Origin: Chloroherpetonaceae bacterium
GTDB lineage: Bacteria; Bacteroidota; Chlorobiia; Chlorobiales; Thermochlorobacteraceae
Length of the DNA: 64,000 bases
NCBI GenBank assembly: GCA_025055975.1
Contig: JANWWM010000028.1
Coordinates: 36,219-100,218 of the forward strand
Direction: 5' to 3'
This document shows positions 1-64,000 of this stretch, in pieces; position 1 is the stretch's first letter, and each line of letters begins with the position of its first letter. The translations under genes were made by a program, and so were the position numbers. Below the pieces are notes generated by a model, which searched no databases, was not told where the DNA came from, and saw nothing but the letters and a program-made list of their open reading frames with translations.

Positions 1-1409
1 AATCGTTTGAGAAAGAATTTCGTGTATTGCGCGTAGCCTCCGAACTTGACTGCCGAAGCCTTGCGCGTTTCGTTGACGGCGGGTCGGAGCGTCGCCGCGT
101 AAGGGTCGAAGTAGGCTTGAATGTTGAGTCGATTTTCGGCGGCGAGATGGCGCGCCACGACGCCCGCCTCGAACAAGTCGTCGCTCGAAACTCGATGCGA
201 GACGTCGGAGCGCAAGACGAACTCGCGTTCCGAGGATTCGTTGCGGTACTTGTCTTCGGGCGTTCCCGCCGTTCCCGTTTGAACCGTCCGCGTGAAAAAC
301 GAGTAGTAGTTGCTCGAGAGCGACGTGCGAATGAACGATTGTTTGCTCAGCAGCCAAGCGTGCGACGCGCCAAGCGCGCCCTGCCACTGATTGTTTTCGT
401 TGAGGTCGACGGCGCTGGGGTTCGGGGCTTGTCGAATGTTGTCGCGTCCGCCCACGCCGATGAGCGCGAGCCGATGATTCGCGTCGAGGTCGTAGGTGAT
501 TTTGAGGTTGAAGCTCGCGTAGTTCGGAATCGTGGTTTTGTAGGATTGGTCAAACAGGTTCAACATTTCGTCATAGTAGCTTTGCCTGCCTGAAATCATA
601 AACGCGCCTTTGCCGCCGCCGATGGGTCCTTCGGTCATCGCGCCCGCGCCGACGGTGCCAACGATGGCGCGGCTTTCGCCCTTGTTGCGATTGCCTTCGC
701 GGAAGTGAATGTCCATCACCGACGACATTCGGTCGCCATATTTGCTTGAAAATCCGCCCGCGCTGAACGTGACGTCTTGCAGAAAATCCACTTGAATCAT
801 TCCGACCTCGCCGCCGCCCGTGCCTTGAATGCCGAAATGATTGATGTTTGGAATCTCGATGCCGTCAATCAAGATGAAATTTTCGGCGGGACTTCCGCCG
901 CGCACGATCAAATCGTTGCGCGAGTCCGACGGCACGACGACCCCAGGCAAGAGCAACATCATTCGCGTGACGTCTTCGCTGGCTCCCGGAGCGCGTCGAA
1001 TCTCCTCTTGCGAGAGCTTGTTCGTGGAGACCTTGGCGTCTTCGGCGCGTTCAAAGAGGTTCGCCGTAACGGTAACTTCTTGCGCTTGCGCCGAGCGCGC
1101 CGAGAGTTCAATCGTCAGATAGACGGGCTTGGAGGCTTTGACGACGACGTCGGTTTTCGTGAGCGAGTTGTATTCAAACGCATCGACCTTCACCTGAACG
1201 ACGCCGACGGGAATGTCAGGGATTTTGAACTTGCCGCTCGCGTCGGTAACCGCGCCAAGTTTCGCGCCGACGACGGAAACTTTCGCGCCGACGACGACTT
1301 GCTTGGTTTCGCGGTCGCGCACGACGCCCTCAATCACGCCCGTTAGCGTTTGCGAAACGATGGATTGACAAAAGAAAAGCGAGAAAACGAGAAGAGCCGA
1401 AACTCGCAT
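1..1409 (-). CDS. TonB-dependent outer-membrane receptor, N-terminal part (gene runs off the left edge of the window)
   Basis: Absent from the ORF track because there is no stop inside the window. My own minus-strand translation from the ATG at 1409 gives a signal peptide (MRVSALLVFSLFFCQSIVSQ). A carboxypeptidase-regulatory-like domain follows (GVVRDRETKQVVVGAKVSVVG..TDASGKFKIPDIPVG). Plug blocks (EEIRRAPGASEDVTRMM, LIVRGGSPAENFILIDGIEIPNINHF, FSAGGFSSKYGDRMSSVMDI) align block for block with the complete receptor at 30191..32500. Confidence 0.85.
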   Translation of the reverse strand, partial: MRVSALLVFSLFFCQSIVSQTLTGVIEGVVRDRETKQVVVGAKVSVVGAKLGAVTDASGKFKIPDIPVGVVQVKVDAFEYNSLTKTDVVVKASKPVYLTIELSARSAQAQEVTVTANLFERAEDAKVSTNKLSQEEIRRAPGASEDVTRMMLLLPGVVVPSDSRNDLIVRGGSPAENFILIDGIEIPNINHFGIQGTGGGEVGMIQVDFLQDVTFSAGGFSSKYGDRMSSVMDIHFREGNRNKGESRAIVGTVGAGAMTEGPIGGGKGAFMISGRQSYYDEMLNLFDQSYKTTIPNYASFNLKITYDLDANHRLALIGVGGRDNIRQAPNPSAVDLNENNQWQGALGASHAWLLSKQSFIRTSLSSNYYSFFTRTVQTGTAGTPEDKYRNESSEREFVLRSDVSHRVSSDDLFEAGVVARHLAAENRLNIQAYFDPYAATLRPAVNETRKASAVKFGGYAQYTKFFLKR

Positions 1410-1533
1410 CGACTTGCTATTGAGGTTTTTTGAAATGTGCGCAAAAATCGGCGAAGAAAAAACGTCGCTCGGTCGCCGAACCGTCGCAATTTCGCGCCTT
1501 TTTGTTAGTTTGCGCTTCCAAATCAAACGCCAA

Positions 1534-2418
1534 ATGAACGCGCTGCACGCTCTCCTAAATGGCGTCGTTGACTACGCGGGCTTGTTCCCGCCTGCCGCGT
1601 TATCAATGACCGAAGCGGTTCAAAACTACGCTCGCTATTTGCAGGACGATTCGCGTTGGGCTTTGGCTCGGTTCGTCGTTCCCGTGGCTCGATTGCAAGA
1701 ATTTTTCGACTCGTTTTACGCTCTGCCCTCCGATTCGCGCAATCAGATTTGGCTTCTTTCCGCTTTGGCGGGAAACGACGTTGAAAGCGACTTGAAACGC
1801 ATCGACGAGTTCAACGCGCGCTTTTCGTGCGACGCTCTCATCGATGCCATCGAGCTCAAAGCCGCGAGCGTCGACGAGATTCTGCGATTGAGCGTTCCCA
1901 AAAGCCTTGCGACCTACGTGGAGATTCCCATCGCGCAAAATCCCGAAGCGTTGATTGAGGCGCTCGCGCGCAAAGGGTTTCGCGCAAAAGCCAGAACGGG
2001 CGGCGTTTCGGCGGAGGCGTTCCCTTCGCCCGAACAGTTGGCGCGATTCATCTTTCTCTGCGCCAAACGTCAAACGCCGTTCAAAGCGACGGCGGGACTG
2101 CATCACCCGATTCGCGCTTCCTATCGCCTCACTTACGAGCCTGACAGTCCAAGCGGGACGATGTTTGGCTTTCTCAACGTGTTGCTCGCCGCCGTTTTCG
2201 CCCTCGAAGGAATGAGCGAAGCCGACCTTGCCGCGCTTCTTTCCGAAACCTCTCCCGAAGCGTTCCATTTCGATGACGGGACGGCGCGTTGGCGCTCTTT
2301 TGTCGCCCAAACGGACGCGATCGAGCGCGCGCGCGCGCAGTTTGCGATCTCTTTCGGCTCGTGCTCGTTTGAAGAGCCTATCGCCGACCTCAAAAACCTG
2401 CAACTTCTGGAACGATGA
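1534..2418 (+). CDS. conserved-looking hypothetical protein, no family recognised
   Basis: Frame of ORF 1414..2418. I prefer the internal ATG at 1534 (MNALHALLNGVVDYAGLFPPAAL..) because the first 40 codons lie in the divergent promoter gap. Composition is coding-like, with motifs KARTGG and KATAGLHHP. The stop overlaps the fahA start in ATGA at 2415..2418. Confidence 0.6.
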   Translation: MNALHALLNGVVDYAGLFPPAALSMTEAVQNYARYLQDDSRWALARFVVPVARLQEFFDSFYALPSDSRNQIWLLSALAGNDVESDLKRIDEFNARFSCDALIDAIELKAASVDEILRLSVPKSLATYVEIPIAQNPEALIEALARKGFRAKARTGGVSAEAFPSPEQLARFIFLCAKRQTPFKATAGLHHPIRASYRLTYEPDSPSGTMFGFLNVLLAAVFALEGMSEADLAALLSETSPEAFHFDDGTARWRSFVAQTDAIERARAQFAISFGSCSFEEPIADLKNLQLLER

Positions 2419-3740
2419 CGCTCAACGAAACGCACAATCCCGACCTCAAATCGTGGATTGAATCCGCAAACGATCCCGAAACCGATTTCCCGATTCAGAA
2501 CCTTCCGTTTGGCGCGTTCAAAACGCCCAAGAACTTCGCGCCGCACTTGTGCGTGGCGATTGGCGACAAGGCGCTCGATTTGACGTCGGTCGCGTTAAAC
2601 AACTTGCTGGACGTTTCGTCCGAAATTCGCGCCGCCTGCACGAAGGGGTTTCTCAACCAACTGATGTCGCTCGGCAACGACGCGGCGTCGGAACTGCGTC
2701 TTGCGCTATCGAGAATGCTTCGCGCCGACGCGCCAAAAGATCTGCAAGAAAAAATCAAGCATTACCTCTTCGAGCGCGACAAAATCGAGATGCTCAATCC
2801 CGCGCGCATCGGCGACTTCACGGATTTTTACGCCTCCATTTATCACGCCACCAACGTCGGCTCGATGCTTCGCCCCGAAAATCCGCTTCTGCCGAACTAC
2901 AAATACGTTCCCATCGCGTATCACGGCAGAGCCTCCTCGATCGTGATTACGGGCAGAAAAATTCGCCGCCCAAACGGGCAAGTCAATTCCGACGACAAAG
3001 GCGAGCCGAAGTATATGCCGTCGCGCCGCTTGGATTACGAGGCGGAGATTGGATTTTTCGTGGGAACCTCGACGGGCTTTGGGCAAATCATTCCGCTGCG
3101 AGAGGCGGAGTCGCACATCTGGGGCGCGTGCATCGTCAACGATTGGTCGGCGCGCGACATTCAGCGCTGGGAGTATCAGCCGCTTGGTCCGTTTTTGTCA
3201 AAAAACTTTGCGACGAGCATTTCCCCTTGGATCGTAACGATGGAAGCGCTCGCCCCGTTCAGAACCAAAGCCTTTGAGCGCGGCGAAGGCGAGCCAAAAC
3301 TTTTGCCCTATCTCTACTCGCCCGAAAACGCCAAGCATGGCGGCATTGACATCGTGATTGAAGTCTACATTCGCACGAGCCAAATGCAGAAACAAGGCGT
3401 CGCCCCGTTCCGCCTGAGCAGAGGGAATTTCAAGGATATGTATTGGACTCCCGCGCAAATGCTCGCGCATCATGCCTCCAACGGTTGCAACTTTCACGCG
3501 GGCGATTTGTTTGCGAGCGGAACGGTGTCGGGCAAAACCCGCGAAGAAGCGGGGTGCTTGCTGGAACGCGCTTGGCGCGGCGAAGAGCCCATCGAGCTGC
3601 CGACGGGCGAAAAACGCAGTTTCGTCGAAGACGGCGACGAAATCATCATCAAGGCTTATTGCGAAAAAGAAGGCGCGCGTCGCATCGGCTTCGGCGAATG
3701 TTCAGGCACCATCATTCCGCCTTTCAAAGTTGGGAAGTAA
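2415..3740 (+). CDS. fahA: fumarylacetoacetase (fumarylacetoacetate hydrolase)
   Basis: 441 aa. N-terminal FAH domain (DFPIQNLPFGAFK) and C-terminal FAH-fold blocks (LDYEAEIGFFVG, NDWSARDIQRWEYQPLGPFLSKNF, GDLFASGTVSG). Confidence 0.92.
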   Translation: MTLNETHNPDLKSWIESANDPETDFPIQNLPFGAFKTPKNFAPHLCVAIGDKALDLTSVALNNLLDVSSEIRAACTKGFLNQLMSLGNDAASELRLALSRMLRADAPKDLQEKIKHYLFERDKIEMLNPARIGDFTDFYASIYHATNVGSMLRPENPLLPNYKYVPIAYHGRASSIVITGRKIRRPNGQVNSDDKGEPKYMPSRRLDYEAEIGFFVGTSTGFGQIIPLREAESHIWGACIVNDWSARDIQRWEYQPLGPFLSKNFATSISPWIVTMEALAPFRTKAFERGEGEPKLLPYLYSPENAKHGGIDIVIEVYIRTSQMQKQGVAPFRLSRGNFKDMYWTPAQMLAHHASNGCNFHAGDLFASGTVSGKTREEAGCLLERAWRGEEPIELPTGEKRSFVEDGDEIIIKAYCEKEGARRIGFGECSGTIIPPFKVGK

Positions 3741-3769
3741 CGCTTCGTCAACCGCAAACCCAAACGCAA

Positions 3770-4111
3770 ATGAACGACGCTACGCCTTCTCCCGAGCTTT
3801 TGCGCCGACTTTCGGGCGACATGACGTTCATCGCTTGGTATTACATCGTTACGGGCGCGCTGGCGTGCCTGACGATCGTTGGCGCGCTCGTCGGCATTCC
3901 GCAACTCATCAGCGGCTTGCGCTTGAAAGACTCCGCCGACGAATTGATGCGCTATGCCTACGAGCCAAATTCGCAACGGCTTGAACAAGCCTTGAACTTG
4001 CAACAAAAGTTCTTCTTCATTCAGAAGGTTTTAGCCATCGTAACGATAGCGTTTCTCGCGTTGTATTTTCTGTTGCTCCTCGCCATCTTCGGCTCAGGCT
4101 TGCGCGACTGA
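3770..4111 (+). CDS. small two-TM membrane protein, DUF5362-like
   Basis: Internal ATG of ORF 3443..4111 (MNDATPSPELLRRLSGDMTFIAWYYIVTGALACLTIVGALVGIPQLISGLRL..). The upstream part of that ORF overlaps fahA out of frame and is Arg-rich noise. Confidence 0.55.
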   Translation: MNDATPSPELLRRLSGDMTFIAWYYIVTGALACLTIVGALVGIPQLISGLRLKDSADELMRYAYEPNSQRLEQALNLQQKFFFIQKVLAIVTIAFLALYFLLLLAIFGSGLRD

Positions 4112-4174
4112 TGACGATTGATTGCGCGCGTCGGCGAGGAATACGTCTCTCCTCCGCTCTTCTCCTTGTTAGGC

Positions 4175-4741
4175 TTATCGCATGACGGGAAGAGCTTTTT
4201 TCCTGCGCATCGCCCAAATAGCCGCGCCAACGGAAAGCATTGCGGCGAAAAGACAGAGAATCGGCGCAGAGAAAGCCAGCAGCGACAGCAGCGCTGCGCC
4301 AGCCAGTTCAATCGTGGAGACGATAAAGTTTGTTTTTCTTTGAGTAGAAGCAAGAGGCATGCGGCGCAGCGACACGGTGCCAAGTTGAATCGCGCCAGCA
4401 AAACCGCCCCCAACCACAAAAGCAAACAGCCAACGCAACGCGGCATTTAGCGCGTCTAATTCCGCAAACGTGAGCATAATGCCAGCTCCAATCGCCGCGG
4501 GCGTGGCGACGATATCGAAAAAATCGTCAATGAAAGGAATGTAGTAGGAAGCCATTTCAAACGCCATCATCAAGCCCAATGCAATCGCTACGAAGGACGA
4601 AGAAAGCCAAGCAAAGTCGGGCGGAGGCATGTAATAGCCCAAAGTGGACGCAAGGCTAAGAGCGAAAATCGGAACGAAGATGCGAAACCCGCAAGCCGCG
4701 CCCAAGCCAAGCGCGGAAGAGAGGTGAAGAAGCGTTTCCAT
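4175..4741 (-). CDS. DUF4126-like integral membrane protein
   Basis: ORF 4175..4795. Start taken at METLLHLSSALGLGAACGFRIFVPIF (4741), one nt after the stop of the upstream M50 protease gene. Multi-pass hydrophobic protein. Confidence 0.7.
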   Translation of the reverse strand: METLLHLSSALGLGAACGFRIFVPIFALSLASTLGYYMPPPDFAWLSSSFVAIALGLMMAFEMASYYIPFIDDFFDIVATPAAIGAGIMLTFAELDALNAALRWLFAFVVGGGFAGAIQLGTVSLRRMPLASTQRKTNFIVSTIELAGAALLSLLAFSAPILCLFAAMLSVGAAIWAMRRKKALPVMR

Positions 4742-4742
4742 T

Positions 4743-5894
4743 TCAAGACGATGGCGCAACCCCTTGCTGCGCTTTAAGTTGTTGCTGCTTGTCAAGAAAC
4801 GCGAGAACCGCGAAGGCTTCGTTGAGGTCTTCCAAACTCACCAGTCCGAGATAATCCGCGCCGTTGAAAACCGCTACGATGCGCTCGCCGCGCTCCGCCA
4901 TCAAGGAAGCGACTTCGTCAAGCGACGCGCTCGCCTGCACGGTGGGGAAATCGCGGCGCATAATTTCGGTAACATACACGTCGCGCGAATGCGTCGCCAG
5001 AGCGTTGAACACGTCGCGGCGCGTAACGATGCCGATAATCTCGCCGCCTTGCATCACGGCAAAATCAGGCTGGTAACTGGTGAGGAGGTAATCGACCACG
5101 CGACTGACGCGGTCGCCGATGCTGAGGGTGAGCGCATAGCGGTTGTAGGCGTCGCCCACGCGCCGCGCGCGCAGCGCGGCTCTCGAAGCGGCTTGCGCCG
5201 TTTCTTGACCTGCGCCAAAGAAAATGAACACCGCAATCAAAATGAGGATGAAATTGCCGTTGATAAACCCTAAGACCCCAAGCCCGATGGCGGCAATCTG
5301 TCCAATCGTTGCGGCAATCGTCGTTGCGGATGAAAAACTCATAAACATCGCAAGCACGGCGCGCAATACGCGACCGCCATCGAGCGGAAACGCAGGTATC
5401 ATATTGAACGCGGCGAGCGAAATGTTCGCGGCAAAAAGCCATAGCAGCATCACTTCAAGAGAGGGGCGAGAGAAAAGTTCGCCCAGCGAACCGCGCGCGT
5501 CAAGAATGGTCGCATGCATCGTTGCGCCCGTAACCAAAAAGAGCAGAATCGCAATTAGCACGTTGACGGCAGGTCCCGCTACGGCGATGATGAGTTCATG
5601 CAAAGGCTTTTCAGGTTGGCGCGTAATCATCGCAATGCCGCCGAGCGGCGTCAGCACGATTTCTCGCACGGGAATGCCGAAGCATTGAGCCGCGATGCTG
5701 TGCCCAAGTTCGTGCAGCGTAACGCAAGTGAAGAGCAACGTCATCAATGCGACGCCGAAAAGCGCGCCGTCAAGCGGACTGTCGGGGACATTGTTCGCCC
5801 ATTGCAACGCGCCCAAGAGAAGAATGAGGAAAAACGTAACGTGAATCTTGATGTCAATGCCGCGCACTTTGGCGATTCGGAACGACCAACCCAT
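4743..5894 (-). CDS. site-2 (M50) family zinc metalloprotease with C-terminal CBS pair
   Basis: 383 aa. HExxH lies in a TM helix (LHELGHSIAAQCFGIP), with a second metal motif FNMIPAFPLDGGRVLR. The C-terminal CBS-like region includes IGIVTRRDV and YLGLVSLEDL. Confidence 0.9.
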   Translation of the reverse strand: MGWSFRIAKVRGIDIKIHVTFFLILLLGALQWANNVPDSPLDGALFGVALMTLLFTCVTLHELGHSIAAQCFGIPVREIVLTPLGGIAMITRQPEKPLHELIIAVAGPAVNVLIAILLFLVTGATMHATILDARGSLGELFSRPSLEVMLLWLFAANISLAAFNMIPAFPLDGGRVLRAVLAMFMSFSSATTIAATIGQIAAIGLGVLGFINGNFILILIAVFIFFGAGQETAQAASRAALRARRVGDAYNRYALTLSIGDRVSRVVDYLLTSYQPDFAVMQGGEIIGIVTRRDVFNALATHSRDVYVTEIMRRDFPTVQASASLDEVASLMAERGERIVAVFNGADYLGLVSLEDLNEAFAVLAFLDKQQQLKAQQGVAPSS

Positions 5895-5999
5895 AATTTT
5901 CCTCCCGTTTGGTTGAAAGCGATGCGCATTTGCTTGGGAGCAAACGCGCCAATCCGCGCAGCGCGGCGTTTGAGCCTCAAACCGCTTCGCCGACGCGCT

Positions 6000-6602
6000 C
6001 TATTCTTCGGGCGCGTAGGTCAAAATCGGATCTGCGTCGCGGAAGTTGAGAACGATTTTGTTCGCGCCCGGTTTGAGTTCGACGGGTTTGACGAGCAATC
6101 CGCTACGCTTTTGCGACGTGTAGCCCGCGAGCACGACGTATTTGCCCTCGACGAGGCTTTGAAATTTGAAATTCCCTTGATTGTCGGTTTTGACCTCCGC
6201 CGAAGCCTGCTTGCTCAATTCCTTTGCGATGAAGACGAAAATCGAGGCGCGATAGTTTTCCAGTTCGCGCTTGAGCTTTGCGCCGCTATCGGCGACGGCG
6301 CGGTATCGCTCTTCGATTTTTTTGTCGCCCGTTTTCTTGAAAACGGTTTGCAGGCTATCGAGCAAGTTGCCGACGGCGAGGTTGGCTTGTTCAAGCCTTG
6401 CTATTTCTTGCTTGTAGCCTTGTCGATATTGCTCCAACGACTTCCCCACGAGCGAGTCGGGAATCAAGAGCACGGATTGATTGGCTAACGGCGGGTCATC
6501 GATTCGCCCCGTGCCCAACGTGAGCGAGCCTTCGAGCGTAACGGCTTGTTTGGAGCATGCCGCAAGCGAAACGACGAGAAGAGCGAACAGAAGTTTTTTC
6601 AT
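6000..6602 (-). CDS. lipoprotein with coiled-coil middle region and carboxypeptidase-regulatory-like C-terminal beta-sandwich
   Basis: 200 aa. Lipobox in [17 protein letters not shown]-terminal [23 protein letters not shown] is typical of the CarboxypepD_reg fold. The ATG overlaps the murA stop (ATGA at 6599..6602). Confidence 0.7.
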
Positions 6603-7906
6603 TGCAAGACTTCCTCCTTTTCGGGTTTAGGTTGAGCGAATTCGTCGTATTGTTCGCGCCTGATGTTCGCGCCAAGCGCGCGCAGTTTTTGTTCGATTTT
6701 TTCGTAGCCCCGATCCAAGTGATAGACGCGCAGGACTTCCGTCGTGCCGCTGGCGACAAGCCCCGCAAGAATAAGACTCGCCGACGCGCGCAGGTCGGTC
6801 GACATCACCTTCGCGCCCGACAGTTTTTGCTCGCCTTTGACGATGGCGGAATTTCCCTTGACGACGATGTTCGCGCCCAAGCGATTGAGTTCGGGCACGT
6901 GTTTGAAGCGGTCGGCGTAGATGTGGTCGGTGATTTTGCTCGTGCCGACGGCTTGGGTCATCAAAGCCGTCCATTGCGCTTGCATATCGGTCGGAAACTT
7001 CGGGAAGGGTTTGGCTTCCACGTTGGTGGCTTCGAGCTTGCGGGGCGATTTGAGCGAGACGACGTTTTCGGCGTATTTGATTTCGCAACCCGCCTGCTCG
7101 AACTTTTTGAGCACGGCTTTGAAGTGCGCGGGACTTACGTCGGTGAGCGTTACCTCGCCTTTGGTGATGGCGGCGGCGCACAGCAGCGTGCCCGCTTCGA
7201 TGCGGTCGGAGATGTTGGTTTCGCGCGCGGCGTAAAGTTCCTCGACGCCTTCGATTTCGAGTTCCGTCGTGCCGATGCCCGAAATTTTCGCGCCCATTTT
7301 CATCAGCATGTCGGCGAGCGCGGTGATTTCGGGTTCGAGCGCGGCGTTTTTGATTTTGGTCGTGCCTTTCGCCAAGACCGCCGCCATCAAGGCGTTGCCC
7401 GTCGCGCCAACGGACGAAATGGGGAACTCGATTTTCGCGCCGACGAGGCGTTTGCGTTTCGCCTTCGCCACGATGTAGCCGTCCTCAATCTCGACGCTCG
7501 CGCCCAAGGCTTGCATCGCTTTGATGTGCAAGTCGACGGGACGCGGTCCCCACGCGCAACCGCCAGGAAGCGAGACGCGCGCCCTTCCAATGCGCCCAAG
7601 CAACGGACCCAACACATACACCGACGCGCGCATCTGTTTGACGAGTTCGTAAGGCGCTTCGGGGTGCGAGATGTTCTCGGCGGAAATCGTGAGCGAGTTT
7701 TTTTCAAACTCGACTCTCGCGCCAATGATGCGCAGCAAATTGGAGAGCGTGTGCACGTCGCGCAAATCGGGCACGCGCGAAATGACGGTCTTGCCCGACG
7801 CGGGCAACAGCGCCGCCGCCATCAACGCCAACGCCGCGTTCTTTGAACCCGAAACCGCAACCGTGCCCGACAGTTGTCTGCCGCCTTTGATGACGAGTTT
7901 GTCCAT
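6599..7906 (-). CDS. murA: UDP-N-acetylglucosamine 1-carboxyvinyltransferase
   Basis: Start taken at [26 protein letters not shown] (internal Met of ORF 6599..7948). The active-site loop [18 protein letters not shown] contains the catalytic Cys. Confidence 0.95.
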
Positions 7907-7977
7907 TGAGAAAGGTCGTCTGAAAGTTCGCGTCGGAGCGATTCGCAAGCGCGATGAGCGAAGTTAATTCCGAGCGC

Positions 7978-8820
7978 TCAAAAATCAATTAAAACGCCCA
8001 CGCTTTGCTCAAAAGCGTAGCGACCGAGATACATTCCGCGAAAGTCCAATCCGCCGTAGTGATTGAACGCTATGCGCATGCCGCGCTTGCCGACGGCGTT
8101 GAGCTTGATTCCCATCTGCACGTTGGTCGCGCCGCCGTAGCCTTGCGTTCTGCCAAGCGCGCGCCGCCAAATCGGAACGAGCCTGAAATCGATCGCCGCG
8201 AAAGGCGCGAGCGCAGACAGCGGAAAGCGAGCGCAATAAAACTCCACCCCCGCTTGATAACTCGACGCGGCAATGCCTCGCGGAATCACGTTGAAGAGAA
8301 CCTCGCATCCCGCGTAAGCGCGACCCCATTCGCTCGATAGCGCCAGCGTCAGCGCGACGAACTCTCGGCTATACGTGAAAGGTTCGAGACCCTCGATCCA
8401 ACCGCCGCCCGCGAATCGACCATCGACCAGATGCGCCGATATGTGCGACAGCCTGAAACGCCCCGCCACGTCAAGCCACGAGGCGAGCGGCGCGCGATAA
8501 CTGACGTTCATTCCGAAAAGGTAATCGACGGCGTTGACGGGAAACTTGAAATTCCATTCGCGGCGCAATTCGGAAAACGTGCCGAAATCCACGCCCACTC
8601 CGAAGCGTCGCCGCTCCAACGAGAGTTGGAGCAAGTCGAGGCTAACGCCGATGTCGAGCGAAAGTTCGTCGTTGTTTTGGTTCGGCAGAATGGCGATGCG
8701 CGGCTCTTTCGCGTCGGCAAGAAGCGGCGCGAAAAGCGGGCGATTGGGTTCAAACGAAAGTTGCGCGTAGCCGAAAGAGCAAAACAGCCAAACGACGACG
8801 GAAAGAAAGGTTCGTTTCAT
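7978..8820 (-). CDS. outer-membrane beta-barrel protein, DUF1207-like
   Basis: 280 aa. Signal peptide MKRTFLSVVVWLFCSFGYAQ. The FAPLLADAKEPRI motif resembles my recollection of DUF1207. Alternating beta-strand pattern with a terminal aromatic residue (..VGVLIDF). Confidence 0.6.
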   Translation of the reverse strand: MKRTFLSVVVWLFCSFGYAQLSFEPNRPLFAPLLADAKEPRIAILPNQNNDELSLDIGVSLDLLQLSLERRRFGVGVDFGTFSELRREWNFKFPVNAVDYLFGMNVSYRAPLASWLDVAGRFRLSHISAHLVDGRFAGGGWIEGLEPFTYSREFVALTLALSSEWGRAYAGCEVLFNVIPRGIAASSYQAGVEFYCARFPLSALAPFAAIDFRLVPIWRRALGRTQGYGGATNVQMGIKLNAVGKRGMRIAFNHYGGLDFRGMYLGRYAFEQSVGVLIDF

Positions 8821-8935
8821 TGAAGGTCGAAGACGGAAAAGCCACCGCTTTCAACGCGGAGCCTTTTATGCGTTGCGTTGAAAATCGCTCGTCCTTCGAG
8901 CGCTTTGGCGCGATTTCTCCGAGCGTTTTTTCGCC

Positions 8936-8962
8936 GTCATTCCGAGTGCGAGCCAGGAGTCC
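8936..8962 (+). repeat. dispersed intergenic imperfect-palindrome repeat (CCGAG variant, diverged)
   Basis: gtcattccgagtgcgagccaggagtcc. Confidence 0.7.
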
Positions 8963-9022
8963 GCAAACGATTGCCAAATGGCGAGTTGACCGCGATTTTG
9001 CCAACGCAACCCAAACGCTTGC

Positions 9023-12000
9023 TCACGGGCTCGATTGCCCATCTGACGCGGCGGGCGAGGCAGGCTCGCTGACCGTGATTTTGACGGTTTTGGAATCCTT
9101 CGCGCCTGATTTGTCGGTAACCGTGAACGTGACGTCGTAACTGCCCGCTTGCTTTTTGGTGGGCGTCCATTGAAACTGATTGCTCTTGAATGTCGCGCCT
9201 TTGGGCAAATTCGACGCGGCGATTTTCAGTTTGCCCTCGTCTTCTTTGTCATCGTCGCTTGCGCTTACCGCGAAAGAAATCGGCTGTTCGACCGTCGCGC
9301 TCACGTCGGCAAGGTCGGCAAGTTTGGGCGGGCGATTGACGTGCTTGACGGTGATGACGATTTGCGTTTCGTCGGAAAGCGGCGTTCCATCGATGCCCGA
9401 ATCCGTTACTTTGGCGTTGAGGACATACTTGCCCGCTTGTTCGTAGCTCGGAGTCCAAACGAGTTTGTTGCCTTCGAGCTTTGCGCCGTCGGGCAAGTTG
9501 GCGATGCTGAACGCGAGTTTGCCCTCGTCTTCTTTGTCGGGGTCGGTGGCTTTCAGCTCAATCGTGAGCGGTTCGTTTTCGCCGACGGTTTGCGCGGCAA
9601 CCTTTTCAATCTTGGGCTTGCGGTTCAACGGCTTGACGACGATGGGCACGACGAGTTTGTCGCTCAACGCTTTTTCGGGATTGGGTTGGAGCGTGGTTGT
9701 TCCCGCAAGTCCTCTGTCCGTAACGGTGAACTCGAGTTGATACTCGCCCGATTGCTCGTGCGTGGGGGTCCAAACGAACGTTTGGTTCGATGGCGTAAAG
9801 ACCGCGCCTTTGGGCAATTCGCCCGCTTTGTAAACGAGTTTGCCCTCGTCTTCTTTGTCGGGGTCAATCGCTTTGAGCGTGAAGGAAAGTTTTTGCGTTT
9901 CTCTCGCTTCGGACACGTTCACTGGCTCGAATTTTGGCGGGCGATTCGTATTGGCGACGGCAATCGTTGCGGATTTCGAATCTTTCAGCCCATCGGGGTC
10001 TTTGATGGTGAAGGTGAGTTTATAGACTCCGTTTTGGTCGAAGTCGGGAGTCCAAGAAAAGTTCGCGCCATCGAAGGTTGCGCCTTTGGGCAAGCCATCG
10101 ACGGAGATGGTGAGCTTGCCCGCGTCTTCGCGGTCAGGGTCGGAGCCGCTCACGCTAAACGTGATGGGCGAATTTTCTTCGCCTGTCTTGCTTGCGACTG
10201 AATCCATCTTGGGCGGACGATTGACGTGAATGACCGAAATCGGAACTTCCTTGACGTCGGAGAGCGGAGAGCCGTCGATGCCCGTATCGACCACTCTAAA
10301 CGAGACGACATAATTTCCCGATTGCTCGTAGGTCGGTTTCCAAGAAAACGTTTGCGCGAGCGTGTCGTAGGTTGCGCCTTCGGGAAGATTGCTCGCCGAG
10401 AACGAGAGTTTGCCCGCGTCTTCGCGATCGGGGTCGCTCGCGGGAGTCTTGAAGATCAGAACCTCGTTTTCCTTGATGGTTTTAGGCTCAATAGCGGCGA
10501 AGGCGGGCGGACGATTGGTTTGCTTGACTTCGATGAAGACCGTCATCGTGTCGTCGAGAACGAAATCGGGCTTTGGAACGAGCTTGTAATCAAGCCCTTG
10601 GTCTTCGACGACGAACTCGGCGACGTAGTTGCCCGCTTGTTCAAAGGTTGGAGTCCAAGAGAACATGCGCGTAGAGCCGTCGAAGGTCGCCCCTTGCGGA
10701 AGTTTCACGGCTTTGAAGACAAGCTTGCCCTCGTCTTCCGCGTCGGGATCGCTGGCGGAAAGCGCGAAGGTTTGCGCTTTGTTTTCATAGAAGGTTTGCG
10801 GTTGGATTCGGACAAATTCGGGGTTGAGGTTCACGTTATCGACGCGGATTTTCATTTCTTTGGAATCCGTGAGCGCGCCTTTGCCGTCGTTTGCGCCGTC
10901 GCTATCGGAGTCTTTGACCGTGAAGGTTACGACATAATCGCCCGCCTGCGCAAAATCGGGAGTCCAAGAGAACTTTCGCGTTTCGGGGTCGAAGGTCGCG
11001 CCGCGCGGCAAATTGGTTGCGGCGTAGGTGAGTTTGCCCGCGTCTTCAACGTCGGGGTCAGAGCCTTCGGGCAGAACATAGACGAGCAGCGAATCTTCCA
11101 GCGTCACTTGCGCGGGCGGTTGCGGCAAACTTGGCGCGCGGTTGATGTGTTTGACCTCAATCGTGAAGGCTTCGGTTCGAGAAAGCATGTCGCGCGTTTG
11201 CTCTTGAATCGTCGCAATGAAGGAATAAATCCCCGATTGCTCAAAGGTCGGAGTCCAAGAAAGCGTTTGCGACGCTTGGTCGTAGCGAAAGCCTGCGGGA
11301 AATTTGCCGCTTTGTTCGGCGAGCGCAATCACGACGGAACTGCTGTCGGGGTCGTTGCCCTCAATCTTGTATGTCAGCGGTTCGTTTTCGTTGACAACGT
11401 GGCTTTTGAGGTTGGTGAAAACGGGGGTCATATCGTAATTGAACACTTGGAATCCCCTATCCGAACTGCCCGCGTAGATGGCGTGCCCCGAAAACGCGAC
11501 GTGCGTGATTTCCGCGCCGTTGCCGACGAACTTGTCGAGCGGTTCCACATTCAATTTTCCAAATAGCCTCGTGTCATAGACCGCAAGACCCGAACGCCCC
11601 GTCGCCACGACGACCATATTCGGATTCAAGGGATAGAGCGCCACGCCGATGACGAGAGGCAAGTTGTAGTTCGCCTGAAAGACGCGCGTCGGCATCGTGA
11701 TGGTTTTGACATTGACGACCTCGAAGCCGCCTTCGCCGTTGCCGAGATAGAGCATTCCGTCGCGTTCAATCACGTAGCGGCATTTGGTCGAGCCTGCGTA
11801 ACCGCCGATGTATCTGGGTTGCGTCGGACGGCTGACATCGAGAATTTTCACGCCGCCTTCTCGGTCGGCGACGTAGAGTTTCTTGTTGGAGAACGAAACG
11901 CCCCAAGCGTAGTTCCAATACAGAAGCGAGCTGGTCGTCGCCACGCGCGTCGGAACGGCGGGGTTTTCCAAACTCCAAACTTCAACGCCCGCTTTGCCCG

Positions 12001-12469
12001 TGGCGACGAACAGGTAATCGCCGTTCTCGTCCAAGCACAAATCCCACGCTTCGCCCGAAGCCGTTTTGACGCTCGCGTTTGAGACGGGCGCGGCGGGATT
12101 AGAGATGTTGACGATGTTGATGCCGTTGACGTTGTCGGAGATGTAGAGGTAGTTGCCTTTGCGCGCGATGCCGCTCGTCGGAATGCCAAGGTCGCGCATT
12201 GAACCCGCCAAGACGGGCGTGAACGGATCGCTGATGTCGAAGACTTGCAAGCCATTGACGTTGGTGGCGACATAAAGGTATTTGCCGCTCACGAAGAGCG
12301 ACGCGATTCCGTCGCTCGCAAAAATCGGGTCGCCAACGGGTTCGAGCTTGTTGTAAATGATTTTGGGCGCGCCTTCCTCTTCTTGCGCGAAAGCTCCCGC
12401 GCTTGCGAGGACGCACAGCAACGGCGCAAGAAGGCGAAAAGCGAGAGAGGGCAAAGTCGTTGTGGTCAT
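9023..12469 (-). CDS. large secreted protein: signal peptide, seven LVIVD-type beta-propeller blades, eight cadherin-like/putative-Ig repeats
   Basis: 1148 aa uninterrupted. Seven blades of the form YLYVATNVNGLQVFDISDPFTP, YLYISDNVNGINIVNISNPAAP and so on. Eight units follow with the pattern EN..L.F...A.DPD.EDEGKL.F.A..LP.GA.FD.....F.WTP...Q.G.Y...F.V.D. I did not recognise a C-terminal sorting domain. Confidence 0.9.
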   Translation of the reverse strand: MTTTTLPSLAFRLLAPLLCVLASAGAFAQEEEGAPKIIYNKLEPVGDPIFASDGIASLFVSGKYLYVATNVNGLQVFDISDPFTPVLAGSMRDLGIPTSGIARKGNYLYISDNVNGINIVNISNPAAPVSNASVKTASGEAWDLCLDENGDYLFVATGKAGVEVWSLENPAVPTRVATTSSLLYWNYAWGVSFSNKKLYVADREGGVKILDVSRPTQPRYIGGYAGSTKCRYVIERDGMLYLGNGEGGFEVVNVKTITMPTRVFQANYNLPLVIGVALYPLNPNMVVVATGRSGLAVYDTRLFGKLNVEPLDKFVGNGAEITHVAFSGHAIYAGSSDRGFQVFNYDMTPVFTNLKSHVVNENEPLTYKIEGNDPDSSSVVIALAEQSGKFPAGFRYDQASQTLSWTPTFEQSGIYSFIATIQEQTRDMLSRTEAFTIEVKHINRAPSLPQPPAQVTLEDSLLVYVLPEGSDPDVEDAGKLTYAATNLPRGATFDPETRKFSWTPDFAQAGDYVVTFTVKDSDSDGANDGKGALTDSKEMKIRVDNVNLNPEFVRIQPQTFYENKAQTFALSASDPDAEDEGKLVFKAVKLPQGATFDGSTRMFSWTPTFEQAGNYVAEFVVEDQGLDYKLVPKPDFVLDDTMTVFIEVKQTNRPPAFAAIEPKTIKENEVLIFKTPASDPDREDAGKLSFSASNLPEGATYDTLAQTFSWKPTYEQSGNYVVSFRVVDTGIDGSPLSDVKEVPISVIHVNRPPKMDSVASKTGEENSPITFSVSGSDPDREDAGKLTISVDGLPKGATFDGANFSWTPDFDQNGVYKLTFTIKDPDGLKDSKSATIAVANTNRPPKFEPVNVSEARETQKLSFTLKAIDPDKEDEGKLVYKAGELPKGAVFTPSNQTFVWTPTHEQSGEYQLEFTVTDRGLAGTTTLQPNPEKALSDKLVVPIVVKPLNRKPKIEKVAAQTVGENEPLTIELKATDPDKEDEGKLAFSIANLPDGAKLEGNKLVWTPSYEQAGKYVLNAKVTDSGIDGTPLSDETQIVITVKHVNRPPKLADLADVSATVEQPISFAVSASDDDKEDEGKLKIAASNLPKGATFKSNQFQWTPTKKQAGSYDVTFTVTDKSGAKDSKTVKITVSEPASPAASDGQSSP
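9026..11419 (-). repeat. eight tandem ~95-105-aa (about 290-315 nt) cadherin-like coding repeats inside the 9023..12469 gene
   Basis: Repeat boundaries read from the translated protein (aa 351-1148). Each unit ends in N(R/L)(P/A/K)P(K/S/A)(F/L/M/I). Copies are diverged at the DNA level. Confidence 0.8.
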
Positions 12470-12522
12470 TGATTTTTGTCGTAAAATGAGGTGGTCGCGT
12501 TTGTAGAAACTGAGCCGTTTTG

Positions 12523-14358
12523 ATGCGAGGCGAATTTACGAAAACGTTTTCAATCTTGGCGGGAAAGCAACGCGGACTGAGCGTCGCTTGGCTTGGCGCG
12601 ATCTGGTGCTGGGCGACGCACGCGCTGGCGCAATCGCCGTCGCTCATTCGAGACGTGGAGTTCGTTGGCAATCGCGCCGTCTCGGAACAAAAACTTCTTT
12701 CGCTCTTCGCTCTGCCTCAGCCTTACGATTCGGCGCGTTTCGCCGAACGTTTCGCTCGTCTTTCTCGGCTCTATCAGCGGCTTGGCTACTACGATTTTCG
12801 CATCGATAGCGTCGTCGTTCAGCCGCCCAAACTCGTCGCCTACCTTTCCGAAGGCGAGGCTTATCTCGTCTCGAAAATCGCCTTTTCGGGCAATCACCTT
12901 CTCTCGTCCGAAGAGCTTGAAACGCTCTGCGACACGAAGGTTGGCGAGCCGCTCGACCAAGAGACGCTGGAAAACGACATCGACGAAATTCTGCGTCGCT
13001 ACGAAACGCTTGGTCGCCCTTTTTCCAAAGTTTTGCTTTCCGAACCGCGCTTCGTTTGGGAAGAAATCGACGGCAAGCGCAAGCCGCGCATTGAGCTTGA
13101 AATGGAGATTCAAGAGGGCAAGTTCGTCAGGCTCGTGGGGACGCGCATCGTGGGCAATTCTTCGACCAAGCCCGAAGTCATCGAGCGCGAAATTCGCTTC
13201 CGCGAGGGCGAGGCGTTCCAAGAAGAAAAGTTCAACCTGATTCAGACCCGCTTGGAGCGCGCGAATTTCTTCGAGCGCGTTTTTCCGCCCGAACTTCTCA
13301 TCGTCAAAAACGACGACGCGGATACGCTCGATGCCATCGTCAAAATCGAGCTTGTCGAGGGCAATCCGAACACGTTCGACGGAGTCGTTGGCTATCAACC
13401 GCCGCAAAATCCGAACAACCCCAACGACGCGGGATTTTTCACGGGGCTTATCAACATTTCGCTTCAAAATATGTTCGGCACGGGGCGACGGCTCGATGTG
13501 AAGTGGCTCAAACCCAATCAATTCACGCAAGAGGCGCGCCTGCGCTATCAAGAGCCGTATTTCGTCGGCTTGCCGCTCAACCTGATTTTCGATTTCGCTC
13601 AACTCAAACAAGACACCACCTTCGCGCAACTGCAACTTGGGCTTTCGGCTTCCTATCGGCTTGCCGACAATTTCTTTCTCACGTCTTCGTTTTCGCGCGA
13701 AGAGGTCAATCCGATTTTCGAAGGCGCGGCGATCGCGCAGGTCGTTTTTCCGACGACCATCGCCCTCACGGGCGTTGGCGCGATTTACGATTCGCGCGAT
13801 TACCCGCCAAATCCGCAATCGGGCTTTTATCTGCGCAACGATTATCGAATCGGCAGAAAAATCATCTCCGCTTCCGATTCGCTTTTGGCGCTCTATTCCG
13901 TCAAGACGCGCCTTTTGCAACAGCGCGTTCTCTTGGAGGCGGAGTTTTATCAGCGCGTTTTCAAGCGACAAGTTTTGGCGGCGCGCTTTCGCGGCGAGGC
14001 GATTTTAGCCGACGAAATTCAATTCTCCGATTTGATGCGATTCGGCGGCGCGCAAAGCCTGCGCGGATACCGCGAACAACAGTTCCTCGCCTCGCAATTG
14101 ATGTGGCTCAACTTGGAACATCGTTTTCTGCTTTCGCGCAAGACGTTCATTTTCGGCTTCTGCGACATTGGCTACTTTTTCAAGCCGCGAAATCCGCTCA
14201 ACGCGCTCGATGGCTCGCTTCGCGGGTGGCGGCGCGGCGTTGGCGTTGGCGCGCGGGTCGACACGCCGCTCGGAATTTTAGCCATTAGTTACGCGCTCGG
14301 CGAAGGCGACACGTTCGCCACGGGCAAAGTTCATTTCGGAGTCGTTAGCGCCTTTTAG
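12523..14358 (+). CDS. Omp85/BamA-family outer-membrane protein (POTRA domains plus surface-antigen beta-barrel)
   Basis: ORF 12520..14358 (TTG followed by ATG at 12523). Signal peptide ..WCWATHALAQ. POTRA-like VEFVGNRAVSEQKLLSLF and IAFSGNHLLSSEELETL. C-terminal barrel ends in ..GKVHFGVVSAF. At 611 aa it is shorter than canonical five-POTRA BamA. Confidence 0.85.
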   Translation: MRGEFTKTFSILAGKQRGLSVAWLGAIWCWATHALAQSPSLIRDVEFVGNRAVSEQKLLSLFALPQPYDSARFAERFARLSRLYQRLGYYDFRIDSVVVQPPKLVAYLSEGEAYLVSKIAFSGNHLLSSEELETLCDTKVGEPLDQETLENDIDEILRRYETLGRPFSKVLLSEPRFVWEEIDGKRKPRIELEMEIQEGKFVRLVGTRIVGNSSTKPEVIEREIRFREGEAFQEEKFNLIQTRLERANFFERVFPPELLIVKNDDADTLDAIVKIELVEGNPNTFDGVVGYQPPQNPNNPNDAGFFTGLINISLQNMFGTGRRLDVKWLKPNQFTQEARLRYQEPYFVGLPLNLIFDFAQLKQDTTFAQLQLGLSASYRLADNFFLTSSFSREEVNPIFEGAAIAQVVFPTTIALTGVGAIYDSRDYPPNPQSGFYLRNDYRIGRKIISASDSLLALYSVKTRLLQQRVLLEAEFYQRVFKRQVLAARFRGEAILADEIQFSDLMRFGGAQSLRGYREQQFLASQLMWLNLEHRFLLSRKTFIFGFCDIGYFFKPRNPLNALDGSLRGWRRGVGVGARVDTPLGILAISYALGEGDTFATGKVHFGVVSAF

Positions 14359-14577
14359 GTCGAGTCGCTATCGTCGGTGTCAGCGTCGCAACGCTTGAAA
14401 CGGAAAAGCGGTCATCCGCCTTTGAACTGGGCGCATCACGATGGCTCGCGCGCAAATCGTCTTGGGCGCTTGCCGCTATGGAATGAACGCTTTGCCTTTT
14501 TCCCATCCCGCTATCCGCTTGAAATGACGCGGGATTTCGGCAACGAGCGCGATTCTGACGCGATGCGGCGACGCGAC

Positions 14578-15033
14578 CTAAAATCGCCCAATCAGCCAGA
14601 GCGCAATCTGAACGGAAAGATTGGCGTAAACTCCCGCGACGACATCGTCCAGCATCACTCCCCAACCCTTTGGCAATTTCTGCAGCTTGTTGATGGGTTC
14701 GATTTTGGCGATGTCGAAGAAACGGAAGAAAACAAACGCGAGCGCAAACGCAAGGTAAGTTCTCGGAACGAAGAGCAACGCGACCCACTGCCCTACGAAC
14801 TCGTCAATGGTGATTTCTTTTGCGTCTTTGCCGTAGTCTTTCTCGATTTCGCCGCCCGCCCAAACGCCGATGGCAAAAAAGCCGACGATGACGTAAAAAA
14901 ACGTCGGAACTTCCGCGACGCTCGGCGCGAACCATGCCGTCAAGAGCGCGACAAGACTGCCCCACGTGCCAGGAATGTAGGGCAAGTAGCCCGTTCCGAA
15001 TCCCGTTCCAAAAATTTTCGCAAGCCAATTCAT
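14578..15033 (-). CDS. pgpA: phosphatidylglycerophosphatase A
   Basis: Start at MNWLAKIFGTGFGTGYLPYIPGTWGS, an internal Met of ORF 14578..15111, one nt after the pgsA stop. Motifs IDEFVGQW and FRFFDIAKIEPI. Confidence 0.85.
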   Translation of the reverse strand: MNWLAKIFGTGFGTGYLPYIPGTWGSLVALLTAWFAPSVAEVPTFFYVIVGFFAIGVWAGGEIEKDYGKDAKEITIDEFVGQWVALLFVPRTYLAFALAFVFFRFFDIAKIEPINKLQKLPKGWGVMLDDVVAGVYANLSVQIALWLIGRF

Positions 15034-15034
15034 T

Positions 15035-15655
15035 TCACGAAGCGTTGAGCGTGGAGCGAATGCCAAAATAGGCGGCGCGAAGCGTTTGCCAATTTTCAAA
15101 CAAATACGCAACGCCCGTATAGACCGTGTAAATCGTAAGCGCCAGCATCGCCCAATACGCCCAGCCGTGAAAGAGCAAGCGTTCCGCCACGGCTTGAACG
15201 CTCTCGCCGAAAAGCGTCTTTTCGCGCAGAAGCGCGAGCAAAAGAAGCATATACGCCAGCGCGTTTTGAAGCGCGGTTTTGATTTTCGCCGCGCGGCTCG
15301 TAACGACGGGACGATCTTTCAACTCGGCGTAGAGGCGCAAGAGCGTTACGATCGCGTCGCGCAAAGCGACCACGACCACCATCCACAGCGGAAGCAAATC
15401 GAGATAGACGAAGTAGACGAAAGCCGTCGTAACGAGAATTTTGTCGGCGAGCGGATCCATAAACGCGCCCCAGCGCGTCGTTTGCCCATGCTTGCGAGCG
15501 TGATAACCGTCGTAGAGGTCGGTGAGCGAAGCGACGACGAACACGACGAACCCCCAAATTCGCGTCGTTGGGTCGTCGGAGAGAATCAGCCACGCAAAAA
15601 GCGGCGTGAGCAAAATGCGTAGCGTAGTGAGTTGGTTCGGAAAGGTCATTTTCAT
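15035..15655 (-). CDS. pgsA: CDP-diacylglycerol--glycerol-3-phosphate 3-phosphatidyltransferase
   Basis: 206 aa. CDP-alcohol phosphatidyltransferase motif DLYDGYHARKHGQTTRWGAFMDPLADK. Confidence 0.9.
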   Translation of the reverse strand: MKMTFPNQLTTLRILLTPLFAWLILSDDPTTRIWGFVVFVVASLTDLYDGYHARKHGQTTRWGAFMDPLADKILVTTAFVYFVYLDLLPLWMVVVVALRDAIVTLLRLYAELKDRPVVTSRAAKIKTALQNALAYMLLLLALLREKTLFGESVQAVAERLLFHGWAYWAMLALTIYTVYTGVAYLFENWQTLRAAYFGIRSTLNAS

Positions 15656-15848
15656 TGCGTCGTCCGAATGTCGTCAAATGTTTTCGCAAATTAGGTTGCG
15701 CCGACGCGACGCGCCAACGCGAACTCAAAAACGCGACGCGCTCGCGCCATCGTTCTGAACGAATCGGCGCGGAGAAGTAGGCGAGTTTCGCAATGGCGAA
15801 GCCGACGAGGCTCGAATCGGCGATGTCGTTTGGCGCAAGAAGCCCAAC

Positions 15849-16904
15849 CTAATTTTCCAAAGCGGCAGGCGCGAGAACGAGGCGTTTCGAGTGGTCGTTG
15901 AGCGTTTCGGCGAGCGTTTCGAACGTGCCGTCGCGCAAATGTTTCTCGCACTCCAATTCGTATTCAAGCAGGCGGTCGATGATGTTTTGCCACTTTTCTT
16001 CGCGCACGAGGTAATCGCGCACTTTGCTCACGTTCGGCATGCCTTTCAGATACGACGAGTAATGTCGGCGCATTTCCAAAACGCCGTATTTCTCGCCTTT
16101 CCACTCGACCGACATTTTCAAGTGCTCGATCGCCACGTGGATTTTTTCTCGGAACGTGGGCGGCGGCAATTCCACGCCGCGCATCAAGGCTTTGGCTTCG
16201 CGGAAGATGAAGGGGTTGCCAATCGCGCCGCGCCCAATCATCACGCCGTCGACTTTGGCGAACTCGAAACGCCTGACCGCGTCTTGCGCCGTCCAGATGT
16301 CGCCGTTGCCAATGATGGGAATCGTGGCGACTTCTTTGGCGCGCTTGATCCAATTCCAGTCCGCCAAGCCTTTGAACATCTGCGCGCGCGTGCGTCCGTG
16401 AATCGTGAGGGCTTGAATGCCCGCGCCCTCCAAGCGTTTGACCGTGTCCAAAATCGTGATGTTGTTCTCGTCCCAACCGATGCGCGTTTTCGCCGTTACG
16501 GGCAACTTGACGGCTTTGACGACCGCCGCCGTGATGGCTTCCATCAAGGTCGGATGGCACAGCAAGCCCGACCCCGCGCCGCGTCCCGCGACTTTCTTGG
16601 TGGGGCAACCATAGTTGATATCGATGAAATCGGGCTTTGCCGCCTCCGCTATCAAGGCGGCTTCGACCATCGCCTCAATGTCGTTGCCAAAAATTTGAAT
16701 CGCAACGGGACGCTCGTCGTCAAAGACTTTCAACTTGCGATGCGATTTTGCCGCGCCGCGTATCAAACCTTCGGAGCTGATGAATTCCGTGTAGACGATG
16801 TCCGCCCCGAAACGTTTGCACAATCGGCGAAACGACGGGTCGGTTACGTCTTCCATCGGCGCAAGCACGATGGGCTTGTCGATCTCTATCGCGCCAAGTT
16901 TCAT
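15849..16904 (-). CDS. dus: tRNA-dihydrouridine synthase
   Basis: 351 aa. Blocks LAPMEDVTDPSFRRLCKRFGADIVYTEFISSEG, DINYGCPTKKV and LTIHGRTRAQ. Confidence 0.9.
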   Translation of the reverse strand: MKLGAIEIDKPIVLAPMEDVTDPSFRRLCKRFGADIVYTEFISSEGLIRGAAKSHRKLKVFDDERPVAIQIFGNDIEAMVEAALIAEAAKPDFIDINYGCPTKKVAGRGAGSGLLCHPTLMEAITAAVVKAVKLPVTAKTRIGWDENNITILDTVKRLEGAGIQALTIHGRTRAQMFKGLADWNWIKRAKEVATIPIIGNGDIWTAQDAVRRFEFAKVDGVMIGRGAIGNPFIFREAKALMRGVELPPPTFREKIHVAIEHLKMSVEWKGEKYGVLEMRRHYSSYLKGMPNVSKVRDYLVREEKWQNIIDRLLEYELECEKHLRDGTFETLAETLNDHSKRLVLAPAALEN

Positions 16905-16972
16905 CTTTCTCTCGCGTTTGTTTGCGGACCGAAAAGTTACGAAAAAATCTCGCTTCCGTTTTCCATCGCAAC

Positions 16973-16998
16973 GGATTCCTCGCTTCGCTCGGAATGAC
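16973..16998 (-). repeat. dispersed intergenic repeat, reverse orientation
   Basis: ggattcctcgcttcgctcggaatgac, between the dus start and the polA stop. Confidence 0.8.
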
Positions 16999-17012
16999 GC
17001 GGCTTCGGGCTT

Positions 17013-17033
17013 GGTTTCTTCGCTTGGAATGAC
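17013..17033 (-). repeat. dispersed intergenic repeat, shortened second tandem copy
   Basis: ggtttcttcgcttggaatgac, 14 nt after the previous copy. Confidence 0.6.
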
Positions 17034-17041
17034 GAGGCGCC

Positions 17042-19846
17042 CTAATGCGCCATAAGCCAGTTCTCGCCAACGCCAATCTCGACGACGATGGGAACGCGGG
17101 TTATGCCCACCTTGCGCGCGCCCGCGAGCATCGCGGATTTGACGAGGTCGGAAAGTTCCTCTTGCTCGCTTGGAACGATGTCGAAGAGAAGCTCGTCGTG
17201 CACTTGCAGAATCATTCGGGAGCGAAAGCCGCGTTGGAGAATGTCGCGATCGATTTGAATCATCGCCAGTTTGATCATATCCGCCGCCGTGCCTTGAATG
17301 GGAGCGTTGATGGCGGCGCGCTCGGCGGCGTTGCGAATCGAGAAGTTCTTGCTGTGAATGTTGGGAAAGTAGCGTCGCCGTCCCGTCATCGTTTCCACGT
17401 AGCCGAGCGTTTTCGCCGATCGCAAGACGCGCTCCATATACTCAAAAATTTTCGGATACTTTTGCTTGTAGTTCTCGATGAGCGATTTGGCTTCGCTTTG
17501 CGGAATGTCCAAGCGTTGCGCCAGTCCGAAGGGCTGAATGCCGTAGAGCACGCCGAAATTGACTTCTTTGGCTTTGCGACGCTGTTCTTTCGAGACGTCT
17601 TGAACGCCGAAGATGACGCGCGCCGTCGCCGCGTGAATGTCCTCGCCGTTCTTGAACGCTTCAAGCATCGTTTCGTCGCCCGAAAGTTCGGCGGCGATGC
17701 GAAGCTCGATTTGCGAGTAGTCGGCGGAAAGCAATTTTCGTCCTTTCTCGCTCGGTATGAAGGCTTTGCGAATTTGCCTGCCGACTTCGGTTCGAATCGG
17801 AATGTTTTGCAAGTTCGGGTTCGATGACGAAAGCCTGCCCGTCGCCGCGATGGTCTGATTGAACGACGTGTGCGCTCGCTTCGTCTTTGGGTTCAGCATC
17901 GCGGGAAGCGCGTCGACGTAGGTGGACTTGAGTTTTTGCAGACTGCGATACTCCAAGATTTTGGACGCGATGGGAAATTCCTCCGCGAGTTCTTCCAAGA
18001 CGCGCGCGTCGGTCGAAACGCCCGTCTTCGTGCGCTTCTTGACGGGCAAGCCCATTTTCTCGAACAAAATTTCGGCGAGCTGTTTGGTGGAATCGATGTT
18101 GAACGTCGCGCCCGCTTCTTGATAGACGCTCTGCGAGACGGCGGCGATTTCGGTTTCGAGCGCGGCGGAAATGTCGGAGAGAATCGAGGTATCGATCGCC
18201 ACGCCCTCCCACTCCATTCGCGCCAAAACGGGCAAGAGCGGCATCTCGATTTCCTCGAAGACCTTTTGAAGCGCGGGCGATTCGGCAAGCTTTTCCGCGA
18301 GGCGATGTTTGGCTTGAAGCGTTACGTCCGCGTCTTGACACGCATAGCGAGCGAGCTTGTCGGGCGGCACGTCTTTGATGGAGACTTGATTTTTCCCCGC
18401 GCCGACGAGTTCGTCGAACTCAATCAAGCGATAATTGAACAGCCGCATGGCGATGTCGGAGAGATTGTGCGAATCGTCGGGATTGAGCACGTAGCTGGCG
18501 AGCATCGCATCGAAGGAAATTGGCGACGTTTCAATGCCATAACGCTTCAAGACGAGGTAGTCGTATTTGGCGTTCTGAGCGATTTTTTTCTGCGCGGGAT
18601 TTTCAAGGATTGGTTTCAAAGCGGAAAGCGCGCGTTCAAGCGGAAGCTCGTCGCCAAGGCAGCGCACGCAAAAGGCTTGATGCGGACGAATGGCGAAAGA
18701 GACGCAAACGAGTTCCGCGTTGAGCGCGTCGAGGCTCGTGGTTTCGGTATCGAAGGCGAATTCTTCGGCGCGTTTCAAGTCGGCAAGGAGCGATTCGAAG
18801 GCTTCGGGCGTGGCGATGAAATGGTATTCGCCGAGCGAATGCGGATAAACGAGAGAGACGTCCTCGCCTACGTTCGCGCCGAAGTTGAACGAGGTTTCGT
18901 CGTCTTCGTCGCTCGATTCGCTCGCAAGGGCGGCGCGTTCCGCTTTGAGTTTGGAGAGAAATTGTTTCATCTCCAATTCCTCCAAAATCGGCGCGAGCGT
19001 TGCGACGTTGGGCGGCTTGACGCGAAGCTCGGAGAGCGGAATCTCGACGGGCGCGTCGGTTTTGATGGTAACGAGAAACTTGGCGATTTTGACGTCCTCT
19101 TTCGCGTCCAGCAGGTTTTGCTTCATCTTGTATTTCGTGATGCGGCTGATGTTTTGGTAGAGGTTCTCGACGGTGCCGTATTCGTTGATGAGGTTCGCCG
19201 CCGTTTTGGGTCCAACGCCCGCCACGCCCGGAATGTTGTCGGAACTGTCGCCCATCAGCGCGAGCATATCGACGAACCGTTCGGGATAAACGCCGTAACG
19301 CTCGCGCACTTGCTCGCGATCGTAGAGCTCGAACTTGTCGTCGTCTTTGGAAGGTTTGAGAATTTTGATGTTGCCATCGACGAGTTGCGAAAAGTCCTTG
19401 TCGGGCGTGATGATGTAGACGTCGCATTCTTGCGCGTATCGCTTGGCGAGCGTGCCGATGATGTCGTCGGCTTCGTAGCCCGGAAGTTTGATGAGCGTAA
19501 CGCCGTAGCCTTCAATGAGTTTGTAGATGAGATCGAGTTGTTGGATTAAGTCTTCGGGCGGTTCGGGGCGATTGGCTTTGTAGAGCACGTAAGCGTCGTG
19601 CCGAAACGTTTTCTCTTTGGCGTCGGTGGCGACGGCGAGGTAGTCGGGTTTGTATTGCTCGATGATGCTATGCAACGTTTTGATGAAGCCATAAATCGCC
19701 CCCGTCGGAACGCCCGCTTTTGAGGCGAGTTTCTGCGGCAGGAAAGCGTAGTAGGCGCGGTAGATGAGCGCCATCGCGTCGAGCAGAAACAGCGTTGGTC
19801 TCTGGGTTTTGTCGTTTGTCGTTGGCATCGTTGGTTGGATTGACAA
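17042..19846 (-). CDS. polA: DNA polymerase I
   Basis: 934 aa. 5'-nuclease domain (LFLLDAMALIYRAYYAF, GVAGVGPKTA), a 3'-5' exonuclease region, and polymerase motifs DYSQIELRIAA, RRKAKEVNFGVLYG, QVHDELLF. Confidence 0.97.
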   Translation of the reverse strand: MSIQPTMPTTNDKTQRPTLFLLDAMALIYRAYYAFLPQKLASKAGVPTGAIYGFIKTLHSIIEQYKPDYLAVATDAKEKTFRHDAYVLYKANRPEPPEDLIQQLDLIYKLIEGYGVTLIKLPGYEADDIIGTLAKRYAQECDVYIITPDKDFSQLVDGNIKILKPSKDDDKFELYDREQVRERYGVYPERFVDMLALMGDSSDNIPGVAGVGPKTAANLINEYGTVENLYQNISRITKYKMKQNLLDAKEDVKIAKFLVTIKTDAPVEIPLSELRVKPPNVATLAPILEELEMKQFLSKLKAERAALASESSDEDDETSFNFGANVGEDVSLVYPHSLGEYHFIATPEAFESLLADLKRAEEFAFDTETTSLDALNAELVCVSFAIRPHQAFCVRCLGDELPLERALSALKPILENPAQKKIAQNAKYDYLVLKRYGIETSPISFDAMLASYVLNPDDSHNLSDIAMRLFNYRLIEFDELVGAGKNQVSIKDVPPDKLARYACQDADVTLQAKHRLAEKLAESPALQKVFEEIEMPLLPVLARMEWEGVAIDTSILSDISAALETEIAAVSQSVYQEAGATFNIDSTKQLAEILFEKMGLPVKKRTKTGVSTDARVLEELAEEFPIASKILEYRSLQKLKSTYVDALPAMLNPKTKRAHTSFNQTIAATGRLSSSNPNLQNIPIRTEVGRQIRKAFIPSEKGRKLLSADYSQIELRIAAELSGDETMLEAFKNGEDIHAATARVIFGVQDVSKEQRRKAKEVNFGVLYGIQPFGLAQRLDIPQSEAKSLIENYKQKYPKIFEYMERVLRSAKTLGYVETMTGRRRYFPNIHSKNFSIRNAAERAAINAPIQGTAADMIKLAMIQIDRDILQRGFRSRMILQVHDELLFDIVPSEQEELSDLVKSAMLAGARKVGITRVPIVVEIGVGENWLMAH

Positions 19847-19973
19847 CTGGAGTTCGCGTCAGGTTGTTCGAAGGCGCTTCGCGGAGACAATCGCCAACGC
19901 GACTCAAAATCGTTGGCTCGGAAAATAAACATTCGTAGATTCTCCGCAACTTTGTCAACGATAACGACCTTCA

Positions 19974-21473
19974 ATGCTTCAGCCCGTCGAAGCGGCATCG
20001 ACCGCGCCGCAAACCCGAACTTTCAAACGCGAACTCGGCTTGCTTTCCTCGACGATGATCGTCATCGGTTCGATGATTGGGTCGGGGATTTTCATCGTGA
20101 GCGCCGACATTGCGCGAACCGTCGGCTCGCCAGGGGCGCTCCTAATGGTTTGGCTCGTTACGGGCGCGATGACGCTCATCGCCGCGCTCTCCTACGGCGA
20201 ACTTGCCGCAATGATGCCCGAAGCGGGCGGTCAATACGTGTATCTGCGCGAAGCCTACAATCCGCTCGTCGCGTTTCTTTACGGCTGGACGCTGTTCTTG
20301 GTGATTCAGACGGGCACGATTGCCGCCGTCGCCGTCGCCTTCGCCAAATTCGCGGGCGCGTTCATTCCCGCATTGAGCGAAAAACGCGCGCTCTTTGAGG
20401 TTGGACGATTCAAGGTCTCGGCGGCGCAAATTTTGGCGATCGCGTCGATCGTCTTTCTCACGGCGATCAATTTGCGCGGCGTGAAAGAAGGCAAAATCAT
20501 TCAAGACGTGTTCACGATTTCGAAAATCGCCGCGCTCTTTGGGCTTATCGCGTTGGGATTGTTCGTTGGCGCAAACGAGACCGCGCTCAACGCCAATTTT
20601 GGCGAGGCTTTTTGGCAAAGCGCTTGGACGAAGGTCGCCGACGGAAAAATCGTCTCGATCGAGCCGCTTTCGGGGCTTGGCTTGCTTGCGGCGATGGGCG
20701 TGGCGATGGTGGGGTCGCTATTTTCGTCGGACGCTTGGAACAACGTCACGTTCGCGGCGGGCGAGGTCGTCAATCCCAAGCGCAACGTGCCGCTTTCGCT
20801 CGCGCTGGGGACGGGCGCGGTTACGCTGATTTACCTTTTGGCGAACGTGGCGTATTTGGTCGTTCTGCCGCTTCGCGGCTTGCCCGATGGCGCGGACGCT
20901 CTCACGCGCGGAATCCAATTCGCCGAACTCGATCGCGTGGGCACGGCGGCGATGAGCGTCGTCTTGGGCGAGGCGGCGTTCTACGCGATGGCGGCGCTGA
21001 TTATGATTTCCACCTTCGGTTGCAACAACGGCTTGATTCTGTCGGGCGCGAGAGCCTACTACGCGATGAGCCTCGATGGACTCTTCTTCAAAAAGGCGGG
21101 CGAACTGAACGAAAACGGCGTGCCCGCTTTCGCGCTCATCATTCAAGGCGTTTGGGCGAGCCTGCTGTGCTTGTCGGGGTCTTACGGCGACTTGCTCGAC
21201 TATGTCGTCTTCGCCGTTCTGCTGTTCTACGTGCTCACGATCGCGGGGGTTTTCGTTTTGCGTCGTTCCAAGCCCGACGCGCCGCGTCCCTACAAGGCGA
21301 TTGGCTACCCCGTTCTGCCGATTCTCTACGTGGTTTTGGCTCTTGCCATCTGCGTCGATTTGCTCGTCTTCAAGCCGAACTACACCTATCCGGGCTTGCT
21401 TATCGCGCTGATGGGCGCGCCCGTTTATTTTCTGTGGAAGCGAAAGTCGAAGCGCGAGGACGGACGCGGTTGA
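19974..21473 (+). CDS. APC-superfamily amino acid permease
   Basis: 499 aa with about 12 TM helices. N-terminal signature LGLLSSTMIVIGSMIGSGIF. Confidence 0.9.
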   Translation: MLQPVEAASTAPQTRTFKRELGLLSSTMIVIGSMIGSGIFIVSADIARTVGSPGALLMVWLVTGAMTLIAALSYGELAAMMPEAGGQYVYLREAYNPLVAFLYGWTLFLVIQTGTIAAVAVAFAKFAGAFIPALSEKRALFEVGRFKVSAAQILAIASIVFLTAINLRGVKEGKIIQDVFTISKIAALFGLIALGLFVGANETALNANFGEAFWQSAWTKVADGKIVSIEPLSGLGLLAAMGVAMVGSLFSSDAWNNVTFAAGEVVNPKRNVPLSLALGTGAVTLIYLLANVAYLVVLPLRGLPDGADALTRGIQFAELDRVGTAAMSVVLGEAAFYAMAALIMISTFGCNNGLILSGARAYYAMSLDGLFFKKAGELNENGVPAFALIIQGVWASLLCLSGSYGDLLDYVVFAVLLFYVLTIAGVFVLRRSKPDAPRPYKAIGYPVLPILYVVLALAICVDLLVFKPNYTYPGLLIALMGAPVYFLWKRKSKREDGRG

Positions 21474-21474
21474 T

Positions 21475-23892
21475 TCAATCGGCGACGACGAATCGAACCG
21501 CCGAACTTTTGCGCTCGCCCGCGAGGGCTTCAAGCTCGAACGTTCCCGCTCGCAATTGCCACGCGAATTTCTCTCTTGGCGCGCTTTCGCCGATGATTTC
21601 GCCGTTGAGTTTCCACTGAATTTTCTCGATGCCCGCCGGCGCGCTCGCCGAAAACAAGATCCGCTGAAATTCGGGCTTCAAGACGCCATCGAGCGCGAAA
21701 ATCATTCCTGATTTCGGAAACAAAATTTCGAGCGAATCGATCGCGCGCGAGGCAAGGTCGACGCGAAGCGAATCGGCATCGAGCGGCGAAAAAAGGCGCG
21801 GCGGCAATGGCTTGCGTTGCGAACTCGCCCATTCCCAATACATCGGCGGATAGTCGACAAAGATTTTTTCGAGCGCGAATCGTGGCGGCGTGGCGGCGGT
21901 CGCCAAAAGCCCGTTGCGCGCGTCGATGCGAAACCGCTTGTGAAACGAGCAACGTCGCTTCGGCTCTTTGCCCGCGATGAATTTTTCCTCGATGGTCGCT
22001 TCGCAACAATCGCCCGCCAGTTCGCCCGAAATCGGACAGACGCGAAGAACGCGAATGCCGCGAGGCATATCGAAGCTCGCCTTGCGAAAGCCCGCGCGGT
22101 CGGGATAGCGTTTGGAAAGAAGCAACATCACGTCGCGCATCAACGCGCCCGCGCCGTCAACGCCCGATATGTTGCGCATCGGCTCGTTGTCGGAATTGCC
22201 CGACCAAACGCCGACGGTGAAATCTTCCGAGACGGCAAACGTCCAATTGTCGCGGTAGTCTTTCGTCGTGCCCGTTTTGCATGCGACGGCGAAGGGGAAT
22301 CGCAAAACGGAATTCGGTCCGAAACTGGCGCGCCGAGCGGCGTTGTCGCTCAAAATGTCGGCGATGAGATAGGCGACTTGCGGCGAGAAAATTTCCTTTG
22401 CGGGCTTTGGATCCGTCCAAACCGTGTCGCCCACACGTTTCACGACGGCTTTGATGGCGACTTCGGGAATCAATTTGCCCTGACGCGCGAAAACGCCGTA
22501 AGCGCGAACCATCTCTATCAATCGCGCGTCGCTATTGCCAAGCGTGAGACCCAATCCGTAATGCGTCGGCTCTTTGTCAAGCGTCGTGAAGCCAAGGCGT
22601 TTGAGAAGTTGGTAGAGCGACTCCACGCCAACGCATTGCAAGGCTCTAACGGCGGTGATGTTGTAAGAGCAGGCGAGCGCTTCGCGCAAGCGCACCGCGC
22701 CGTGAAATTTCTTGTCGAAGTTTTGCGGAAAGAACATCTCAACGCCCGTCGGGCTGGATTCGTCGTAGCGTCCCTCGATCTGAAAGGGCAAGGGCAAGTC
22801 GGGCAAAATCGTCGACGGCGTTAAGCCCTTTTCGAGCGCGAGCGCGTAGGTGAACGGTTTGAGCGCAGAGCCGGGCTGACGCGAGCCTGTGGCGACGTTG
22901 TATTGCCCGTCGATGTCGGCGTTGAAGTAATCCGCCGAGCCGACCATCGCCAAGATGTCGCCCGTTTGATTTTCCATCACGACGAGCGCGGCGTTGGCGA
23001 CGCGATGCGGTTTGAGCCGTCGCAGGTGAAGGCGCGTCAAACGCTCGCATTCTTCTTGCAGTTCGAGGTCGAGCGTCGTGATGAGGGTCTGCGCGTCTTG
23101 CGGAAGCGGTTGCTTCAAGACGTAATCGACGAAGTGCGGCGCGTGAAAGGCGCGCTTGATGTCGGCGAAGTCCAACGGTTGCGCGAGCGCGTCGCGCAAT
23201 TCGGCTTCGGAAATGAAGTCGTTGGCGCGCATTCGACGCAAGACTTCTTCTTGGCGTTTGCGAGCGCGCTCGAAGCGACGCAGGGGGTCGTAGGTCGTGG
23301 GCGATTGCGGCAAGCCCGCCAAGAGAGCGCATTCGGCGAGCGTGAGCTGCGAGAGCGGTTTTCGAAAGTAAAATTCCGCCGCCGCAAGCGCGCCGTAGCG
23401 TTGATTGCCGTAAGGGGCGCGATTGAAATACTCCGTCAAAATTTCCTCTTTGCTCCAATGCGCTTCCAAACGGAGCGCGTAAAGCGTCACCCAGAGTTTT
23501 TGGAAAAAACCGCGTTCAACGCCGAGCATCAGGCGAGCGGTTTGTTGCGTGATCGTCGACGCGCCCGACGCGATTTTGAACGCTTTGAAGTTCTGCCAAA
23601 GCGCGCGCAAAACCGCGCCAAAGTCGATGCCGAAGTGCGAATAAAAATTCTTGTCCTCGATGGCGATGGTCGCGTCAATCAAATGTTTCGGCACGTCGCG
23701 CAGCGAGACGCAACGCGACGCGGCAGATTCCGAACTCAACGCCTCGCGGAGCAAACGCCCGTTTCTATCCAAAACTTGAATCGAGCGCGTCTTTTGGCGA
23801 TCAAGTTCCTCTTTCGGAATCGGAAGCGCGACGTAGCCGACGAGAACGCTCGCGCCGATTCCAAGCGACCAAAGCAAAATCTTGCGACGCAT
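21475..23892 (-). CDS. pbpC: penicillin-binding protein 1C type (bifunctional glycosyltransferase/transpeptidase)
   Basis: ORF 21475..23940. I prefer the start at MRRKILLWSLG (23892). GT51 motifs AIEDKNFYSHFGID and GASTITQQ; transpeptidase motifs SALKPF (SxxK) and KTGTT; extra C-terminal domain as in PBP1C. Confidence 0.85.
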   Translation of the reverse strand: MRRKILLWSLGIGASVLVGYVALPIPKEELDRQKTRSIQVLDRNGRLLREALSSESAASRCVSLRDVPKHLIDATIAIEDKNFYSHFGIDFGAVLRALWQNFKAFKIASGASTITQQTARLMLGVERGFFQKLWVTLYALRLEAHWSKEEILTEYFNRAPYGNQRYGALAAAEFYFRKPLSQLTLAECALLAGLPQSPTTYDPLRRFERARKRQEEVLRRMRANDFISEAELRDALAQPLDFADIKRAFHAPHFVDYVLKQPLPQDAQTLITTLDLELQEECERLTRLHLRRLKPHRVANAALVVMENQTGDILAMVGSADYFNADIDGQYNVATGSRQPGSALKPFTYALALEKGLTPSTILPDLPLPFQIEGRYDESSPTGVEMFFPQNFDKKFHGAVRLREALACSYNITAVRALQCVGVESLYQLLKRLGFTTLDKEPTHYGLGLTLGNSDARLIEMVRAYGVFARQGKLIPEVAIKAVVKRVGDTVWTDPKPAKEIFSPQVAYLIADILSDNAARRASFGPNSVLRFPFAVACKTGTTKDYRDNWTFAVSEDFTVGVWSGNSDNEPMRNISGVDGAGALMRDVMLLLSKRYPDRAGFRKASFDMPRGIRVLRVCPISGELAGDCCEATIEEKFIAGKEPKRRCSFHKRFRIDARNGLLATAATPPRFALEKIFVDYPPMYWEWASSQRKPLPPRLFSPLDADSLRVDLASRAIDSLEILFPKSGMIFALDGVLKPEFQRILFSASAPAGIEKIQWKLNGEIIGESAPREKFAWQLRAGTFELEALAGERKSSAVRFVVAD

Positions 23893-23940
23893 TGACGTTG
23901 AGTTTTTATTTTCTCGCCGCAATTCTAACAAACGTTTCAA

Positions 23941-25779
23941 ATGAAATCGCTTTCGTTAATCCTTTCGCTTCTCTTCGTTATGCCAACCGCCTTAAAAGCC
24001 GTCTCCAAGAAAAAACCTTCCAAAGCGTTCGCCTCCGACAAGTTCGCCGCCGAGTATCGCATCGAATCGCTCGAACCGAACTTGCACATGTTTCTCGTAA
24101 CCGTCACGGTTCAAAATCCCGACGCGAAACCGACGATTGATTTCATCTTGCCCGCATGGCGACCGGGTCGTTACCAGATTCAAAACTACGCCGCCAACGT
24201 GCAAGAATTTTCGGCAAGGTCGGGCAACGAAGCGTTAGCCTTCGAGAAAATCGACAAGCAAACTTGGCGCGTCTACGCGCAAGGCAAACCCGAAGTAACC
24301 GCGCAATACAAATACTTCGCGGGCGGACAAATCGACGCGGGCAATTGCTACGTGGGCAGAGACGAAATGTACTTCAACGGCTCAAACTTGTTCGTCTACA
24401 CCGACGAGACGCGCTTCAAACCCGTCCGTCTCCGCATCGACTACCCAACGGGCTGGAAAGTGGCGACGCAATTGGAGCGAACCGACGACCCGCGAGTTTT
24501 CATCGCGGAAACTTACGACGACCTCATCGACGCGCCAACGCTCGTCAGCCCAACCTTGATTCAATTTCAGTTCAAAGTCAAGAGCGCGACGATTCGCGCC
24601 TGCTTCAAAGACGGCGCGGGGCTTGGCGGATACAAATTCAACGAAGAAAACATCAAGCGCGATCTTGCCGCCATCGTCGAGGCGCAATTCGACTTGATGC
24701 GCGACGTGCCGTTCAAAGAGTATTTCTTCATCTACCACATCTTGCCGATTTCGTTTGCGCACGGCGTTGAGCACAAAAACTCGACCTCGATCGTTCTTGG
24801 ACCCGCCGACAAAATGAACGAAAATTACTCGCGCTTTCTTTCCATCTCGTCGCACGAGTTCTTTCACGTGTGGAACATTAAGCGCATCAAGCCCAAGGAG
24901 TTCATTCCCTACGATTACACGAAGGAAGTCTACACGCCGATGCTCTACGTCTCCGAAGGTTTTACGAGTTACTACGGCGACCTGACGCTCGTGAGAGGGA
25001 AAGTTTGGTCTCCGAGAACTTACCTCAATGACGTCGCCGACGGCATTGCGAATCTGCAAAGCACGTTTGGCAGAAAGGTGCAATCGCTGGCGCTGTCGTC
25101 GTTTGACGCTTGGCTTTCGGGCTACGGCGCGGGCAGAGCCAACAGCACGGTTTCCTTTTACGGCAAAGGCGAACTCGTGGGATTGATTTTAGACCTCGAA
25201 CTGCGTCAACGCTCGCGCAACAAACATTCGCTCGACGACGTGATGCGCCATTTGAACGAGGAATTCGCCAAGAAAAATCGCGGCTTTTCGGCGAGCGATT
25301 TTCAAGGCGTCGTCGAAAAATTCGCGGGCGGCTCGATGCGAGAGTTTTTTGACAAGTATGTCTATGGCACGGAAGAACTGCCATTTGAGACCGCGCTCTC
25401 CTACGCGGGTTTGGAACTGCGAAAGACGCTCGCGCCGCAACCCTATTCGGGCATCGCGTCGGGAACGGAGAACGATTTTCCCGTCGTCAAGAGCGTCGTG
25501 CCCGAATCGCCCGCGGCGAAAATCGGACTCGACAACGGCGATATGCTCATCGCGCTCAATGGCGACTTCCTAATGAAGCAATCGCTCTCGTCGGCGTTCT
25601 CGCGCTTCAAGGCGGGCGACAGCGTGAAGGTAACCTTTCAACGCGACGGCAAACTTCACGAGAAAACGATGCGTCTCGAAGGCAGTTACGATTACTCCAT
25701 CGTCAAGAAGAAAAATCCGACGCGATTGGAACGCGACATTTTGGAATCGTGGCTCGCTTGCCTCTGGGACGAAATTTGA
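23941..25779 (+). CDS. M61-family (glycyl aminopeptidase-like) metallopeptidase with C-terminal PDZ domain
   Basis: 612 aa. Signal peptide present. HEFFHVWNIKRIKPKEF zinc motif. PDZ-like segment PAAKIGLDNGDMLIALNG. Confidence 0.85.
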   Translation: MKSLSLILSLLFVMPTALKAVSKKKPSKAFASDKFAAEYRIESLEPNLHMFLVTVTVQNPDAKPTIDFILPAWRPGRYQIQNYAANVQEFSARSGNEALAFEKIDKQTWRVYAQGKPEVTAQYKYFAGGQIDAGNCYVGRDEMYFNGSNLFVYTDETRFKPVRLRIDYPTGWKVATQLERTDDPRVFIAETYDDLIDAPTLVSPTLIQFQFKVKSATIRACFKDGAGLGGYKFNEENIKRDLAAIVEAQFDLMRDVPFKEYFFIYHILPISFAHGVEHKNSTSIVLGPADKMNENYSRFLSISSHEFFHVWNIKRIKPKEFIPYDYTKEVYTPMLYVSEGFTSYYGDLTLVRGKVWSPRTYLNDVADGIANLQSTFGRKVQSLALSSFDAWLSGYGAGRANSTVSFYGKGELVGLILDLELRQRSRNKHSLDDVMRHLNEEFAKKNRGFSASDFQGVVEKFAGGSMREFFDKYVYGTEELPFETALSYAGLELRKTLAPQPYSGIASGTENDFPVVKSVVPESPAAKIGLDNGDMLIALNGDFLMKQSLSSAFSRFKAGDSVKVTFQRDGKLHEKTMRLEGSYDYSIVKKKNPTRLERDILESWLACLWDEI

Positions 25780-25811
25780 GCAAACGCCGACATTGACGCT
25801 GAACGACCTCA

Positions 25812-26807
25812 ATGCCCGTTCTTGAACGCTCGACGTATCAGCCGCCGTCGTGGTGGATTTCGGGCGGACACATGCAGACCGTCGTCGCCACGCTGTTTCG
25901 CCGTGTCGTCGCGCCCGCCTATCGACGCGAGCGCATCGATACGCCCGACGGCGATTTTCTCGATTGCGATTGGCTATTCGCCGCGTCGTCGTCGCCGTCT
26001 CGGAAGTTGGCGATCATTTCGCACGGGTTGGAGAGCGATTCGCGTCGGGCGAACGTGGTCGGAATGGCGCGCGCCTTTTCGCTTTGCGGCTACGACGCGC
26101 TCGCATGGAACTTTCGCGGTTGTTCGGGCGAACCAAACCGAAAGCCTCGCGCCTACCACGGCGGCGCGACCGACGATTTGCGCGCCGTCATCGCCCATGC
26201 GCGTTCCAAGCGGCGATACGAAGAAATTTATCTCGTCGGGTTCAGCCTTGGAGGAAACTTGACGCTCAAATGCTTGGGCGAAGCGGGAGGAGCGTTGCCG
26301 CCTGAAATCAAAAAAGCCGTCGTCTTTTCCGCGCCGTGCGACCTGCGCGGCAGTTCGGAACGCCTTTCGCGCTTTGCCAATCGCCTCTACGAGCGCCGAT
26401 TTCTCAAATCGCTCAAAGCGAAAATCGAGCTCAAAGCCAAACTTTTTCCCGACGTCGTTTCGCTCGCGCCCTATCGGCAAGGGAAAATCAAAACCCTGCG
26501 CGACTTCGACGACGTTTACACCGCGCCCCTGCACGGCTTTGAAAACGCCGACGATTACTACGCCAAGTGCAGCGCCAAACGATTTCTCTCGCAGATTCGC
26601 ATTCCAACCTTGATCGTCAACGCTCAAAACGACGTGTTCCTCTCGCCCTCGTGCTATCCTTTCGACGAAGCCAAAGCCAGCGACTATGTCTTTCTCGAAA
26701 CGCCGCGTTCAGGCGGGCACTTGGGGTTCGTTACCGAAACGTTGCCGCACGGATTGTATTGGTCGGAAATGCGCGCCTTGGGGTTTATAGAGAGCGACGG
26801 GGATTAG
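25812..26807 (+). CDS. alpha/beta-fold hydrolase, YheT-like
   Basis: 331 aa. Nucleophile elbow GFSLGGN. N-terminal SGGHMQTV block is typical of the YheT/ABHD1-3 group. Confidence 0.85.
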   Translation: MPVLERSTYQPPSWWISGGHMQTVVATLFRRVVAPAYRRERIDTPDGDFLDCDWLFAASSSPSRKLAIISHGLESDSRRANVVGMARAFSLCGYDALAWNFRGCSGEPNRKPRAYHGGATDDLRAVIAHARSKRRYEEIYLVGFSLGGNLTLKCLGEAGGALPPEIKKAVVFSAPCDLRGSSERLSRFANRLYERRFLKSLKAKIELKAKLFPDVVSLAPYRQGKIKTLRDFDDVYTAPLHGFENADDYYAKCSAKRFLSQIRIPTLIVNAQNDVFLSPSCYPFDEAKASDYVFLETPRSGGHLGFVTETLPHGLYWSEMRALGFIESDGD

Positions 26808-26842
26808 ATGGCGTTGGCAAATCGCGCCGAATCATCTCGCAG

Positions 26843-26872
26843 GCGCGGAAATGACTTGTCATTCCGAGCGCG
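26843..26872. terminator. imperfect hairpin between convergent genes, built from an inverted pair of the dispersed repeat; possible bidirectional terminator
   Basis: gcgcggaaatgac-tt-gtcattccgagcg: arms pair with one bulge and one mismatch. It lies between the stops at 26807 (+) and 26927 (-). There is no strong T-tract. Confidence 0.4.
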
Positions 26873-26883
26873 GCGAGGAATCC
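26858..26883 (+). repeat. dispersed intergenic repeat
   Basis: gtcattccgagcgcggcgaggaatcc. Confidence 0.85.
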
Positions 26884-26926
26884 AAAAGAGCGCGCTTTTT
26901 GCTTCATTACGCGACCCAAAGTTATC

Positions 26927-27526
26927 CTATGCGCCGCTATGCAACGCGAATCCGACGGGTTGCGCGGCGATGATGTCGGCTTCGCATGTTAGCATCTCTT
27001 CCCAACGCGCTTCGACGTCGTCGACGCTTGCGGTCGTTTCGGCGAGTTTGAGAAAGGTTTTGTAGTGCCCCGCTTCCGACGCGAAAAGGCTTTCGTAAAG
27101 CCGCTTCAAATCGGGCTCCGTGGCGGTTTCGGCGAGGATCAAAAATCGCTCGCACGATCGCGCTTCAATCAAGGCGGAAACGAGCAAGCGATCCAAGACT
27201 TCCAAATTGCCTTTGCCTGCGCGGACGAGAGCGCGAAGGTCGCTCGCGTAGCGACACTTGTGCGCGCGCGACAACTTTCCGCCGCGCTCCGAGATCAACT
27301 TCGCTACGGCGAACAAATGCGCCGCTTCGTCTTTGGCGACGTTCGAGAGCGTCATCGCCCATTGCTCCGACGAGCGCGAATCGACCCAACGGTTCATCAA
27401 GTCGAGCGCGTTAGAGGCGGCTTTGCGCTCCAAGTAGGCGTGGTCGCAAAGAAGCGCGAGCGGATTTTCCAAAACGCGCTCCGCCCACGCTTTCGGCGTT
27501 TGCGTTTTCAGCGGAAGCGCGAGCAT
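26927..27526 (-). CDS. miaE: tRNA-(ms2io6A37)-hydroxylase
   Basis: 199 aa. Ferritin-like di-iron protein; LLCDHAYLERKAASNAL and SALIEARSCERF match the MiaE family as I remember it. Confidence 0.8.
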   Translation of the reverse strand: MLALPLKTQTPKAWAERVLENPLALLCDHAYLERKAASNALDLMNRWVDSRSSEQWAMTLSNVAKDEAAHLFAVAKLISERGGKLSRAHKCRYASDLRALVRAGKGNLEVLDRLLVSALIEARSCERFLILAETATEPDLKRLYESLFASEAGHYKTFLKLAETTASVDDVEARWEEMLTCEADIIAAQPVGFALHSGA

Positions 27527-28157
27527 TAGCGAATCAAAGTTTTGATGGCTTTCTTGTCGGGCTTCGGAAACGAGACGTCTCGATAAACTTCCTTCGTCGC
27601 CAATTCAATCCCGATGGAGCGAAGCGGGATTTTCTCTTTGAGCGATTGATAATCGGCGATGAGCCATTGCTCGCCCTCGCGGGCGACGCGAACCGCCAAG
27701 GGCTTTTCGTAATTGACGAAGAGCATTTCTTGCACGCTCGGTTGAGCCGCGTAGAAGAGTCGCTTTTCGTTGAAGTCGTATTCATAGGTGGAATCGGAGA
27801 GGACTTCGACGATGAGCGTCGCGTTGAGGAGCGTTTTGGGATTGTCGTCGGAAAATTCGGGTTTGCCGCACGCGACGGACACGTCGGGGTAGAAATAGCC
27901 CAGCTTGCCGCTCGGCTTGGATTCGCTCTTGACGCGCTGATCGCTTGGATAGACGCGACACGGCTTCTTGCGCTTGATGATTTGATTGCCAATTCGCGGA
28001 TTAAGTTTGCGCAAATCGAGTTGTGTTCGGGTTGCGCGCCCGCCATTGCGACAATCTCGCCGTTGAGATATTCGTGCTTCGTTTCGCGGTTTGCCGCCTC
28101 CAGCGCGAAGTATTCCGCGAGCGAATGAACTTTGGTCGTTCTTGCTACCGCTTTCAT
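27526..28157 (-). pseudogene. Uma2-family (DUF820) endonuclease gene interrupted by a 1-nt frameshift
   Basis: The N-terminus is in ORF 27534..28157 (MKAVARTTKVHSLAEYFALEAANRETKHEYLNGEIVAMAGAQPEHNSICANLIRE..). The rest is in ORF 27526..28014 (..IGNQIIKRKKPCRVYPSDQRV..YFYPDVSVACGKPEF..LIVEVLSDSTYEYDFNEKRLFY). The frames switch near 27985..27995. Confidence 0.7.
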
Positions 28158-28175
28158 TCAGCCAACATCCGACGG

Positions 28176-28868
28176 TTAAACGAACTGCGCGCCGCCAATC
28201 ACGGCGATGGGAATCGTGAAGTTATCAATTTCTTTCGGACTCAAACCCTCGACGGCAGTCGCCACGAGCGAGAGAATCAAGATGCGATTGACGTCGTAGG
28301 CATGCGGCACGATGAACCGCGCAAGCAAAAGCGAGGCGAAAAATCCCGACGCGAACATCGTCAGCGAGCCTTCGACGCTTTTGGGCGAAAGGATTTTGTA
28401 TTTGAGCCTGCCGAAGCGCGAGCCAATGATGGGCGCCATTCCGTCGCCCCAACCCAGAATCGCCATCGCCACCACGCCCTCGAAGGTTTTGTAAAACAGC
28501 GTGCCGCAAATCGTGGCGACGATGACGAAGTAGAGCGGTCCTTTCAGGAGTTCGCGTCGATCGCCCGTGCGCGTCATCGTTTTGACGGCTTCGTCGTTGA
28601 CATCGGCGAAAAAGCCTTTCTGCACGAGCAGAAAAATCCAAATCACGAAAATCGACACGTTCAGATATCTGCTCCAATGCGAATCGTCGAAGAGCGGCAG
28701 AAACGCGATGATCATCCCCGCGCCGATGTGCGTGATCTTGCGGCTCAAATCGCGCGCAAGCCCGAATCTCGTCACGAAAACTTCCATCAGCGCCACGAGG
28801 CTGAACACGTATCCGATGGTCAGAAGCGCGGCGAGAAGATTGTTGTAGAGCGGCGGCAGTCCGAACAT
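28176..28868 (-). CDS. phytol/dolichol-kinase-like CTP-dependent isoprenoid-alcohol kinase (VTE5-like membrane protein)
   Basis: Start at MFGLPPLYNNLL (28868), 20 nt after the synthase stop; the longer ORF 28176..29156 overlaps the synthase gene. Motifs RKITHIGAG, GWGDGMAPIIGSRFG, KSVEGSLTMF. Confidence 0.7.
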   Translation of the reverse strand: MFGLPPLYNNLLAALLTIGYVFSLVALMEVFVTRFGLARDLSRKITHIGAGMIIAFLPLFDDSHWSRYLNVSIFVIWIFLLVQKGFFADVNDEAVKTMTRTGDRRELLKGPLYFVIVATICGTLFYKTFEGVVAMAILGWGDGMAPIIGSRFGRLKYKILSPKSVEGSLTMFASGFFASLLLARFIVPHAYDVNRILILSLVATAVEGLSPKEIDNFTIPIAVIGGAQFV

Positions 28869-28888
28869 TTTGCTTTTGAGTTTTCTCG

Positions 28889-29896
28889 TTAGGTCGGCTT
28901 TTGCGCGATGAGCAACGCGGCGAAAATCACGTTCAACACATACAAGCCGTTGTTGACGACGAGGTAACGCAGATAGGATTTGTGCGTTTTGACGTCGCTC
29001 TTGCCAACGACGTTTCGCAGCCCCGTCTTTTGAACCGCGTCTTCCAACGCGCTCGCGCCGTGTTCGGGGTCGAGATAAAGCATCGCTTGCGTGGCGAGAA
29101 TCGCCATGAACGAAAAGAGCGAGAAGTAAAACATCGCGCCAAACTCCCACTTCCACATCAAATAAACGAACGTGCCAAAGGCGACGTCAATGAGCGAGAA
29201 GGAGACGAGGTAAGTGCCTCTCACGCCAATCATCACGGGCAGAGATTTCAGTCCTTTGGCTTTGTCGCCTTCCGCCGACTTGAAATCGTTGAGGAAAATC
29301 AGCCCGATGGCGATGCAAGCGTTGATGGCTCCCATCCAAACGACTTCGGGGCGCAAATCGGCGTAGAGCAAATTGCCCGCGATCCAAGTGATGAAACTGT
29401 AACTAATTCCCACGGCGGGCGCGGAGAGGAGCACGTTGTTTTTGAGTTTGAGCGGCGGCGCGGAGTAGATGTAACTGACGACCAAGCCAAAAACGGTAAT
29501 CAAAAAGAGAAAGCCGCCGCGCCATTCGCCCAAACGATAGGCGAAGAACGCGCCCACGATCAACGCCATCGCGCCAACGGTGAGCCAATTCCACAGCGCT
29601 TCTTTCTCCGAAAGCCTGCCCGAAGGAATCGGGCGCGAGGGTTCATTGACGCGGTCGAGGTCTCGATCGTAGTAATCATTGACGGATTGCGAGAAGCCCG
29701 TTCCGAGCGGTCCAAAGAGAAGCATCAGCAGCGCAAACTGTCCGATGTGCTCGATCGAAAACTCCATTCGCCCCGAAGCGATTGCGCCACACACGATGCC
29801 TTGCAGAACGCCAACCCAAGTGATGGGGTCTAAAAGTTCGAGATGCGCTTTGAGTTTCTGCATCGGCGAGAGCGATGCCTTCGGCGTGTCGGTCAT
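28889..29896 (-). CDS. (bacterio)chlorophyll synthase, BchG/ChlG/BchK family (UbiA-type prenyltransferase)
   Basis: 335 aa with about 9 TM helices. Signature SQSVNDYYDRDLDRVNEPSRPIPSGRLS. The specific paralog cannot be assigned by eye. Confidence 0.9.
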   Translation of the reverse strand: MTDTPKASLSPMQKLKAHLELLDPITWVGVLQGIVCGAIASGRMEFSIEHIGQFALLMLLFGPLGTGFSQSVNDYYDRDLDRVNEPSRPIPSGRLSEKEALWNWLTVGAMALIVGAFFAYRLGEWRGGFLFLITVFGLVVSYIYSAPPLKLKNNVLLSAPAVGISYSFITWIAGNLLYADLRPEVVWMGAINACIAIGLIFLNDFKSAEGDKAKGLKSLPVMIGVRGTYLVSFSLIDVAFGTFVYLMWKWEFGAMFYFSLFSFMAILATQAMLYLDPEHGASALEDAVQKTGLRNVVGKSDVKTHKSYLRYLVVNNGLYVLNVIFAALLIAQKPT

Positions 29897-30190
29897 CGTC
29901 GGAAAATGTCAAGCGACTTCATCTTCGAATGATTGCGAAACGTTCATTTTTCCGAAAGTTACGACGCACAACACAAGAAAAGAAGCGCCGCTCTTCGGAG
30001 CGGAGTTTGCATGCTCAACGCCCTTTCCCGACGCTTGAAGAGGGCTTTCGAAGCAAATCCGTTGATTGAATTTTAACTCTGCGACTGCAATACGCTCGCA
30101 AACCTTGCCCGTTTGCGCCTCTCCCCGTAGCCGCTTGGGCTTTGCGTATCTTCGCGCCGTGAGGTTTCTCTAACTTTAATCTTCTACATT

Positions 30191-32500
30191 GTGAATCGGC
30201 TCTTTTGGCTTTTGGGACCGCTTCTTGTGGCGACGACGCTGCTCGCGCAAGAGACGGGCGGCATTGACGGCGAAGTGATTGACCGCGACACGCGCCAAGC
30301 CATCATCGGCGCGAGGGTGGAAGTTCTGGGAACGAAACTCGGCGCGACAACCGACCTAAACGGCAATTTTCGCATCACGGGTTTGCCCATCGGCACATAT
30401 CGCCTCAAAATCACCGCGCCTGAATACAAAACCATCGCGCGCTCCGACGTGCGCGTCGGCTCGACGCAAAGCGCAAAGCTTGTCATTGAGCTTAAAATCG
30501 ATGCCTATCAGCAAGCGGAGCAAGTGATTACGAGCGAGAGGACGTTCGAAAAGTCCGAGGACATGCGCGTGAGCGCCAATGTGCTGACCCAAGAGGAAAT
30601 TCGGCGCGCTCCGGGCGCGGTTGAAGACGTGAGCCGAATGATGCAAATTTTGCCCGGCGTGGCGTTTGGCTCCGACGCTCGAAACGACATCATCGCGCGC
30701 GGCGGCTCGCCCATTGAGAACTTCATTATGATTGACGGCATTGAAGTTCCCAACATCAATCACTTCTCGCAACAAGGCGCGTCGGGCGGTCCAATCGGAA
30801 TGGTCAACGCGGACTTTCTTTCGGAGGTCAATTTCAGCGCGGGCGGTTTCGGAGCGAAATACGGCGATAGGCTCTCGTCGATTATGGACATCAAATACCG
30901 AGAGGGCGACAAACGCAAGACGCGGGGCAAGTTTGAACTCGGTCTCGGCGGCTTTGGCGGAACGCTCGAATCGCCGCTTCAAACGGAACAAAGTTCCATG
31001 CTCTTCTCGCTTCGGCGCAGTTATCTCGATCTTGTCGCGGGCGGCACGGGCTTGACGGGCATTCCGAATTATTGGAACCTCAACTTCAAAGCCACTTATC
31101 GCCTTTCGTCTCAACATTCGCTCGCGCTGCTTGGACTTGGAGGGATTGACGAAATCGAACTCAAAGACTACAAAAGCGACGCGAATCAAGCCATTGCCAA
31201 TCAAGACAGCAAGTTTCAAGGCTGGCGATATGTCGCGGGCGTTTCGCACAAATGGCTCATCGACGAAACCGCGTTTCTGCAAACGTCCGTCTCTACCAAT
31301 GCGTATCGCAATGGTTTCTTCGCCGATAGCGTCGCCCTGAACGCAAACGGCGACATCGTTTTCCGCGAGCGCGGCTTTCACAACTTCTCGACCGACCGCG
31401 AACTCGTGGTCGTTCGCTCCGATTTTTCAAAGCGCATCAGCCCGCGAGACCTCTTGGAACTCGGCGCGATCGCGCGCAGGCTCGAAAGCGACATGGAAAT
31501 TTTCGCAAAGGCGAACATAGACGTGTCGTTGAACGCCCCCGAAGTGCGCATCAACGCACTCGTTTCAGCCACGAAACTCGGCGCGTATCTGCAATACTCG
31601 CGCAGCGTCGTGGCGAATTTCAGCGTTACGACGGGACTGCGTTGGGATTACTTCGATTACATTGACTCCAAACACGCCCTCTCGCCGCGCCTTTCCGCCA
31701 GCTACGAGCTTTCGCCGCAACTGCGTTTCAATTTGGGAGGCGGATTGTATCAACAAGCGCCTCCGTTGATATGGCTCGTTGGCGACCAGCGCAATCGCCA
31801 AGTCAAGTGGCTCAAAGCTTATCAAGCCGTCGCGGGCGTAGAGTTCTTTCCGTCGGAAGATTTGAAGTTCTCGGTGGAAGTCTTTGCGAAAGAGTATCGA
31901 GATTATCCGATTAGCGTTAGAAATCCGCAGTATGTTTATTCCAACGTCGGCGCGGATTACGCTCAACCATATGAACATATCCGCGCTGGCTCAAACGGCT
32001 ACGCCAGGGGAATAGAGTTCTTCGTTCACAAAAAACTCTCGGCGCGCTTCTACGGAATGTGCTCGTATAGTTTTTCGCGCATCGTTTTCGTCGACGGGTT
32101 CGGCGAGGCGCGTCCAAGCGGCTTTGACTATCGGCATCTCTTCACCGTCATTGGCGGATACAAAATCACCAACTCGCTCGAACTTTCGGCGAAGTTTCGC
32201 TACGCGGGCGGTCGTCCTTACACGCCGTTTGATCTTGCCACGTCGCAAACGCTCAATCGAGGGATTTGGGACTTCGGTCTCGTCAATCGTCGTCGACTGC
32301 CCGATTACAAGCGCTTGGACATTCGTTTAGACCAACGCTTCGCGCTTTTCGGTTGGAACGTCATCGCCTTCGTGGATTTGCAGAATGTTTTGAACGTGGA
32401 GAATGTCGAGCAAGTGGTTTGGAATCAAAAGCGAAACGCGCCCGACCGCATCTTGCAGTGGCGATTTTTGCCCGTTGGCGGCGTTCGCGCCGAGTTTTAG
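30191..32500 (+). CDS. TonB-dependent outer-membrane receptor with N-terminal carboxypeptidase-regulatory-like domain
   Basis: 769 aa, GTG start. Signal peptide MNRLFWLLGPLLVATTLLAQ. CarboxypepD_reg block (GEVIDRDTRQAIIGARVEVLG..TDLNGNFRITGLPIGTY). Plug block (EEIRRAPGAVEDVSRMM, IIARGGSPIENFIMIDGIEVPNINHF). The barrel ends in ..GGVRAEF. Confidence 0.9.
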   Translation: MNRLFWLLGPLLVATTLLAQETGGIDGEVIDRDTRQAIIGARVEVLGTKLGATTDLNGNFRITGLPIGTYRLKITAPEYKTIARSDVRVGSTQSAKLVIELKIDAYQQAEQVITSERTFEKSEDMRVSANVLTQEEIRRAPGAVEDVSRMMQILPGVAFGSDARNDIIARGGSPIENFIMIDGIEVPNINHFSQQGASGGPIGMVNADFLSEVNFSAGGFGAKYGDRLSSIMDIKYREGDKRKTRGKFELGLGGFGGTLESPLQTEQSSMLFSLRRSYLDLVAGGTGLTGIPNYWNLNFKATYRLSSQHSLALLGLGGIDEIELKDYKSDANQAIANQDSKFQGWRYVAGVSHKWLIDETAFLQTSVSTNAYRNGFFADSVALNANGDIVFRERGFHNFSTDRELVVVRSDFSKRISPRDLLELGAIARRLESDMEIFAKANIDVSLNAPEVRINALVSATKLGAYLQYSRSVVANFSVTTGLRWDYFDYIDSKHALSPRLSASYELSPQLRFNLGGGLYQQAPPLIWLVGDQRNRQVKWLKAYQAVAGVEFFPSEDLKFSVEVFAKEYRDYPISVRNPQYVYSNVGADYAQPYEHIRAGSNGYARGIEFFVHKKLSARFYGMCSYSFSRIVFVDGFGEARPSGFDYRHLFTVIGGYKITNSLELSAKFRYAGGRPYTPFDLATSQTLNRGIWDFGLVNRRRLPDYKRLDIRLDQRFALFGWNVIAFVDLQNVLNVENVEQVVWNQKRNAPDRILQWRFLPVGGVRAEF

Positions 32501-32518
32501 CGATGGAGACAGGACCCC

Positions 32519-32556
32519 GATTCCGACTTCGGTCGGATTCCTTCCTCTTTCTTTTT
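32519..32556 (+). terminator. rho-independent-type terminator after the TonB receptor gene
   Basis: gattccgac-ttcg-gtcggattc forms a 9-position stem with one mismatch and a UUCG loop. It is followed by the T-rich tract cttcctctttcttttt, 19 nt after the stop. Confidence 0.6.
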
Positions 32557-32580
32557 GCAAGGAAACATCAGGAGCAATGT

Positions 32581-32605
32581 GGATTCTCGCTTTGCTCGGA
32601 ATGAC
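32581..32605 (-). repeat. dispersed intergenic repeat, reverse orientation
   Basis: ggattctcgctttgctcggaatgac. A partial copy ggtttggaatgac follows at 32614..32626. Confidence 0.8.
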
Positions 32606-32727
32606 AAAAGCAAGGTTTGGAATGACGAGCAATTCAAGACTTTGCCAACGTGATTGCAAAAAAGGCGCGACTCGCTTTACCTTTCGGTCATTGCGATAAT
32701 GCGATAATTCAAACCGCTGATGTCATT

Positions 32728-33288
32728 ATGGAAACGCTCGTCAAAAAAATGACCTATGCCGAGTTCAGAGAATTAGACTTCCCTGACGACGACCGCCACC
32801 TTTACGAACTTTTGGACGGAGAGCCTGTGCAACGCAATACGCCTTCCATTCAGCATCAACGCATCGCGCGCAACGTGTTTAGAAAGCTTGACCAATTCGT
32901 CTTGGAAAAAAATCTTGGCGAAGTTTTCTTTGCGCCCGTAACGCTCTTGGTCGACGACTACAACGCGCCGCAACCCGACCTTGCGTTCATTTCCAACAAG
33001 ACGACGGACGCGACGGACGAGTTCGTCGTCGTCAAAGCCCCTGACCTCGTCGTTGAAATCCTTTCGCCGAGCACGATGTCGGACGACCGCCATCGCAAGC
33101 GCAAACTTTACGAGCGCTTTGGCGTGAAGGAGTATTGGCTAATCGACCCGCAAAACAAAGCCATTGAGGTCTTGGAACTTCTGAACGGACAGTTTGAACT
33201 GTTTTCATTCGCGGCGGAAAAAGGCAAAGTCCGTTCCAAAATTCTGGAAGGCTTCGAGCTGAATTTGAGCGACGCATTTTCGACTTGA
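32728..33288 (+). CDS. Uma2-family (DUF820) endonuclease, intact
   Basis: Start at METLVKKMTYAEFREL, an internal ATG of ORF 32650..33288. Core motifs YELLDGEPV, PQPDLAFIS, PDLVVEILSPSTMSDDRHRKRKLYERFGVKEYWLIDP. Confidence 0.85.
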   Translation: METLVKKMTYAEFRELDFPDDDRHLYELLDGEPVQRNTPSIQHQRIARNVFRKLDQFVLEKNLGEVFFAPVTLLVDDYNAPQPDLAFISNKTTDATDEFVVVKAPDLVVEILSPSTMSDDRHRKRKLYERFGVKEYWLIDPQNKAIEVLELLNGQFELFSFAAEKGKVRSKILEGFELNLSDAFST

Positions 33289-33343
33289 TTGAGAAACGTT
33301 GGCGTTTTTGAACCGCGCCTCGTCGATTGCCCCGAACCTGCGC

Positions 33344-34201
33344 TCACTCGATAGAAAACGACGCGCCGACTCTGAACGTGAGAATTTGCAACCCCGCCTC
33401 GCTTGGAAAGGGAAAATTTGCCTGCCGCGATTTTTGATCGTAGAGCCAAAAGTTGAACGCGCCTTTGAGCGCGAAGCCCGCGACGGGAATCCACGAGTTT
33501 GGGAAAATTACATCTATCGCTTTGCGCATCAAGATGTGAGCCGCTTGTTGAAGAATGAGGTTTGAAAACGATTGCAAGAAGACGTATCGCGGCTGAACGA
33601 GCATCGTCTCGAAGCCAAAGTCTATAGCGAATCGCGTTCCGACGTCAATCATCACGCCCGCTTCCGAGAAGGTGGCGTAGCGAAAGCCGCCCGCGAATCG
33701 GTCGAGCCGCGCCGCGTCGCCGACGAAGACGGTGTCCCAACTCCATCGGTTCGTCGTACAGGCTTGCCCGCTACTGACATAGGGGGTAAGAACGGCGTAT
33801 TTTTGAAAGCGATAGCCAACGCCGTCTCTTGCGCCGAAGCCAAAGCGAAAGTTCGAGAAACCAATGGGGGTGAGTCGTCGCGCGAGCGTGTCGCGCAATC
33901 GTCCTTCCGCCGCTCTGGAAAGGCTAACGAAAAGAAAGATGTGCGCGTAGTCGAGTTGCGAAGCGTCGTAGTCGGATTCGAGAAATCGTTTCACGCCAAG
34001 CATCGCGTTGAGCGCGCCGCCGCGAGAAAAATTGGCGACGATGTCCTCGCGGTTGGGCGCGGCGTAGCCGTAGCCCACGTTTGCCGTCAGGACGCGAGAG
34101 GGCGCCTTGACGATGACGTCGCTGAGCCAGTTGCCCGCCTCCCATTGCGCCAACGCCGAAGACGAGAGAAAAACGACGCAGAAGAGGACTTGATAGCGCA
34201 T
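33344..34201 (-). CDS. hypothetical secreted / outer-membrane protein
   Basis: Start at MRYQVLFCVVFLSSSALAQ (34201), an internal Met of ORF 33344..34342. Beta-rich with aromatic-rich segments; no family recognised. Confidence 0.6.
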   Translation of the reverse strand: MRYQVLFCVVFLSSSALAQWEAGNWLSDVIVKAPSRVLTANVGYGYAAPNREDIVANFSRGGALNAMLGVKRFLESDYDASQLDYAHIFLFVSLSRAAEGRLRDTLARRLTPIGFSNFRFGFGARDGVGYRFQKYAVLTPYVSSGQACTTNRWSWDTVFVGDAARLDRFAGGFRYATFSEAGVMIDVGTRFAIDFGFETMLVQPRYVFLQSFSNLILQQAAHILMRKAIDVIFPNSWIPVAGFALKGAFNFWLYDQKSRQANFPFPSEAGLQILTFRVGASFSIE

Positions 34202-34269
34202 TCGCACAAACAAAAAGCAACCGCCTTGAAAGGGTTGCTTCGTCGGTTGATTTTGGGCTTGCGGTCGCG

Positions 34270-35187
34270 TTAGCCGTCTTTTTTCATCGCGGCGACCATT
34301 TCGGCGACCTTTGCGTCGACTTGGTCGTAGGGCAATTGGCAAGTGCCCGCGCCTCTGTGTCCGCCGCCGCCGTATTTCGCCATCAACGCGCCGACGTCGG
34401 TCCTCGATGTGCGATTGAAAATGCTATGCCCGACCGCAATCGAGCAGAACTCGTTTTTCTTGCCGTCCATAATTCTGACGGAGATGTTCGCCGTTGGAAA
34501 GAGCGTGTAAATCAAAAAGCGATTGCCAGCCGGCGTCTCCACGCCGCGAAAATCCGTGATGACCACGTTTGCGTCTTGGCGAGAATGTTTGAGCAATGCG
34601 TCTTTGAAGGCTTGTTCTTGCGCTCGATATCGGTCGACGCGCTCCTTGATGTCGGGTTCGTTCAAAATTTCTTCGGGCGTTTTTTCCGCGATCCAATCCA
34701 CGAGTTTTCTCATCAACTCCTTGTTGCTGATTTGGTAGTCGTGCTGTTTTCCCAAACCCGTTCTCGGATCCATCAAGTAGGAAAGCAGAATCCAGCCTTT
34801 TGGATCCGTGACATCTTCGGGTTCGAGGTTGGCGGAATCGGACTTGTCGACCTGAATCAAGAGGTCTTGATACTTTGCCAATTTTTCGCCTTTTCCTTGC
34901 AAGACGTAGTAATCGTAGACAACGCGCGCGGCGGAAGGGGCGACGGCGAAACGACCTTTGAACTGCATATCTTCGTTGCGAGCGGCTTCGCTGGCGTGAT
35001 GGTCGAACCACATTCCCGCGTCGGGGTGATAGGGCAGGTTCGTGATAATGTCGTTGGAGGTTACGTGAATTTTGCCGTCCTGCATGTCTTTCGGGTGGTG
35101 AAACTCAATCTCATCGATTTGTTCGACCTCTTTAAGCAGGACGGCGCAGACGAGACCGTCGAAGTCGGAGCGGGTTAGGAGTCGCAT
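34270..35187 (-). CDS. DHH/DHHA1-superfamily phosphoesterase (exopolyphosphatase-related type)
   Basis: 305 aa. Motifs SDFDGLVCA, WFDHHAS and the C-terminal GGGGHRGAGT. Confidence 0.7.
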   Translation of the reverse strand: MRLLTRSDFDGLVCAVLLKEVEQIDEIEFHHPKDMQDGKIHVTSNDIITNLPYHPDAGMWFDHHASEAARNEDMQFKGRFAVAPSAARVVYDYYVLQGKGEKLAKYQDLLIQVDKSDSANLEPEDVTDPKGWILLSYLMDPRTGLGKQHDYQISNKELMRKLVDWIAEKTPEEILNEPDIKERVDRYRAQEQAFKDALLKHSRQDANVVITDFRGVETPAGNRFLIYTLFPTANISVRIMDGKKNEFCSIAVGHSIFNRTSRTDVGALMAKYGGGGHRGAGTCQLPYDQVDAKVAEMVAAMKKDG

Positions 35188-35350
35188 ACGTCATTCTCCT
35201 TTTTCGGATTGGATTTTTGGAAACTGCCGTCTCGCTTGGCGCGGCGAGACTTTGGAAAGTTAAGCGCTGAATTTGAGAGTTCAAACGCTTTGAGCGGGCG
35301 GTCTTCGACGTTTGGCGAAAAGCGTATTTTCGAGTCGTCAAACGATTGCG

Positions 35351-36604
35351 ATGAATCAGCCTGAAAGTCCGTCGACGCTCGAAAGAAAATTTCCCGCGCT
35401 GAACTTCGCTCGCGCGTTTTCCGCGCTTTCGGTCAGAGCTTATCGCTGGATTTGGACGGGGTCGTTCATTTCAAACATTGGCACGTGGGTTCAGAAGGTC
35501 GCGCAGCCGTGGCTCATTTTGCAACTTTCCGCCTCGCCGTTTTTGCTGGGACTTGACGGTTTTTTGCAAGACGTTCCGTTGCTGCTTTTCTTGCTCGTTG
35601 GCGGCGTGGCGGTTGATCGCTTCGACAAGCGCAAAATTTTGATGCTTTCGCAAGTCGTTCAACTTTCCGCCGCCGTCGCCATCGCGGTTTTGATTTGGCT
35701 CGATGAAATTCGCGTCGGAATCATTCTGACGCTCTCGTTCGTGGTTGGGACGATGCAAGCCTTTTCAACGCCCGCGTATCTTGCTTTCATTCCCTCGCTC
35801 GTCGGGCGCGAGCGTTTGGCAAACGCGGTCGCGCTGAATTCGATGCAGTTCAATCTTTCGCGTTTGATTGGACCCGCGATTGGCGGAACGCTGATCGCGT
35901 CGCTTGGCGTGGCGTGGTGTTTCGGGCTGAACGGGCTGTCGTTCGTGGCGATGCTTGTCGCGCTCGCGCTCGTTCCGTCGCCAAGCGCGAGCGAAGCCAA
36001 AGCGTCGTCGGGTTCGGTGGGAGCGCAAATTCGGGAAGGCTTGACAGCCGTGTTTGCGAGAAAGGATTTGACGGCGATCATCACGATCGTGTTCGGCATT
36101 AGTTTTTTTGGCGCGCCGCTGTTGTCGTTCGTCGCGGTTTTGGCGAAAGACGCGCTGAACGTGGGCGCGCAGGGGTTCAGTTTCGCGCTGTCGGCGTTTG
36201 GATTGGGCGCGGTGGCGGGCGCGCTCGCGGTTTCTTCGCTTCCATCGCATTGGATTCGCCCAAAGATCGTCGTGGCGACGTCTTCCCTGCTTGGCGTTTT
36301 CATCGCGCTCGTGGCGCTCTCCAATCTTTACGCGCTGACGCTCTCGCTCTTGTTTCTTGCGGGCTTGACGTTCGTGAGCAGCAACGTGATTGGCAACACG
36401 ATTTTGCAGACGACGGTCTCCGACGAGTTGCGCGGCAGAGCCGTGAGCATCTACGCCCTCGCGTTTCGCGGCGGCGCGCCGATTGGCAGTCTGCTCACGG
36501 GCGCGATGGTCGAGAAGTTCGGCGTTCAAGTCGCGCTGGCGCTCAACGGCGTTGGATTGCTGGCGGTCGCTTGGGTCGCGCGACGTCGCTTGTATCGGCG
36601 CTGA
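35351..36604 (+). CDS. MFS transporter (EntS/MFS_3-like)
   Basis: ATG at 35351 within ORF 35312..36604. RAYRWIWTGSFISNIGTWVQKVAQPWLILQL and GGVAVDRFDKRKIL are typical of the MFS_3 group. About 12 TM helices. It does not look like a PucC/BCD-type protein. Confidence 0.85.
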   Translation: MNQPESPSTLERKFPALNFARAFSALSVRAYRWIWTGSFISNIGTWVQKVAQPWLILQLSASPFLLGLDGFLQDVPLLLFLLVGGVAVDRFDKRKILMLSQVVQLSAAVAIAVLIWLDEIRVGIILTLSFVVGTMQAFSTPAYLAFIPSLVGRERLANAVALNSMQFNLSRLIGPAIGGTLIASLGVAWCFGLNGLSFVAMLVALALVPSPSASEAKASSGSVGAQIREGLTAVFARKDLTAIITIVFGISFFGAPLLSFVAVLAKDALNVGAQGFSFALSAFGLGAVAGALAVSSLPSHWIRPKIVVATSSLLGVFIALVALSNLYALTLSLLFLAGLTFVSSNVIGNTILQTTVSDELRGRAVSIYALAFRGGAPIGSLLTGAMVEKFGVQVALALNGVGLLAVAWVARRRLYRR

Positions 36605-36651
36605 AATGCTTGCGGTTTTTGTTAGATTGCGCCCAAGAACTTTGAGCAGTC

Positions 36652-36658
36652 AAGGAGA
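36652..36658 (+). promoter_or_regulatory. Shine-Dalgarno-like site for bchF
   Basis: aaggaga sits 6 nt upstream of the ATG at 36665. Confidence 0.45.
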
Positions 36659-36664
36659 ATAACT

Positions 36665-37138
36665 ATGCCGCGCTACACGCCTGAGCAGTTGCGCATGCGC
36701 AATCGCTCCGTTTGGACGAAGGTGCAAATCGTTCTCGCGCCCATCCAATTCGTCGTTTTCATCGTTGGCTTCGTTCTCACCTATCTCTACTACGTCGGAG
36801 AAATTCATGACTTTTCCGTCGTTACTTACGCCATCGTCGTCAAAACGCTCTTCATCGTCGTGCTATTCGTAACGGGCGCGTTTTTCGAGAAGGAAATTTT
36901 CGGCAAGTGGGTCTATGCGCCCGAATTCTTTTGGGAAGACGTGGGAAGCACGATTGCGGTATCGATTCATTTCCTTTACTTCATTCTCGCCGCGTTCAGA
37001 GCGTCCACCGAAGCGTTGATTTGGTGCGCCTTCGCGGCGTATTTCAGTTACGTGGTCAATGCCGCGCAATACTTGATTCGCCTTTGGCTCGAAAAGCGCA
37101 ACGAAAAACGCTTGAAAGCCCAAGGCATCGCCGTTTGA
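36665..37138 (+). CDS. bchF: 2-vinyl bacteriochlorophyllide hydratase
   Basis: 157 aa small membrane protein. The N-terminus MPRYTPEQLRMRNRSVWTKVQIVLAPIQFVVF matches the BchF family as I remember it. It lies directly upstream of bchC-bchX. Confidence 0.88.
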   Translation: MPRYTPEQLRMRNRSVWTKVQIVLAPIQFVVFIVGFVLTYLYYVGEIHDFSVVTYAIVVKTLFIVVLFVTGAFFEKEIFGKWVYAPEFFWEDVGSTIAVSIHFLYFILAAFRASTEALIWCAFAAYFSYVVNAAQYLIRLWLEKRNEKRLKAQGIAV

Positions 37139-37205
37139 CAAACGACGAGAACAAGGCTTGTCTCCCAAGTCCTTGCCTCTCGGTCTCAACTTCGTAGCGG
37201 TAACA

Positions 37206-38171
37206 ATGAAGTCCAAAGCCGTCGTGTTCTACGCGCCCGAACAGTTGGAACTGCGCGACGTGGAGTTGCGCGAACTAGGTCCGGACGACGTGTTGATAGA
37301 AACCTATTGGACGAGCATCAGCGCGGGAACGGAGAAGATGCTCTTTCAGGGCAAGCTGCCGCCGATGCAGATGACTTCGTATCCCGTGATTCCGGGCTAC
37401 GAGACGGTCGGGAAAATCATTCAGAAGGGCGAGAACGTGCCCGAATCCGCGCTTGGGTCTTTCGTGTATGTGTCGGGTTCGCTCGGCTATGTTGGCGTGA
37501 ATGCCGCTTGGGGCGGCGCGTCGGCTTACATCGTCTCGCCTTATCACAAGACGATTCGCGTCGATGCGATGACCGACCTTTCGCTTGGGCTTGCCTTGCC
37601 GCTGGGCGCGACGGCGCTGCACGCCGTTGACCTCGCCGAAGTCTCGCGCAAAAAAGTTCTCGTGTTGGGACAAGGGGCGGTCGGGTTGCTCGTCGCCGAA
37701 ATCGCCAAGCATTTCGGCGCGGAACTCGTCGTCGCCACCGACCTCAACGCCGAGCGTTTGGCGCATTCGAGCGCGAACATTCGCGTCAAAGTCGATGAAC
37801 ATAACCTCGTCGACGCGCTCGCGGGAATGCTCTGCGACGTGGCGATTGATTGCACAGGCTCGATGAAAGCCATCGAGCACAGTTTCGCGCATCTGGCGAT
37901 GAACGCCAAAGTGATTTTGGCGGGCTTCTATCAGCGCATCGATTTGCCGTATCACGTCGCGTTTATGAAGGAACTGACGTTCGTCGCCGCAAAGCAATGG
38001 CGGCTCGGCGACTTGGAGCGCGTGCGCGACCTCATCGCGCGCGACAAAATCAACGCGAAAAAAATTTTCACGCATCGCAGCTCCGCTTACAACGGCATCC
38101 ACGAAGCCTATCGCGTCGCGTTCAACGACGCCAGTTGCTTGAAAATGGTCTTGAACTGGAAAGAAGATTAG
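37206..38171 (+). CDS. bchC: bacteriochlorophyllide a dehydrogenase (3-hydroxyethyl bacteriochlorophyllide dehydrogenase), MDR/Zn-ADH fold
   Basis: Start at MKSKAVVFYAPEQLELRDVEL, an internal ATG of ORF 37158..38171. Blocks ISAGTEKMLFQG, PVIPGYETVGKI and the Rossmann motif VLVLGQGAVGLLVAEIAKHFGA. Position between bchF and bchX. Confidence 0.85.
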   Translation: MKSKAVVFYAPEQLELRDVELRELGPDDVLIETYWTSISAGTEKMLFQGKLPPMQMTSYPVIPGYETVGKIIQKGENVPESALGSFVYVSGSLGYVGVNAAWGGASAYIVSPYHKTIRVDAMTDLSLGLALPLGATALHAVDLAEVSRKKVLVLGQGAVGLLVAEIAKHFGAELVVATDLNAERLAHSSANIRVKVDEHNLVDALAGMLCDVAIDCTGSMKAIEHSFAHLAMNAKVILAGFYQRIDLPYHVAFMKELTFVAAKQWRLGDLERVRDLIARDKINAKKIFTHRSSAYNGIHEAYRVAFNDASCLKMVLNWKED

Positions 38172-38173
38172 AT

Positions 38174-39499
38174 ATGCCTCGCACCATCGCAATCTACGGC
38201 AAGGGCGGCATCGGAAAGAGTTTCATCACGACGAACATGACCGCCACGTTCGCCTCTATGGGCAAGCGCGTTCTGCAACTTGGCTGCGACCCCAAACACG
38301 ACAGCACCACGACGCTCTTCGGCGGTTTGTCTCTTCCGACCGTTACGGAAGTCTTCGGCGAAAAGACCGCCAAAAACGAGAAGGTTCAGGTTGAAGACAT
38401 CGTGTTCAAGAAAACCTTTCCCGACATTTCGGGCGAGATTTTCGGCATTGAGCTTGGCGGACCCGAAGTCGGTCGCGGGTGCGGCGGCAGGGGCATCATT
38501 TCGGGCTTCGATGTGCTCGAGAAGTTGGGTCTCTTCAAGTGGGATTTGGACGTCGTGTTGATGGATTTTCTCGGCGACGTCGTCTGCGGCGGATTCGCCA
38601 CGCCGCTCGCGCGCTCGTTGTGCGAAGAAGTTATCCTCGTCGTCTCCAACGACCGCCAATCGATTTTCGCGGCGAACAACATCTGCGTCGCCAACAACTA
38701 CTTCAAAACCGTCGGCGGCAGTTCGCGCCTCTTGGGCTTGATTGTCAACCGCGACGACGGCAGCGGCATCGCGGAACGCTACGCCGAAGCGGCTGGCATC
38801 AACGTCCTTATGACGCTCCCTTACGACTCCGAAGCGCGCGACAAAGCCGATAGTTTCGACTTAGCCATTCGCTTGCCAAACATAAAGGCGAAATTCGACG
38901 CGCTTTGCTCGAAAATTTGGAACCGCGAAATCCCCTACTGCGAAGCGCGAGGACTGAACTACGACGAATTTATGCGGCTTTTCGGCGAGGTCGATTCGCG
39001 CAAGCCCGAACCCGCTCGTCTTTCCGACCTTCGCCTCGAAAAAAATCTCGACCTCGATGGCAACGCCATCTTGAAGGAAAAGTTGGAAAAAGAAGCCTTC
39101 ATCGCCAATGGCTTTCAAAAGCCGATTCAAATCGCCTTGCCGAGCGAGACCAACGCGCTGGGCGACAAAGTCGCCATCGGCTCAAACGCCGATTCCCTTC
39201 CCGAACACGACGAGTTCATCAAAAAAGAACGCAAACCCTTGATGGCGGCAAAACGCTACGGCGAGATTCGCAAAGCCGAAAAAAACGCGCCGAATCGCGT
39301 CAAGACCGACCACGAGCGTCTGCTCGACTGCATCGCCAAACTGCCTCGCATCGAGCGCGAACTCATTACGCTCTCCGAAATCAAAAAGAAATCGCCCGAT
39401 GAAATCGCCATCGAAAAACAATTGGACAGAGCGGAAGTTTTGGAGCGTTTGGCTTCGGCGCGCGCGCGTTTGAAGGAACTCTTCTTTCAACCCGAATGA
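38174..39499 (+). CDS. bchX: chlorophyllide a reductase iron-protein subunit X (NifH/BchL-like ATPase) with an unusual ~165-aa C-terminal extension
   Basis: Start at MPRTIAIYGKGGIGKS (ATG 38174, in frame with ORF 37850..39499). P-loop at aa 9-16. Cluster-ligand Cys residues in GRGCGGRGI and DVVCGGFATP. The NifH-like core ends near aa 270; the frame continues uninterrupted to aa 441. Confidence 0.85.
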   Translation: MPRTIAIYGKGGIGKSFITTNMTATFASMGKRVLQLGCDPKHDSTTTLFGGLSLPTVTEVFGEKTAKNEKVQVEDIVFKKTFPDISGEIFGIELGGPEVGRGCGGRGIISGFDVLEKLGLFKWDLDVVLMDFLGDVVCGGFATPLARSLCEEVILVVSNDRQSIFAANNICVANNYFKTVGGSSRLLGLIVNRDDGSGIAERYAEAAGINVLMTLPYDSEARDKADSFDLAIRLPNIKAKFDALCSKIWNREIPYCEARGLNYDEFMRLFGEVDSRKPEPARLSDLRLEKNLDLDGNAILKEKLEKEAFIANGFQKPIQIALPSETNALGDKVAIGSNADSLPEHDEFIKKERKPLMAAKRYGEIRKAEKNAPNRVKTDHERLLDCIAKLPRIERELITLSEIKKKSPDEIAIEKQLDRAEVLERLASARARLKELFFQPE

Positions 39500-39639
39500 G
39501 CGGATTTTCGCTCGGAACGAGCCTGCCCATTTTCGAAGCGTCGTTGGCGAAACGCTCGTCGCGTCGCAAATTTGCGCCTTTATGTTGGCATAACGCCATC
39601 GACGCAACCGTTTAACGAGCGAACATCGTCCCCGAATTT

Positions 39640-40398
39640 ATGCCGAAGCCAACCAATCCCGACGAGATGGGATTTCTCGATCACCTCGACGAGCTGCGGA
39701 TGCGGCTCGTCAGAGGGCTTTTGGGCGTGCTCGTCGCCGTCGTGATTTGCGCCTTCTTTGCGGATTTCATCGTCAACGAGATTCTCATCGCCCCGCTTCT
39801 GAACAGCGGCTCGAACGTCAAACTGCAAAATCTCGTGCCCTACGGGCAACTGACGCTCTATGTGCAAGCGATTCTTTTTTCCGCCGTCATTTTGGCGTTT
39901 CCGTTCGTGGCGCATCAATTGTGGCAATTCATTTTGCCCGGACTTTTGCCCAAAGAGCGTCAAGCGGCGCGTTTCATCGTGCTGTTCGTGAGCGTTTGTT
40001 TCTTTTCGGGCGTGGCGTTCGCCTATTTCGTCGTGATTCCCTTCTCGCTCAAATTCTTTGCGAACTTTGGCTCGCCCAACATCGAAAACAACATCGCCGT
40101 AACCGATTACGCGAGTTTCTTTTTGGGAATGATCTTCACGACGGGATTCATCTTCGAACTGCCTTTCGTCGTCTATTTGCTCTCGAACATTGGCTTGCTC
40201 ACGCCGCCGTTTATGCGGCATTATCGCAAATACGCCATCGTTGGCATCGTCGTTTTGGCGGCGATTCTTACGCCATCGACCGACGCGCTGACGATGCTTC
40301 TTTTCGCGCTCCCGATGATCATCCTCTATGAAATCAGCATTTTCATTTCCGCCGCCGTTCAAAAGCGGCGCGAGCGCGAAGAGCGCGAGTCGCAATGA
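39640..40398 (+). CDS. tatC: twin-arginine translocase subunit TatC
   Basis: 252 aa with 6 TM helices. N-terminal MGFLDHLDELRMRLV and HQLWQFILPGL blocks. Confidence 0.93.
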   Translation: MPKPTNPDEMGFLDHLDELRMRLVRGLLGVLVAVVICAFFADFIVNEILIAPLLNSGSNVKLQNLVPYGQLTLYVQAILFSAVILAFPFVAHQLWQFILPGLLPKERQAARFIVLFVSVCFFSGVAFAYFVVIPFSLKFFANFGSPNIENNIAVTDYASFFLGMIFTTGFIFELPFVVYLLSNIGLLTPPFMRHYRKYAIVGIVVLAAILTPSTDALTMLLFALPMIILYEISIFISAAVQKRREREERESQ

Positions 40399-40528
40399 CG
40401 GCAAAACCTTGAACAAGTCGGAAACTGTCTGAACGACGCGAAGCGGAACGACAGGACCCAACCTCATCCCCGATTCCAGCAAGTCGGAATCGTTTCCCTC
40501 TCCTTAACAAGAGGGTCATGGGCAAGGT

Positions 40529-40554
40529 GGATTCCTCGCTACGCTCGGAATGAC
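40529..40554 (-). repeat. dispersed intergenic repeat, reverse orientation (left arm of composite element)
   Basis: ggattcctcgctacgctcggaatgac. Confidence 0.85.
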
Positions 40555-40604
40555 AAAGCGTTTTGACGCGGAGAAAAAAGACTTTCGGATGACAGACAGA
40601 GTGC

Positions 40605-40635
40605 GTCATTCTGAACGGAGCGAAGCGAAGAATCC
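40605..40635 (+). repeat. dispersed intergenic repeat, TCTGAACGGAGCGAAG variant (right arm of composite element)
   Basis: gtcattctgaacggagcgaagcgaagaatcc, exactly 50 nt after the left arm. Confidence 0.85.
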
Positions 40636-40688
40636 ATTTCGAGAAGCGAGGAAGGATCAATTCGCGTTTGACGATTCGCAATTGTTTC

Positions 40689-40714
40689 GGATTGCTCGCT
40701 ACGCTCGGAATGAC
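40689..40714 (-). repeat. dispersed intergenic repeat, reverse orientation
   Basis: ggattgctcgctacgctcggaatgac; shares 20 identical nt with 40529..40554. Confidence 0.85.
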
Positions 40715-40761
40715 GGGCGATGTCGGCGCATGACGCGGCTTGGCGAAGTTTTGAAGCGCGA

Positions 40762-42111
40762 CTAATTCTTCTCCCGTCTGCGACTGCGCTCGGCGATTTC
40801 GCCCGCGTCCAAATCCTCGATCTTCCTGCCGCGCTCGTCGTAGATGACGCTGCGAATCATAATGCCCGCCTCGTTGAATTGATTTTCCTCTTTGCGCTTG
40901 CCGTTGGGGAAGTAGACGCGCTCGTCGCCCACTTGAAAGCCGCGTCGCCACGTTTGCGCTTTTTCCAAGAAGCCGTTGTCGTAGTAGGTGCGGCGGATTC
41001 CGTCGAGTTTGCCGTTCTCGTAATTTTCTTCGGCGGCGAGCATTCCGCTGTTGAAGTAGACTCGCTTTTGCCCCGTCAGCACGCCGTCGACCGTCGTCGC
41101 GTAAGTTTCTTTGAGCGCGCCATCGGGATAGTAACCGTAGAGTTTTACCAAGCCGACGAGCGCGTCGTTTTCGAAAGTCGCTTCGGATTCCAGCAAGCCG
41201 TATTCGTTGAAGGTTTTGACGACGCCGTGCTTCTTGCCCATTTTGTAAGGCGTTTCGGATTTGGGCTTGCCGTCGGGATAAAATTCGCGCGCAACCCCAT
41301 CGAGTATGTTGTTCTTGTAGTTCTCTTCTTTGACCAGTCGTCCGAGTTGGTCGTAGAATTTGGAAACGCCTTCGAGTTTATCGAGCAAATAGGTGCGCTC
41401 GGATTCAATCACGCCGTTGGCGTGAAAGGTTTTGCGGACTTCTGGACCAAGCGCGGGCTTGTTTTGCGCCAACGTTCGCAGGGGCGATTTGAGTTTTTTC
41501 AATTTTTTGATTTGCGCTTTGACGATGGCGATGGGCGTTGCGCCGCCCAGTTTGGTCGAGATCATTCCCGCCAATTTGCCCTGCGCGTTCAAGAGCGCGC
41601 CGCCGTTTTGATTGAAGGTGAGTTTGAAAGAGGTTTTGAGCACGCTCAGTTTGCCAATCTTTTCGGGCTTCTGCGCTTCGCCTTCGGAGTATTTGATTTC
41701 CTTGCCGTCGTTGCTGATTTCATAAACCGCTTTGCCCTTGACGACCGAGCCAACTTTGTTGAGATTGACGGGCGCAAGTCCGCTCGCATTGACGCGAATC
41801 AAGGCGACGTCGCTCGGTTCATCGGCGATGGCGACGTCAGCGGCGAAGTATTCCTTGCCCTCGTTCAATACGCCAATCCAAGTGGCTTTTTCGATCGCGC
41901 TGGCGCTCGTGGCGATAACGCCATCTTTGGAAACGACAAGACCCGTTATCGGCGTGAAGGGTTTGTTGTCGTTGTTGTAGATGAGCAGTTGAACCACGCC
42001 TTCGGCGACGTCGGAAATCGCGTTCTCGACGGCTTTGCTTTGCGCGACGGCGTTGGGCGCGACGAAAACGACGGCGACGACGAGCGCGAGAAGTTTGGAC
42101 AAACGGTTCAT
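40762..42111 (-). CDS. secreted protein: trypsin-like (S1C/HtrA-like) domain lacking catalytic His and Ser, fused to MORN-variant (YwqK-like) repeats
   Basis: 449 aa. Signal peptide MNRLSKLLALVVAVVFVAPNAVAQ. HtrA-like blocks ITGLVVSKDGVIATSASAI (expected TNxHV), SDVALIRV and NQNGGALLNAQGKLAGM (expected GNSGG). The C-terminal half carries repeated G....E..Y.nG...G units. Confidence 0.8.
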   Translation of the reverse strand: MNRLSKLLALVVAVVFVAPNAVAQSKAVENAISDVAEGVVQLLIYNNDNKPFTPITGLVVSKDGVIATSASAIEKATWIGVLNEGKEYFAADVAIADEPSDVALIRVNASGLAPVNLNKVGSVVKGKAVYEISNDGKEIKYSEGEAQKPEKIGKLSVLKTSFKLTFNQNGGALLNAQGKLAGMISTKLGGATPIAIVKAQIKKLKKLKSPLRTLAQNKPALGPEVRKTFHANGVIESERTYLLDKLEGVSKFYDQLGRLVKEENYKNNILDGVAREFYPDGKPKSETPYKMGKKHGVVKTFNEYGLLESEATFENDALVGLVKLYGYYPDGALKETYATTVDGVLTGQKRVYFNSGMLAAEENYENGKLDGIRRTYYDNGFLEKAQTWRRGFQVGDERVYFPNGKRKEENQFNEAGIMIRSVIYDERGRKIEDLDAGEIAERSRRREKN

Positions 42112-42141
42112 TTCAGTCGTGATTTGGTTTTTCCAGAAGCG

Positions 42142-42426
42142 TTAGCCGATGACTTTTGGCACTTTGAAAAATCGGTCTTGGAAGTCGGGCGCGTTTCGAA
42201 GCGCGTCGGCGGTGGCGATGGACGGCTTGACGACGTCGTCGCGTAGCGCGTTGTTTCGGTCGCTCACGTTCGCCAGAGGCTCAACGTTCGTCGTGTCAAG
42301 TTCGTTGAGTTTCTCGACATAGTTCAAAATTTGATTGAGGTCTTGGGTCATCGCTTGCTTTTCCTCTTCGCTGAACGAAAGTCGAGCGAGAACGGCGATG
42401 TATTCGACGTCTTGTTTCGAGACCAT
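42142..42426 (-). CDS. gatC: Asp-tRNA(Asn)/Glu-tRNA(Gln) amidotransferase subunit C
   Basis: 94 aa. Blocks VEYIAVLARLSFSEEEK and DTTNVEP. Confidence 0.9.
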   Translation of the reverse strand: MVSKQDVEYIAVLARLSFSEEEKQAMTQDLNQILNYVEKLNELDTTNVEPLANVSDRNNALRDDVVKPSIATADALRNAPDFQDRFFKVPKVIG

Positions 42427-42483
42427 CTCGGAATCAAAGATTGGCGATGTTTTGGTCGGAATTTAGCGCCATTCTCGCGGAGA

Positions 42484-43251
42484 TTAAAGCCGCTTCAACA
42501 CCCTTTCGGCAACGCCTCTGACGAAGTCGAGTTCGGATTTTTCTTCGCAGGTTCTGCAGACGAGTTTTTCAATTTCGCATTTGCAAGTCGCGCTCGCTTG
42601 AAACTCGGCGAACTCGCCACGTCGCTCGAACTCTTTGTGCGTTTCGTAGAGATAATCCACTTCGCCGCGAGTAAGCGGCACGACGCCGCCGAGCGTTTGC
42701 GCATAGACGAGGGTTTTGGCGGCATGCTCCAATTTTTCCGTTCTGAACAAGGCTTCGTAGACATCGCCTCCCAAAACGACGACTCCGTGATTGGCAAGCA
42801 AGATGGCGTTTGCCCATTCGGCGAAAGGCGCCAGAGAGCGCGGCACTTCGTCGGTGCTGGGCGTGGCGTATTGGGCGAGCGGCACGGGACCGATGTCTAA
42901 AATCACTTCGGGGAACACGGCAAGGTCGAGCGCTTTGCGAGCGACGGCGAAGGCGGTCGTCGCGGGCGGGTGCGCATGAACGATGCCCTTCACGTCGCTT
43001 CGCGCTTTGTAGAGATAGAGATGCATGAGGCTTTCCGTCGAGGGCGGGCGTTTTCCTTCGAGCAGTTTGCCGTTCCAATCCATCAGGCACACGTCGTCGG
43101 GCGACGCCTCGGCTTTAAGCGTGCGCGTCGCCGTGATGTAGATGCCCTCGTCGGCGCGCAGGCTTATGTTGCCGTCGTAACTGGCGACGAAGCCCATTGC
43201 GGCGCACTTGCGCGCCACGTCGGCGATGGTTTGTTGATGCTTGAAGTTCAT
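42484..43251 (-). CDS. class II aldolase/adducin-family protein with Cys-rich C-terminal tail
   Basis: Start at MNFKHQQTIADVARKCAAMGF, an internal Met of ORF 42484..43329. Blocks SYDGNISLR, PSTESLMHLYLY, GIVHAHPPATTAFA. The tail contains CKCEIEKLVCRTCEE. Confidence 0.8.
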   Translation of the reverse strand: MNFKHQQTIADVARKCAAMGFVASYDGNISLRADEGIYITATRTLKAEASPDDVCLMDWNGKLLEGKRPPSTESLMHLYLYKARSDVKGIVHAHPPATTAFAVARKALDLAVFPEVILDIGPVPLAQYATPSTDEVPRSLAPFAEWANAILLANHGVVVLGGDVYEALFRTEKLEHAAKTLVYAQTLGGVVPLTRGEVDYLYETHKEFERRGEFAEFQASATCKCEIEKLVCRTCEEKSELDFVRGVAERVLKRL

Positions 43252-43341
43252 TTTCGGCAAGCGTTCCGAGAGCGTTTCGTCAAGTTTGGGATTAAAATAT
43301 GTGTCCGACGCGCTTCGACAAGCGCTCAAACTTTCGGACGC

Positions 43342-44712
43342 TTATTGCCTCACGAGACGAATCGAGAACGCGCCGTCGGAGTGATGACGATGCGGCAGAA
43401 CTTCAATCGCGCCCGATTCGCGCACGTATTGATGTAGCGGCGGCGGCAAAATTTCGGTCGCGCTTTGGACGCGCCATTCGGGGTGCGCTTTCAGGAACGA
43501 TTCGATTTGCTGAAAATTCTCTTCGGGTTCGAGCGAGCAAGTGGCATAGACGATGACGCCATCGTCTTTGACGCACTGAACCGCGTTCTCGAGAAGTTCG
43601 CGTTGGAGTTTTTGCATCGAGACGATGTCGTTTGGCGACAGTCTCCAACGCAGTTCGGCGCGACGCGCCAAAACCCCCGTGCCCGAACAGGGCGCATCGA
43701 GCAAGACCTTGTCGTACTTTTCCGTCGGCGCGAACTTTCGCGCGTCGGCTTTGACGGTCTCGATGATGGTCGCGCCGAGCGTTTCCGCTTGCGCGCGAAT
43801 TTGTTGGAGTTTGTTGTCGTAAAGATCGACCGCCGTAACGTGCCCGTCGTTCCGCATCAGTTCGGCAAGGAAGGTGGATTTGCCTCCGGGCGCGGCGCAC
43901 ATATCCAACACGCGCTCGCCTGGACGCGGCGCGAGCAACAAGCACGCCAACCCTTGCGATTCGCTTTGCACCGAAACGAGACCCTCTTTCAGAAAGTCCT
44001 CCATATCGAAGAAGCGTTCAGGCGAGATGAAGCCAAAGACGGCGCTTTCTTGAAACGCGATGTTGCGCTGCGCCAACTTTTCGCGGAAATCGCTCACCGT
44101 CGTTTTCAGCGAGTTGATGCGGAAAGAGACTTTCGGAATTTGATTGTTGGCAGTCATTAGCTCCTGAGCCTCGCTGAAGCCGAATCTTTGCAACCATCTA
44201 TCCAACAACCACTTGGGGTGAGAGTATTGGAGCGCGACTTGGTCGGCGAACGTGCCACCCTTGACCTTGAAACTGACCGCGTCGATGTTGTTGGCGATGT
44301 TGCGCAGCACGCCATTGACCAGATTGCCGAGAAATTGATTCTTCAAGCGCTTGGCAAGCTCGACCGATTCATTGACCGCCGCCCACTTGGGCACTTTGGT
44401 GAGATAAAAGAGCTGATAGACGCCGATGCGCAAGATGTTTTTGATGTCGGCGTCCATTTTGTTGTAATCGTGTCGGTAAAATTGCTGAATGATGTAGTCG
44501 ATTTTCATCTTCTCGCGGAGCGTGCCGTAAATCATGTGCATCGCAAACGCTTTGTCCACAGGGTCGAGCTGCGAGGCGGCGAAATGCGTCGCTATCGCGG
44601 TATCGGACTTGACTCCGCCGAAATCGACTTCGCGCAATACTTTAACGGCGACCTCTCTTGCGGTCATAATGTTCGATTTTGAAGGTTCTCGCTCCCTCCG
44701 TTTCGCGCTCAT
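43342..44712 (-). CDS. rsmB: 16S rRNA (cytosine-C5)-methyltransferase RsmB/Sun type
   Basis: 456 aa. NusB-like N-terminal domain. SAM methyltransferase motifs DMCAAPGGKS, LDAPCSGTGV, YATCSLEPEEN. Confidence 0.9.
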   Translation of the reverse strand: MSAKRREREPSKSNIMTAREVAVKVLREVDFGGVKSDTAIATHFAASQLDPVDKAFAMHMIYGTLREKMKIDYIIQQFYRHDYNKMDADIKNILRIGVYQLFYLTKVPKWAAVNESVELAKRLKNQFLGNLVNGVLRNIANNIDAVSFKVKGGTFADQVALQYSHPKWLLDRWLQRFGFSEAQELMTANNQIPKVSFRINSLKTTVSDFREKLAQRNIAFQESAVFGFISPERFFDMEDFLKEGLVSVQSESQGLACLLLAPRPGERVLDMCAAPGGKSTFLAELMRNDGHVTAVDLYDNKLQQIRAQAETLGATIIETVKADARKFAPTEKYDKVLLDAPCSGTGVLARRAELRWRLSPNDIVSMQKLQRELLENAVQCVKDDGVIVYATCSLEPEENFQQIESFLKAHPEWRVQSATEILPPPLHQYVRESGAIEVLPHRHHSDGAFSIRLVRQ

Positions 44713-45014
44713 GGCGACTCGAGTAGACGAGGTTGGACGACACGAAGCCTTTTAACGCCCATCGCTTTTGAAACGCTCGAGAACGCGACAGGCAGAGCGA
44801 ATGGAATGTTTTTAGAAGCTCCCTCCAAACCGTTTTGAAAACGGGTTCGACAGCAGGCGCGATTTAGAAGCGAACTTATAAGCGTTTTTTCAAGCGTAAA
44901 AGTTCTTTTCCGCGAAGCGACAGGCGCTTTGGGCGAATTGGCGCGCATTGTCAAATAAAATTGCGTCTAACGCGCTTTTCGATGGTCGGTTGACCGAGCA
45001 AACGAGCGCAAAAC

Positions 45015-45037
45015 CTCATTCTGCGCGGAGCGAAGCG
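45015..45037 (+). repeat. dispersed intergenic repeat, diverged TCTG variant
   Basis: ctcattctgcgcggagcgaagcg. Confidence 0.55.
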
Positions 45038-45073
45038 TTTGGTTTCGAAGAAGCGAGGAGCGGAAGCGGGAGC

Positions 45074-46114
45074 TTAAAGCGCGACGCCATATCGTTTGAG
45101 CGCTTCATCGAGCACGCGGTTGATGAGCGCGTTAAAATCCATTCCCGCCATTCGCGCCGCCAACGGAAAACAGGAATGCTCGTCGGGATTTGGCAGAATG
45201 CCCGGCAAAGGATTGACCTCTAAAATGTGCGGTTTTCCGCGTTCATCTAATCGCACATCGATGCGCGACCAATCCCGACAACGAAGCGCGCGATGCGCCT
45301 TTTTGCACATCGTCGCAATTTCGTCGGCGAGCGCTTGCGGAATCGGCGCGGGGCACTTGAACACTTCGACGGGATTGGACGGATCGTCCCAAAGCCACTT
45401 GGCTTCGTAGGAATAGATTTTTCGGGATTCCTTCGGCAGATGGTCGAAGCAAACTTCAATGATGGGCAACGCTTCGATGCCGTCGCCGTTTCCAATCAAA
45501 GCGACCGTGAATTCTCGTCCCGACAAAAATCGCTCGATGAGCGCGGGCTGTCGATAGCGCTCGATCGCTTCGCGCGCTTGGCGGCGCAATTCTTCGGGCG
45601 ACGAAACGACGGAACGCTCGAAAATGCCCTTGCTCGACCCTTCGCAGAGCGGCTTGACGATGAGCGGAAATCGCGGGTCGTGATTCAAAAACGCCTCGAT
45701 GTCGCTCTGCGATTCAACGACGCTGAACGCGGGGGTCGGAATTCGATGGTAAGAGAGAACCTCCTTCGTTCTCGCCTTGTCGAGCGTCAGGCAAAGCGTC
45801 GCGGGGTCGGAAGCCGTGTAGCGCAAGCCCATCATATCCAGCAAGGCGGGGATTTGCGCCTCGCGGCTTGGCGCCCCAATGCCTTCGGCGATGTTGAAGC
45901 AAATGTCGGGCTTCTCGGCAAGAAGCGTCGAGACGATGCGCGGCAAATTGGCGGGCGCGCAATCGATTTTGACGACTTCGCCGCGCTCGCGCAACGCATT
46001 GGCGACGGCTTCTATGGTTTCGGGAGCGTCCCACTCGGCAAACTCGTCGCTTTCGTATCTCGACGCGCTTGCGCTTGGTTCGGGCTTCTGATTGTAGAGC
46101 AGAGCGATTTTCAT
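45074..46114 (-). CDS. ATP-grasp enzyme of the D-alanine--D-alanine ligase family
   Basis: 346 aa. Starts MKIALLYNQ... ATP-grasp blocks LIVKPLCEGSSKGI and ILEVNPLPGI. I do not claim it is the housekeeping Ddl. Confidence 0.8.
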   Translation of the reverse strand: MKIALLYNQKPEPSASASRYESDEFAEWDAPETIEAVANALRERGEVVKIDCAPANLPRIVSTLLAEKPDICFNIAEGIGAPSREAQIPALLDMMGLRYTASDPATLCLTLDKARTKEVLSYHRIPTPAFSVVESQSDIEAFLNHDPRFPLIVKPLCEGSSKGIFERSVVSSPEELRRQAREAIERYRQPALIERFLSGREFTVALIGNGDGIEALPIIEVCFDHLPKESRKIYSYEAKWLWDDPSNPVEVFKCPAPIPQALADEIATMCKKAHRALRCRDWSRIDVRLDERGKPHILEVNPLPGILPNPDEHSCFPLAARMAGMDFNALINRVLDEALKRYGVAL

Positions 46115-46522
46115 TTATCGGGCGGAGCTTGACGCGGAAAGCGGGGTCTCCTTGACCGACGTTTCGACGCGCTGCACGCCCTCGACGGCGAGAATCACGT
46201 CGCGCGCGTCGGCAAGAAAGCGTTGATGCTCGGCGGGAGCGACCAGCAAGACTTTGCCGTTTTTGACATATACCTCGATGCCCGTGATGCGCGCTTTGGC
46301 AAGGGCGCGGTCGATTTTTTCAATCAGTTGCCACTCCGCCGCAAGCGTCTCGGAAAAAGGCTTTGGCGATCGCGTCGTTTTGCGAGAAAACGACGGCAAT
46401 CCGCGACGCGACAACGCCACGCCCAACGCGAAAGCGGAAGCGATTCCAATCGCTCCCCACACCCACTTTTTAGAAAACCACTTTGAAGCCTTCTCCGACG
46501 TGGGAAGTTCTTTTGACGTCAT
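46115..46522 (-). CDS. membrane-anchored BON-domain protein
   Basis: ORF 46115..46558; start ambiguous between 46558 and 46522. One TM helix (WVWGAIGIASAFALGVAL). BON-like segment ITGIEVYVKNGKVLLVAPAE...AVEGVQRVETSV. The stop abuts the ATG of the ATP-grasp gene. Confidence 0.6.
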   Translation of the reverse strand: MTSKELPTSEKASKWFSKKWVWGAIGIASAFALGVALSRRGLPSFSRKTTRSPKPFSETLAAEWQLIEKIDRALAKARITGIEVYVKNGKVLLVAPAEHQRFLADARDVILAVEGVQRVETSVKETPLSASSSAR

Positions 46523-46680
46523 TTGAAGCAAATCGAATTCGGGAAACGTTTGAAGCAACGTAGAAAGAAAAAACCGTCTCGCAAAATTGAAAAAACGGCG
46601 CGATTTTGCTATACTCGCCCTCTCGCAAGCGTTTTCGCGCGAAACGCGAAATTTCGTTCAACTTTAACTTCTTGGACTTA

Positions 46681-47823
46681 ATGTCAAGCAAATTCATTCG
46701 CCTCGTTCTCGCCGTCGTCGTTCTCTTCTCTCTTTCCGCCGCCGATGGCGGGTGCGGAAACTCGGACGTGGAGAGCGCCAAACTTTATCTCCGTCAAGGC
46801 AACTCGGACGATGCCCTCAACGCCGCTCGCAACGCCACCATCACCGACCCGACCAACGGCGAAGCCTACTACCTTTTGGGAAAAGCCTACTACGTCAAGC
46901 AGAAGAACGACTCCGCCGCCATCGCGCTCAAAAAAGCCTTAGAGCCTGGAATGAAAATCTCCGAAGCCGATTTGAAAGACGCCAAAGCCCTGCTTGGCGA
47001 GGTTTGGCGATTGGAATACAACGCGGGCGCGAGCCTGTTCAACCAAGCCTATACGGAAAAAAGCGACGAGAGTCTGAAACGCGACCTGCTCAATCAAGCC
47101 GTCGCCAAACTCAACTCCGCCATCGCCATTCAGCCCGATAGCTCCGCGTCGTATCGCGCCCTTGCCAATTCGCAAGTCTTGCTCAAAGATTTTCGCGCCG
47201 CCGTTCAAACGCTCGAAAAAGCCATTCAAATCGCCGAGACCGACACGGGCTACTACGTGCAACTTTCAAACATCTACGCGAGCGAAATCAAAGACACCGC
47301 TCGCGCCATCGCCACGCTCGAAACCGCCTATCAAAAAAATCTCCGCTCGCCCGAAGTCGTCCGATTGCTTGCCACCAACTATTTCCTCGCCAAGCGCTAC
47401 AACGCCGCCGAAACGATGATTAAGCAAGCCTTGCAATCGGACCCGAACAACCTTTTGATGCTCTTCCTTTACGGCACTCTTCTCAACGAAAGGAAAGAAT
47501 ACAACGCCGCAATCGAGCAGTTCAAAAAAGTCATTGAAATCAATCCGTCGTATCTCGACTACGCTTGCTCCTACAACGCCGCCGTCTCTTACTTCAAACT
47601 CGCCGAAGCCGACGAAGAAGCCAACAAACCCAAGGACAAAAAGCGCGGCAAAAAAGCGCCTGAATACACGGGGCATTACAGGTTCTACGAGGAAGCCATC
47701 AAAATTTTGAAGCCTGCCGCCGAAGCCAGCAACAACAAAGATTTTTGGCGATTCTTGGGGCAGCTCTACGCCCGCGTCGGCAAAAACGCCGAAGCGACCG
47801 AAGCGCTCGCAAAAGCCAAGTAA
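46681..47823 (+). CDS. TPR-repeat protein with signal peptide
   Basis: Start at MSSKFIRLVLAVVVLFSLSAADGGC, an internal ATG of ORF 46606..47823. Multiple TPR-like A..YY.LG.AY units. Confidence 0.85.
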   Translation: MSSKFIRLVLAVVVLFSLSAADGGCGNSDVESAKLYLRQGNSDDALNAARNATITDPTNGEAYYLLGKAYYVKQKNDSAAIALKKALEPGMKISEADLKDAKALLGEVWRLEYNAGASLFNQAYTEKSDESLKRDLLNQAVAKLNSAIAIQPDSSASYRALANSQVLLKDFRAAVQTLEKAIQIAETDTGYYVQLSNIYASEIKDTARAIATLETAYQKNLRSPEVVRLLATNYFLAKRYNAAETMIKQALQSDPNNLLMLFLYGTLLNERKEYNAAIEQFKKVIEINPSYLDYACSYNAAVSYFKLAEADEEANKPKDKKRGKKAPEYTGHYRFYEEAIKILKPAAEASNNKDFWRFLGQLYARVGKNAEATEALAKAK

Positions 47824-47844
47824 TCCGCAAGTTCCCGAAAACGC

Positions 47845-47871
47845 AAAGCCTCGCTGCCCGCGAGGCTTTTT
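47845..47871 (+). terminator. rho-independent terminator after the TPR gene
   Basis: aagcctcgc-tgccc-gcgaggctt is a 9-bp perfect stem followed by ttttc, 22 nt after the stop at 47823. Confidence 0.7.
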
Positions 47872-48027
47872 CATTTCCCGCACCGACAAAACGGGAGCGT
47901 TTTTCCTCGCCTGACCCGCGAGGATTGCGAGTTGAAGCGTCTTGATTCTCTGCGACTGAATTCTTCATTGCGCCCCGCTTCGTTCAGAATCGCGCCGTTC
48001 TCGTCGTCATTTCAATCGCTTTCCCTT

Positions 48028-48053
48028 GTCATTCCGAGCGAGGCGAGGAATCC
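48028..48053 (+). repeat. dispersed intergenic repeat
   Basis: gtcattccgagcgaggcgaggaatcc. A reverse-oriented TCTGAAC-type copy lies upstream at about 47958..47993 (gaattcttc..cgcttcgttcagaatcgc). Confidence 0.85.
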
Positions 48054-48099
48054 GCAAATGGCGAATCGCGGATCGTCAACGCGAATCGCGCGACGCGCC

Positions 48100-49428
48100 C
48101 TAGTAGCTATTTCGAACGGTAAAGGTCAAGACGACTTCTTTGCCCTTTGGAACGGGCACGCGAAAGACGATGGTCGTCGCGTTTTTCTTCTCATACTCGC
48201 GCGAGGCGTTGACGATTTGCCAATTGTAACCGAGATAACGCTCGGCTTCGATCGTTACGGCTTCGTCTTTGCGGTTCTTGAAGGTGATCTTCCAAGTCGT
48301 TTCGCTTGAATTCTTGGAGATTTGCTTGTAATCGGTTTGCTCTTCCTCGACGACGATGTCGAAGGCGTCCCCGATTTTGAGCTTGACCGTTTCGTCTTTT
48401 GGCGCGTGCTCGATTTCGTCTTCGCCGATGAACTCTATCGCGCCGCGATCTTCCTTGTGAACGCGCACCTTTCCTTTCGGGAGCGGAATGCCCAAGCGAT
48501 TGGCGGACGTGTTTTCAAACTCCACGACGACGCTCACGCTTTTGCCGCCTTTGTGCAGAAATTTCTTTTTGGCGGCGACGCCCTCGGCTTCGAAGAGCGA
48601 GATTTGCTTGGTTTCGTTGTTGGCGAGGGTGGTGGGGCGTTGAAGCGCGTAGGCGTGATACTCGAACAGCGGTTTTTCTTCGAACTGCGGCGCGACGGCT
48701 TCCGCTCGCATCATTTTTTCAGGTCGCGCATAGACGATCTCGTCGTCTCGGACGCGATTGACCTCGCCCGCGACGAGTTTGAGCGTCGCGTCTTTGTAGG
48801 TCGCTCCCGATTTGTTCTCGACGCTCACCCACGCTTTGAGATCGAGCTTGCTGTCGTCTTGGTTCAAGACGGCGACGTATTCGGCGCGCCACTTCATTCC
48901 CGTCGCGTGATAAGAAATTTCCGCGTCTTGCCGTCCCGACGCGCGCGCGTCGACTTTCCAAACAAGCGTGGGCTTCGTGATTAAGCCTTCGGGCAAATCG
49001 GCGACGTTGATTTGGTATTTGTCCAATCCGCCGAGCATCGTTAGTCCGCCATCTCGATTGCGCAAGACGATTTTTCCGTCCTGCGCCGAAAGCAGCGTTC
49101 CTTCCAACAGTTCGCCTTTTTCGCTGATGAGTTGAATGGTTTTGTCGAGATACTTCTCCAAAATTTTGTAGACGCTCACGAGGTCGTATTGAAAGTTTTG
49201 TTCGATGACCGTTCCGTTGAGCTTGATGTAGACGCTCGTCGGGTCGATTTGCGAGGCGATGTCCGTGATTCTGATTTCCGAAACGCCGCTTCGCAGGTCG
49301 ATTTTGCGCGTTTCCTTGACGACTCCAAGATTGTCGTTGTAGATCGTTACGGCGACTTTGCGCTCTTGCGCGTCAAGCGTTTCGGACATAGCGATGAGGA
49401 TTAAAGCGATGAACGAAGACGATTTCAT
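48100..49428 (-). CDS. DUF4139-domain protein (MuiA-like)
   Basis: Start at MKSSSFIALILIAMSETLDAQ (49428), an internal Met of ORF 48100..49800; the 124 codons upstream are Arg-rich noise. VTIYNDNLGVVKETRKIDL and IDPTSVYIKLNG are typical of the DUF4139 N-terminus. Confidence 0.8.
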   Translation of the reverse strand: MKSSSFIALILIAMSETLDAQERKVAVTIYNDNLGVVKETRKIDLRSGVSEIRITDIASQIDPTSVYIKLNGTVIEQNFQYDLVSVYKILEKYLDKTIQLISEKGELLEGTLLSAQDGKIVLRNRDGGLTMLGGLDKYQINVADLPEGLITKPTLVWKVDARASGRQDAEISYHATGMKWRAEYVAVLNQDDSKLDLKAWVSVENKSGATYKDATLKLVAGEVNRVRDDEIVYARPEKMMRAEAVAPQFEEKPLFEYHAYALQRPTTLANNETKQISLFEAEGVAAKKKFLHKGGKSVSVVVEFENTSANRLGIPLPKGKVRVHKEDRGAIEFIGEDEIEHAPKDETVKLKIGDAFDIVVEEEQTDYKQISKNSSETTWKITFKNRKDEAVTIEAERYLGYNWQIVNASREYEKKNATTIVFRVPVPKGKEVVLTFTVRNSY

Positions 49429-49496
49429 TTTTGAAAGCGTTTGACTTGAACGAGCGGCTCCGTTATGCGCGTTTGAGACGAAAAAGTCGTCGCATC

Positions 49497-50036
49497 TCAC
49501 TTCACGAGAGCCGAGATGGTTTTGAAGGTTGGACCGCTTGCGACGCGCATCAACTCGAAGAGGCACATTTCGGTCGAGGTGATGGTCGCGCCCTCGTCTT
49601 TCATTCGCGCCAATCCGATTTCGCGGTTTTCTTTCGCGCGCGAAGAAATCGCGTCGGCGACGCAATGCACGTCGAAGCCTTCTTCGAGCAAGTCGGCGAC
49701 GGTTTGATAGACGCAGATGTGCGCCTCGATTCCCGCGACGAGAACTTGCTCGCGTCCCAAACTTTCGAAAGCCTCGACGAATTTTTCCTCGCCGAAGCAA
49801 CTGAACGAGAGTTTTTCGATTGGCTTGACGTCGGGCATCAAGGCTTTGAGTTCGGGCGCGGTTTCGCCCAAGCCTTTTGGGTATTGTTCGGTGAGCAAAA
49901 TCGGAACGCCGAGAACCTGCGCGCCTTCAATCAAACGCGAAAGATTCTTGAAGAGCGTTTCGCGCTCGTGCATCAAGGTGGCGAGTTTGCCTTGCACATC
50001 GATGATGAGCAGAACCGTGTCGTCGAGTTCGAGCAT
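49497..50036 (-). CDS. isochorismatase-family cysteine hydrolase
   Basis: 179 aa. Blocks LLIIDVQGKL and LVAGIEAHICVYQT (catalytic Cys context). Confidence 0.85.
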   Translation of the reverse strand: MLELDDTVLLIIDVQGKLATLMHERETLFKNLSRLIEGAQVLGVPILLTEQYPKGLGETAPELKALMPDVKPIEKLSFSCFGEEKFVEAFESLGREQVLVAGIEAHICVYQTVADLLEEGFDVHCVADAISSRAKENREIGLARMKDEGATITSTEMCLFELMRVASGPTFKTISALVK

Positions 50037-50148
50037 AATGCGTCGCGGGTTTTGAGTTGCGAGAAAGAACGAGCGAAGTTACGGCGCGAAACCGAAGAAT
50101 CCGCTTTCGCGGAAGCGAGAACCGAGCGCTTCGATTCGCGCTTGCGCG

Positions 50149-51615
50149 CTAACTCCGTTTGGCTTTTGCGAGTTTATAGACCTCGATATACTTGCGAGCC
50201 GAGTTCGTCCAAGAAAAATCGCGCTTCATTCCGTTTTGCTGAATGCGTCGCCAAAGCGGCTTGTTGCGATAGGCTTCGATGGCGCGATGAACGGCGTGCG
50301 AGAGCGCAAAGCCGCTCGGCTCTTCGAACGTGAAGCCGTTGCCGATGAGTTGTCCTCTGTAAGCGTATTCGTCCCAATCGAGAACCGTGTCGGCAAGTCC
50401 GCCCGTTTTGCGCGCGATGGGCACCGTGCCGTAGCGCAGGCTATACATCTGATTCAAGCCGCATGGCTCGTAGCGCGAAGGCATCAAGAACATATCCGCG
50501 CCCGCTTCGATTAGGTGCGCCAACTCCGTGTTGAAGCCGATGTAAGCCCAAACCTTGTGCGGATATTCGTGCGCCATCCAGTTGAAAAAATTTTCGAATC
50601 GGTCTTCGCCGCTTCCCAAAATCACCCATTGCGCGTTCTTCTGCATCAGCCAGTAGACTTCTCTTTCAATCAGGTCGAAGCCTTTCTGCCAAACCATTCT
50701 CGATACGATGCCGATGAGCGGCACGTCGGGGTTGTAGTTGATGGTGGTTTGGTCAAGCAGGAATCGTTTGTTTTTCTCCTTGCCTTCGAGGTTTTCGGCG
50801 GAGAAGTGAAACGGAATGAACCTGTCGGTTTGCGGATTCCACGTTTCGTCATCGATGCCGTTGAGGATTCCGAACAAGTCGCCTTTGCGCCATTTCAAGA
50901 CGACCTCCATTCCGTAACCGTATTCTTGGGTGAGAATTTCGCGGGCGTAGGTTTCGCTGACGGTCGTGAGCACATCGGCGGTCGCCAAGCCCGTTTTGAG
51001 AAAGTTTACGCCGCCGCCCCACTCGGCAAGACCGCCCTTGTCGAGATGCTCTTGACGCAACTCGGCGCGATAGCCGCTCTCGCGCGGAAACCAGCCTTGA
51101 TAGGCGATGTTATGGACGGACAGCACCGTCGCGGTTTTGTGGAAGAGCCTATCCCACCCGTAATTGTCGCGCAACAGAAGCGGCAGAAGCCCCGTCTGCC
51201 AATCGTTGCAATGAATCACGTCGGGCGCCCACTGCAAGCGTTGCAGGGCTTCGATGACGGATTTTTGAAACAAGATGAAACGCTCGTCTTCGTCCCAATC
51301 CGACGTGTAAATGCGCGCGCGATGAAAGTAATGCGGGCAATCGATGAAGTAGATGTCGACGTCGGAATTGGGCAGTTTGGATTTGAGCGCGTGAACGGTT
51401 CGCGGAATGCCGCCGACGCGCACCTGCATTTCGCCAATCGAAAGGTCGAGGCGCATTGGGTATTGCGCTTCGTTGATGACGGAGTATTTCGGGAGAAAGA
51501 CTTTCACTTCGCAACCCAACTTGGCGAGGGCTTTCGGCAATGAGCCAATCACGTCGGAAAGCCCGCCCGTTTTGGCGAAGGGGGCGCATTCGGAAGCGGC
51601 TATGGCGATTTTCAT
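50149..51615 (-). CDS. glgA: glycogen synthase (ADP-glucose type)
   Basis: Start at MKIAIAASECAPFAKTGGLSDV, an internal Met of ORF 50149..51642. GT5 N-terminal motif KTGGL; C-terminal blocks PSRYEPCGLNQMYSLRYGT and TGGLADTV. Confidence 0.93.
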   Translation of the reverse strand: MKIAIAASECAPFAKTGGLSDVIGSLPKALAKLGCEVKVFLPKYSVINEAQYPMRLDLSIGEMQVRVGGIPRTVHALKSKLPNSDVDIYFIDCPHYFHRARIYTSDWDEDERFILFQKSVIEALQRLQWAPDVIHCNDWQTGLLPLLLRDNYGWDRLFHKTATVLSVHNIAYQGWFPRESGYRAELRQEHLDKGGLAEWGGGVNFLKTGLATADVLTTVSETYAREILTQEYGYGMEVVLKWRKGDLFGILNGIDDETWNPQTDRFIPFHFSAENLEGKEKNKRFLLDQTTINYNPDVPLIGIVSRMVWQKGFDLIEREVYWLMQKNAQWVILGSGEDRFENFFNWMAHEYPHKVWAYIGFNTELAHLIEAGADMFLMPSRYEPCGLNQMYSLRYGTVPIARKTGGLADTVLDWDEYAYRGQLIGNGFTFEEPSGFALSHAVHRAIEAYRNKPLWRRIQQNGMKRDFSWTNSARKYIEVYKLAKAKRS

Positions 51616-51654
51616 CGATGAACGGTTTTTGTGAAACGGCAAGCCGAACGTTCG

Positions 51655-52233
51655 TCAAGCGACGCGCTGTCCAATGTGCTTCAAAAGGTCTAACACTCCT
51701 TCGCCGCTCTGCGCGGAAACTTCCTGAACGAACTCATAATTTGAAAAGAACCCCTCGACGGCTTTGCGAGCGTTTTCGCGCTCCGACTTTTTTTTGAGCT
51801 TGTCGATTTTCGTGAGCGCGATCGCAAACGGTCGCCCGTAAAAATACAGAAACTCCGACATCTGCTTGTCGTTTTGCATTTCGGGGTGGCGCGCGTCGAC
51901 GAGCATCACGCATAGCCGCAGTTGCGGGCGATTTCGCAAGTAGGCTTCGAGCAACTCCTTCCACGCCTCTTGCTCGGCTTTGGAAACTTTGGCGTAGCCG
52001 TAGCCAGGCAAATCCACGAAGTAGAATTTTTGATTGATTCGGAAAAAGTTGATGTCGCGCGTCCTGCCCGGAGTCGAGCTGGCGTAGGCGAGTTTCTTTC
52101 GCATCAAGGCGTTGAGCAGAGACGATTTGCCCACGTTGGAGCGTCCCGCGAAAGCGATTTCGGGCAGGTTGTCTTTCGGCAAGTCTTCAAGCCGCTTGAC
52201 GCTTTTGAAAAATTCCGCCGACGTGATCTTCAT
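51655..52233 (-). CDS. engB: ribosome-biogenesis GTPase YihA/EngB
   Basis: Start at [12 protein letters not shown], an internal Met of ORF 51655..52353. G1 motif [15 protein letters not shown]3 motif DLPGYG, G4 motif TKIDK. Confidence 0.9.
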
Positions 52234-52302
52234 ATCCCGCGCTGACGTTGCTTGCGAGAGATGGCGTGGCGCGACGATTCGAGCCGTGATTCGCCATCGC
52301 TC

Positions 52303-52329
52303 TTGGATTTTTCGCTCGCGCTCGGAATG
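52303..52329 (-). repeat. dispersed intergenic repeat, reverse orientation (left arm of second composite element)
   Basis: ggatttttcgctcgcgctcggaatgac. Confidence 0.8.
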
Positions 52330-52379
52330 ACAAACGAGAGCGGACAAGCGCAAGACTCAAAACCACGCGAGAAAGAACG

Positions 52380-52405
52380 TCGCCATTCTGAACGGAGCGA
52401 AAAAA
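52380..52405 (+). repeat. dispersed intergenic repeat, TCTGAACGGAGCGAA variant (right arm of second composite element)
   Basis: gccattctgaacggagcgaaaaaacg, exactly 50 nt after the left arm. Confidence 0.8.
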
Positions 52406-52447
52406 CGTCTTTGCGACGGCGAGAAGCGACGCGGGTCGTCGGGGCGA

Positions 52448-53875
52448 CTAAATGTTGATGGCTTCGCCGTAAGCCGCCGCCGCCGCTTCCTTGATGGCTT
52501 CCGAGAAGGTCGGATGCGCGTGAATGGTTTTGTGAATCCAATCCGCCGTCGCTTCCAATTTTTTGGCGACGCAGAGTTCGGCGATCATCTCGGTCGCTTC
52601 GTGCCCGACGATGTGCGCGCCCAAAAGTTCGCCCGTCTTTTTGTCGAAGACGAGCTTGACCATTCCCGCCGTTTCGCCCGCCGCCGTCGCTTTGCCCGAC
52701 GCTTTGAAGGGAAAACGACCGACGAGAACGTCGTAACCTTGTTCTTTGGCGGCTTTTTCCGTCAAGCCCACGTGCGCGACGGAAGGTTGGCAATAGGTGC
52801 ACGCGGGAATGTCGAGCGGATTGATGGGCTTTGTCGGCAAGCCCGCGATCGTCTCGACGCAATTGATGCCCTCGACCGAAGCTTTGTGCGCCAACAGCAT
52901 TCCGCCCGCGACGTCGCCAATGGCGTAAACGCCCTCGACATTCGTGCGCCCAAATCCATCGACTTTGATGAAACCTTTTTCCGTCTGCACGCCAACCTTT
53001 TCCAAGCCGAGATTTTCGATGTTGCCCGTCAAGCCAACGGCGACGAGGCAGTAATCCGAAACGAGTTCTTTTCTTTCGCCTTTGAAATCGGTCAGGACGG
53101 TTCTGACGCTTTCGCCTTCGACCGAAGCCGATTCCACCTTCGCGCTCGTCAAGATCTCGATGCCTTGTTTTTTGTATTCGCGTTCAAGCCAAGTGGAAAT
53201 CTCTTCGTCTTCGTTGGGCAAGATGCGCGGCATATACTCGACGAGCGTAACTTTCGCGCCAACGGCGTTGAAGAAATACGCGAACTCGACCCCAATCGCG
53301 CCCGCGCCAATGATGGCGATGGTTTTCGGCTTTTCGGGCAGAATCATCGCTTCGTAGCTCGTGATGATGCGCTTGCGATCGATGGGCACGTTTGGAAGCG
53401 ATTTGGCTTTTGCGCCCGTCGCCAGAATCACGTGCAACGAGGTGATTTTTTCGACTTTGCCGTCGGATTCAATCTCGATCTCATGCGCCGAAGCCAATTT
53501 GCCGTAGCCTTTCTTGACGGTGATTTTGTTTTTCTTCATCAAGTAATCCACGCCTTTTGCCATCTGCGCCGCCACGTCTCGACTGCGTTTGATGATGGCG
53601 GGAAAATCGATCTCAAAGCTTGAAATTTTGACTCCAAACTCGCTCGCGTGATGGAGCGCGTGAATCAGCTCGGCGTTTTTGAGAAGCGATTTGGTTGGAA
53701 TGCACCCCCAATTCAAGCACACGCCTCCGAGCGTTGGCTCTTTTTCGACGATGCACGTTTTGTAACCAAGTTGCGACGAGCGAATCGCCGTTTCGTAACC
53801 GCCAGGTCCAGAGCCGATGACGGTTATGTCGAAGTCGTAGTCGTGGGCGAATTTTTTTGCGGCGCGATTGGACAT
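52448..53875 (-). CDS. lpdA: dihydrolipoyl dehydrogenase
   Basis: Start at MSNRAAKKFAHDYDFDITVIGSGPGGY (53875). Redox disulfide GGVCLNWGCIPTK. C-terminal HAHPTFSE. Confidence 0.93.
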   Translation of the reverse strand: MSNRAAKKFAHDYDFDITVIGSGPGGYETAIRSSQLGYKTCIVEKEPTLGGVCLNWGCIPTKSLLKNAELIHALHHASEFGVKISSFEIDFPAIIKRSRDVAAQMAKGVDYLMKKNKITVKKGYGKLASAHEIEIESDGKVEKITSLHVILATGAKAKSLPNVPIDRKRIITSYEAMILPEKPKTIAIIGAGAIGVEFAYFFNAVGAKVTLVEYMPRILPNEDEEISTWLEREYKKQGIEILTSAKVESASVEGESVRTVLTDFKGERKELVSDYCLVAVGLTGNIENLGLEKVGVQTEKGFIKVDGFGRTNVEGVYAIGDVAGGMLLAHKASVEGINCVETIAGLPTKPINPLDIPACTYCQPSVAHVGLTEKAAKEQGYDVLVGRFPFKASGKATAAGETAGMVKLVFDKKTGELLGAHIVGHEATEMIAELCVAKKLEATADWIHKTIHAHPTFSEAIKEAAAAAYGEAINI

Positions 53876-54093
53876 TGCTTCAAAGCGAGATTTGATTGAA
53901 CGGAAAAAATTGAGCGAGCGCAAATATACGCAAGCCGATCGCATCCGCGCGCCGCGCGTCAACGCGACGGCGCGCGTTTTGGCGAAGCACGGGATTTTTT
54001 TTAAGTTGAGCCGCGATTTTCGCAGCGCGAGAGGTTCCGATTTCCGCAACTCACGGACGCGCTAATCACGCAAACCTTAAACTTTCTACCGCT

Positions 54094-54900
54094 ATGCCAA
54101 AAGTTGAAATCAACGGGCAAACCTACGACGCGATTGTCGATGAATCTCTCCTTGCCGTCGCTCGCAAACACAAGGCTCACATCGGCTACGCCTGCGGCGG
54201 AAACGGCTTGTGCCAAACGTGCGAAGTCATCGTGGAAAGCGGAATGGAGGCGCTCTCGCCGATGAACGATGTCGAGAAGGCGTGGCTGACGGCGGAAAAG
54301 CAAAAGAACGGTCATCGTCTCGCATGCCAATGCACGTTCGTCGCCGACAAGCCCGTCAAGCTCATTACGCGCGCCGAAAGAGCGCGTCAGGTCTTCAATC
54401 GCGCCTTCAAAGAACAACCCAAAGAGCCGTCGAAACACCCGCAAGGTTACGTGGGCGAGTTTTTCACTTGGCTCGGAATGGAAACGCTCTCGCATCTTTC
54501 CGCCGTGCCGTTTGTAACGGTCAACGTGATTCAGCGCGTCGCCGAGGGCAAACTGACGCTTCAAGCGGTGTCCGACACCATCAACGCCGCCAACGAGCGT
54601 TTTCCCGAAATCAATCAAATCGTAACCGAGATAACGGGGAGCATTCCCAAGGCTGTGGGCGATTTGGGCAAAGGGCTTGAACCCGTGATGAACAGCGCGG
54701 GCGAATTGTTCAAGAACATTGGCAACGCCGTCTCATCGACCGATTTGAACAAAACGCTCGAACCCGTCGTCAATGGCGTCTCGAGCGTCGTCAAAGGCGT
54801 AACCGACGCGGTGTCGAAGGTCATCGGCGGCGCGACGCCAAGCGCGTCTTCGGCGCAACCGGACGTTACGCCCGTCAAGGTTGAGGTCAAGAAAGGCTAA
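54094..54900 (+). CDS. [2Fe-2S] ferredoxin-domain protein with long amphipathic C-terminal region; resembles chlorosome envelope proteins CsmI/CsmJ/CsmX (tentative)
   Basis: 268 aa. The N-terminal ~95 aa contain YACGGNGLCQTCEV...LACQC (Cys-x5-Cys-x2-Cys...Cys). The C-terminal ~170 aa are Gly/Val/Ser/Lys-rich amphipathic segments (GELFKNIGNAVSS, LEPVVNGVSSVVKGVTDAVSKVIGG). High confidence as a CDS and for the Fe-S domain; the Csm assignment is about 0.5. Confidence 0.8.
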   Translation: MPKVEINGQTYDAIVDESLLAVARKHKAHIGYACGGNGLCQTCEVIVESGMEALSPMNDVEKAWLTAEKQKNGHRLACQCTFVADKPVKLITRAERARQVFNRAFKEQPKEPSKHPQGYVGEFFTWLGMETLSHLSAVPFVTVNVIQRVAEGKLTLQAVSDTINAANERFPEINQIVTEITGSIPKAVGDLGKGLEPVMNSAGELFKNIGNAVSSTDLNKTLEPVVNGVSSVVKGVTDAVSKVIGGATPSASSAQPDVTPVKVEVKKG

Positions 54901-54932
54901 TTCTCGCAAGCAGTTACAAGCAGTATCGCAGC

Positions 54933-55634
54933 ATGCAGTTGGAAGTATCCATCAAACGCTTCAATCCCGAAATCGATGGCGCGCCCCATTGGGAAACATA
55001 CAAGGTCGAGGCGGACCCAATGGAGCGCGTGCTCGATGTGTTGAACAAAATCAAGTGGGAACAAGACGGCACGCTCACCTACCGCAAGTCGTGCGCGCAC
55101 GGCGTTTGCGGCAGCGACGCGATGATGATCAACGGCGAAAATCGCCTCGCATGCGTTACGCTCGTCAAGGACTTGAAAACGACGAAGCTCAAAATCGAGC
55201 CCGTTCCTGGCGCGTCGGTCATCAAAGATCTCGTCATCGATATGACGCGGTTTTGGAAGAGCTACGAGACGATCATGCCGTATTTGTGCAACGACGATCC
55301 GCCGCCCGAAACGGAGCGATATCAAAGCGCGCAAGATCAGGAACTCATCGAGGAATCGACGCGATGCATTCTTTGCGGCGCGTGCACGTTCTCGTGCCCC
55401 TCGACGTGGAGCGACGAAGAGTATCTTGGTCCCGCCGCGCTTTTGAAAGCCTACCGATTCATCTTCGACAGTCGCGATCAAGCCGCCGACCAACGCCTGC
55501 GCATCATCGACAACAACAAGGGTTTGTGGAAGTGCTACACGATTTTCAACTGCGTGCAAGCCTGCCCGAAGGAAATCGACATCACGAAGCACATTTCCGC
55601 GTTGAAGCGCAAGGTCGTCAGCGAGCGCTATTGA
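54933..55634 (+). CDS. sdhB: succinate dehydrogenase/fumarate reductase iron-sulfur subunit
   Basis: 233 aa. Three Cys clusters: SCAHGVCGSDAMMINGENRLAC, CILCGACTFSCP, CYTIFNCVQACP. Confidence 0.92.
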   Translation: MQLEVSIKRFNPEIDGAPHWETYKVEADPMERVLDVLNKIKWEQDGTLTYRKSCAHGVCGSDAMMINGENRLACVTLVKDLKTTKLKIEPVPGASVIKDLVIDMTRFWKSYETIMPYLCNDDPPPETERYQSAQDQELIEESTRCILCGACTFSCPSTWSDEEYLGPAALLKAYRFIFDSRDQAADQRLRIIDNNKGLWKCYTIFNCVQACPKEIDITKHISALKRKVVSERY

Positions 55635-55848
55635 ACGATTGAACGGCTTTCAACCCCGCGCCATCGCCTTCAACCCGACGGCGCGACGTTTTCGCAAAGG
55701 CTATCAAGGTTTTCCGCCTTTGGTAGTCTTTTTCATTCGACTCGCTCAACAACGAAAGACGATGGGATATACCAGCGATTTCGGATACCAAGATTTCGAT
55801 GTGGGGCTCGAAACGCTCGAGCGCATCGTGATGAAGAACGAAAAGAAG

Positions 55849-56985
55849 ATGCACATCGACTTGGGCGTTCCGAAAGAAATCACGCCCGACGAAAAGCGCG
55901 TCGCCATCGCGCCATCGGGCGTGAAAATCGTGGCGCAACAAGGACACAGCGTTTTTGTCGAGCGCGACGCGGGCGTTCATTGCAACTTCACCAACGAGGA
56001 ATACATCGAAGCGGGCGCCATCGTCGTCAATTCCGCCGAAGAAGTCTACAAAAAAGCCAACCTCATCGTCAAGGTCGCCGCGCCGTTGCCGTCGGAATAC
56101 GACCTGTTGCAACGCGACCAAACGCTCATTTCCGCGCTGCACTTGGGCAGCGTGCGCACCGATTTGATCGAGACCGTTTTGCGAAAGGGCGTTACCGCGC
56201 TCGCGTTTGAGTTTATCGAGACGCGCGATGGCGAATTGCCCGTGGTGCGCTCGATGAGCGAAATCGCGGGCGCGCTCGCGGTTCAAACCGCCGCGAAGTA
56301 TTTGGAAACGGGCAACGGCGGCAGGGGCATCATCTTGGGCGGATGCGCGGGCGTTCCGCCCGCGACGGTCGTCATTCTCGGCGCGGGCACGGTTGGGCAC
56401 TACGCCACGCAAGCCGCGCTCGGCTTGGGCGCGCATGTGATGGTCATCGACAAAGAACTCAATCGCTTGCGCCGATTCGAGACGATTTTCAATCGCCGCG
56501 TTACGACTGCCATCGCCAACGACCACTACATTTCCAAAGCCGCCAAAGTCGCCGACGTGATGATTGGCGCGATGAACCCGCGCGGCAAAGTGATGCGCCC
56601 CCTCGTCAGCGAAGAAATCGTGATGACGATGCGCAAGGGCGCGGTGATTATCGATGTCTCCATCGATCAAGGCGGTTGCTTCGAGACCAGCCGACGCACG
56701 TCGCACTCCGACCCCATTTTCGTCAAATACGGCGTAACGCACTACTGCGTCCCGAACATGCCGTCCGCCGTGGCTCGCACCGCCTCCTACGCGCTTACCA
56801 ACGCGCTCATTCCGTTCATTCTCAAACTTGGGCAATACGCCAGCCCCTCCGACGCGCTGTGGCGAAGCACGAGCCTCCGAAACGGCGCATATGCTTACAA
56901 AGGCTATCTCACCAAAAAAGTCCTCGCCGACCTTTCGGGTCTCACGTTCCGCGAAATACAGATGCTTCTTGCGACCGACATCTGA
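55849..56985 (+). CDS. ald: alanine dehydrogenase
   Basis: Start at MHIDLGVPKEITPDEKRVA; 55831 is an alternative. The track ORF 55639..56985 carries a non-homologous leader. NAD-binding block VVILGAGTVGHYA. C-terminal HYCVPNMP. Confidence 0.9.
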   Translation: MHIDLGVPKEITPDEKRVAIAPSGVKIVAQQGHSVFVERDAGVHCNFTNEEYIEAGAIVVNSAEEVYKKANLIVKVAAPLPSEYDLLQRDQTLISALHLGSVRTDLIETVLRKGVTALAFEFIETRDGELPVVRSMSEIAGALAVQTAAKYLETGNGGRGIILGGCAGVPPATVVILGAGTVGHYATQAALGLGAHVMVIDKELNRLRRFETIFNRRVTTAIANDHYISKAAKVADVMIGAMNPRGKVMRPLVSEEIVMTMRKGAVIIDVSIDQGGCFETSRRTSHSDPIFVKYGVTHYCVPNMPSAVARTASYALTNALIPFILKLGQYASPSDALWRSTSLRNGAYAYKGYLTKKVLADLSGLTFREIQMLLATDI

Positions 56986-56997
56986 CGCGGCAACAAC

Positions 56998-57021
56998 GAA
57001 GGCGAGCCTCGACTCGCCTTC
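56998..57021. terminator. hairpin between convergent ald and the Hsp70 gene; possible bidirectional terminator
   Basis: gaaggcgag-cctcga-ctcgccttc is a 9-bp perfect stem located 13 nt after the ald stop. The flanking T/A tracts are weak. Confidence 0.5.
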
Positions 57022-57052
57022 TTGGCGCCATCCATCGCTCGTTTGCGAAACG

Positions 57053-58948
57053 TCAAGCGACCTCGTCAACCTTGCGACGTTCCAGCGCGCGCGCCACGGC
57101 GGCGTTCATCGCTTCTTGCGCGAAATGCGTGGTAACTTGGTTAAGTTTCTCCGTAACCTCGGCGATCAATTTTCTATCCGTTCCCGTTACGACCGATTTC
57201 AATTCCGCCACGACTGTTCGAATCGCCTCTCGCTCTTCGATCGGGAGCGACTCGAAAATTTCCCTTTGTCGCTCAATGGATTTTTCCGTCGCCGCAATGA
57301 GCGCGTTTGCTTCGACTTGCGCTTCAATCAAGAGCCGCTTCTCGACATCTTCTTGCGCGTGCTCGAAGCCCGCAAGCAGCATTTTCTCGACCTCTTCGTC
57401 GGTCAGTCCGTAAGTGGGTTTCACTTCAATCGATTGCTCTTTGCCTGAGCGTTGGTCTTTGGCGGACACGGTGAGAATGCCGTTGGCATCGAGCGCGAAG
57501 GTTACCAAAATGCGCGGCATTCCCGCCGGCAAGGGCGGAATGGGTTTCAGGGTGAACTTTGCGAGCGAGCGATTATCTTGGGCAAGTTCGCGCTCGCCTT
57601 GCAAGACGTGAATGTCGATGCCCGTTTGATTATCGACCGACGTGGTGAACTCCTGGGCGACTTTGATGGGGACTTTCGAATTGCGCGGAATGATGGGCAC
57701 GAACACGCCGCCAACGGTTTCGATGCCGAGCGAGAGCGGGGTGATGTCCAAAAGCAAGATGTCGTCCGCGTCGCCCGACAGCACGCCCGCCTGCACCGCC
57801 GCGCCGAGCGCGACGACTTCATCGGGGTTGAGTTCGTCGTGAGGCTTTTTGCCGCCAAACAGTTCCGATACGAATCGCTTGACGAAAGGCGTGCGCGTCG
57901 AGCCGCCCACGAGCACGACTTCGTCGATTTCGCTCGTCGTTACGCCCGCGTCTTTCAAGGCTTTTAGGCACGGAGCTTTGGTGCGCTCCACGACGGGCGC
58001 GATGACTTTTTCAAACTCATGGCGCGAGAGCGTTCGGTTGAATGGCTTGCCGCACACGTCAAAATGAATCTCGGTCTCTTCGCGCTCGCTTAGGTCGCGT
58101 TTGGCGCGCTCGCATTCGAGCCGCAAGCGTTGCGCGATTTGCGCGTTGCGGAACGGGTCGAGACCAAATTGCGCCTGAATCTCGATGGCGAGATGTTTCA
58201 TCAGGGCAAGATCGATGTCGTCGCCGCCAAGATGCGTGTCGCCGTTGGTCGAGAGCACATCGAAAATGCCGTCTTCGAGTTTGAGAATGGAAATGTCGAA
58301 GGTGCCGCCGCCCAAGTCGTAGACGGCGATGAGTCCGTTTTTCTTTTTGTCCAAGCCGTAGGCGAGCGACGCGGCGGTCGGTTCGTTCAAGATGCGCAAG
58401 ACGTCCAAGCCCGCAAGTTTGCCCGCGTCTTTGGTGGCTTGGCGTTGCGCGTCGTTGAAATAAGCGGGAACGGTGATGACGGCTTTCGTTACGGGTTCTT
58501 CGAAGTAATCGTCCGCCCACCGTTTGAGTTCCTTCAAAATCATCGCCGAAATTTCAATCGGCGTGAAGAGGCGCGTTTCCTTGCCGTTGCTGATTTCGAT
58601 TTTGCACACGCTTGTCGACTCGGCTTCGCTGATGCGATAGGGCAAGTGGCGCAGTTCGTCGCGCACGTCGGCGAAGGCTTTGCCCATCAAGCGCTTGACG
58701 GAGTAGATGGTTCGGTCGGGGAATCGGCTCAAAAATTCTCTCGCGCTCGAACCGACGATGGCGTTGAAGTTCTCGTCAAAATAGACGATTGAGGGAACGA
58801 GACGCTCTTTGGTGTTTTTGTTGGCGATGATGGCGGGATTGTCGCCGTGCATATAAGCGACGAGGCTATTGGTCGTGCCCAGGTCGATGCCGATGATGCG
58901 TTCTTTCTTGATGGTGCCCGTGCGAATGTCGATGGGAATTCGCGCCAT
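57053..58948 (-). CDS. hscA: Hsp70-family chaperone, HscA-like
   Basis: Start at [32 protein letters not shown] (58948). Blocks [21 protein letters not shown] and [14 protein letters not shown]. The N-terminal extension and C-terminus resemble HscA rather than DnaK. No hscB/isc genes are adjacent. Confidence 0.8.
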
Positions 58949-59070
58949 TGTTGGTTGGATTGAAGTTGAATGAAATTTGAAGCCAACTGAACAACGCCGT
59001 TTGTTCAATCGTTTTGGAGAAACGAAAAAGCCCTTCGTTTCGGGAAGGGCTGAACGGACGCTTGGACGTT

Positions 59071-59862
59071 TCAATCGCGTCGCTTGCTGGCTTCGAGCAA
59101 TTCGCGTTTTTCCTCGCTCGTGAGCGAATCGTAACCGCTGCGCGAGATTTTGTCGAGAATCTCGTCGATGCGGTCTTGATTGGGACGCGCGCCAGACGAG
59201 CGCTGCGACGGCGCGTAGTTTGAGCGCGAGGAAAATGTTTTTTCAAGCCAACCTTGCATCGGCAATTCGCCTTGCATCGCTTTGATGTAGACGAAGCCGA
59301 TGAGCATTCCGCCCAAGTGCGCAAAGTGCGCGACGTTGCTTCCCGAACTGCCAAGCGAGGCGAAGAATTCAAGAACGGCGTAAATCGCCACGAGATATTT
59401 CGCCTTGATGGGAATGAGGAAGTAGATGAAGATGTATCGGTCGGGGAACATCATTCCGAAGGCGAGCAGCACGCCATAGACCGCGCCTGAGGCGCCAATC
59501 GTTGGCGCGTCGTGCGTAAAAATCATGTTCAAAATTCCCGCGCCCACGCCGCAGGCGAAGTAGTAGCTCGTAAAGTGCTTCGTGCCCCAGTAGTTTTCAA
59601 TTTCCACGCCGAACATCCACAAGGCGAGCATATTGAAGAACAAGTGCCCGAATCCGCCGTGCAGAAAGAGGTAGGTAACGGGTTGCCAAATTTCAAAGTT
59701 GCCTGAACCGACGGGCCAGAGCGCGCCATATTCACGAAGCGCGTAGTTGAGCGGCGGAATGAGCCAGCCGAACAACGCAATCAACACGTTGGACACGATC
59801 AACGCTTTAATCGCGGGCGGCATCAACGTGAATCCGCTGGGTTGATAGTCATCGTAACGCAT
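59071..59862 (-). CDS. rhomboid-family intramembrane serine protease
   Basis: 263 aa. Catalytic Ser in [14 protein letters not shown] and His in [13 protein letters not shown]. Hydrophilic C-terminal tail. Confidence 0.9.
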
Positions 59863-59931
59863 CGCGCAAGCGAAATTGAAAAAGTTGTCGGAATCGTAAC
59901 GCGAGAGCGAAACTAAAAATTTTCGGGGAAA

Positions 59932-61125
59932 TTACTTGTCGTTGAGCGCGGCGATGCCGGGCAAGGTTTTGCCTTCCAAGAATTCCAAACTCGCGCCGCC
60001 GCCCGTCGAGACGTGAGTAACGGCTTTTTCAAGTCCCGCCTTTGCGATGGCGGAAGCGCTGTCGCCGCCGCCAATGACGGTGATGGCGCCTTGTCGGGTC
60101 GCGTCCGCGAGAGCCTTTGCGATTTCCATCGTGCCTACGGCGAACTTATCCATCTCGAAGACGCCCATCGGTCCGTTCCACACGATCGTTTTCGCGTTGA
60201 GGATTTCGTTGCGATACGCGCGAATCGTCTCCGCGCCAATGTCCAAGCCCATCCAGCCCTCTTCAATCGCGTCGATGGGGACGGTTTTGGAGTTCGCGTC
60301 GTTTTCGAACTTGTCGGCGATGACGACGTCGGTGGGCAGCCGCAATTTCACGTTGCGCGATTTGGCTTTGTCGAGAATCGCTTTGGCGACATCGAGTTTG
60401 TCATCTTCAACGAGCGATTTTCCGACCTTTAATCCTTGCGCTTTGAAGAAGGTGAAAATCATCGCGCCGCCGACGAGAATCGCGTCGACTTTTTCCATCA
60501 GGTTTTGGAGCACGTCGATTTTGCCCGAAATTTTCGCGCCGCCCAAAATCGCCACGAAGGGACGCTTCGGATTGGCGGTCGCTTCGCCGAGATATTTGAG
60601 TTCCTTTTCAATCAAGAAGCCCGCGACGGCGGTCGAGAGGTACTTCGCAACGCCTTCCGTCGAGGCGTGCGCGCGATGCGCCGTGCCGAATGCGTCGTTG
60701 ACATAGACGTCGCCGAGCGCGGCGAGTTTCTTGGCGAATTCGGGGTCGTTGGCTTCCTCTTCCTTGTAGAATCGGACGTTTTCCAAGAGCAACACGTCGC
60801 CGTTTTGAAGCGCGTTGACTGCGTCTTCGGCTTCTTTGCCGATGCAATCGGGCGCGAACTTGACGGGCTTGCCCAAAAGTTCGGACAGTCGCTTGGCGAC
60901 GGGTTCGAGCGAAAATTCGGGCGACTTGCCTTTGGGTCTGCCAAGATGCGACATCAAAATCAACTTGCCGCCCTGCGCGACGACGTGCTGAATGGTCGGA
61001 AGCGATTCACGAATGCGCGTGTCGTCTTCAATGTTCTTCTGTTTATCGAGCGGCACGTTGAAGTCGACGCGCATCAGAACGCGCTTGCCCGCGACGGCGA
61101 TGTCGCGTATGGTTTTCTTGTTCAT
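59932..61125 (-). CDS. pgk: phosphoglycerate kinase
   Basis: 397 aa. Blocks [43 protein letters not shown]. Confidence 0.96.
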
Positions 61126-61142
61126 TTCGTTGCGAAATCGGT

Positions 61143-62717
61143 TTAATTTCCAAATCGGTATTGAACTTCGCCCACGGCGCGAATGCGGACTTTGTCGGCG
61201 CTTCGCAATGCGACGCGGCGCGGCGTGGGCGTTTTCGTGTTCGCAAAAATTTGGTTGAACGCGAACTTGGCTCGCTTCAAGAGGCGCAATTCTTCAGGCG
61301 TGAAGTCGAGGCGAAGCGTCGTCGTGGCAACTCCATTGCTAAAACCCGTGCTCGCGTCGATGGGCGCGGCGGCAAAGCGCAATCGAGTCGTATCGCCTTG
61401 ACGCGGAAACGTGAACGGATTGCCATTCGCCAAACGCAACGGACGGCGGTTCTCGTCAAGAAACGAAATTTTGCCTTCGGTCTCGAATGGAATCTCGCTC
61501 TCGGCGCGAAGGTTCAGGGCGAGCCTCTCGAAATTGTCGGTGTTCAAGTCTTCGCTAATGTCCGACGAATCGCTCGCCGCCAGCGTATCGAGCGCAAAGC
61601 GCAACGGCGTTCTAAGCTCGAAAATCAGTTTGACGGTGCTCGTGTCGAAGGCAGACCCCGTGAGACGACGCGGATTGAGCAAGACCTTGCCTTCCATGTA
61701 GATGGCGTTGGGTCGGCTTAAAACGAAGGAAAGGGCGTTGCTATTGTTTTTGTCCAGCGCGACTTGAACCGACGGTTGCGTCAGGGTTGCGCCTTCAGGC
61801 GTGGCGGGCACGAAACGCACGATGTTGCGCCCTTGCTCCAAAATGAAGAGCGTGTCGCCGTTGCGCATGATAACGCGAAATATGGGCTTCGCGGTGTCTT
61901 CGACGTTGAAAAAGTTGAACAGTTTGAACGTCACGACGGGGTCGGCGTCGCCCGCAACCGTATCGATGGAGTTGAAAGCGTTGATGTCAATTGGGTCGAC
62001 AACGATGTCGTATTCGGCGGGTTTGTTTTCCTCGACGTTCCAAATCACGCCCTTTGCGTAGCGCGCGACGAAACTATCCGACGAGGCGGTAATGCGCAAG
62101 TCAATGGCGTCGCCCGTCGTCAGCGTCGTGGTTACGACAAACGGGATATTGACGCGGTCGGGCGAGGAGATGACGAAATTTTCAAGATTGCCTGATTGAA
62201 CGGATGTCGTCGCGTTTCCATGGAACGGCGTCGTGAGGCTCAACGGCTGATTGTTGGCGCGATTGCGAATCGTTGGGAACGTAACCGTAACCGTGCCGCT
62301 CGAGGCGTTGAGGTTCTCGATTCTGAGGCGTTGAACGCCGCGTTTGAGAATCACCGTGTCGATGCGCTCGATTTTGCCGCCCACGATTTTCAGCGAATCG
62401 TTGCGAACGACGGGCGTTCCGACGGTCGCGGGATTTTGCTCGACGTTCAACGTGCGCGAAAGCGACACGCGAAGCGAATCGCGTATGTCAACCAATCGCT
62501 CGCGCGTTTCCGTAATCACGTAGTCAATCGTGCCGTTTGCGGCGATGACGAAGTTCGCGTCGCGCGATTCCTCAATCAATCGCTCGACGGTGTAGGTGGC
62601 GTTGAACAAGGGCAGTCGATAATTGACGGTCCAAGTTGGAGAGGCAGGCTCTTCGACGCAACTTCCAAAAAGAACGGCAAGCAGAAGGAGTGGAAGAAAC
62701 AGGCGTTTTTGGCGCAT
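61143..62717 (-). CDS. hypothetical lipoprotein, 524 aa, no family recognised
   Basis: Start at [20 protein letters not shown] (lipobox), an internal Met of ORF 61143..62774. Beta-rich with coding-like composition. It ends 17 nt before the pgk start. Confidence 0.65.
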
Positions 62718-62784
62718 TGACGACGTTTTCGTTTTTTGGTTCAAACTCGCGGGAAAGTAACCATTTTTTTGCAAAAAATTTTTA

Positions 62785-63258
62785 ATGAGCTCCTACAAAG
62801 GTCATCTTTTCGGCGGCGCGCTTTTCTTCGTTCCCCTCGCCTTCGCGCTCGGAATTCTCTTTGATTACGACGAGTTGCCCACTTGGCAATATGTTCTGCA
62901 ACTTGCCATTTTGTTCGGCGTTACGCTTCTCTTCGCGCTCTTTCCCGACGTGGACACCAAGAGCAAAGGTCAGCGAGTTTTCTACTGGATTTTCTTTTTG
63001 CTCGATGCGGCGTTGATCCTGCGCGGCTTGTGGCGCGAGGCGGCGTTCTTGGGGCTTTTTGCGATGACTCCGCTCATCTCGAAACATCGCGGTTGGACGC
63101 ACTCGCTTTGGGCGGCGTTTCTCATTCCTCTGCCGTTCATCGTTCTGCCGATGTGGTATGCGAAAGCGAGTTGGACGGCGGGCTTGCCCTACTACCTTGC
63201 CGCCGTTACGGGCAATTTGAGCCATCGTTTTATGGACGGAATTTTCTTCGGGCGATGA
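62785..63258 (+). CDS. membrane-bound metal-dependent hydrolase, YdjM/DUF457-like
   Basis: 157 aa with 4-5 TM helices. His motifs KGHLFGG, HRGWTHS, SHRFMDG. Confidence 0.7.
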   Translation: MSSYKGHLFGGALFFVPLAFALGILFDYDELPTWQYVLQLAILFGVTLLFALFPDVDTKSKGQRVFYWIFFLLDAALILRGLWREAAFLGLFAMTPLISKHRGWTHSLWAAFLIPLPFIVLPMWYAKASWTAGLPYYLAAVTGNLSHRFMDGIFFGR

Positions 63259-63268
63259 TTCCGCAAAT

Positions 63269-64000
63269 TCATTCGGCTTGATTGGCTTTGAAACGCTCGC
63301 TGTGGAACAGCAACGCATCGACGAGATGTCGCGTCCAAAATTCAAACGAGTTTCCGCCTTCATATTCCGCCACGGTGAATCGATTGGTTTTGGCTTTCAG
63401 GGCTTTGACGACGCTTTCCGTCGCGGGTCGGAAGTAATCGTCTTTGCCAATCGTGAGGTGAAAGGTCAGCGACGCGAGCGCGTCCTTGGGCAAGCGCTCG
63501 ATGACGTTGGCGACGTCGTAATCGTTCCAAAACGACGGGTCGCCGCCGTCGATGCGCGGCTCGTTGTAGCGGCGATTGAAAACGGGCATCGTGGCGCTGA
63601 CGGACGAGAAGGCTTTGCGTCCCTCTTCCGATTTGAGCGCGAGACAAAACGCCGCGTTTCCGCCCGTCGAAACGCCCGAAACGCCGCGAAACCGCGCTTC
63701 GCCAAGCGCGCGATAATCTTCCTCCACCAATTCAATCAACTCTTTGAGAAAGAAGCTCTCGAATCGGCGTTTGCCGTCTTTGGACTCGGCGTAAAACGAG
63801 CCGCATTCTTCGGGCATTGCGACGATCATTTCCGTCATCTTGCCCGACAGAACGAGCGAATCGAGCAGGTCGGCGAGTTTGACGTCGCGCCAAAGTTCCG
63901 CGCTCGCCCCGCGCGGCGCGAGCAAAAACAGGCTCGGATACCGTCGTCCCGACTTGCGCAGATACGACGGCGGCAAATAGACGAGCGTCTTGACGTCGGC
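63269..64000 (-). CDS. esterase-family alpha/beta hydrolase (putative esterase / esterase D-like), N-terminus beyond the right window edge
   Basis: The frame of ORF 63269..63976 stays open to position 64000 (..ADVKTLVYLPPSYLRKSGRRYPSLFLL). Nucleophile elbow GVSTGG. Confidence 0.75.
   Translation of the reverse strand, partial: ADVKTLVYLPPSYLRKSGRRYPSLFLLAPRGASAELWRDVKLADLLDSLVLSGKMTEMIVAMPEECGSFYAESKDGKRRFESFFLKELIELVEEDYRALGEARFRGVSGVSTGGNAAFCLALKSEEGRKAFSSVSATMPVFNRRYNEPRIDGGDPSFWNDYDVANVIERLPKDALASLTFHLTIGKDDYFRPATESVVKALKAKTNRFTVAEYEGGNSFEFWTRHLVDALLFHSERFKANQAE

Follow-up and report, generated by a model that had tools for sequence, protein, structure and literature searches.

Chlorosome iron-sulfur proteins are thought to help restore energy transfer after exposure to oxygen, and we know of no redox partner that has ever been identified for them. 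Proteins of the CsmI/CsmJ/CsmX type were reportedly first described by Vassilieva and colleagues (Biochemistry, 2001 and 2002), and for CsmI and CsmJ of Chlorobaculum tepidum the cluster has been proposed to exchange electrons with quinone-type quenchers. The chlorosome envelope of C. tepidum is reported to contain proteins of this type, and there CsmJ, CsmX, and CsmI have masses of 21.8, 24.0, and 25.9 kDa, respectively (PMC3175400). In the Chlorobiaceae they combine an N-terminal adrenodoxin-type domain, with the motif HIGYxCGGxGxCQxC...RLAC, and a helical tail of 120 to 170 residues that has no transmembrane segment. The protein described here shares this architecture.

We analyzed a 64-kb stretch of DNA (the window), in which an earlier note, made from the letters alone, had pointed to a possible chlorosome iron-sulfur protein encoded upstream of an orphan sdhB. 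The open reading frame exists exactly as that note described it, at positions 54094 to 54900 of the forward strand; it starts with ATG, encodes 268 amino acids, and has a GC3 of 0.71, which is usual for genes in the window. The product of this csmJ-like gene is probably a [2Fe-2S] protein of the chlorosome envelope that belongs with CsmI, CsmJ, and CsmX, and its host is a Thermochlorobacter-like bacterium of the family Chloroherpetonaceae.

The contigs nearest to the window come from Chloroherpetonaceae/Thermochlorobacter metagenome-assembled genomes (MAGs), in which full-length homologues are 82 to 92% identical to the csmJ-like protein. A profile search of the window's open reading frames found bchC and bchX, both scoring above their cutoffs, and a bacteriochlorophyll c synthase-like (BchK-like) gene at positions 28889 to 29896, which scored 454.6 bits to NF009058, below the cutoff of 494. 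No csmA was detected by tblastn in the window or in any of the loci collected. Judged by its genes and nearest contigs, the host is a bacteriochlorophyll-making, Thermochlorobacter-like Chloroherpetonaceae phototroph. Chlorosomes and type-1 reaction centers have been reported for this family (PMC9318685). The earlier note had named a lack of chlorosome genes as grounds for doubt; the bch genes and the family membership of the host instead point, indirectly, to an organism that makes chlorosomes.

Domain architecture of the csmJ-like protein

Residues 1 to 92 (positions 54094 to 54369, forward strand) are assigned, by profile, motif, and predicted fold, to an adrenodoxin/ISC-type [2Fe-2S] ferredoxin domain whose four cysteine ligands are invariant. 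Pfam Fer2 covers residues 6 to 81 (E = 1.9e-12), the best NCBIfam match of the domain is fdx_isc, and the two motifs that had suggested such a domain from the outset, CGGNGLCQTC and LACQC, are both present. The ligands are Cys34, Cys40, Cys43, and Cys78 (C-x5-C-x2-C-x34-C; forward-strand codons at 54193-54195, 54211-54213, 54220-54222, and 54325-54327), and they are invariant in alignments of 16 and of 25 homologues. AlphaFold modeled the domain with a pLDDT of 93 to 98, except in the cluster loop, and Foldseek matched it to Escherichia coli Fdx (1I7H), Pseudomonas putida FdxB (3AH7), putidaredoxin, and adrenodoxin-like folds. Likeness to these ferredoxins extends to fold and ligand spacing over residues 1 to 100, whereas they lack the helical tail, are just 21 to 28% identical, and score far lower against the family profile.

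The earlier note had described the C-terminal 170 or so residues as low-complexity amphipathic segments. This holds for residues 171 to 268 but not for residues 93 to 170 (positions 54370 to 54603, forward strand), a conserved and confidently modeled helical region that we refer to as the middle region. Helices are predicted at residues 93 to 107, at 118 to 150, and at the start of 156 to 214; F105, H134, P139, and E168 are invariant. The pLDDT is 92 to 93 up to residue 130, falls to about 77 to 85 at residues 131 to 160, and is about 70 at residues 161 to 170.

The tail proper (residues 171 to 268; positions 54604 to 54897, forward strand) is rich in V, G, and S and is predicted to be helical with low pLDDT. 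Composition was measured over residues 96 to 268 (V, 13.9%; G, 8.7%; A, 8.1%; S, 8.1%; K, 7.5%), where the helical hydrophobic moment reaches 0.58. A 27-residue tandem repeat occupies residues 190 to 216 (positions 54661 to 54741) and 217 to 243 (positions 54742 to 54822) on the forward strand, with 13 of the 27 residues identical between units; homologues of 240 amino acids carry a single unit. The protein ends in TPVKVEVKKG, which resembles the short basic C-terminal motif (type V-x-V/I-x...KK) of J- and I-type proteins. No transmembrane segment was found in the tail (maximum 19-residue Kyte-Doolittle mean of 1.1), in agreement with the earlier reading, and a Foldseek search of the PDB that matched the ferredoxin domain returned no match for the tail.

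Similarity of the tail to known chlorosome proteins is slight. Against Pfam Chlorosome_CsmC (PF11098) the whole protein scored 20.9 bits and the tail by itself 22.9 bits (E = 9.5e-5), in a match spanning model positions 75 to 134, and both scores lie under the gathering threshold of 26.3 bits. This signal did not appear in 8 shuffled tails or in the reversed tail, and weak CsmC matches occur in 4 of 16 family members. The csmJ-like tail therefore seems to resemble CsmC weakly, short of membership in the CsmC/CsmD family. A CsmA/E-like tail had also been envisaged. The Bac_chlorC (CsmA/E) profile found no match in the csmJ-like protein at E ≤ 1, and hhalign of the tail against CsmA gave P = 0.14, with a CsmA query that itself scored 117 bits against Bac_chlorC. 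However, nine Chlorobiaceae CsmI/J/X proteins likewise lack a Bac_chlorC match at E ≤ 10, and the genuine Chlorobiaceae tails are likewise not significant by hhalign; because these proteins fail the same tests, the tests have no discriminating power.

Compared directly with the Chlorobiaceae CsmI/J/X tails, the csmJ-like tail gave a weak hhalign match (P = 9.3e-4, probability of 22%, 75 collinear columns), and it is the middle region that aligns in this weak, collinear way. Matches to subgroups of these tails were marginal (P = 6e-4 to 2.5e-2), with probabilities of 2 to 29% overall, and second-domain (tail) scores in the Chlorobiaceae HMM search were just 3 to 8 bits. The tail appears strongly diverged from its Chlorobiaceae counterparts. 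The window protein is also longer (268 amino acids) and has the tandem repeat.

Relationship to CsmI, CsmJ, and CsmX

A profile of the family was searched against 1.84 billion representative proteins. Matches that also have the middle region ranked at the top, and next came Chlorobiaceae proteins (P0124, P0129, and P0136) with 125 to 139 bits over the Fer2 domain, whereas generic ferredoxins did not exceed about 89 bits. The Chlorobiaceae matches, from Prosthecochloris and Chlorobium, are named "chlorosome envelope protein J" and "X." In the reverse direction, an HMM of 98 Chlorobiaceae sequences gave the csmJ-like protein 124.8 bits (E = 2e-34), in an alignment reaching residue 165, so that reciprocal scores fall between 120 and 139 bits. 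Outside its own family, the ferredoxin domain is thus, by profile score, closest to Chlorobiaceae CsmI/J/X among the representatives searched. The likeness proposed in the earlier note is borne out in both directions, and the nearest outside relatives are Chlorobiaceae proteins annotated as I/J/X, not unrelated ferredoxin fusions.

More remote family members come from chlorosome-bearing Chloroflexota, namely Chloroflexus (P0067, JGI "chlorosome envelope protein I," presumably the 22-kDa CsmY), Viridilinea (P0058), and Chlorohelix (P0060). The middle region is common to these homologues, and it aligns together with the ferredoxin domain over about 150 to 190 residues at 148 to 156 bits. Unlike the window protein, they are shorter (about 195 to 208 amino acids), end without a V/G/S-rich repeat tail, and lie in other genomic contexts. 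One further family member sits in a genome beside bchF and pucC. Some distant homologues carry C-terminal HHH/DUF4332-like domains, which made members in nonphototrophs seem possible; the ones among them that could be placed belong to Chlorobiaceae or to a genome whose second family member adjoins bchF and pucC. All homologues with an identifiable source come from chlorophototroph lineages, and no nonphototroph member was found among the placeable homologues, most metagenomic matches carrying no taxon.

A neighbor-joining tree of residues 1 to 112 unites the Chlorobiaceae I, J, and X clades at 88% bootstrap support and leaves both clades from Chloroherpetonaceae outside; it does not show one-to-one orthology of the csmJ-like protein with CsmI, CsmJ, or CsmX. 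Because the Chlorobiaceae trio forms a clade of its own, the protein would be a co-orthologue rather than specifically CsmJ; the tree indicates co-orthology with the I/J/X trio, or gene conversion between tandem copies. Within the tree, the JGI-labeled CsmJ groups with sdhB/ald-adjacent genes at 100%. At the nodes that bear on whether the tandem pair is older than the Chlorobiaceae/Chloroherpetonaceae split, support is low, 35% for clade A and 23% for clades A and B jointly. Clade B comprises a 263-amino-acid paralogue encoded upstream of P0041 in Chloroherpeton thalassium, plus P0042 to P0044. Its architecture is like that of the window clade, hhalign shows clear homology between the tails (E = 1.4e-16), and the two share a gene cluster in Chloroherpeton, whereas clade B is distinguished by its csmX position and by a precomputed Pfam PF27499 "CsmB" match in the Chloroherpeton paralogue. 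Chloroherpetonaceae, including aerobic Thermochlorobacter-like phototrophs, thus appear to have CsmI/J/X co-orthologues with a strongly diverged, repeat-bearing tail.

We also considered whether the csmJ-like protein could be nonchlorosomal, a membrane-peripheral ferredoxin of respiration or the tricarboxylic acid cycle (for example, one that carries electrons for SdhB/complex II or helps to assemble it) whose tail would lie on the cytoplasmic membrane. The conserved pairing with sdhB described below could mean that it works with respiratory complex II, the CsmA/E similarity of its tail is not significant, and the tail also weakly matches the generic amphipathic-repeat families DUF948/YoxC, ApoLp-III, and V-SNARE_C; some homologues bear the JGI name "ferredoxin/uncharacterized protein YoxC." However, searches in both directions tie the ferredoxin domain specifically to CsmI/J/X, shuffling does not reproduce the CsmC-like signal, and every source-identified homologue is from a chlorophototroph lineage. 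Moreover, its Chlorobiaceae counterparts by position belong to the JGI-labeled CsmJ and CsmX clades, proteins that have been reported from the chlorosome envelope of C. tepidum (PMC3175400). A nonchlorosomal role therefore appears very unlikely.

Gene order and the downstream sdhB

In Chloroherpeton thalassium, genes encoding Fer2 plus CsmB (PF27499) and Fer2 are followed by sdhB, ald, an amino-oxidase gene, and a sigma70 gene, and two Prosthecochloris genomes have the same order. The string, conserved across the order Chlorobiales and seen in Chloroherpeton and Prosthecochloris, is [csmX-like]-[csmJ-like]-sdhB-ald-(crtH-like), and a Chlorobium phaeobacteroides-like contig has CsmX-Fer2-ald with sdhB missing. 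By position, upstream of (sdhB-)ald and the crtH-like gene as in Chlorobiaceae, the csmJ-like gene of the window occupies the csmJ slot of the csmX-csmJ-(sdhB)-ald cluster, here in single copy. This synteny lends independent support to a Csm-type identity.

The spacer between the csmJ-like gene, which ends at 54900, and sdhB, which starts at 54933, is 32 nt (positions 54901 to 54932, forward strand), the distance that had been noted before. It measures 21 to 52 nt in 12 of 12 loci and stays at or below 52 nt over family-level divergence, from Chloroherpeton to Prosthecochloris, while the identity of the Csm-like protein falls to 36%. In locus L018, from which ald has gone, the pair is still present, 40 nt apart. 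A consensus scan found no terminator-like site in the spacer. Given the short gaps in these loci, L018 included, and the lack of a terminator-like site, the csmJ-like gene and sdhB are likely to be cotranscribed.

Alternatively, the adjacency may be functionally meaningless, with the two genes transcribed separately and an sdhB promoter located within the 3'-terminal part of csmJ. In some Chlorobiaceae sdhB has gone from the locus and csmJ has been kept. Our promoter and terminator scans gave counts at or below shuffle expectation, and the sigma-70 consensus is uninformative for Chlorobi-type promoters. Nevertheless, a gap that never exceeds 52 nt as the protein diverges, that contains no terminator-like hairpin, and that outlasts ald in L018 makes separate transcription rather unlikely. 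Cotranscription of the csmJ-like gene and sdhB, which we favor, or interaction of their proteins is a concrete and cheaply testable hypothesis, for which the cultured Chloroherpeton thalassium is suitable. We found no mention of csmJ together with sdhB in the literature searched, and the conserved pairing appears to be undescribed so far.

The sdhB gene (positions 54933 to 55634, forward strand) encodes a complete succinate dehydrogenase iron-sulfur subunit of 233 amino acids, scoring 328 bits to NF004616 (cutoff, 228) and 261 bits to TIGR00384 (cutoff, 88). All three cluster motifs (2Fe-2S, 4Fe-4S, and 3Fe-4S) are present, and residues 1 to 229 align with the best solved relatives, Mycobacterium smegmatis Sdh2 SdhB (6LUM_B, 253 bits) and E. 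coli SdhB (1NEK_B). Within the window the gene is an orphan, as had been supposed; its neighbors are the csmJ-like gene and ald, and no SdhA-like protein occurs among the large open reading frames submitted to NCBIfam or Pfam. Likewise, sdhA, sdhC, and sdhD are not adjacent to sdhB in the loci examined (L001 to L011, L014, L017, and L018).

How might such a protein act, and does SdhB have a part in it? We suggest that the conserved helical region at residues 93 to 170 packs on or beside the ferredoxin domain, and that in the chlorosome the amphipathic, repeat-bearing tail rests on the envelope's lipid monolayer, a position that would keep the [2Fe-2S] cluster at the cytoplasmic face. The cluster would then exchange electrons, in either direction, with quinone-type quenchers, as proposed for CsmI and CsmJ, and these would turn off chlorosome energy transfer under oxidizing conditions, which could be relevant to an aerobic phototroph. 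The default reading of SdhB is an ordinary subunit of a menaquinone-type complex II whose partner genes lie elsewhere, and in that case the linkage would be an ancient operon arrangement. The conserved pairing nevertheless suggests a possible redox partner.

A bolder version of this idea holds that the csmJ-like protein and SdhB form a dedicated redox module, in which SdhB is not, or not only, a complex II subunit but serves as the long-sought link from the [2Fe-2S] proteins of the chlorosome to a pool of quinone (menaquinone or chlorobiumquinone) or to succinate/fumarate. The pair is retained with its 21- to 52-nt gap from Thermochlorobacter to Prosthecochloris, it outlives the ald synteny in L018, and sdhA, sdhC, and sdhD are not found beside it in the loci examined. 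Furthermore, loss of the rTCA-type fumarate reductase from the photoheterotrophic clade has been reported in a preprint (10.1101/2022.02.08.479544), while the sdhB described here remains highly conserved, with 79 to 97% identity across Chloroherpetonaceae (63 to 65% to Prosthecochloris). Set against this, the close match to M. smegmatis Sdh2 and the full set of cluster motifs make SdhB a textbook complex II subunit, which an aerobic heterotroph requires in any case. Other bacteria, such as cyanobacteria, are known to have their sdh genes scattered. In addition, some Chlorobiaceae have csmX-csmJ-ald without sdhB, and the Csm proteins would thus not depend on it. We judge a dedicated module to be improbable. 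Still more doubtful is its fullest form, in which the pair is an electron-transfer module with a stand-alone, three-cluster SdhB-type protein that was ancestral in the Chlorobiales, with secondary loss in some Chlorobiaceae. If true, the chlorosome redox switch would gain a defined metabolic input; if the pairing reflects inherited gene order alone, what is gained is a correct annotation, in a new lineage, of a protein family already known.

Flanking genes

The third gene of the string, ald (positions 55762 to 56985, forward strand), encodes an alanine dehydrogenase by its Pfam AlaDh_PNT_N/C domains and scores 363 bits to TIGR00518, slightly below the cutoff of 391.85. It lies downstream of sdhB in loci L001 to L011, L014, and L017 and is perhaps cotranscribed as well. 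On the other side, unlike the csmX-csmJ tandem pair of Chlorobiaceae, the window locus has one copy. The clade B paralogue is absent upstream, and the place where Chloroherpeton and Chlorobiaceae have a second, csmX-position paralogue is taken by a divergently transcribed dihydrolipoamide dehydrogenase-like (lpd) gene (positions 52448 to 53875, reverse strand), identified by Pfam Pyr_redox_2/Pyr_redox_dim in the identical contig L001. This lpd-like gene is adjacent solely in the identical contigs L001 and L002.

Kinship of the ferredoxin domain

The csmJ/csmX-like open reading frame occupies 54094..54900 on the + strand (ATG start, 268 codons) and carries the N-terminal 2Fe-2S domain described in the earlier note; its GC3 of 0.71 is typical of the genes in the window. 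Fer2 (residues 6-81, E 1.9e-12) is the sole significant Pfam domain, and the top NCBIfam match is an ISC-type ferredoxin. Four cysteines (Cys34, Cys40, Cys43, and Cys78, spaced C-x5-C-x2-C-x34-C) are invariant across homologues in both of two alignments (n=16 and n=25). In an AlphaFold model computed from the 25-sequence alignment (mean pLDDT 75.8 over the whole protein), residues 1-92 adopt a ferredoxin fold with pLDDT >90, and Foldseek matches to PDB structures (E. coli Fdx, FdxB, putidaredoxin, and adrenodoxin-like ferredoxins) cover the first ~100 residues only.

We searched a family profile exhaustively against 1.84 billion representative proteins. The top-ranked matches have the middle region (residues 93-170) in common as well as the ferredoxin domain, and a second block, scoring 125-139 bits over profile positions 3-101 only, consists of Chlorobiaceae proteins, compared with at most ~89 bits for ordinary small ferredoxins. 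This second block contains P0124, a Prosthecochloris protein with the JGI name “chlorosome envelope protein J”, as well as P0129 of a Chlorobiaceae bacterium and P0136 of Chlorobium sp. N1. A search seeded with these proteins returned 318 proteins, many of which bear the label chlorosome envelope protein I or X; P0313 is the “chlorosome envelope protein X” of Chlorobium phaeobacteroides. Conversely, the window protein reached 124.8 bits (E 2e-34, Z=1e6) against an HMM of 98 Chlorobiaceae sequences, the alignment extending into the middle region up to residue 165. The ferredoxin domain is of the CsmI/J/X subtype, as had been suggested, and its nearest relatives outside its own family are Chlorobiaceae proteins annotated as chlorosome envelope proteins rather than non-chlorosome ferredoxin fusions. 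Distant family members occur in Chloroflexus (JGI name “chlorosome envelope protein I”), Viridilinea, and Chlorohelix, and one such member adjoins bchF and pucC in its genome. The window protein is most likely a further member of the already known CsmI/J/X-type proteins.

A subset of the family has an extra C-terminal DUF4332/helix-hairpin-helix domain: P0294, P0331, P0241, and P0258 from Chlorobiaceae (346-375 aa) and P0049, P0050, and P0071 (278-320 aa). Pelodictyon phaeoclathratiforme and Chlorobium phaeobacteroides are among the sources, and several of the proteins are labelled “chlorosome envelope protein I” by JGI. We are not aware of any account of this architecture.

The helical tail

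Beyond the ferredoxin fold, the model contains helices at residues 93-107 and 118-150 (pLDDT 92-93 up to residue 130 and ~77-85 by 150), then long helices at 156-214 and 218-247 that are modelled with low confidence. There is no TM segment in the window protein (highest 19-residue hydropathy, 1.1), and V, G, A, S, and K are abundant in the tail, whose helical hydrophobic moment is at most 0.58. A low-complexity tail without a TM helix had been claimed; the lack of a TM segment, the G/V/S/K-rich composition, and the amphipathic character stand, but residues 93-170 are conserved and not low-complexity. A 27-residue tandem repeat occupies residues 190-216 and 217-243 (13/27 identical; window 54661..54822, + strand; units DLGKGLEPVMNSAGELFKNIGNAVSST and DLNKTLEPVVNGVSSVVKGVTDAVSKV). 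Two units are found in Thermochlorobacter-like proteins of 267-270 aa; homologues of 240 aa, among them P0027, P0030, and the Chloroherpeton thalassium protein P0041, have a single unit.

The CsmA/CsmE-like nature proposed for the tail was not confirmed. The window protein has no match to Pfam Bac_chlorC, and in hhalign the tail alignment matched a CsmA sequence with P 0.14; this CsmA sequence was validated by its 117 bits to Bac_chlorC. Because both tests are also blank for genuine Chlorobiaceae CsmI, CsmJ, and CsmX, they say nothing either way. Aligned with all Chlorobiaceae tails, the window-clade tails gave a marginal hhalign match (P 9.3e-4, probability 22%, 75 collinear columns) along the motif RAE..R...P....G...MG.E.....P....N..QR...G.L. 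Matches to the J, X, and I subgroups were also marginal (P 2e-3, 6e-4, and 2.5e-2, respectively), and the distal repeat scored just 3-8 bits against the Chlorobiaceae segment “ldleqLledVvegigdavqLv”. The only family-level signal for the window tail is Pfam Chlorosome_CsmC, which remains below its 26.3-bit threshold whether the whole protein (20.9 bits) or the tail alone (22.9 bits, E 9.5e-5) is scored; this weak match recurs in 4/16 homologues and is absent from eight shuffles of the tail and from the reversed tail. The two Chloroherpetonaceae paralogue clades have tails that are clearly homologous to each other (E 1.4e-16), and in Chloroherpeton the second paralogue, clade B, bears the precomputed Pfam annotation PF27499 (“CsmB”). 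At their C termini, J- and I-type proteins (EKVQITAGVSKK and EKVTITVAAPR) resemble the short basic TPVKVEVKKG of the window protein, whereas X-type proteins do not. Overall, the tail is amphipathic, helical, and Csm-flavoured, and too diverged for confident assignment.

His134 (window 54493..54495) lies within a conserved helix, GxETxxHxxxxPxxxxNxxxR. It is invariant in 16/16 homologues from Chloroherpetonaceae, is shared by many Chloroflexota relatives, and is missing from those Chlorobiaceae tails that were inspected. As a histidine of CsmA binds BChl a, His134 could, as pure speculation, be a candidate pigment or metal ligand.

Locus order and the pairing with sdhB

The strongest new evidence comes from synteny. 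Every Chloroherpetonaceae locus examined (L001-L011) has sdhB and then ald 3' of the csmJ-like gene. The order in Chloroherpeton thalassium (complete genome) is Fer2+CsmB (263 aa), Fer2 (P0041), sdhB, ald, amino-oxidase (minus), and sigma-70, and in Prosthecochloris sp. GSB1 it is Fer2 (219 aa), Fer2 (228 aa), sdhB-like, ald, amino-oxidase (minus), and sigma-70. A second Prosthecochloris contig has the GSB1 order, with P0124, the JGI “CsmJ”, next to sdhB. A Chlorobium phaeobacteroides-like contig (L012) reads CsmX (P0313), Fer2, ald, and amino-oxidase, without sdhB; the C. tepidum arrangement (crtH CT0649, csmJ CT0651, csmX CT0652) presumably matches it. In a neighbor-joining tree built on residues 1-112, those Chlorobiaceae genes that adjoin sdhB/ald group with P0124 (100% bootstrap) and the genes upstream of them with JGI “X” proteins (93%). 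Because the former cluster with “CsmJ”, the window gene, which occupies the csmJ position in the locus, is the positional counterpart of csmJ. Chlorobiaceae I, J, and X form one group (88%) apart from both Chloroherpetonaceae clades, and judged by sequence the window protein would be a co-orthologue of the CsmI/J/X trio; alternatively, tandem copies may have been homogenised within each family.

Clade B genes (258-263 aa; L009 7117..7908 in Chloroherpeton thalassium CP001100; P0042-P0044) lie immediately 5' of the sdhB-adjacent gene in Chloroherpeton, a position taken in the window by a divergently transcribed lpd-like gene. MAG ES-bin-17 has an insertion of ~1.2 kb that separates sdhB from ald (L007 6921..8195). 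The presence of sdhB between csmJ and ald in Prosthecochloris (L014, L017) and its absence there in L012 indicate lineage-specific loss or relocation of sdhB within Chlorobiaceae.

In the window, sdhB (54933..55634, + strand) follows the csmJ-like gene after exactly the 32 nt that the earlier note had given. The linkage is tight: 21-52 nt separate the csmJ-position gene from sdhB in 12/12 loci measured, and the two genes stay together, 40 nt apart, in L018, a locus of a related lineage (SdhB 77-84% identical) where ald is not downstream. Given this short conserved spacer, the retention in L018, and the lack of a terminator-like hairpin in the window's 32-nt spacer, the two genes are likely co-transcribed. 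Over the same divergence, the Csm-like protein drops to 36% identity and SdhB stays at 80-97% within the family; SdhB is 65% identical to that of Prosthecochloris.

The SdhB itself looks ordinary, with 328 bits to NF004616, 253 bits to M. smegmatis Sdh2 SdhB (6LUM_B), 209 bits to E. coli SdhB, and all three cluster motifs. Its description as an orphan holds locally: no SdhA-like ORF was present among the large window ORFs scanned, and the related loci that were examined have no SdhA-like gene in their flanks. According to a preprint (10.1101/2022.02.08.479544), photoheterotrophic Chlorobiales have lost the rTCA-type fumarate reductase. Our default view is that sdhB encodes a complex II subunit with an old operon neighbour retained; we consider it quite improbable that its product is a dedicated redox partner of the csmJ-like protein. 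We found no mention of csmJ together with sdhB in the literature searched, and the conserved pairing across the order, a modest observation, is apparently undescribed and yields a testable hypothesis.

SdhB residue 202 (window 55536..55538), after the first 3Fe-4S cysteine and near the quinone site, is Tyr (CYTIFNC); it is His in E. coli and mitochondrial SdhB (CHSIMNC) and Arg in M. smegmatis Sdh2 (CRTTFNC). The Tyr would fit a menaquinone-type enzyme.

Phototroph context and proposed role

Homologues that match the protein over its full length with 82-92% identity were found in MAGs carrying the labels Chloroherpetonaceae, Candidatus Thermochlorobacteriaceae, or Chlorobiales; P0041 of Chloroherpeton thalassium is 36% identical, likewise over the full length. 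A BchK-like (bacteriochlorophyll c synthase) ORF at 28889..29896 on the - strand matches NF009058 best, at 454.6 bits, slightly below the cutoff of 494, with BchG (253) and ChlG (239) far lower. The window also contains bchC (37158..38171, + strand; TIGR01202, 325 bits, cutoff 291) and bchX (~38180..39499, + strand; TIGR02016, 420 bits, cutoff 331); csmA is absent from it. Type-1 reaction centres and chlorosomes have been reported for Chloroherpetonaceae (PMC9318685). With these pigment genes in the window and chlorosomes reported for the family, the 64 kb speak against a genome lacking chlorosome genes, which the earlier note had named as a possible refutation. The BchK-like gene, a chlorosome-pigment gene, is 25 kb away from the csmJ-like gene; bchX is directly 3' of bchC, and both belong to the bacteriochlorophyll a pathway.

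The reading of the window protein as a chlorosome Fe-S protein is supported by ferredoxin kinship, synteny, and phototroph context, apart from its premise of a CsmA/E-like tail. An electron-transfer role involving quinone quenchers was proposed for CsmI and CsmJ in C. tepidum (Vassilieva et al. 2001, as cited in PMC3445912). The window protein would be held on the chlorosome lipid monolayer by its amphipathic helices and would shuttle electrons to or from the quinone quenchers by which energy transfer is controlled. The role of C. tepidum CsmI and CsmJ reportedly has a further basis in later studies by Li, Frigaard and Bryant.

Elsewhere in the window, a 1148-aa ORF (9023..12469, - strand) has tandem-95 repeat domains and is partly similar to a myxosortase-dependent M36 metallopeptidase; it probably encodes a large protein that is secreted or located at the surface.
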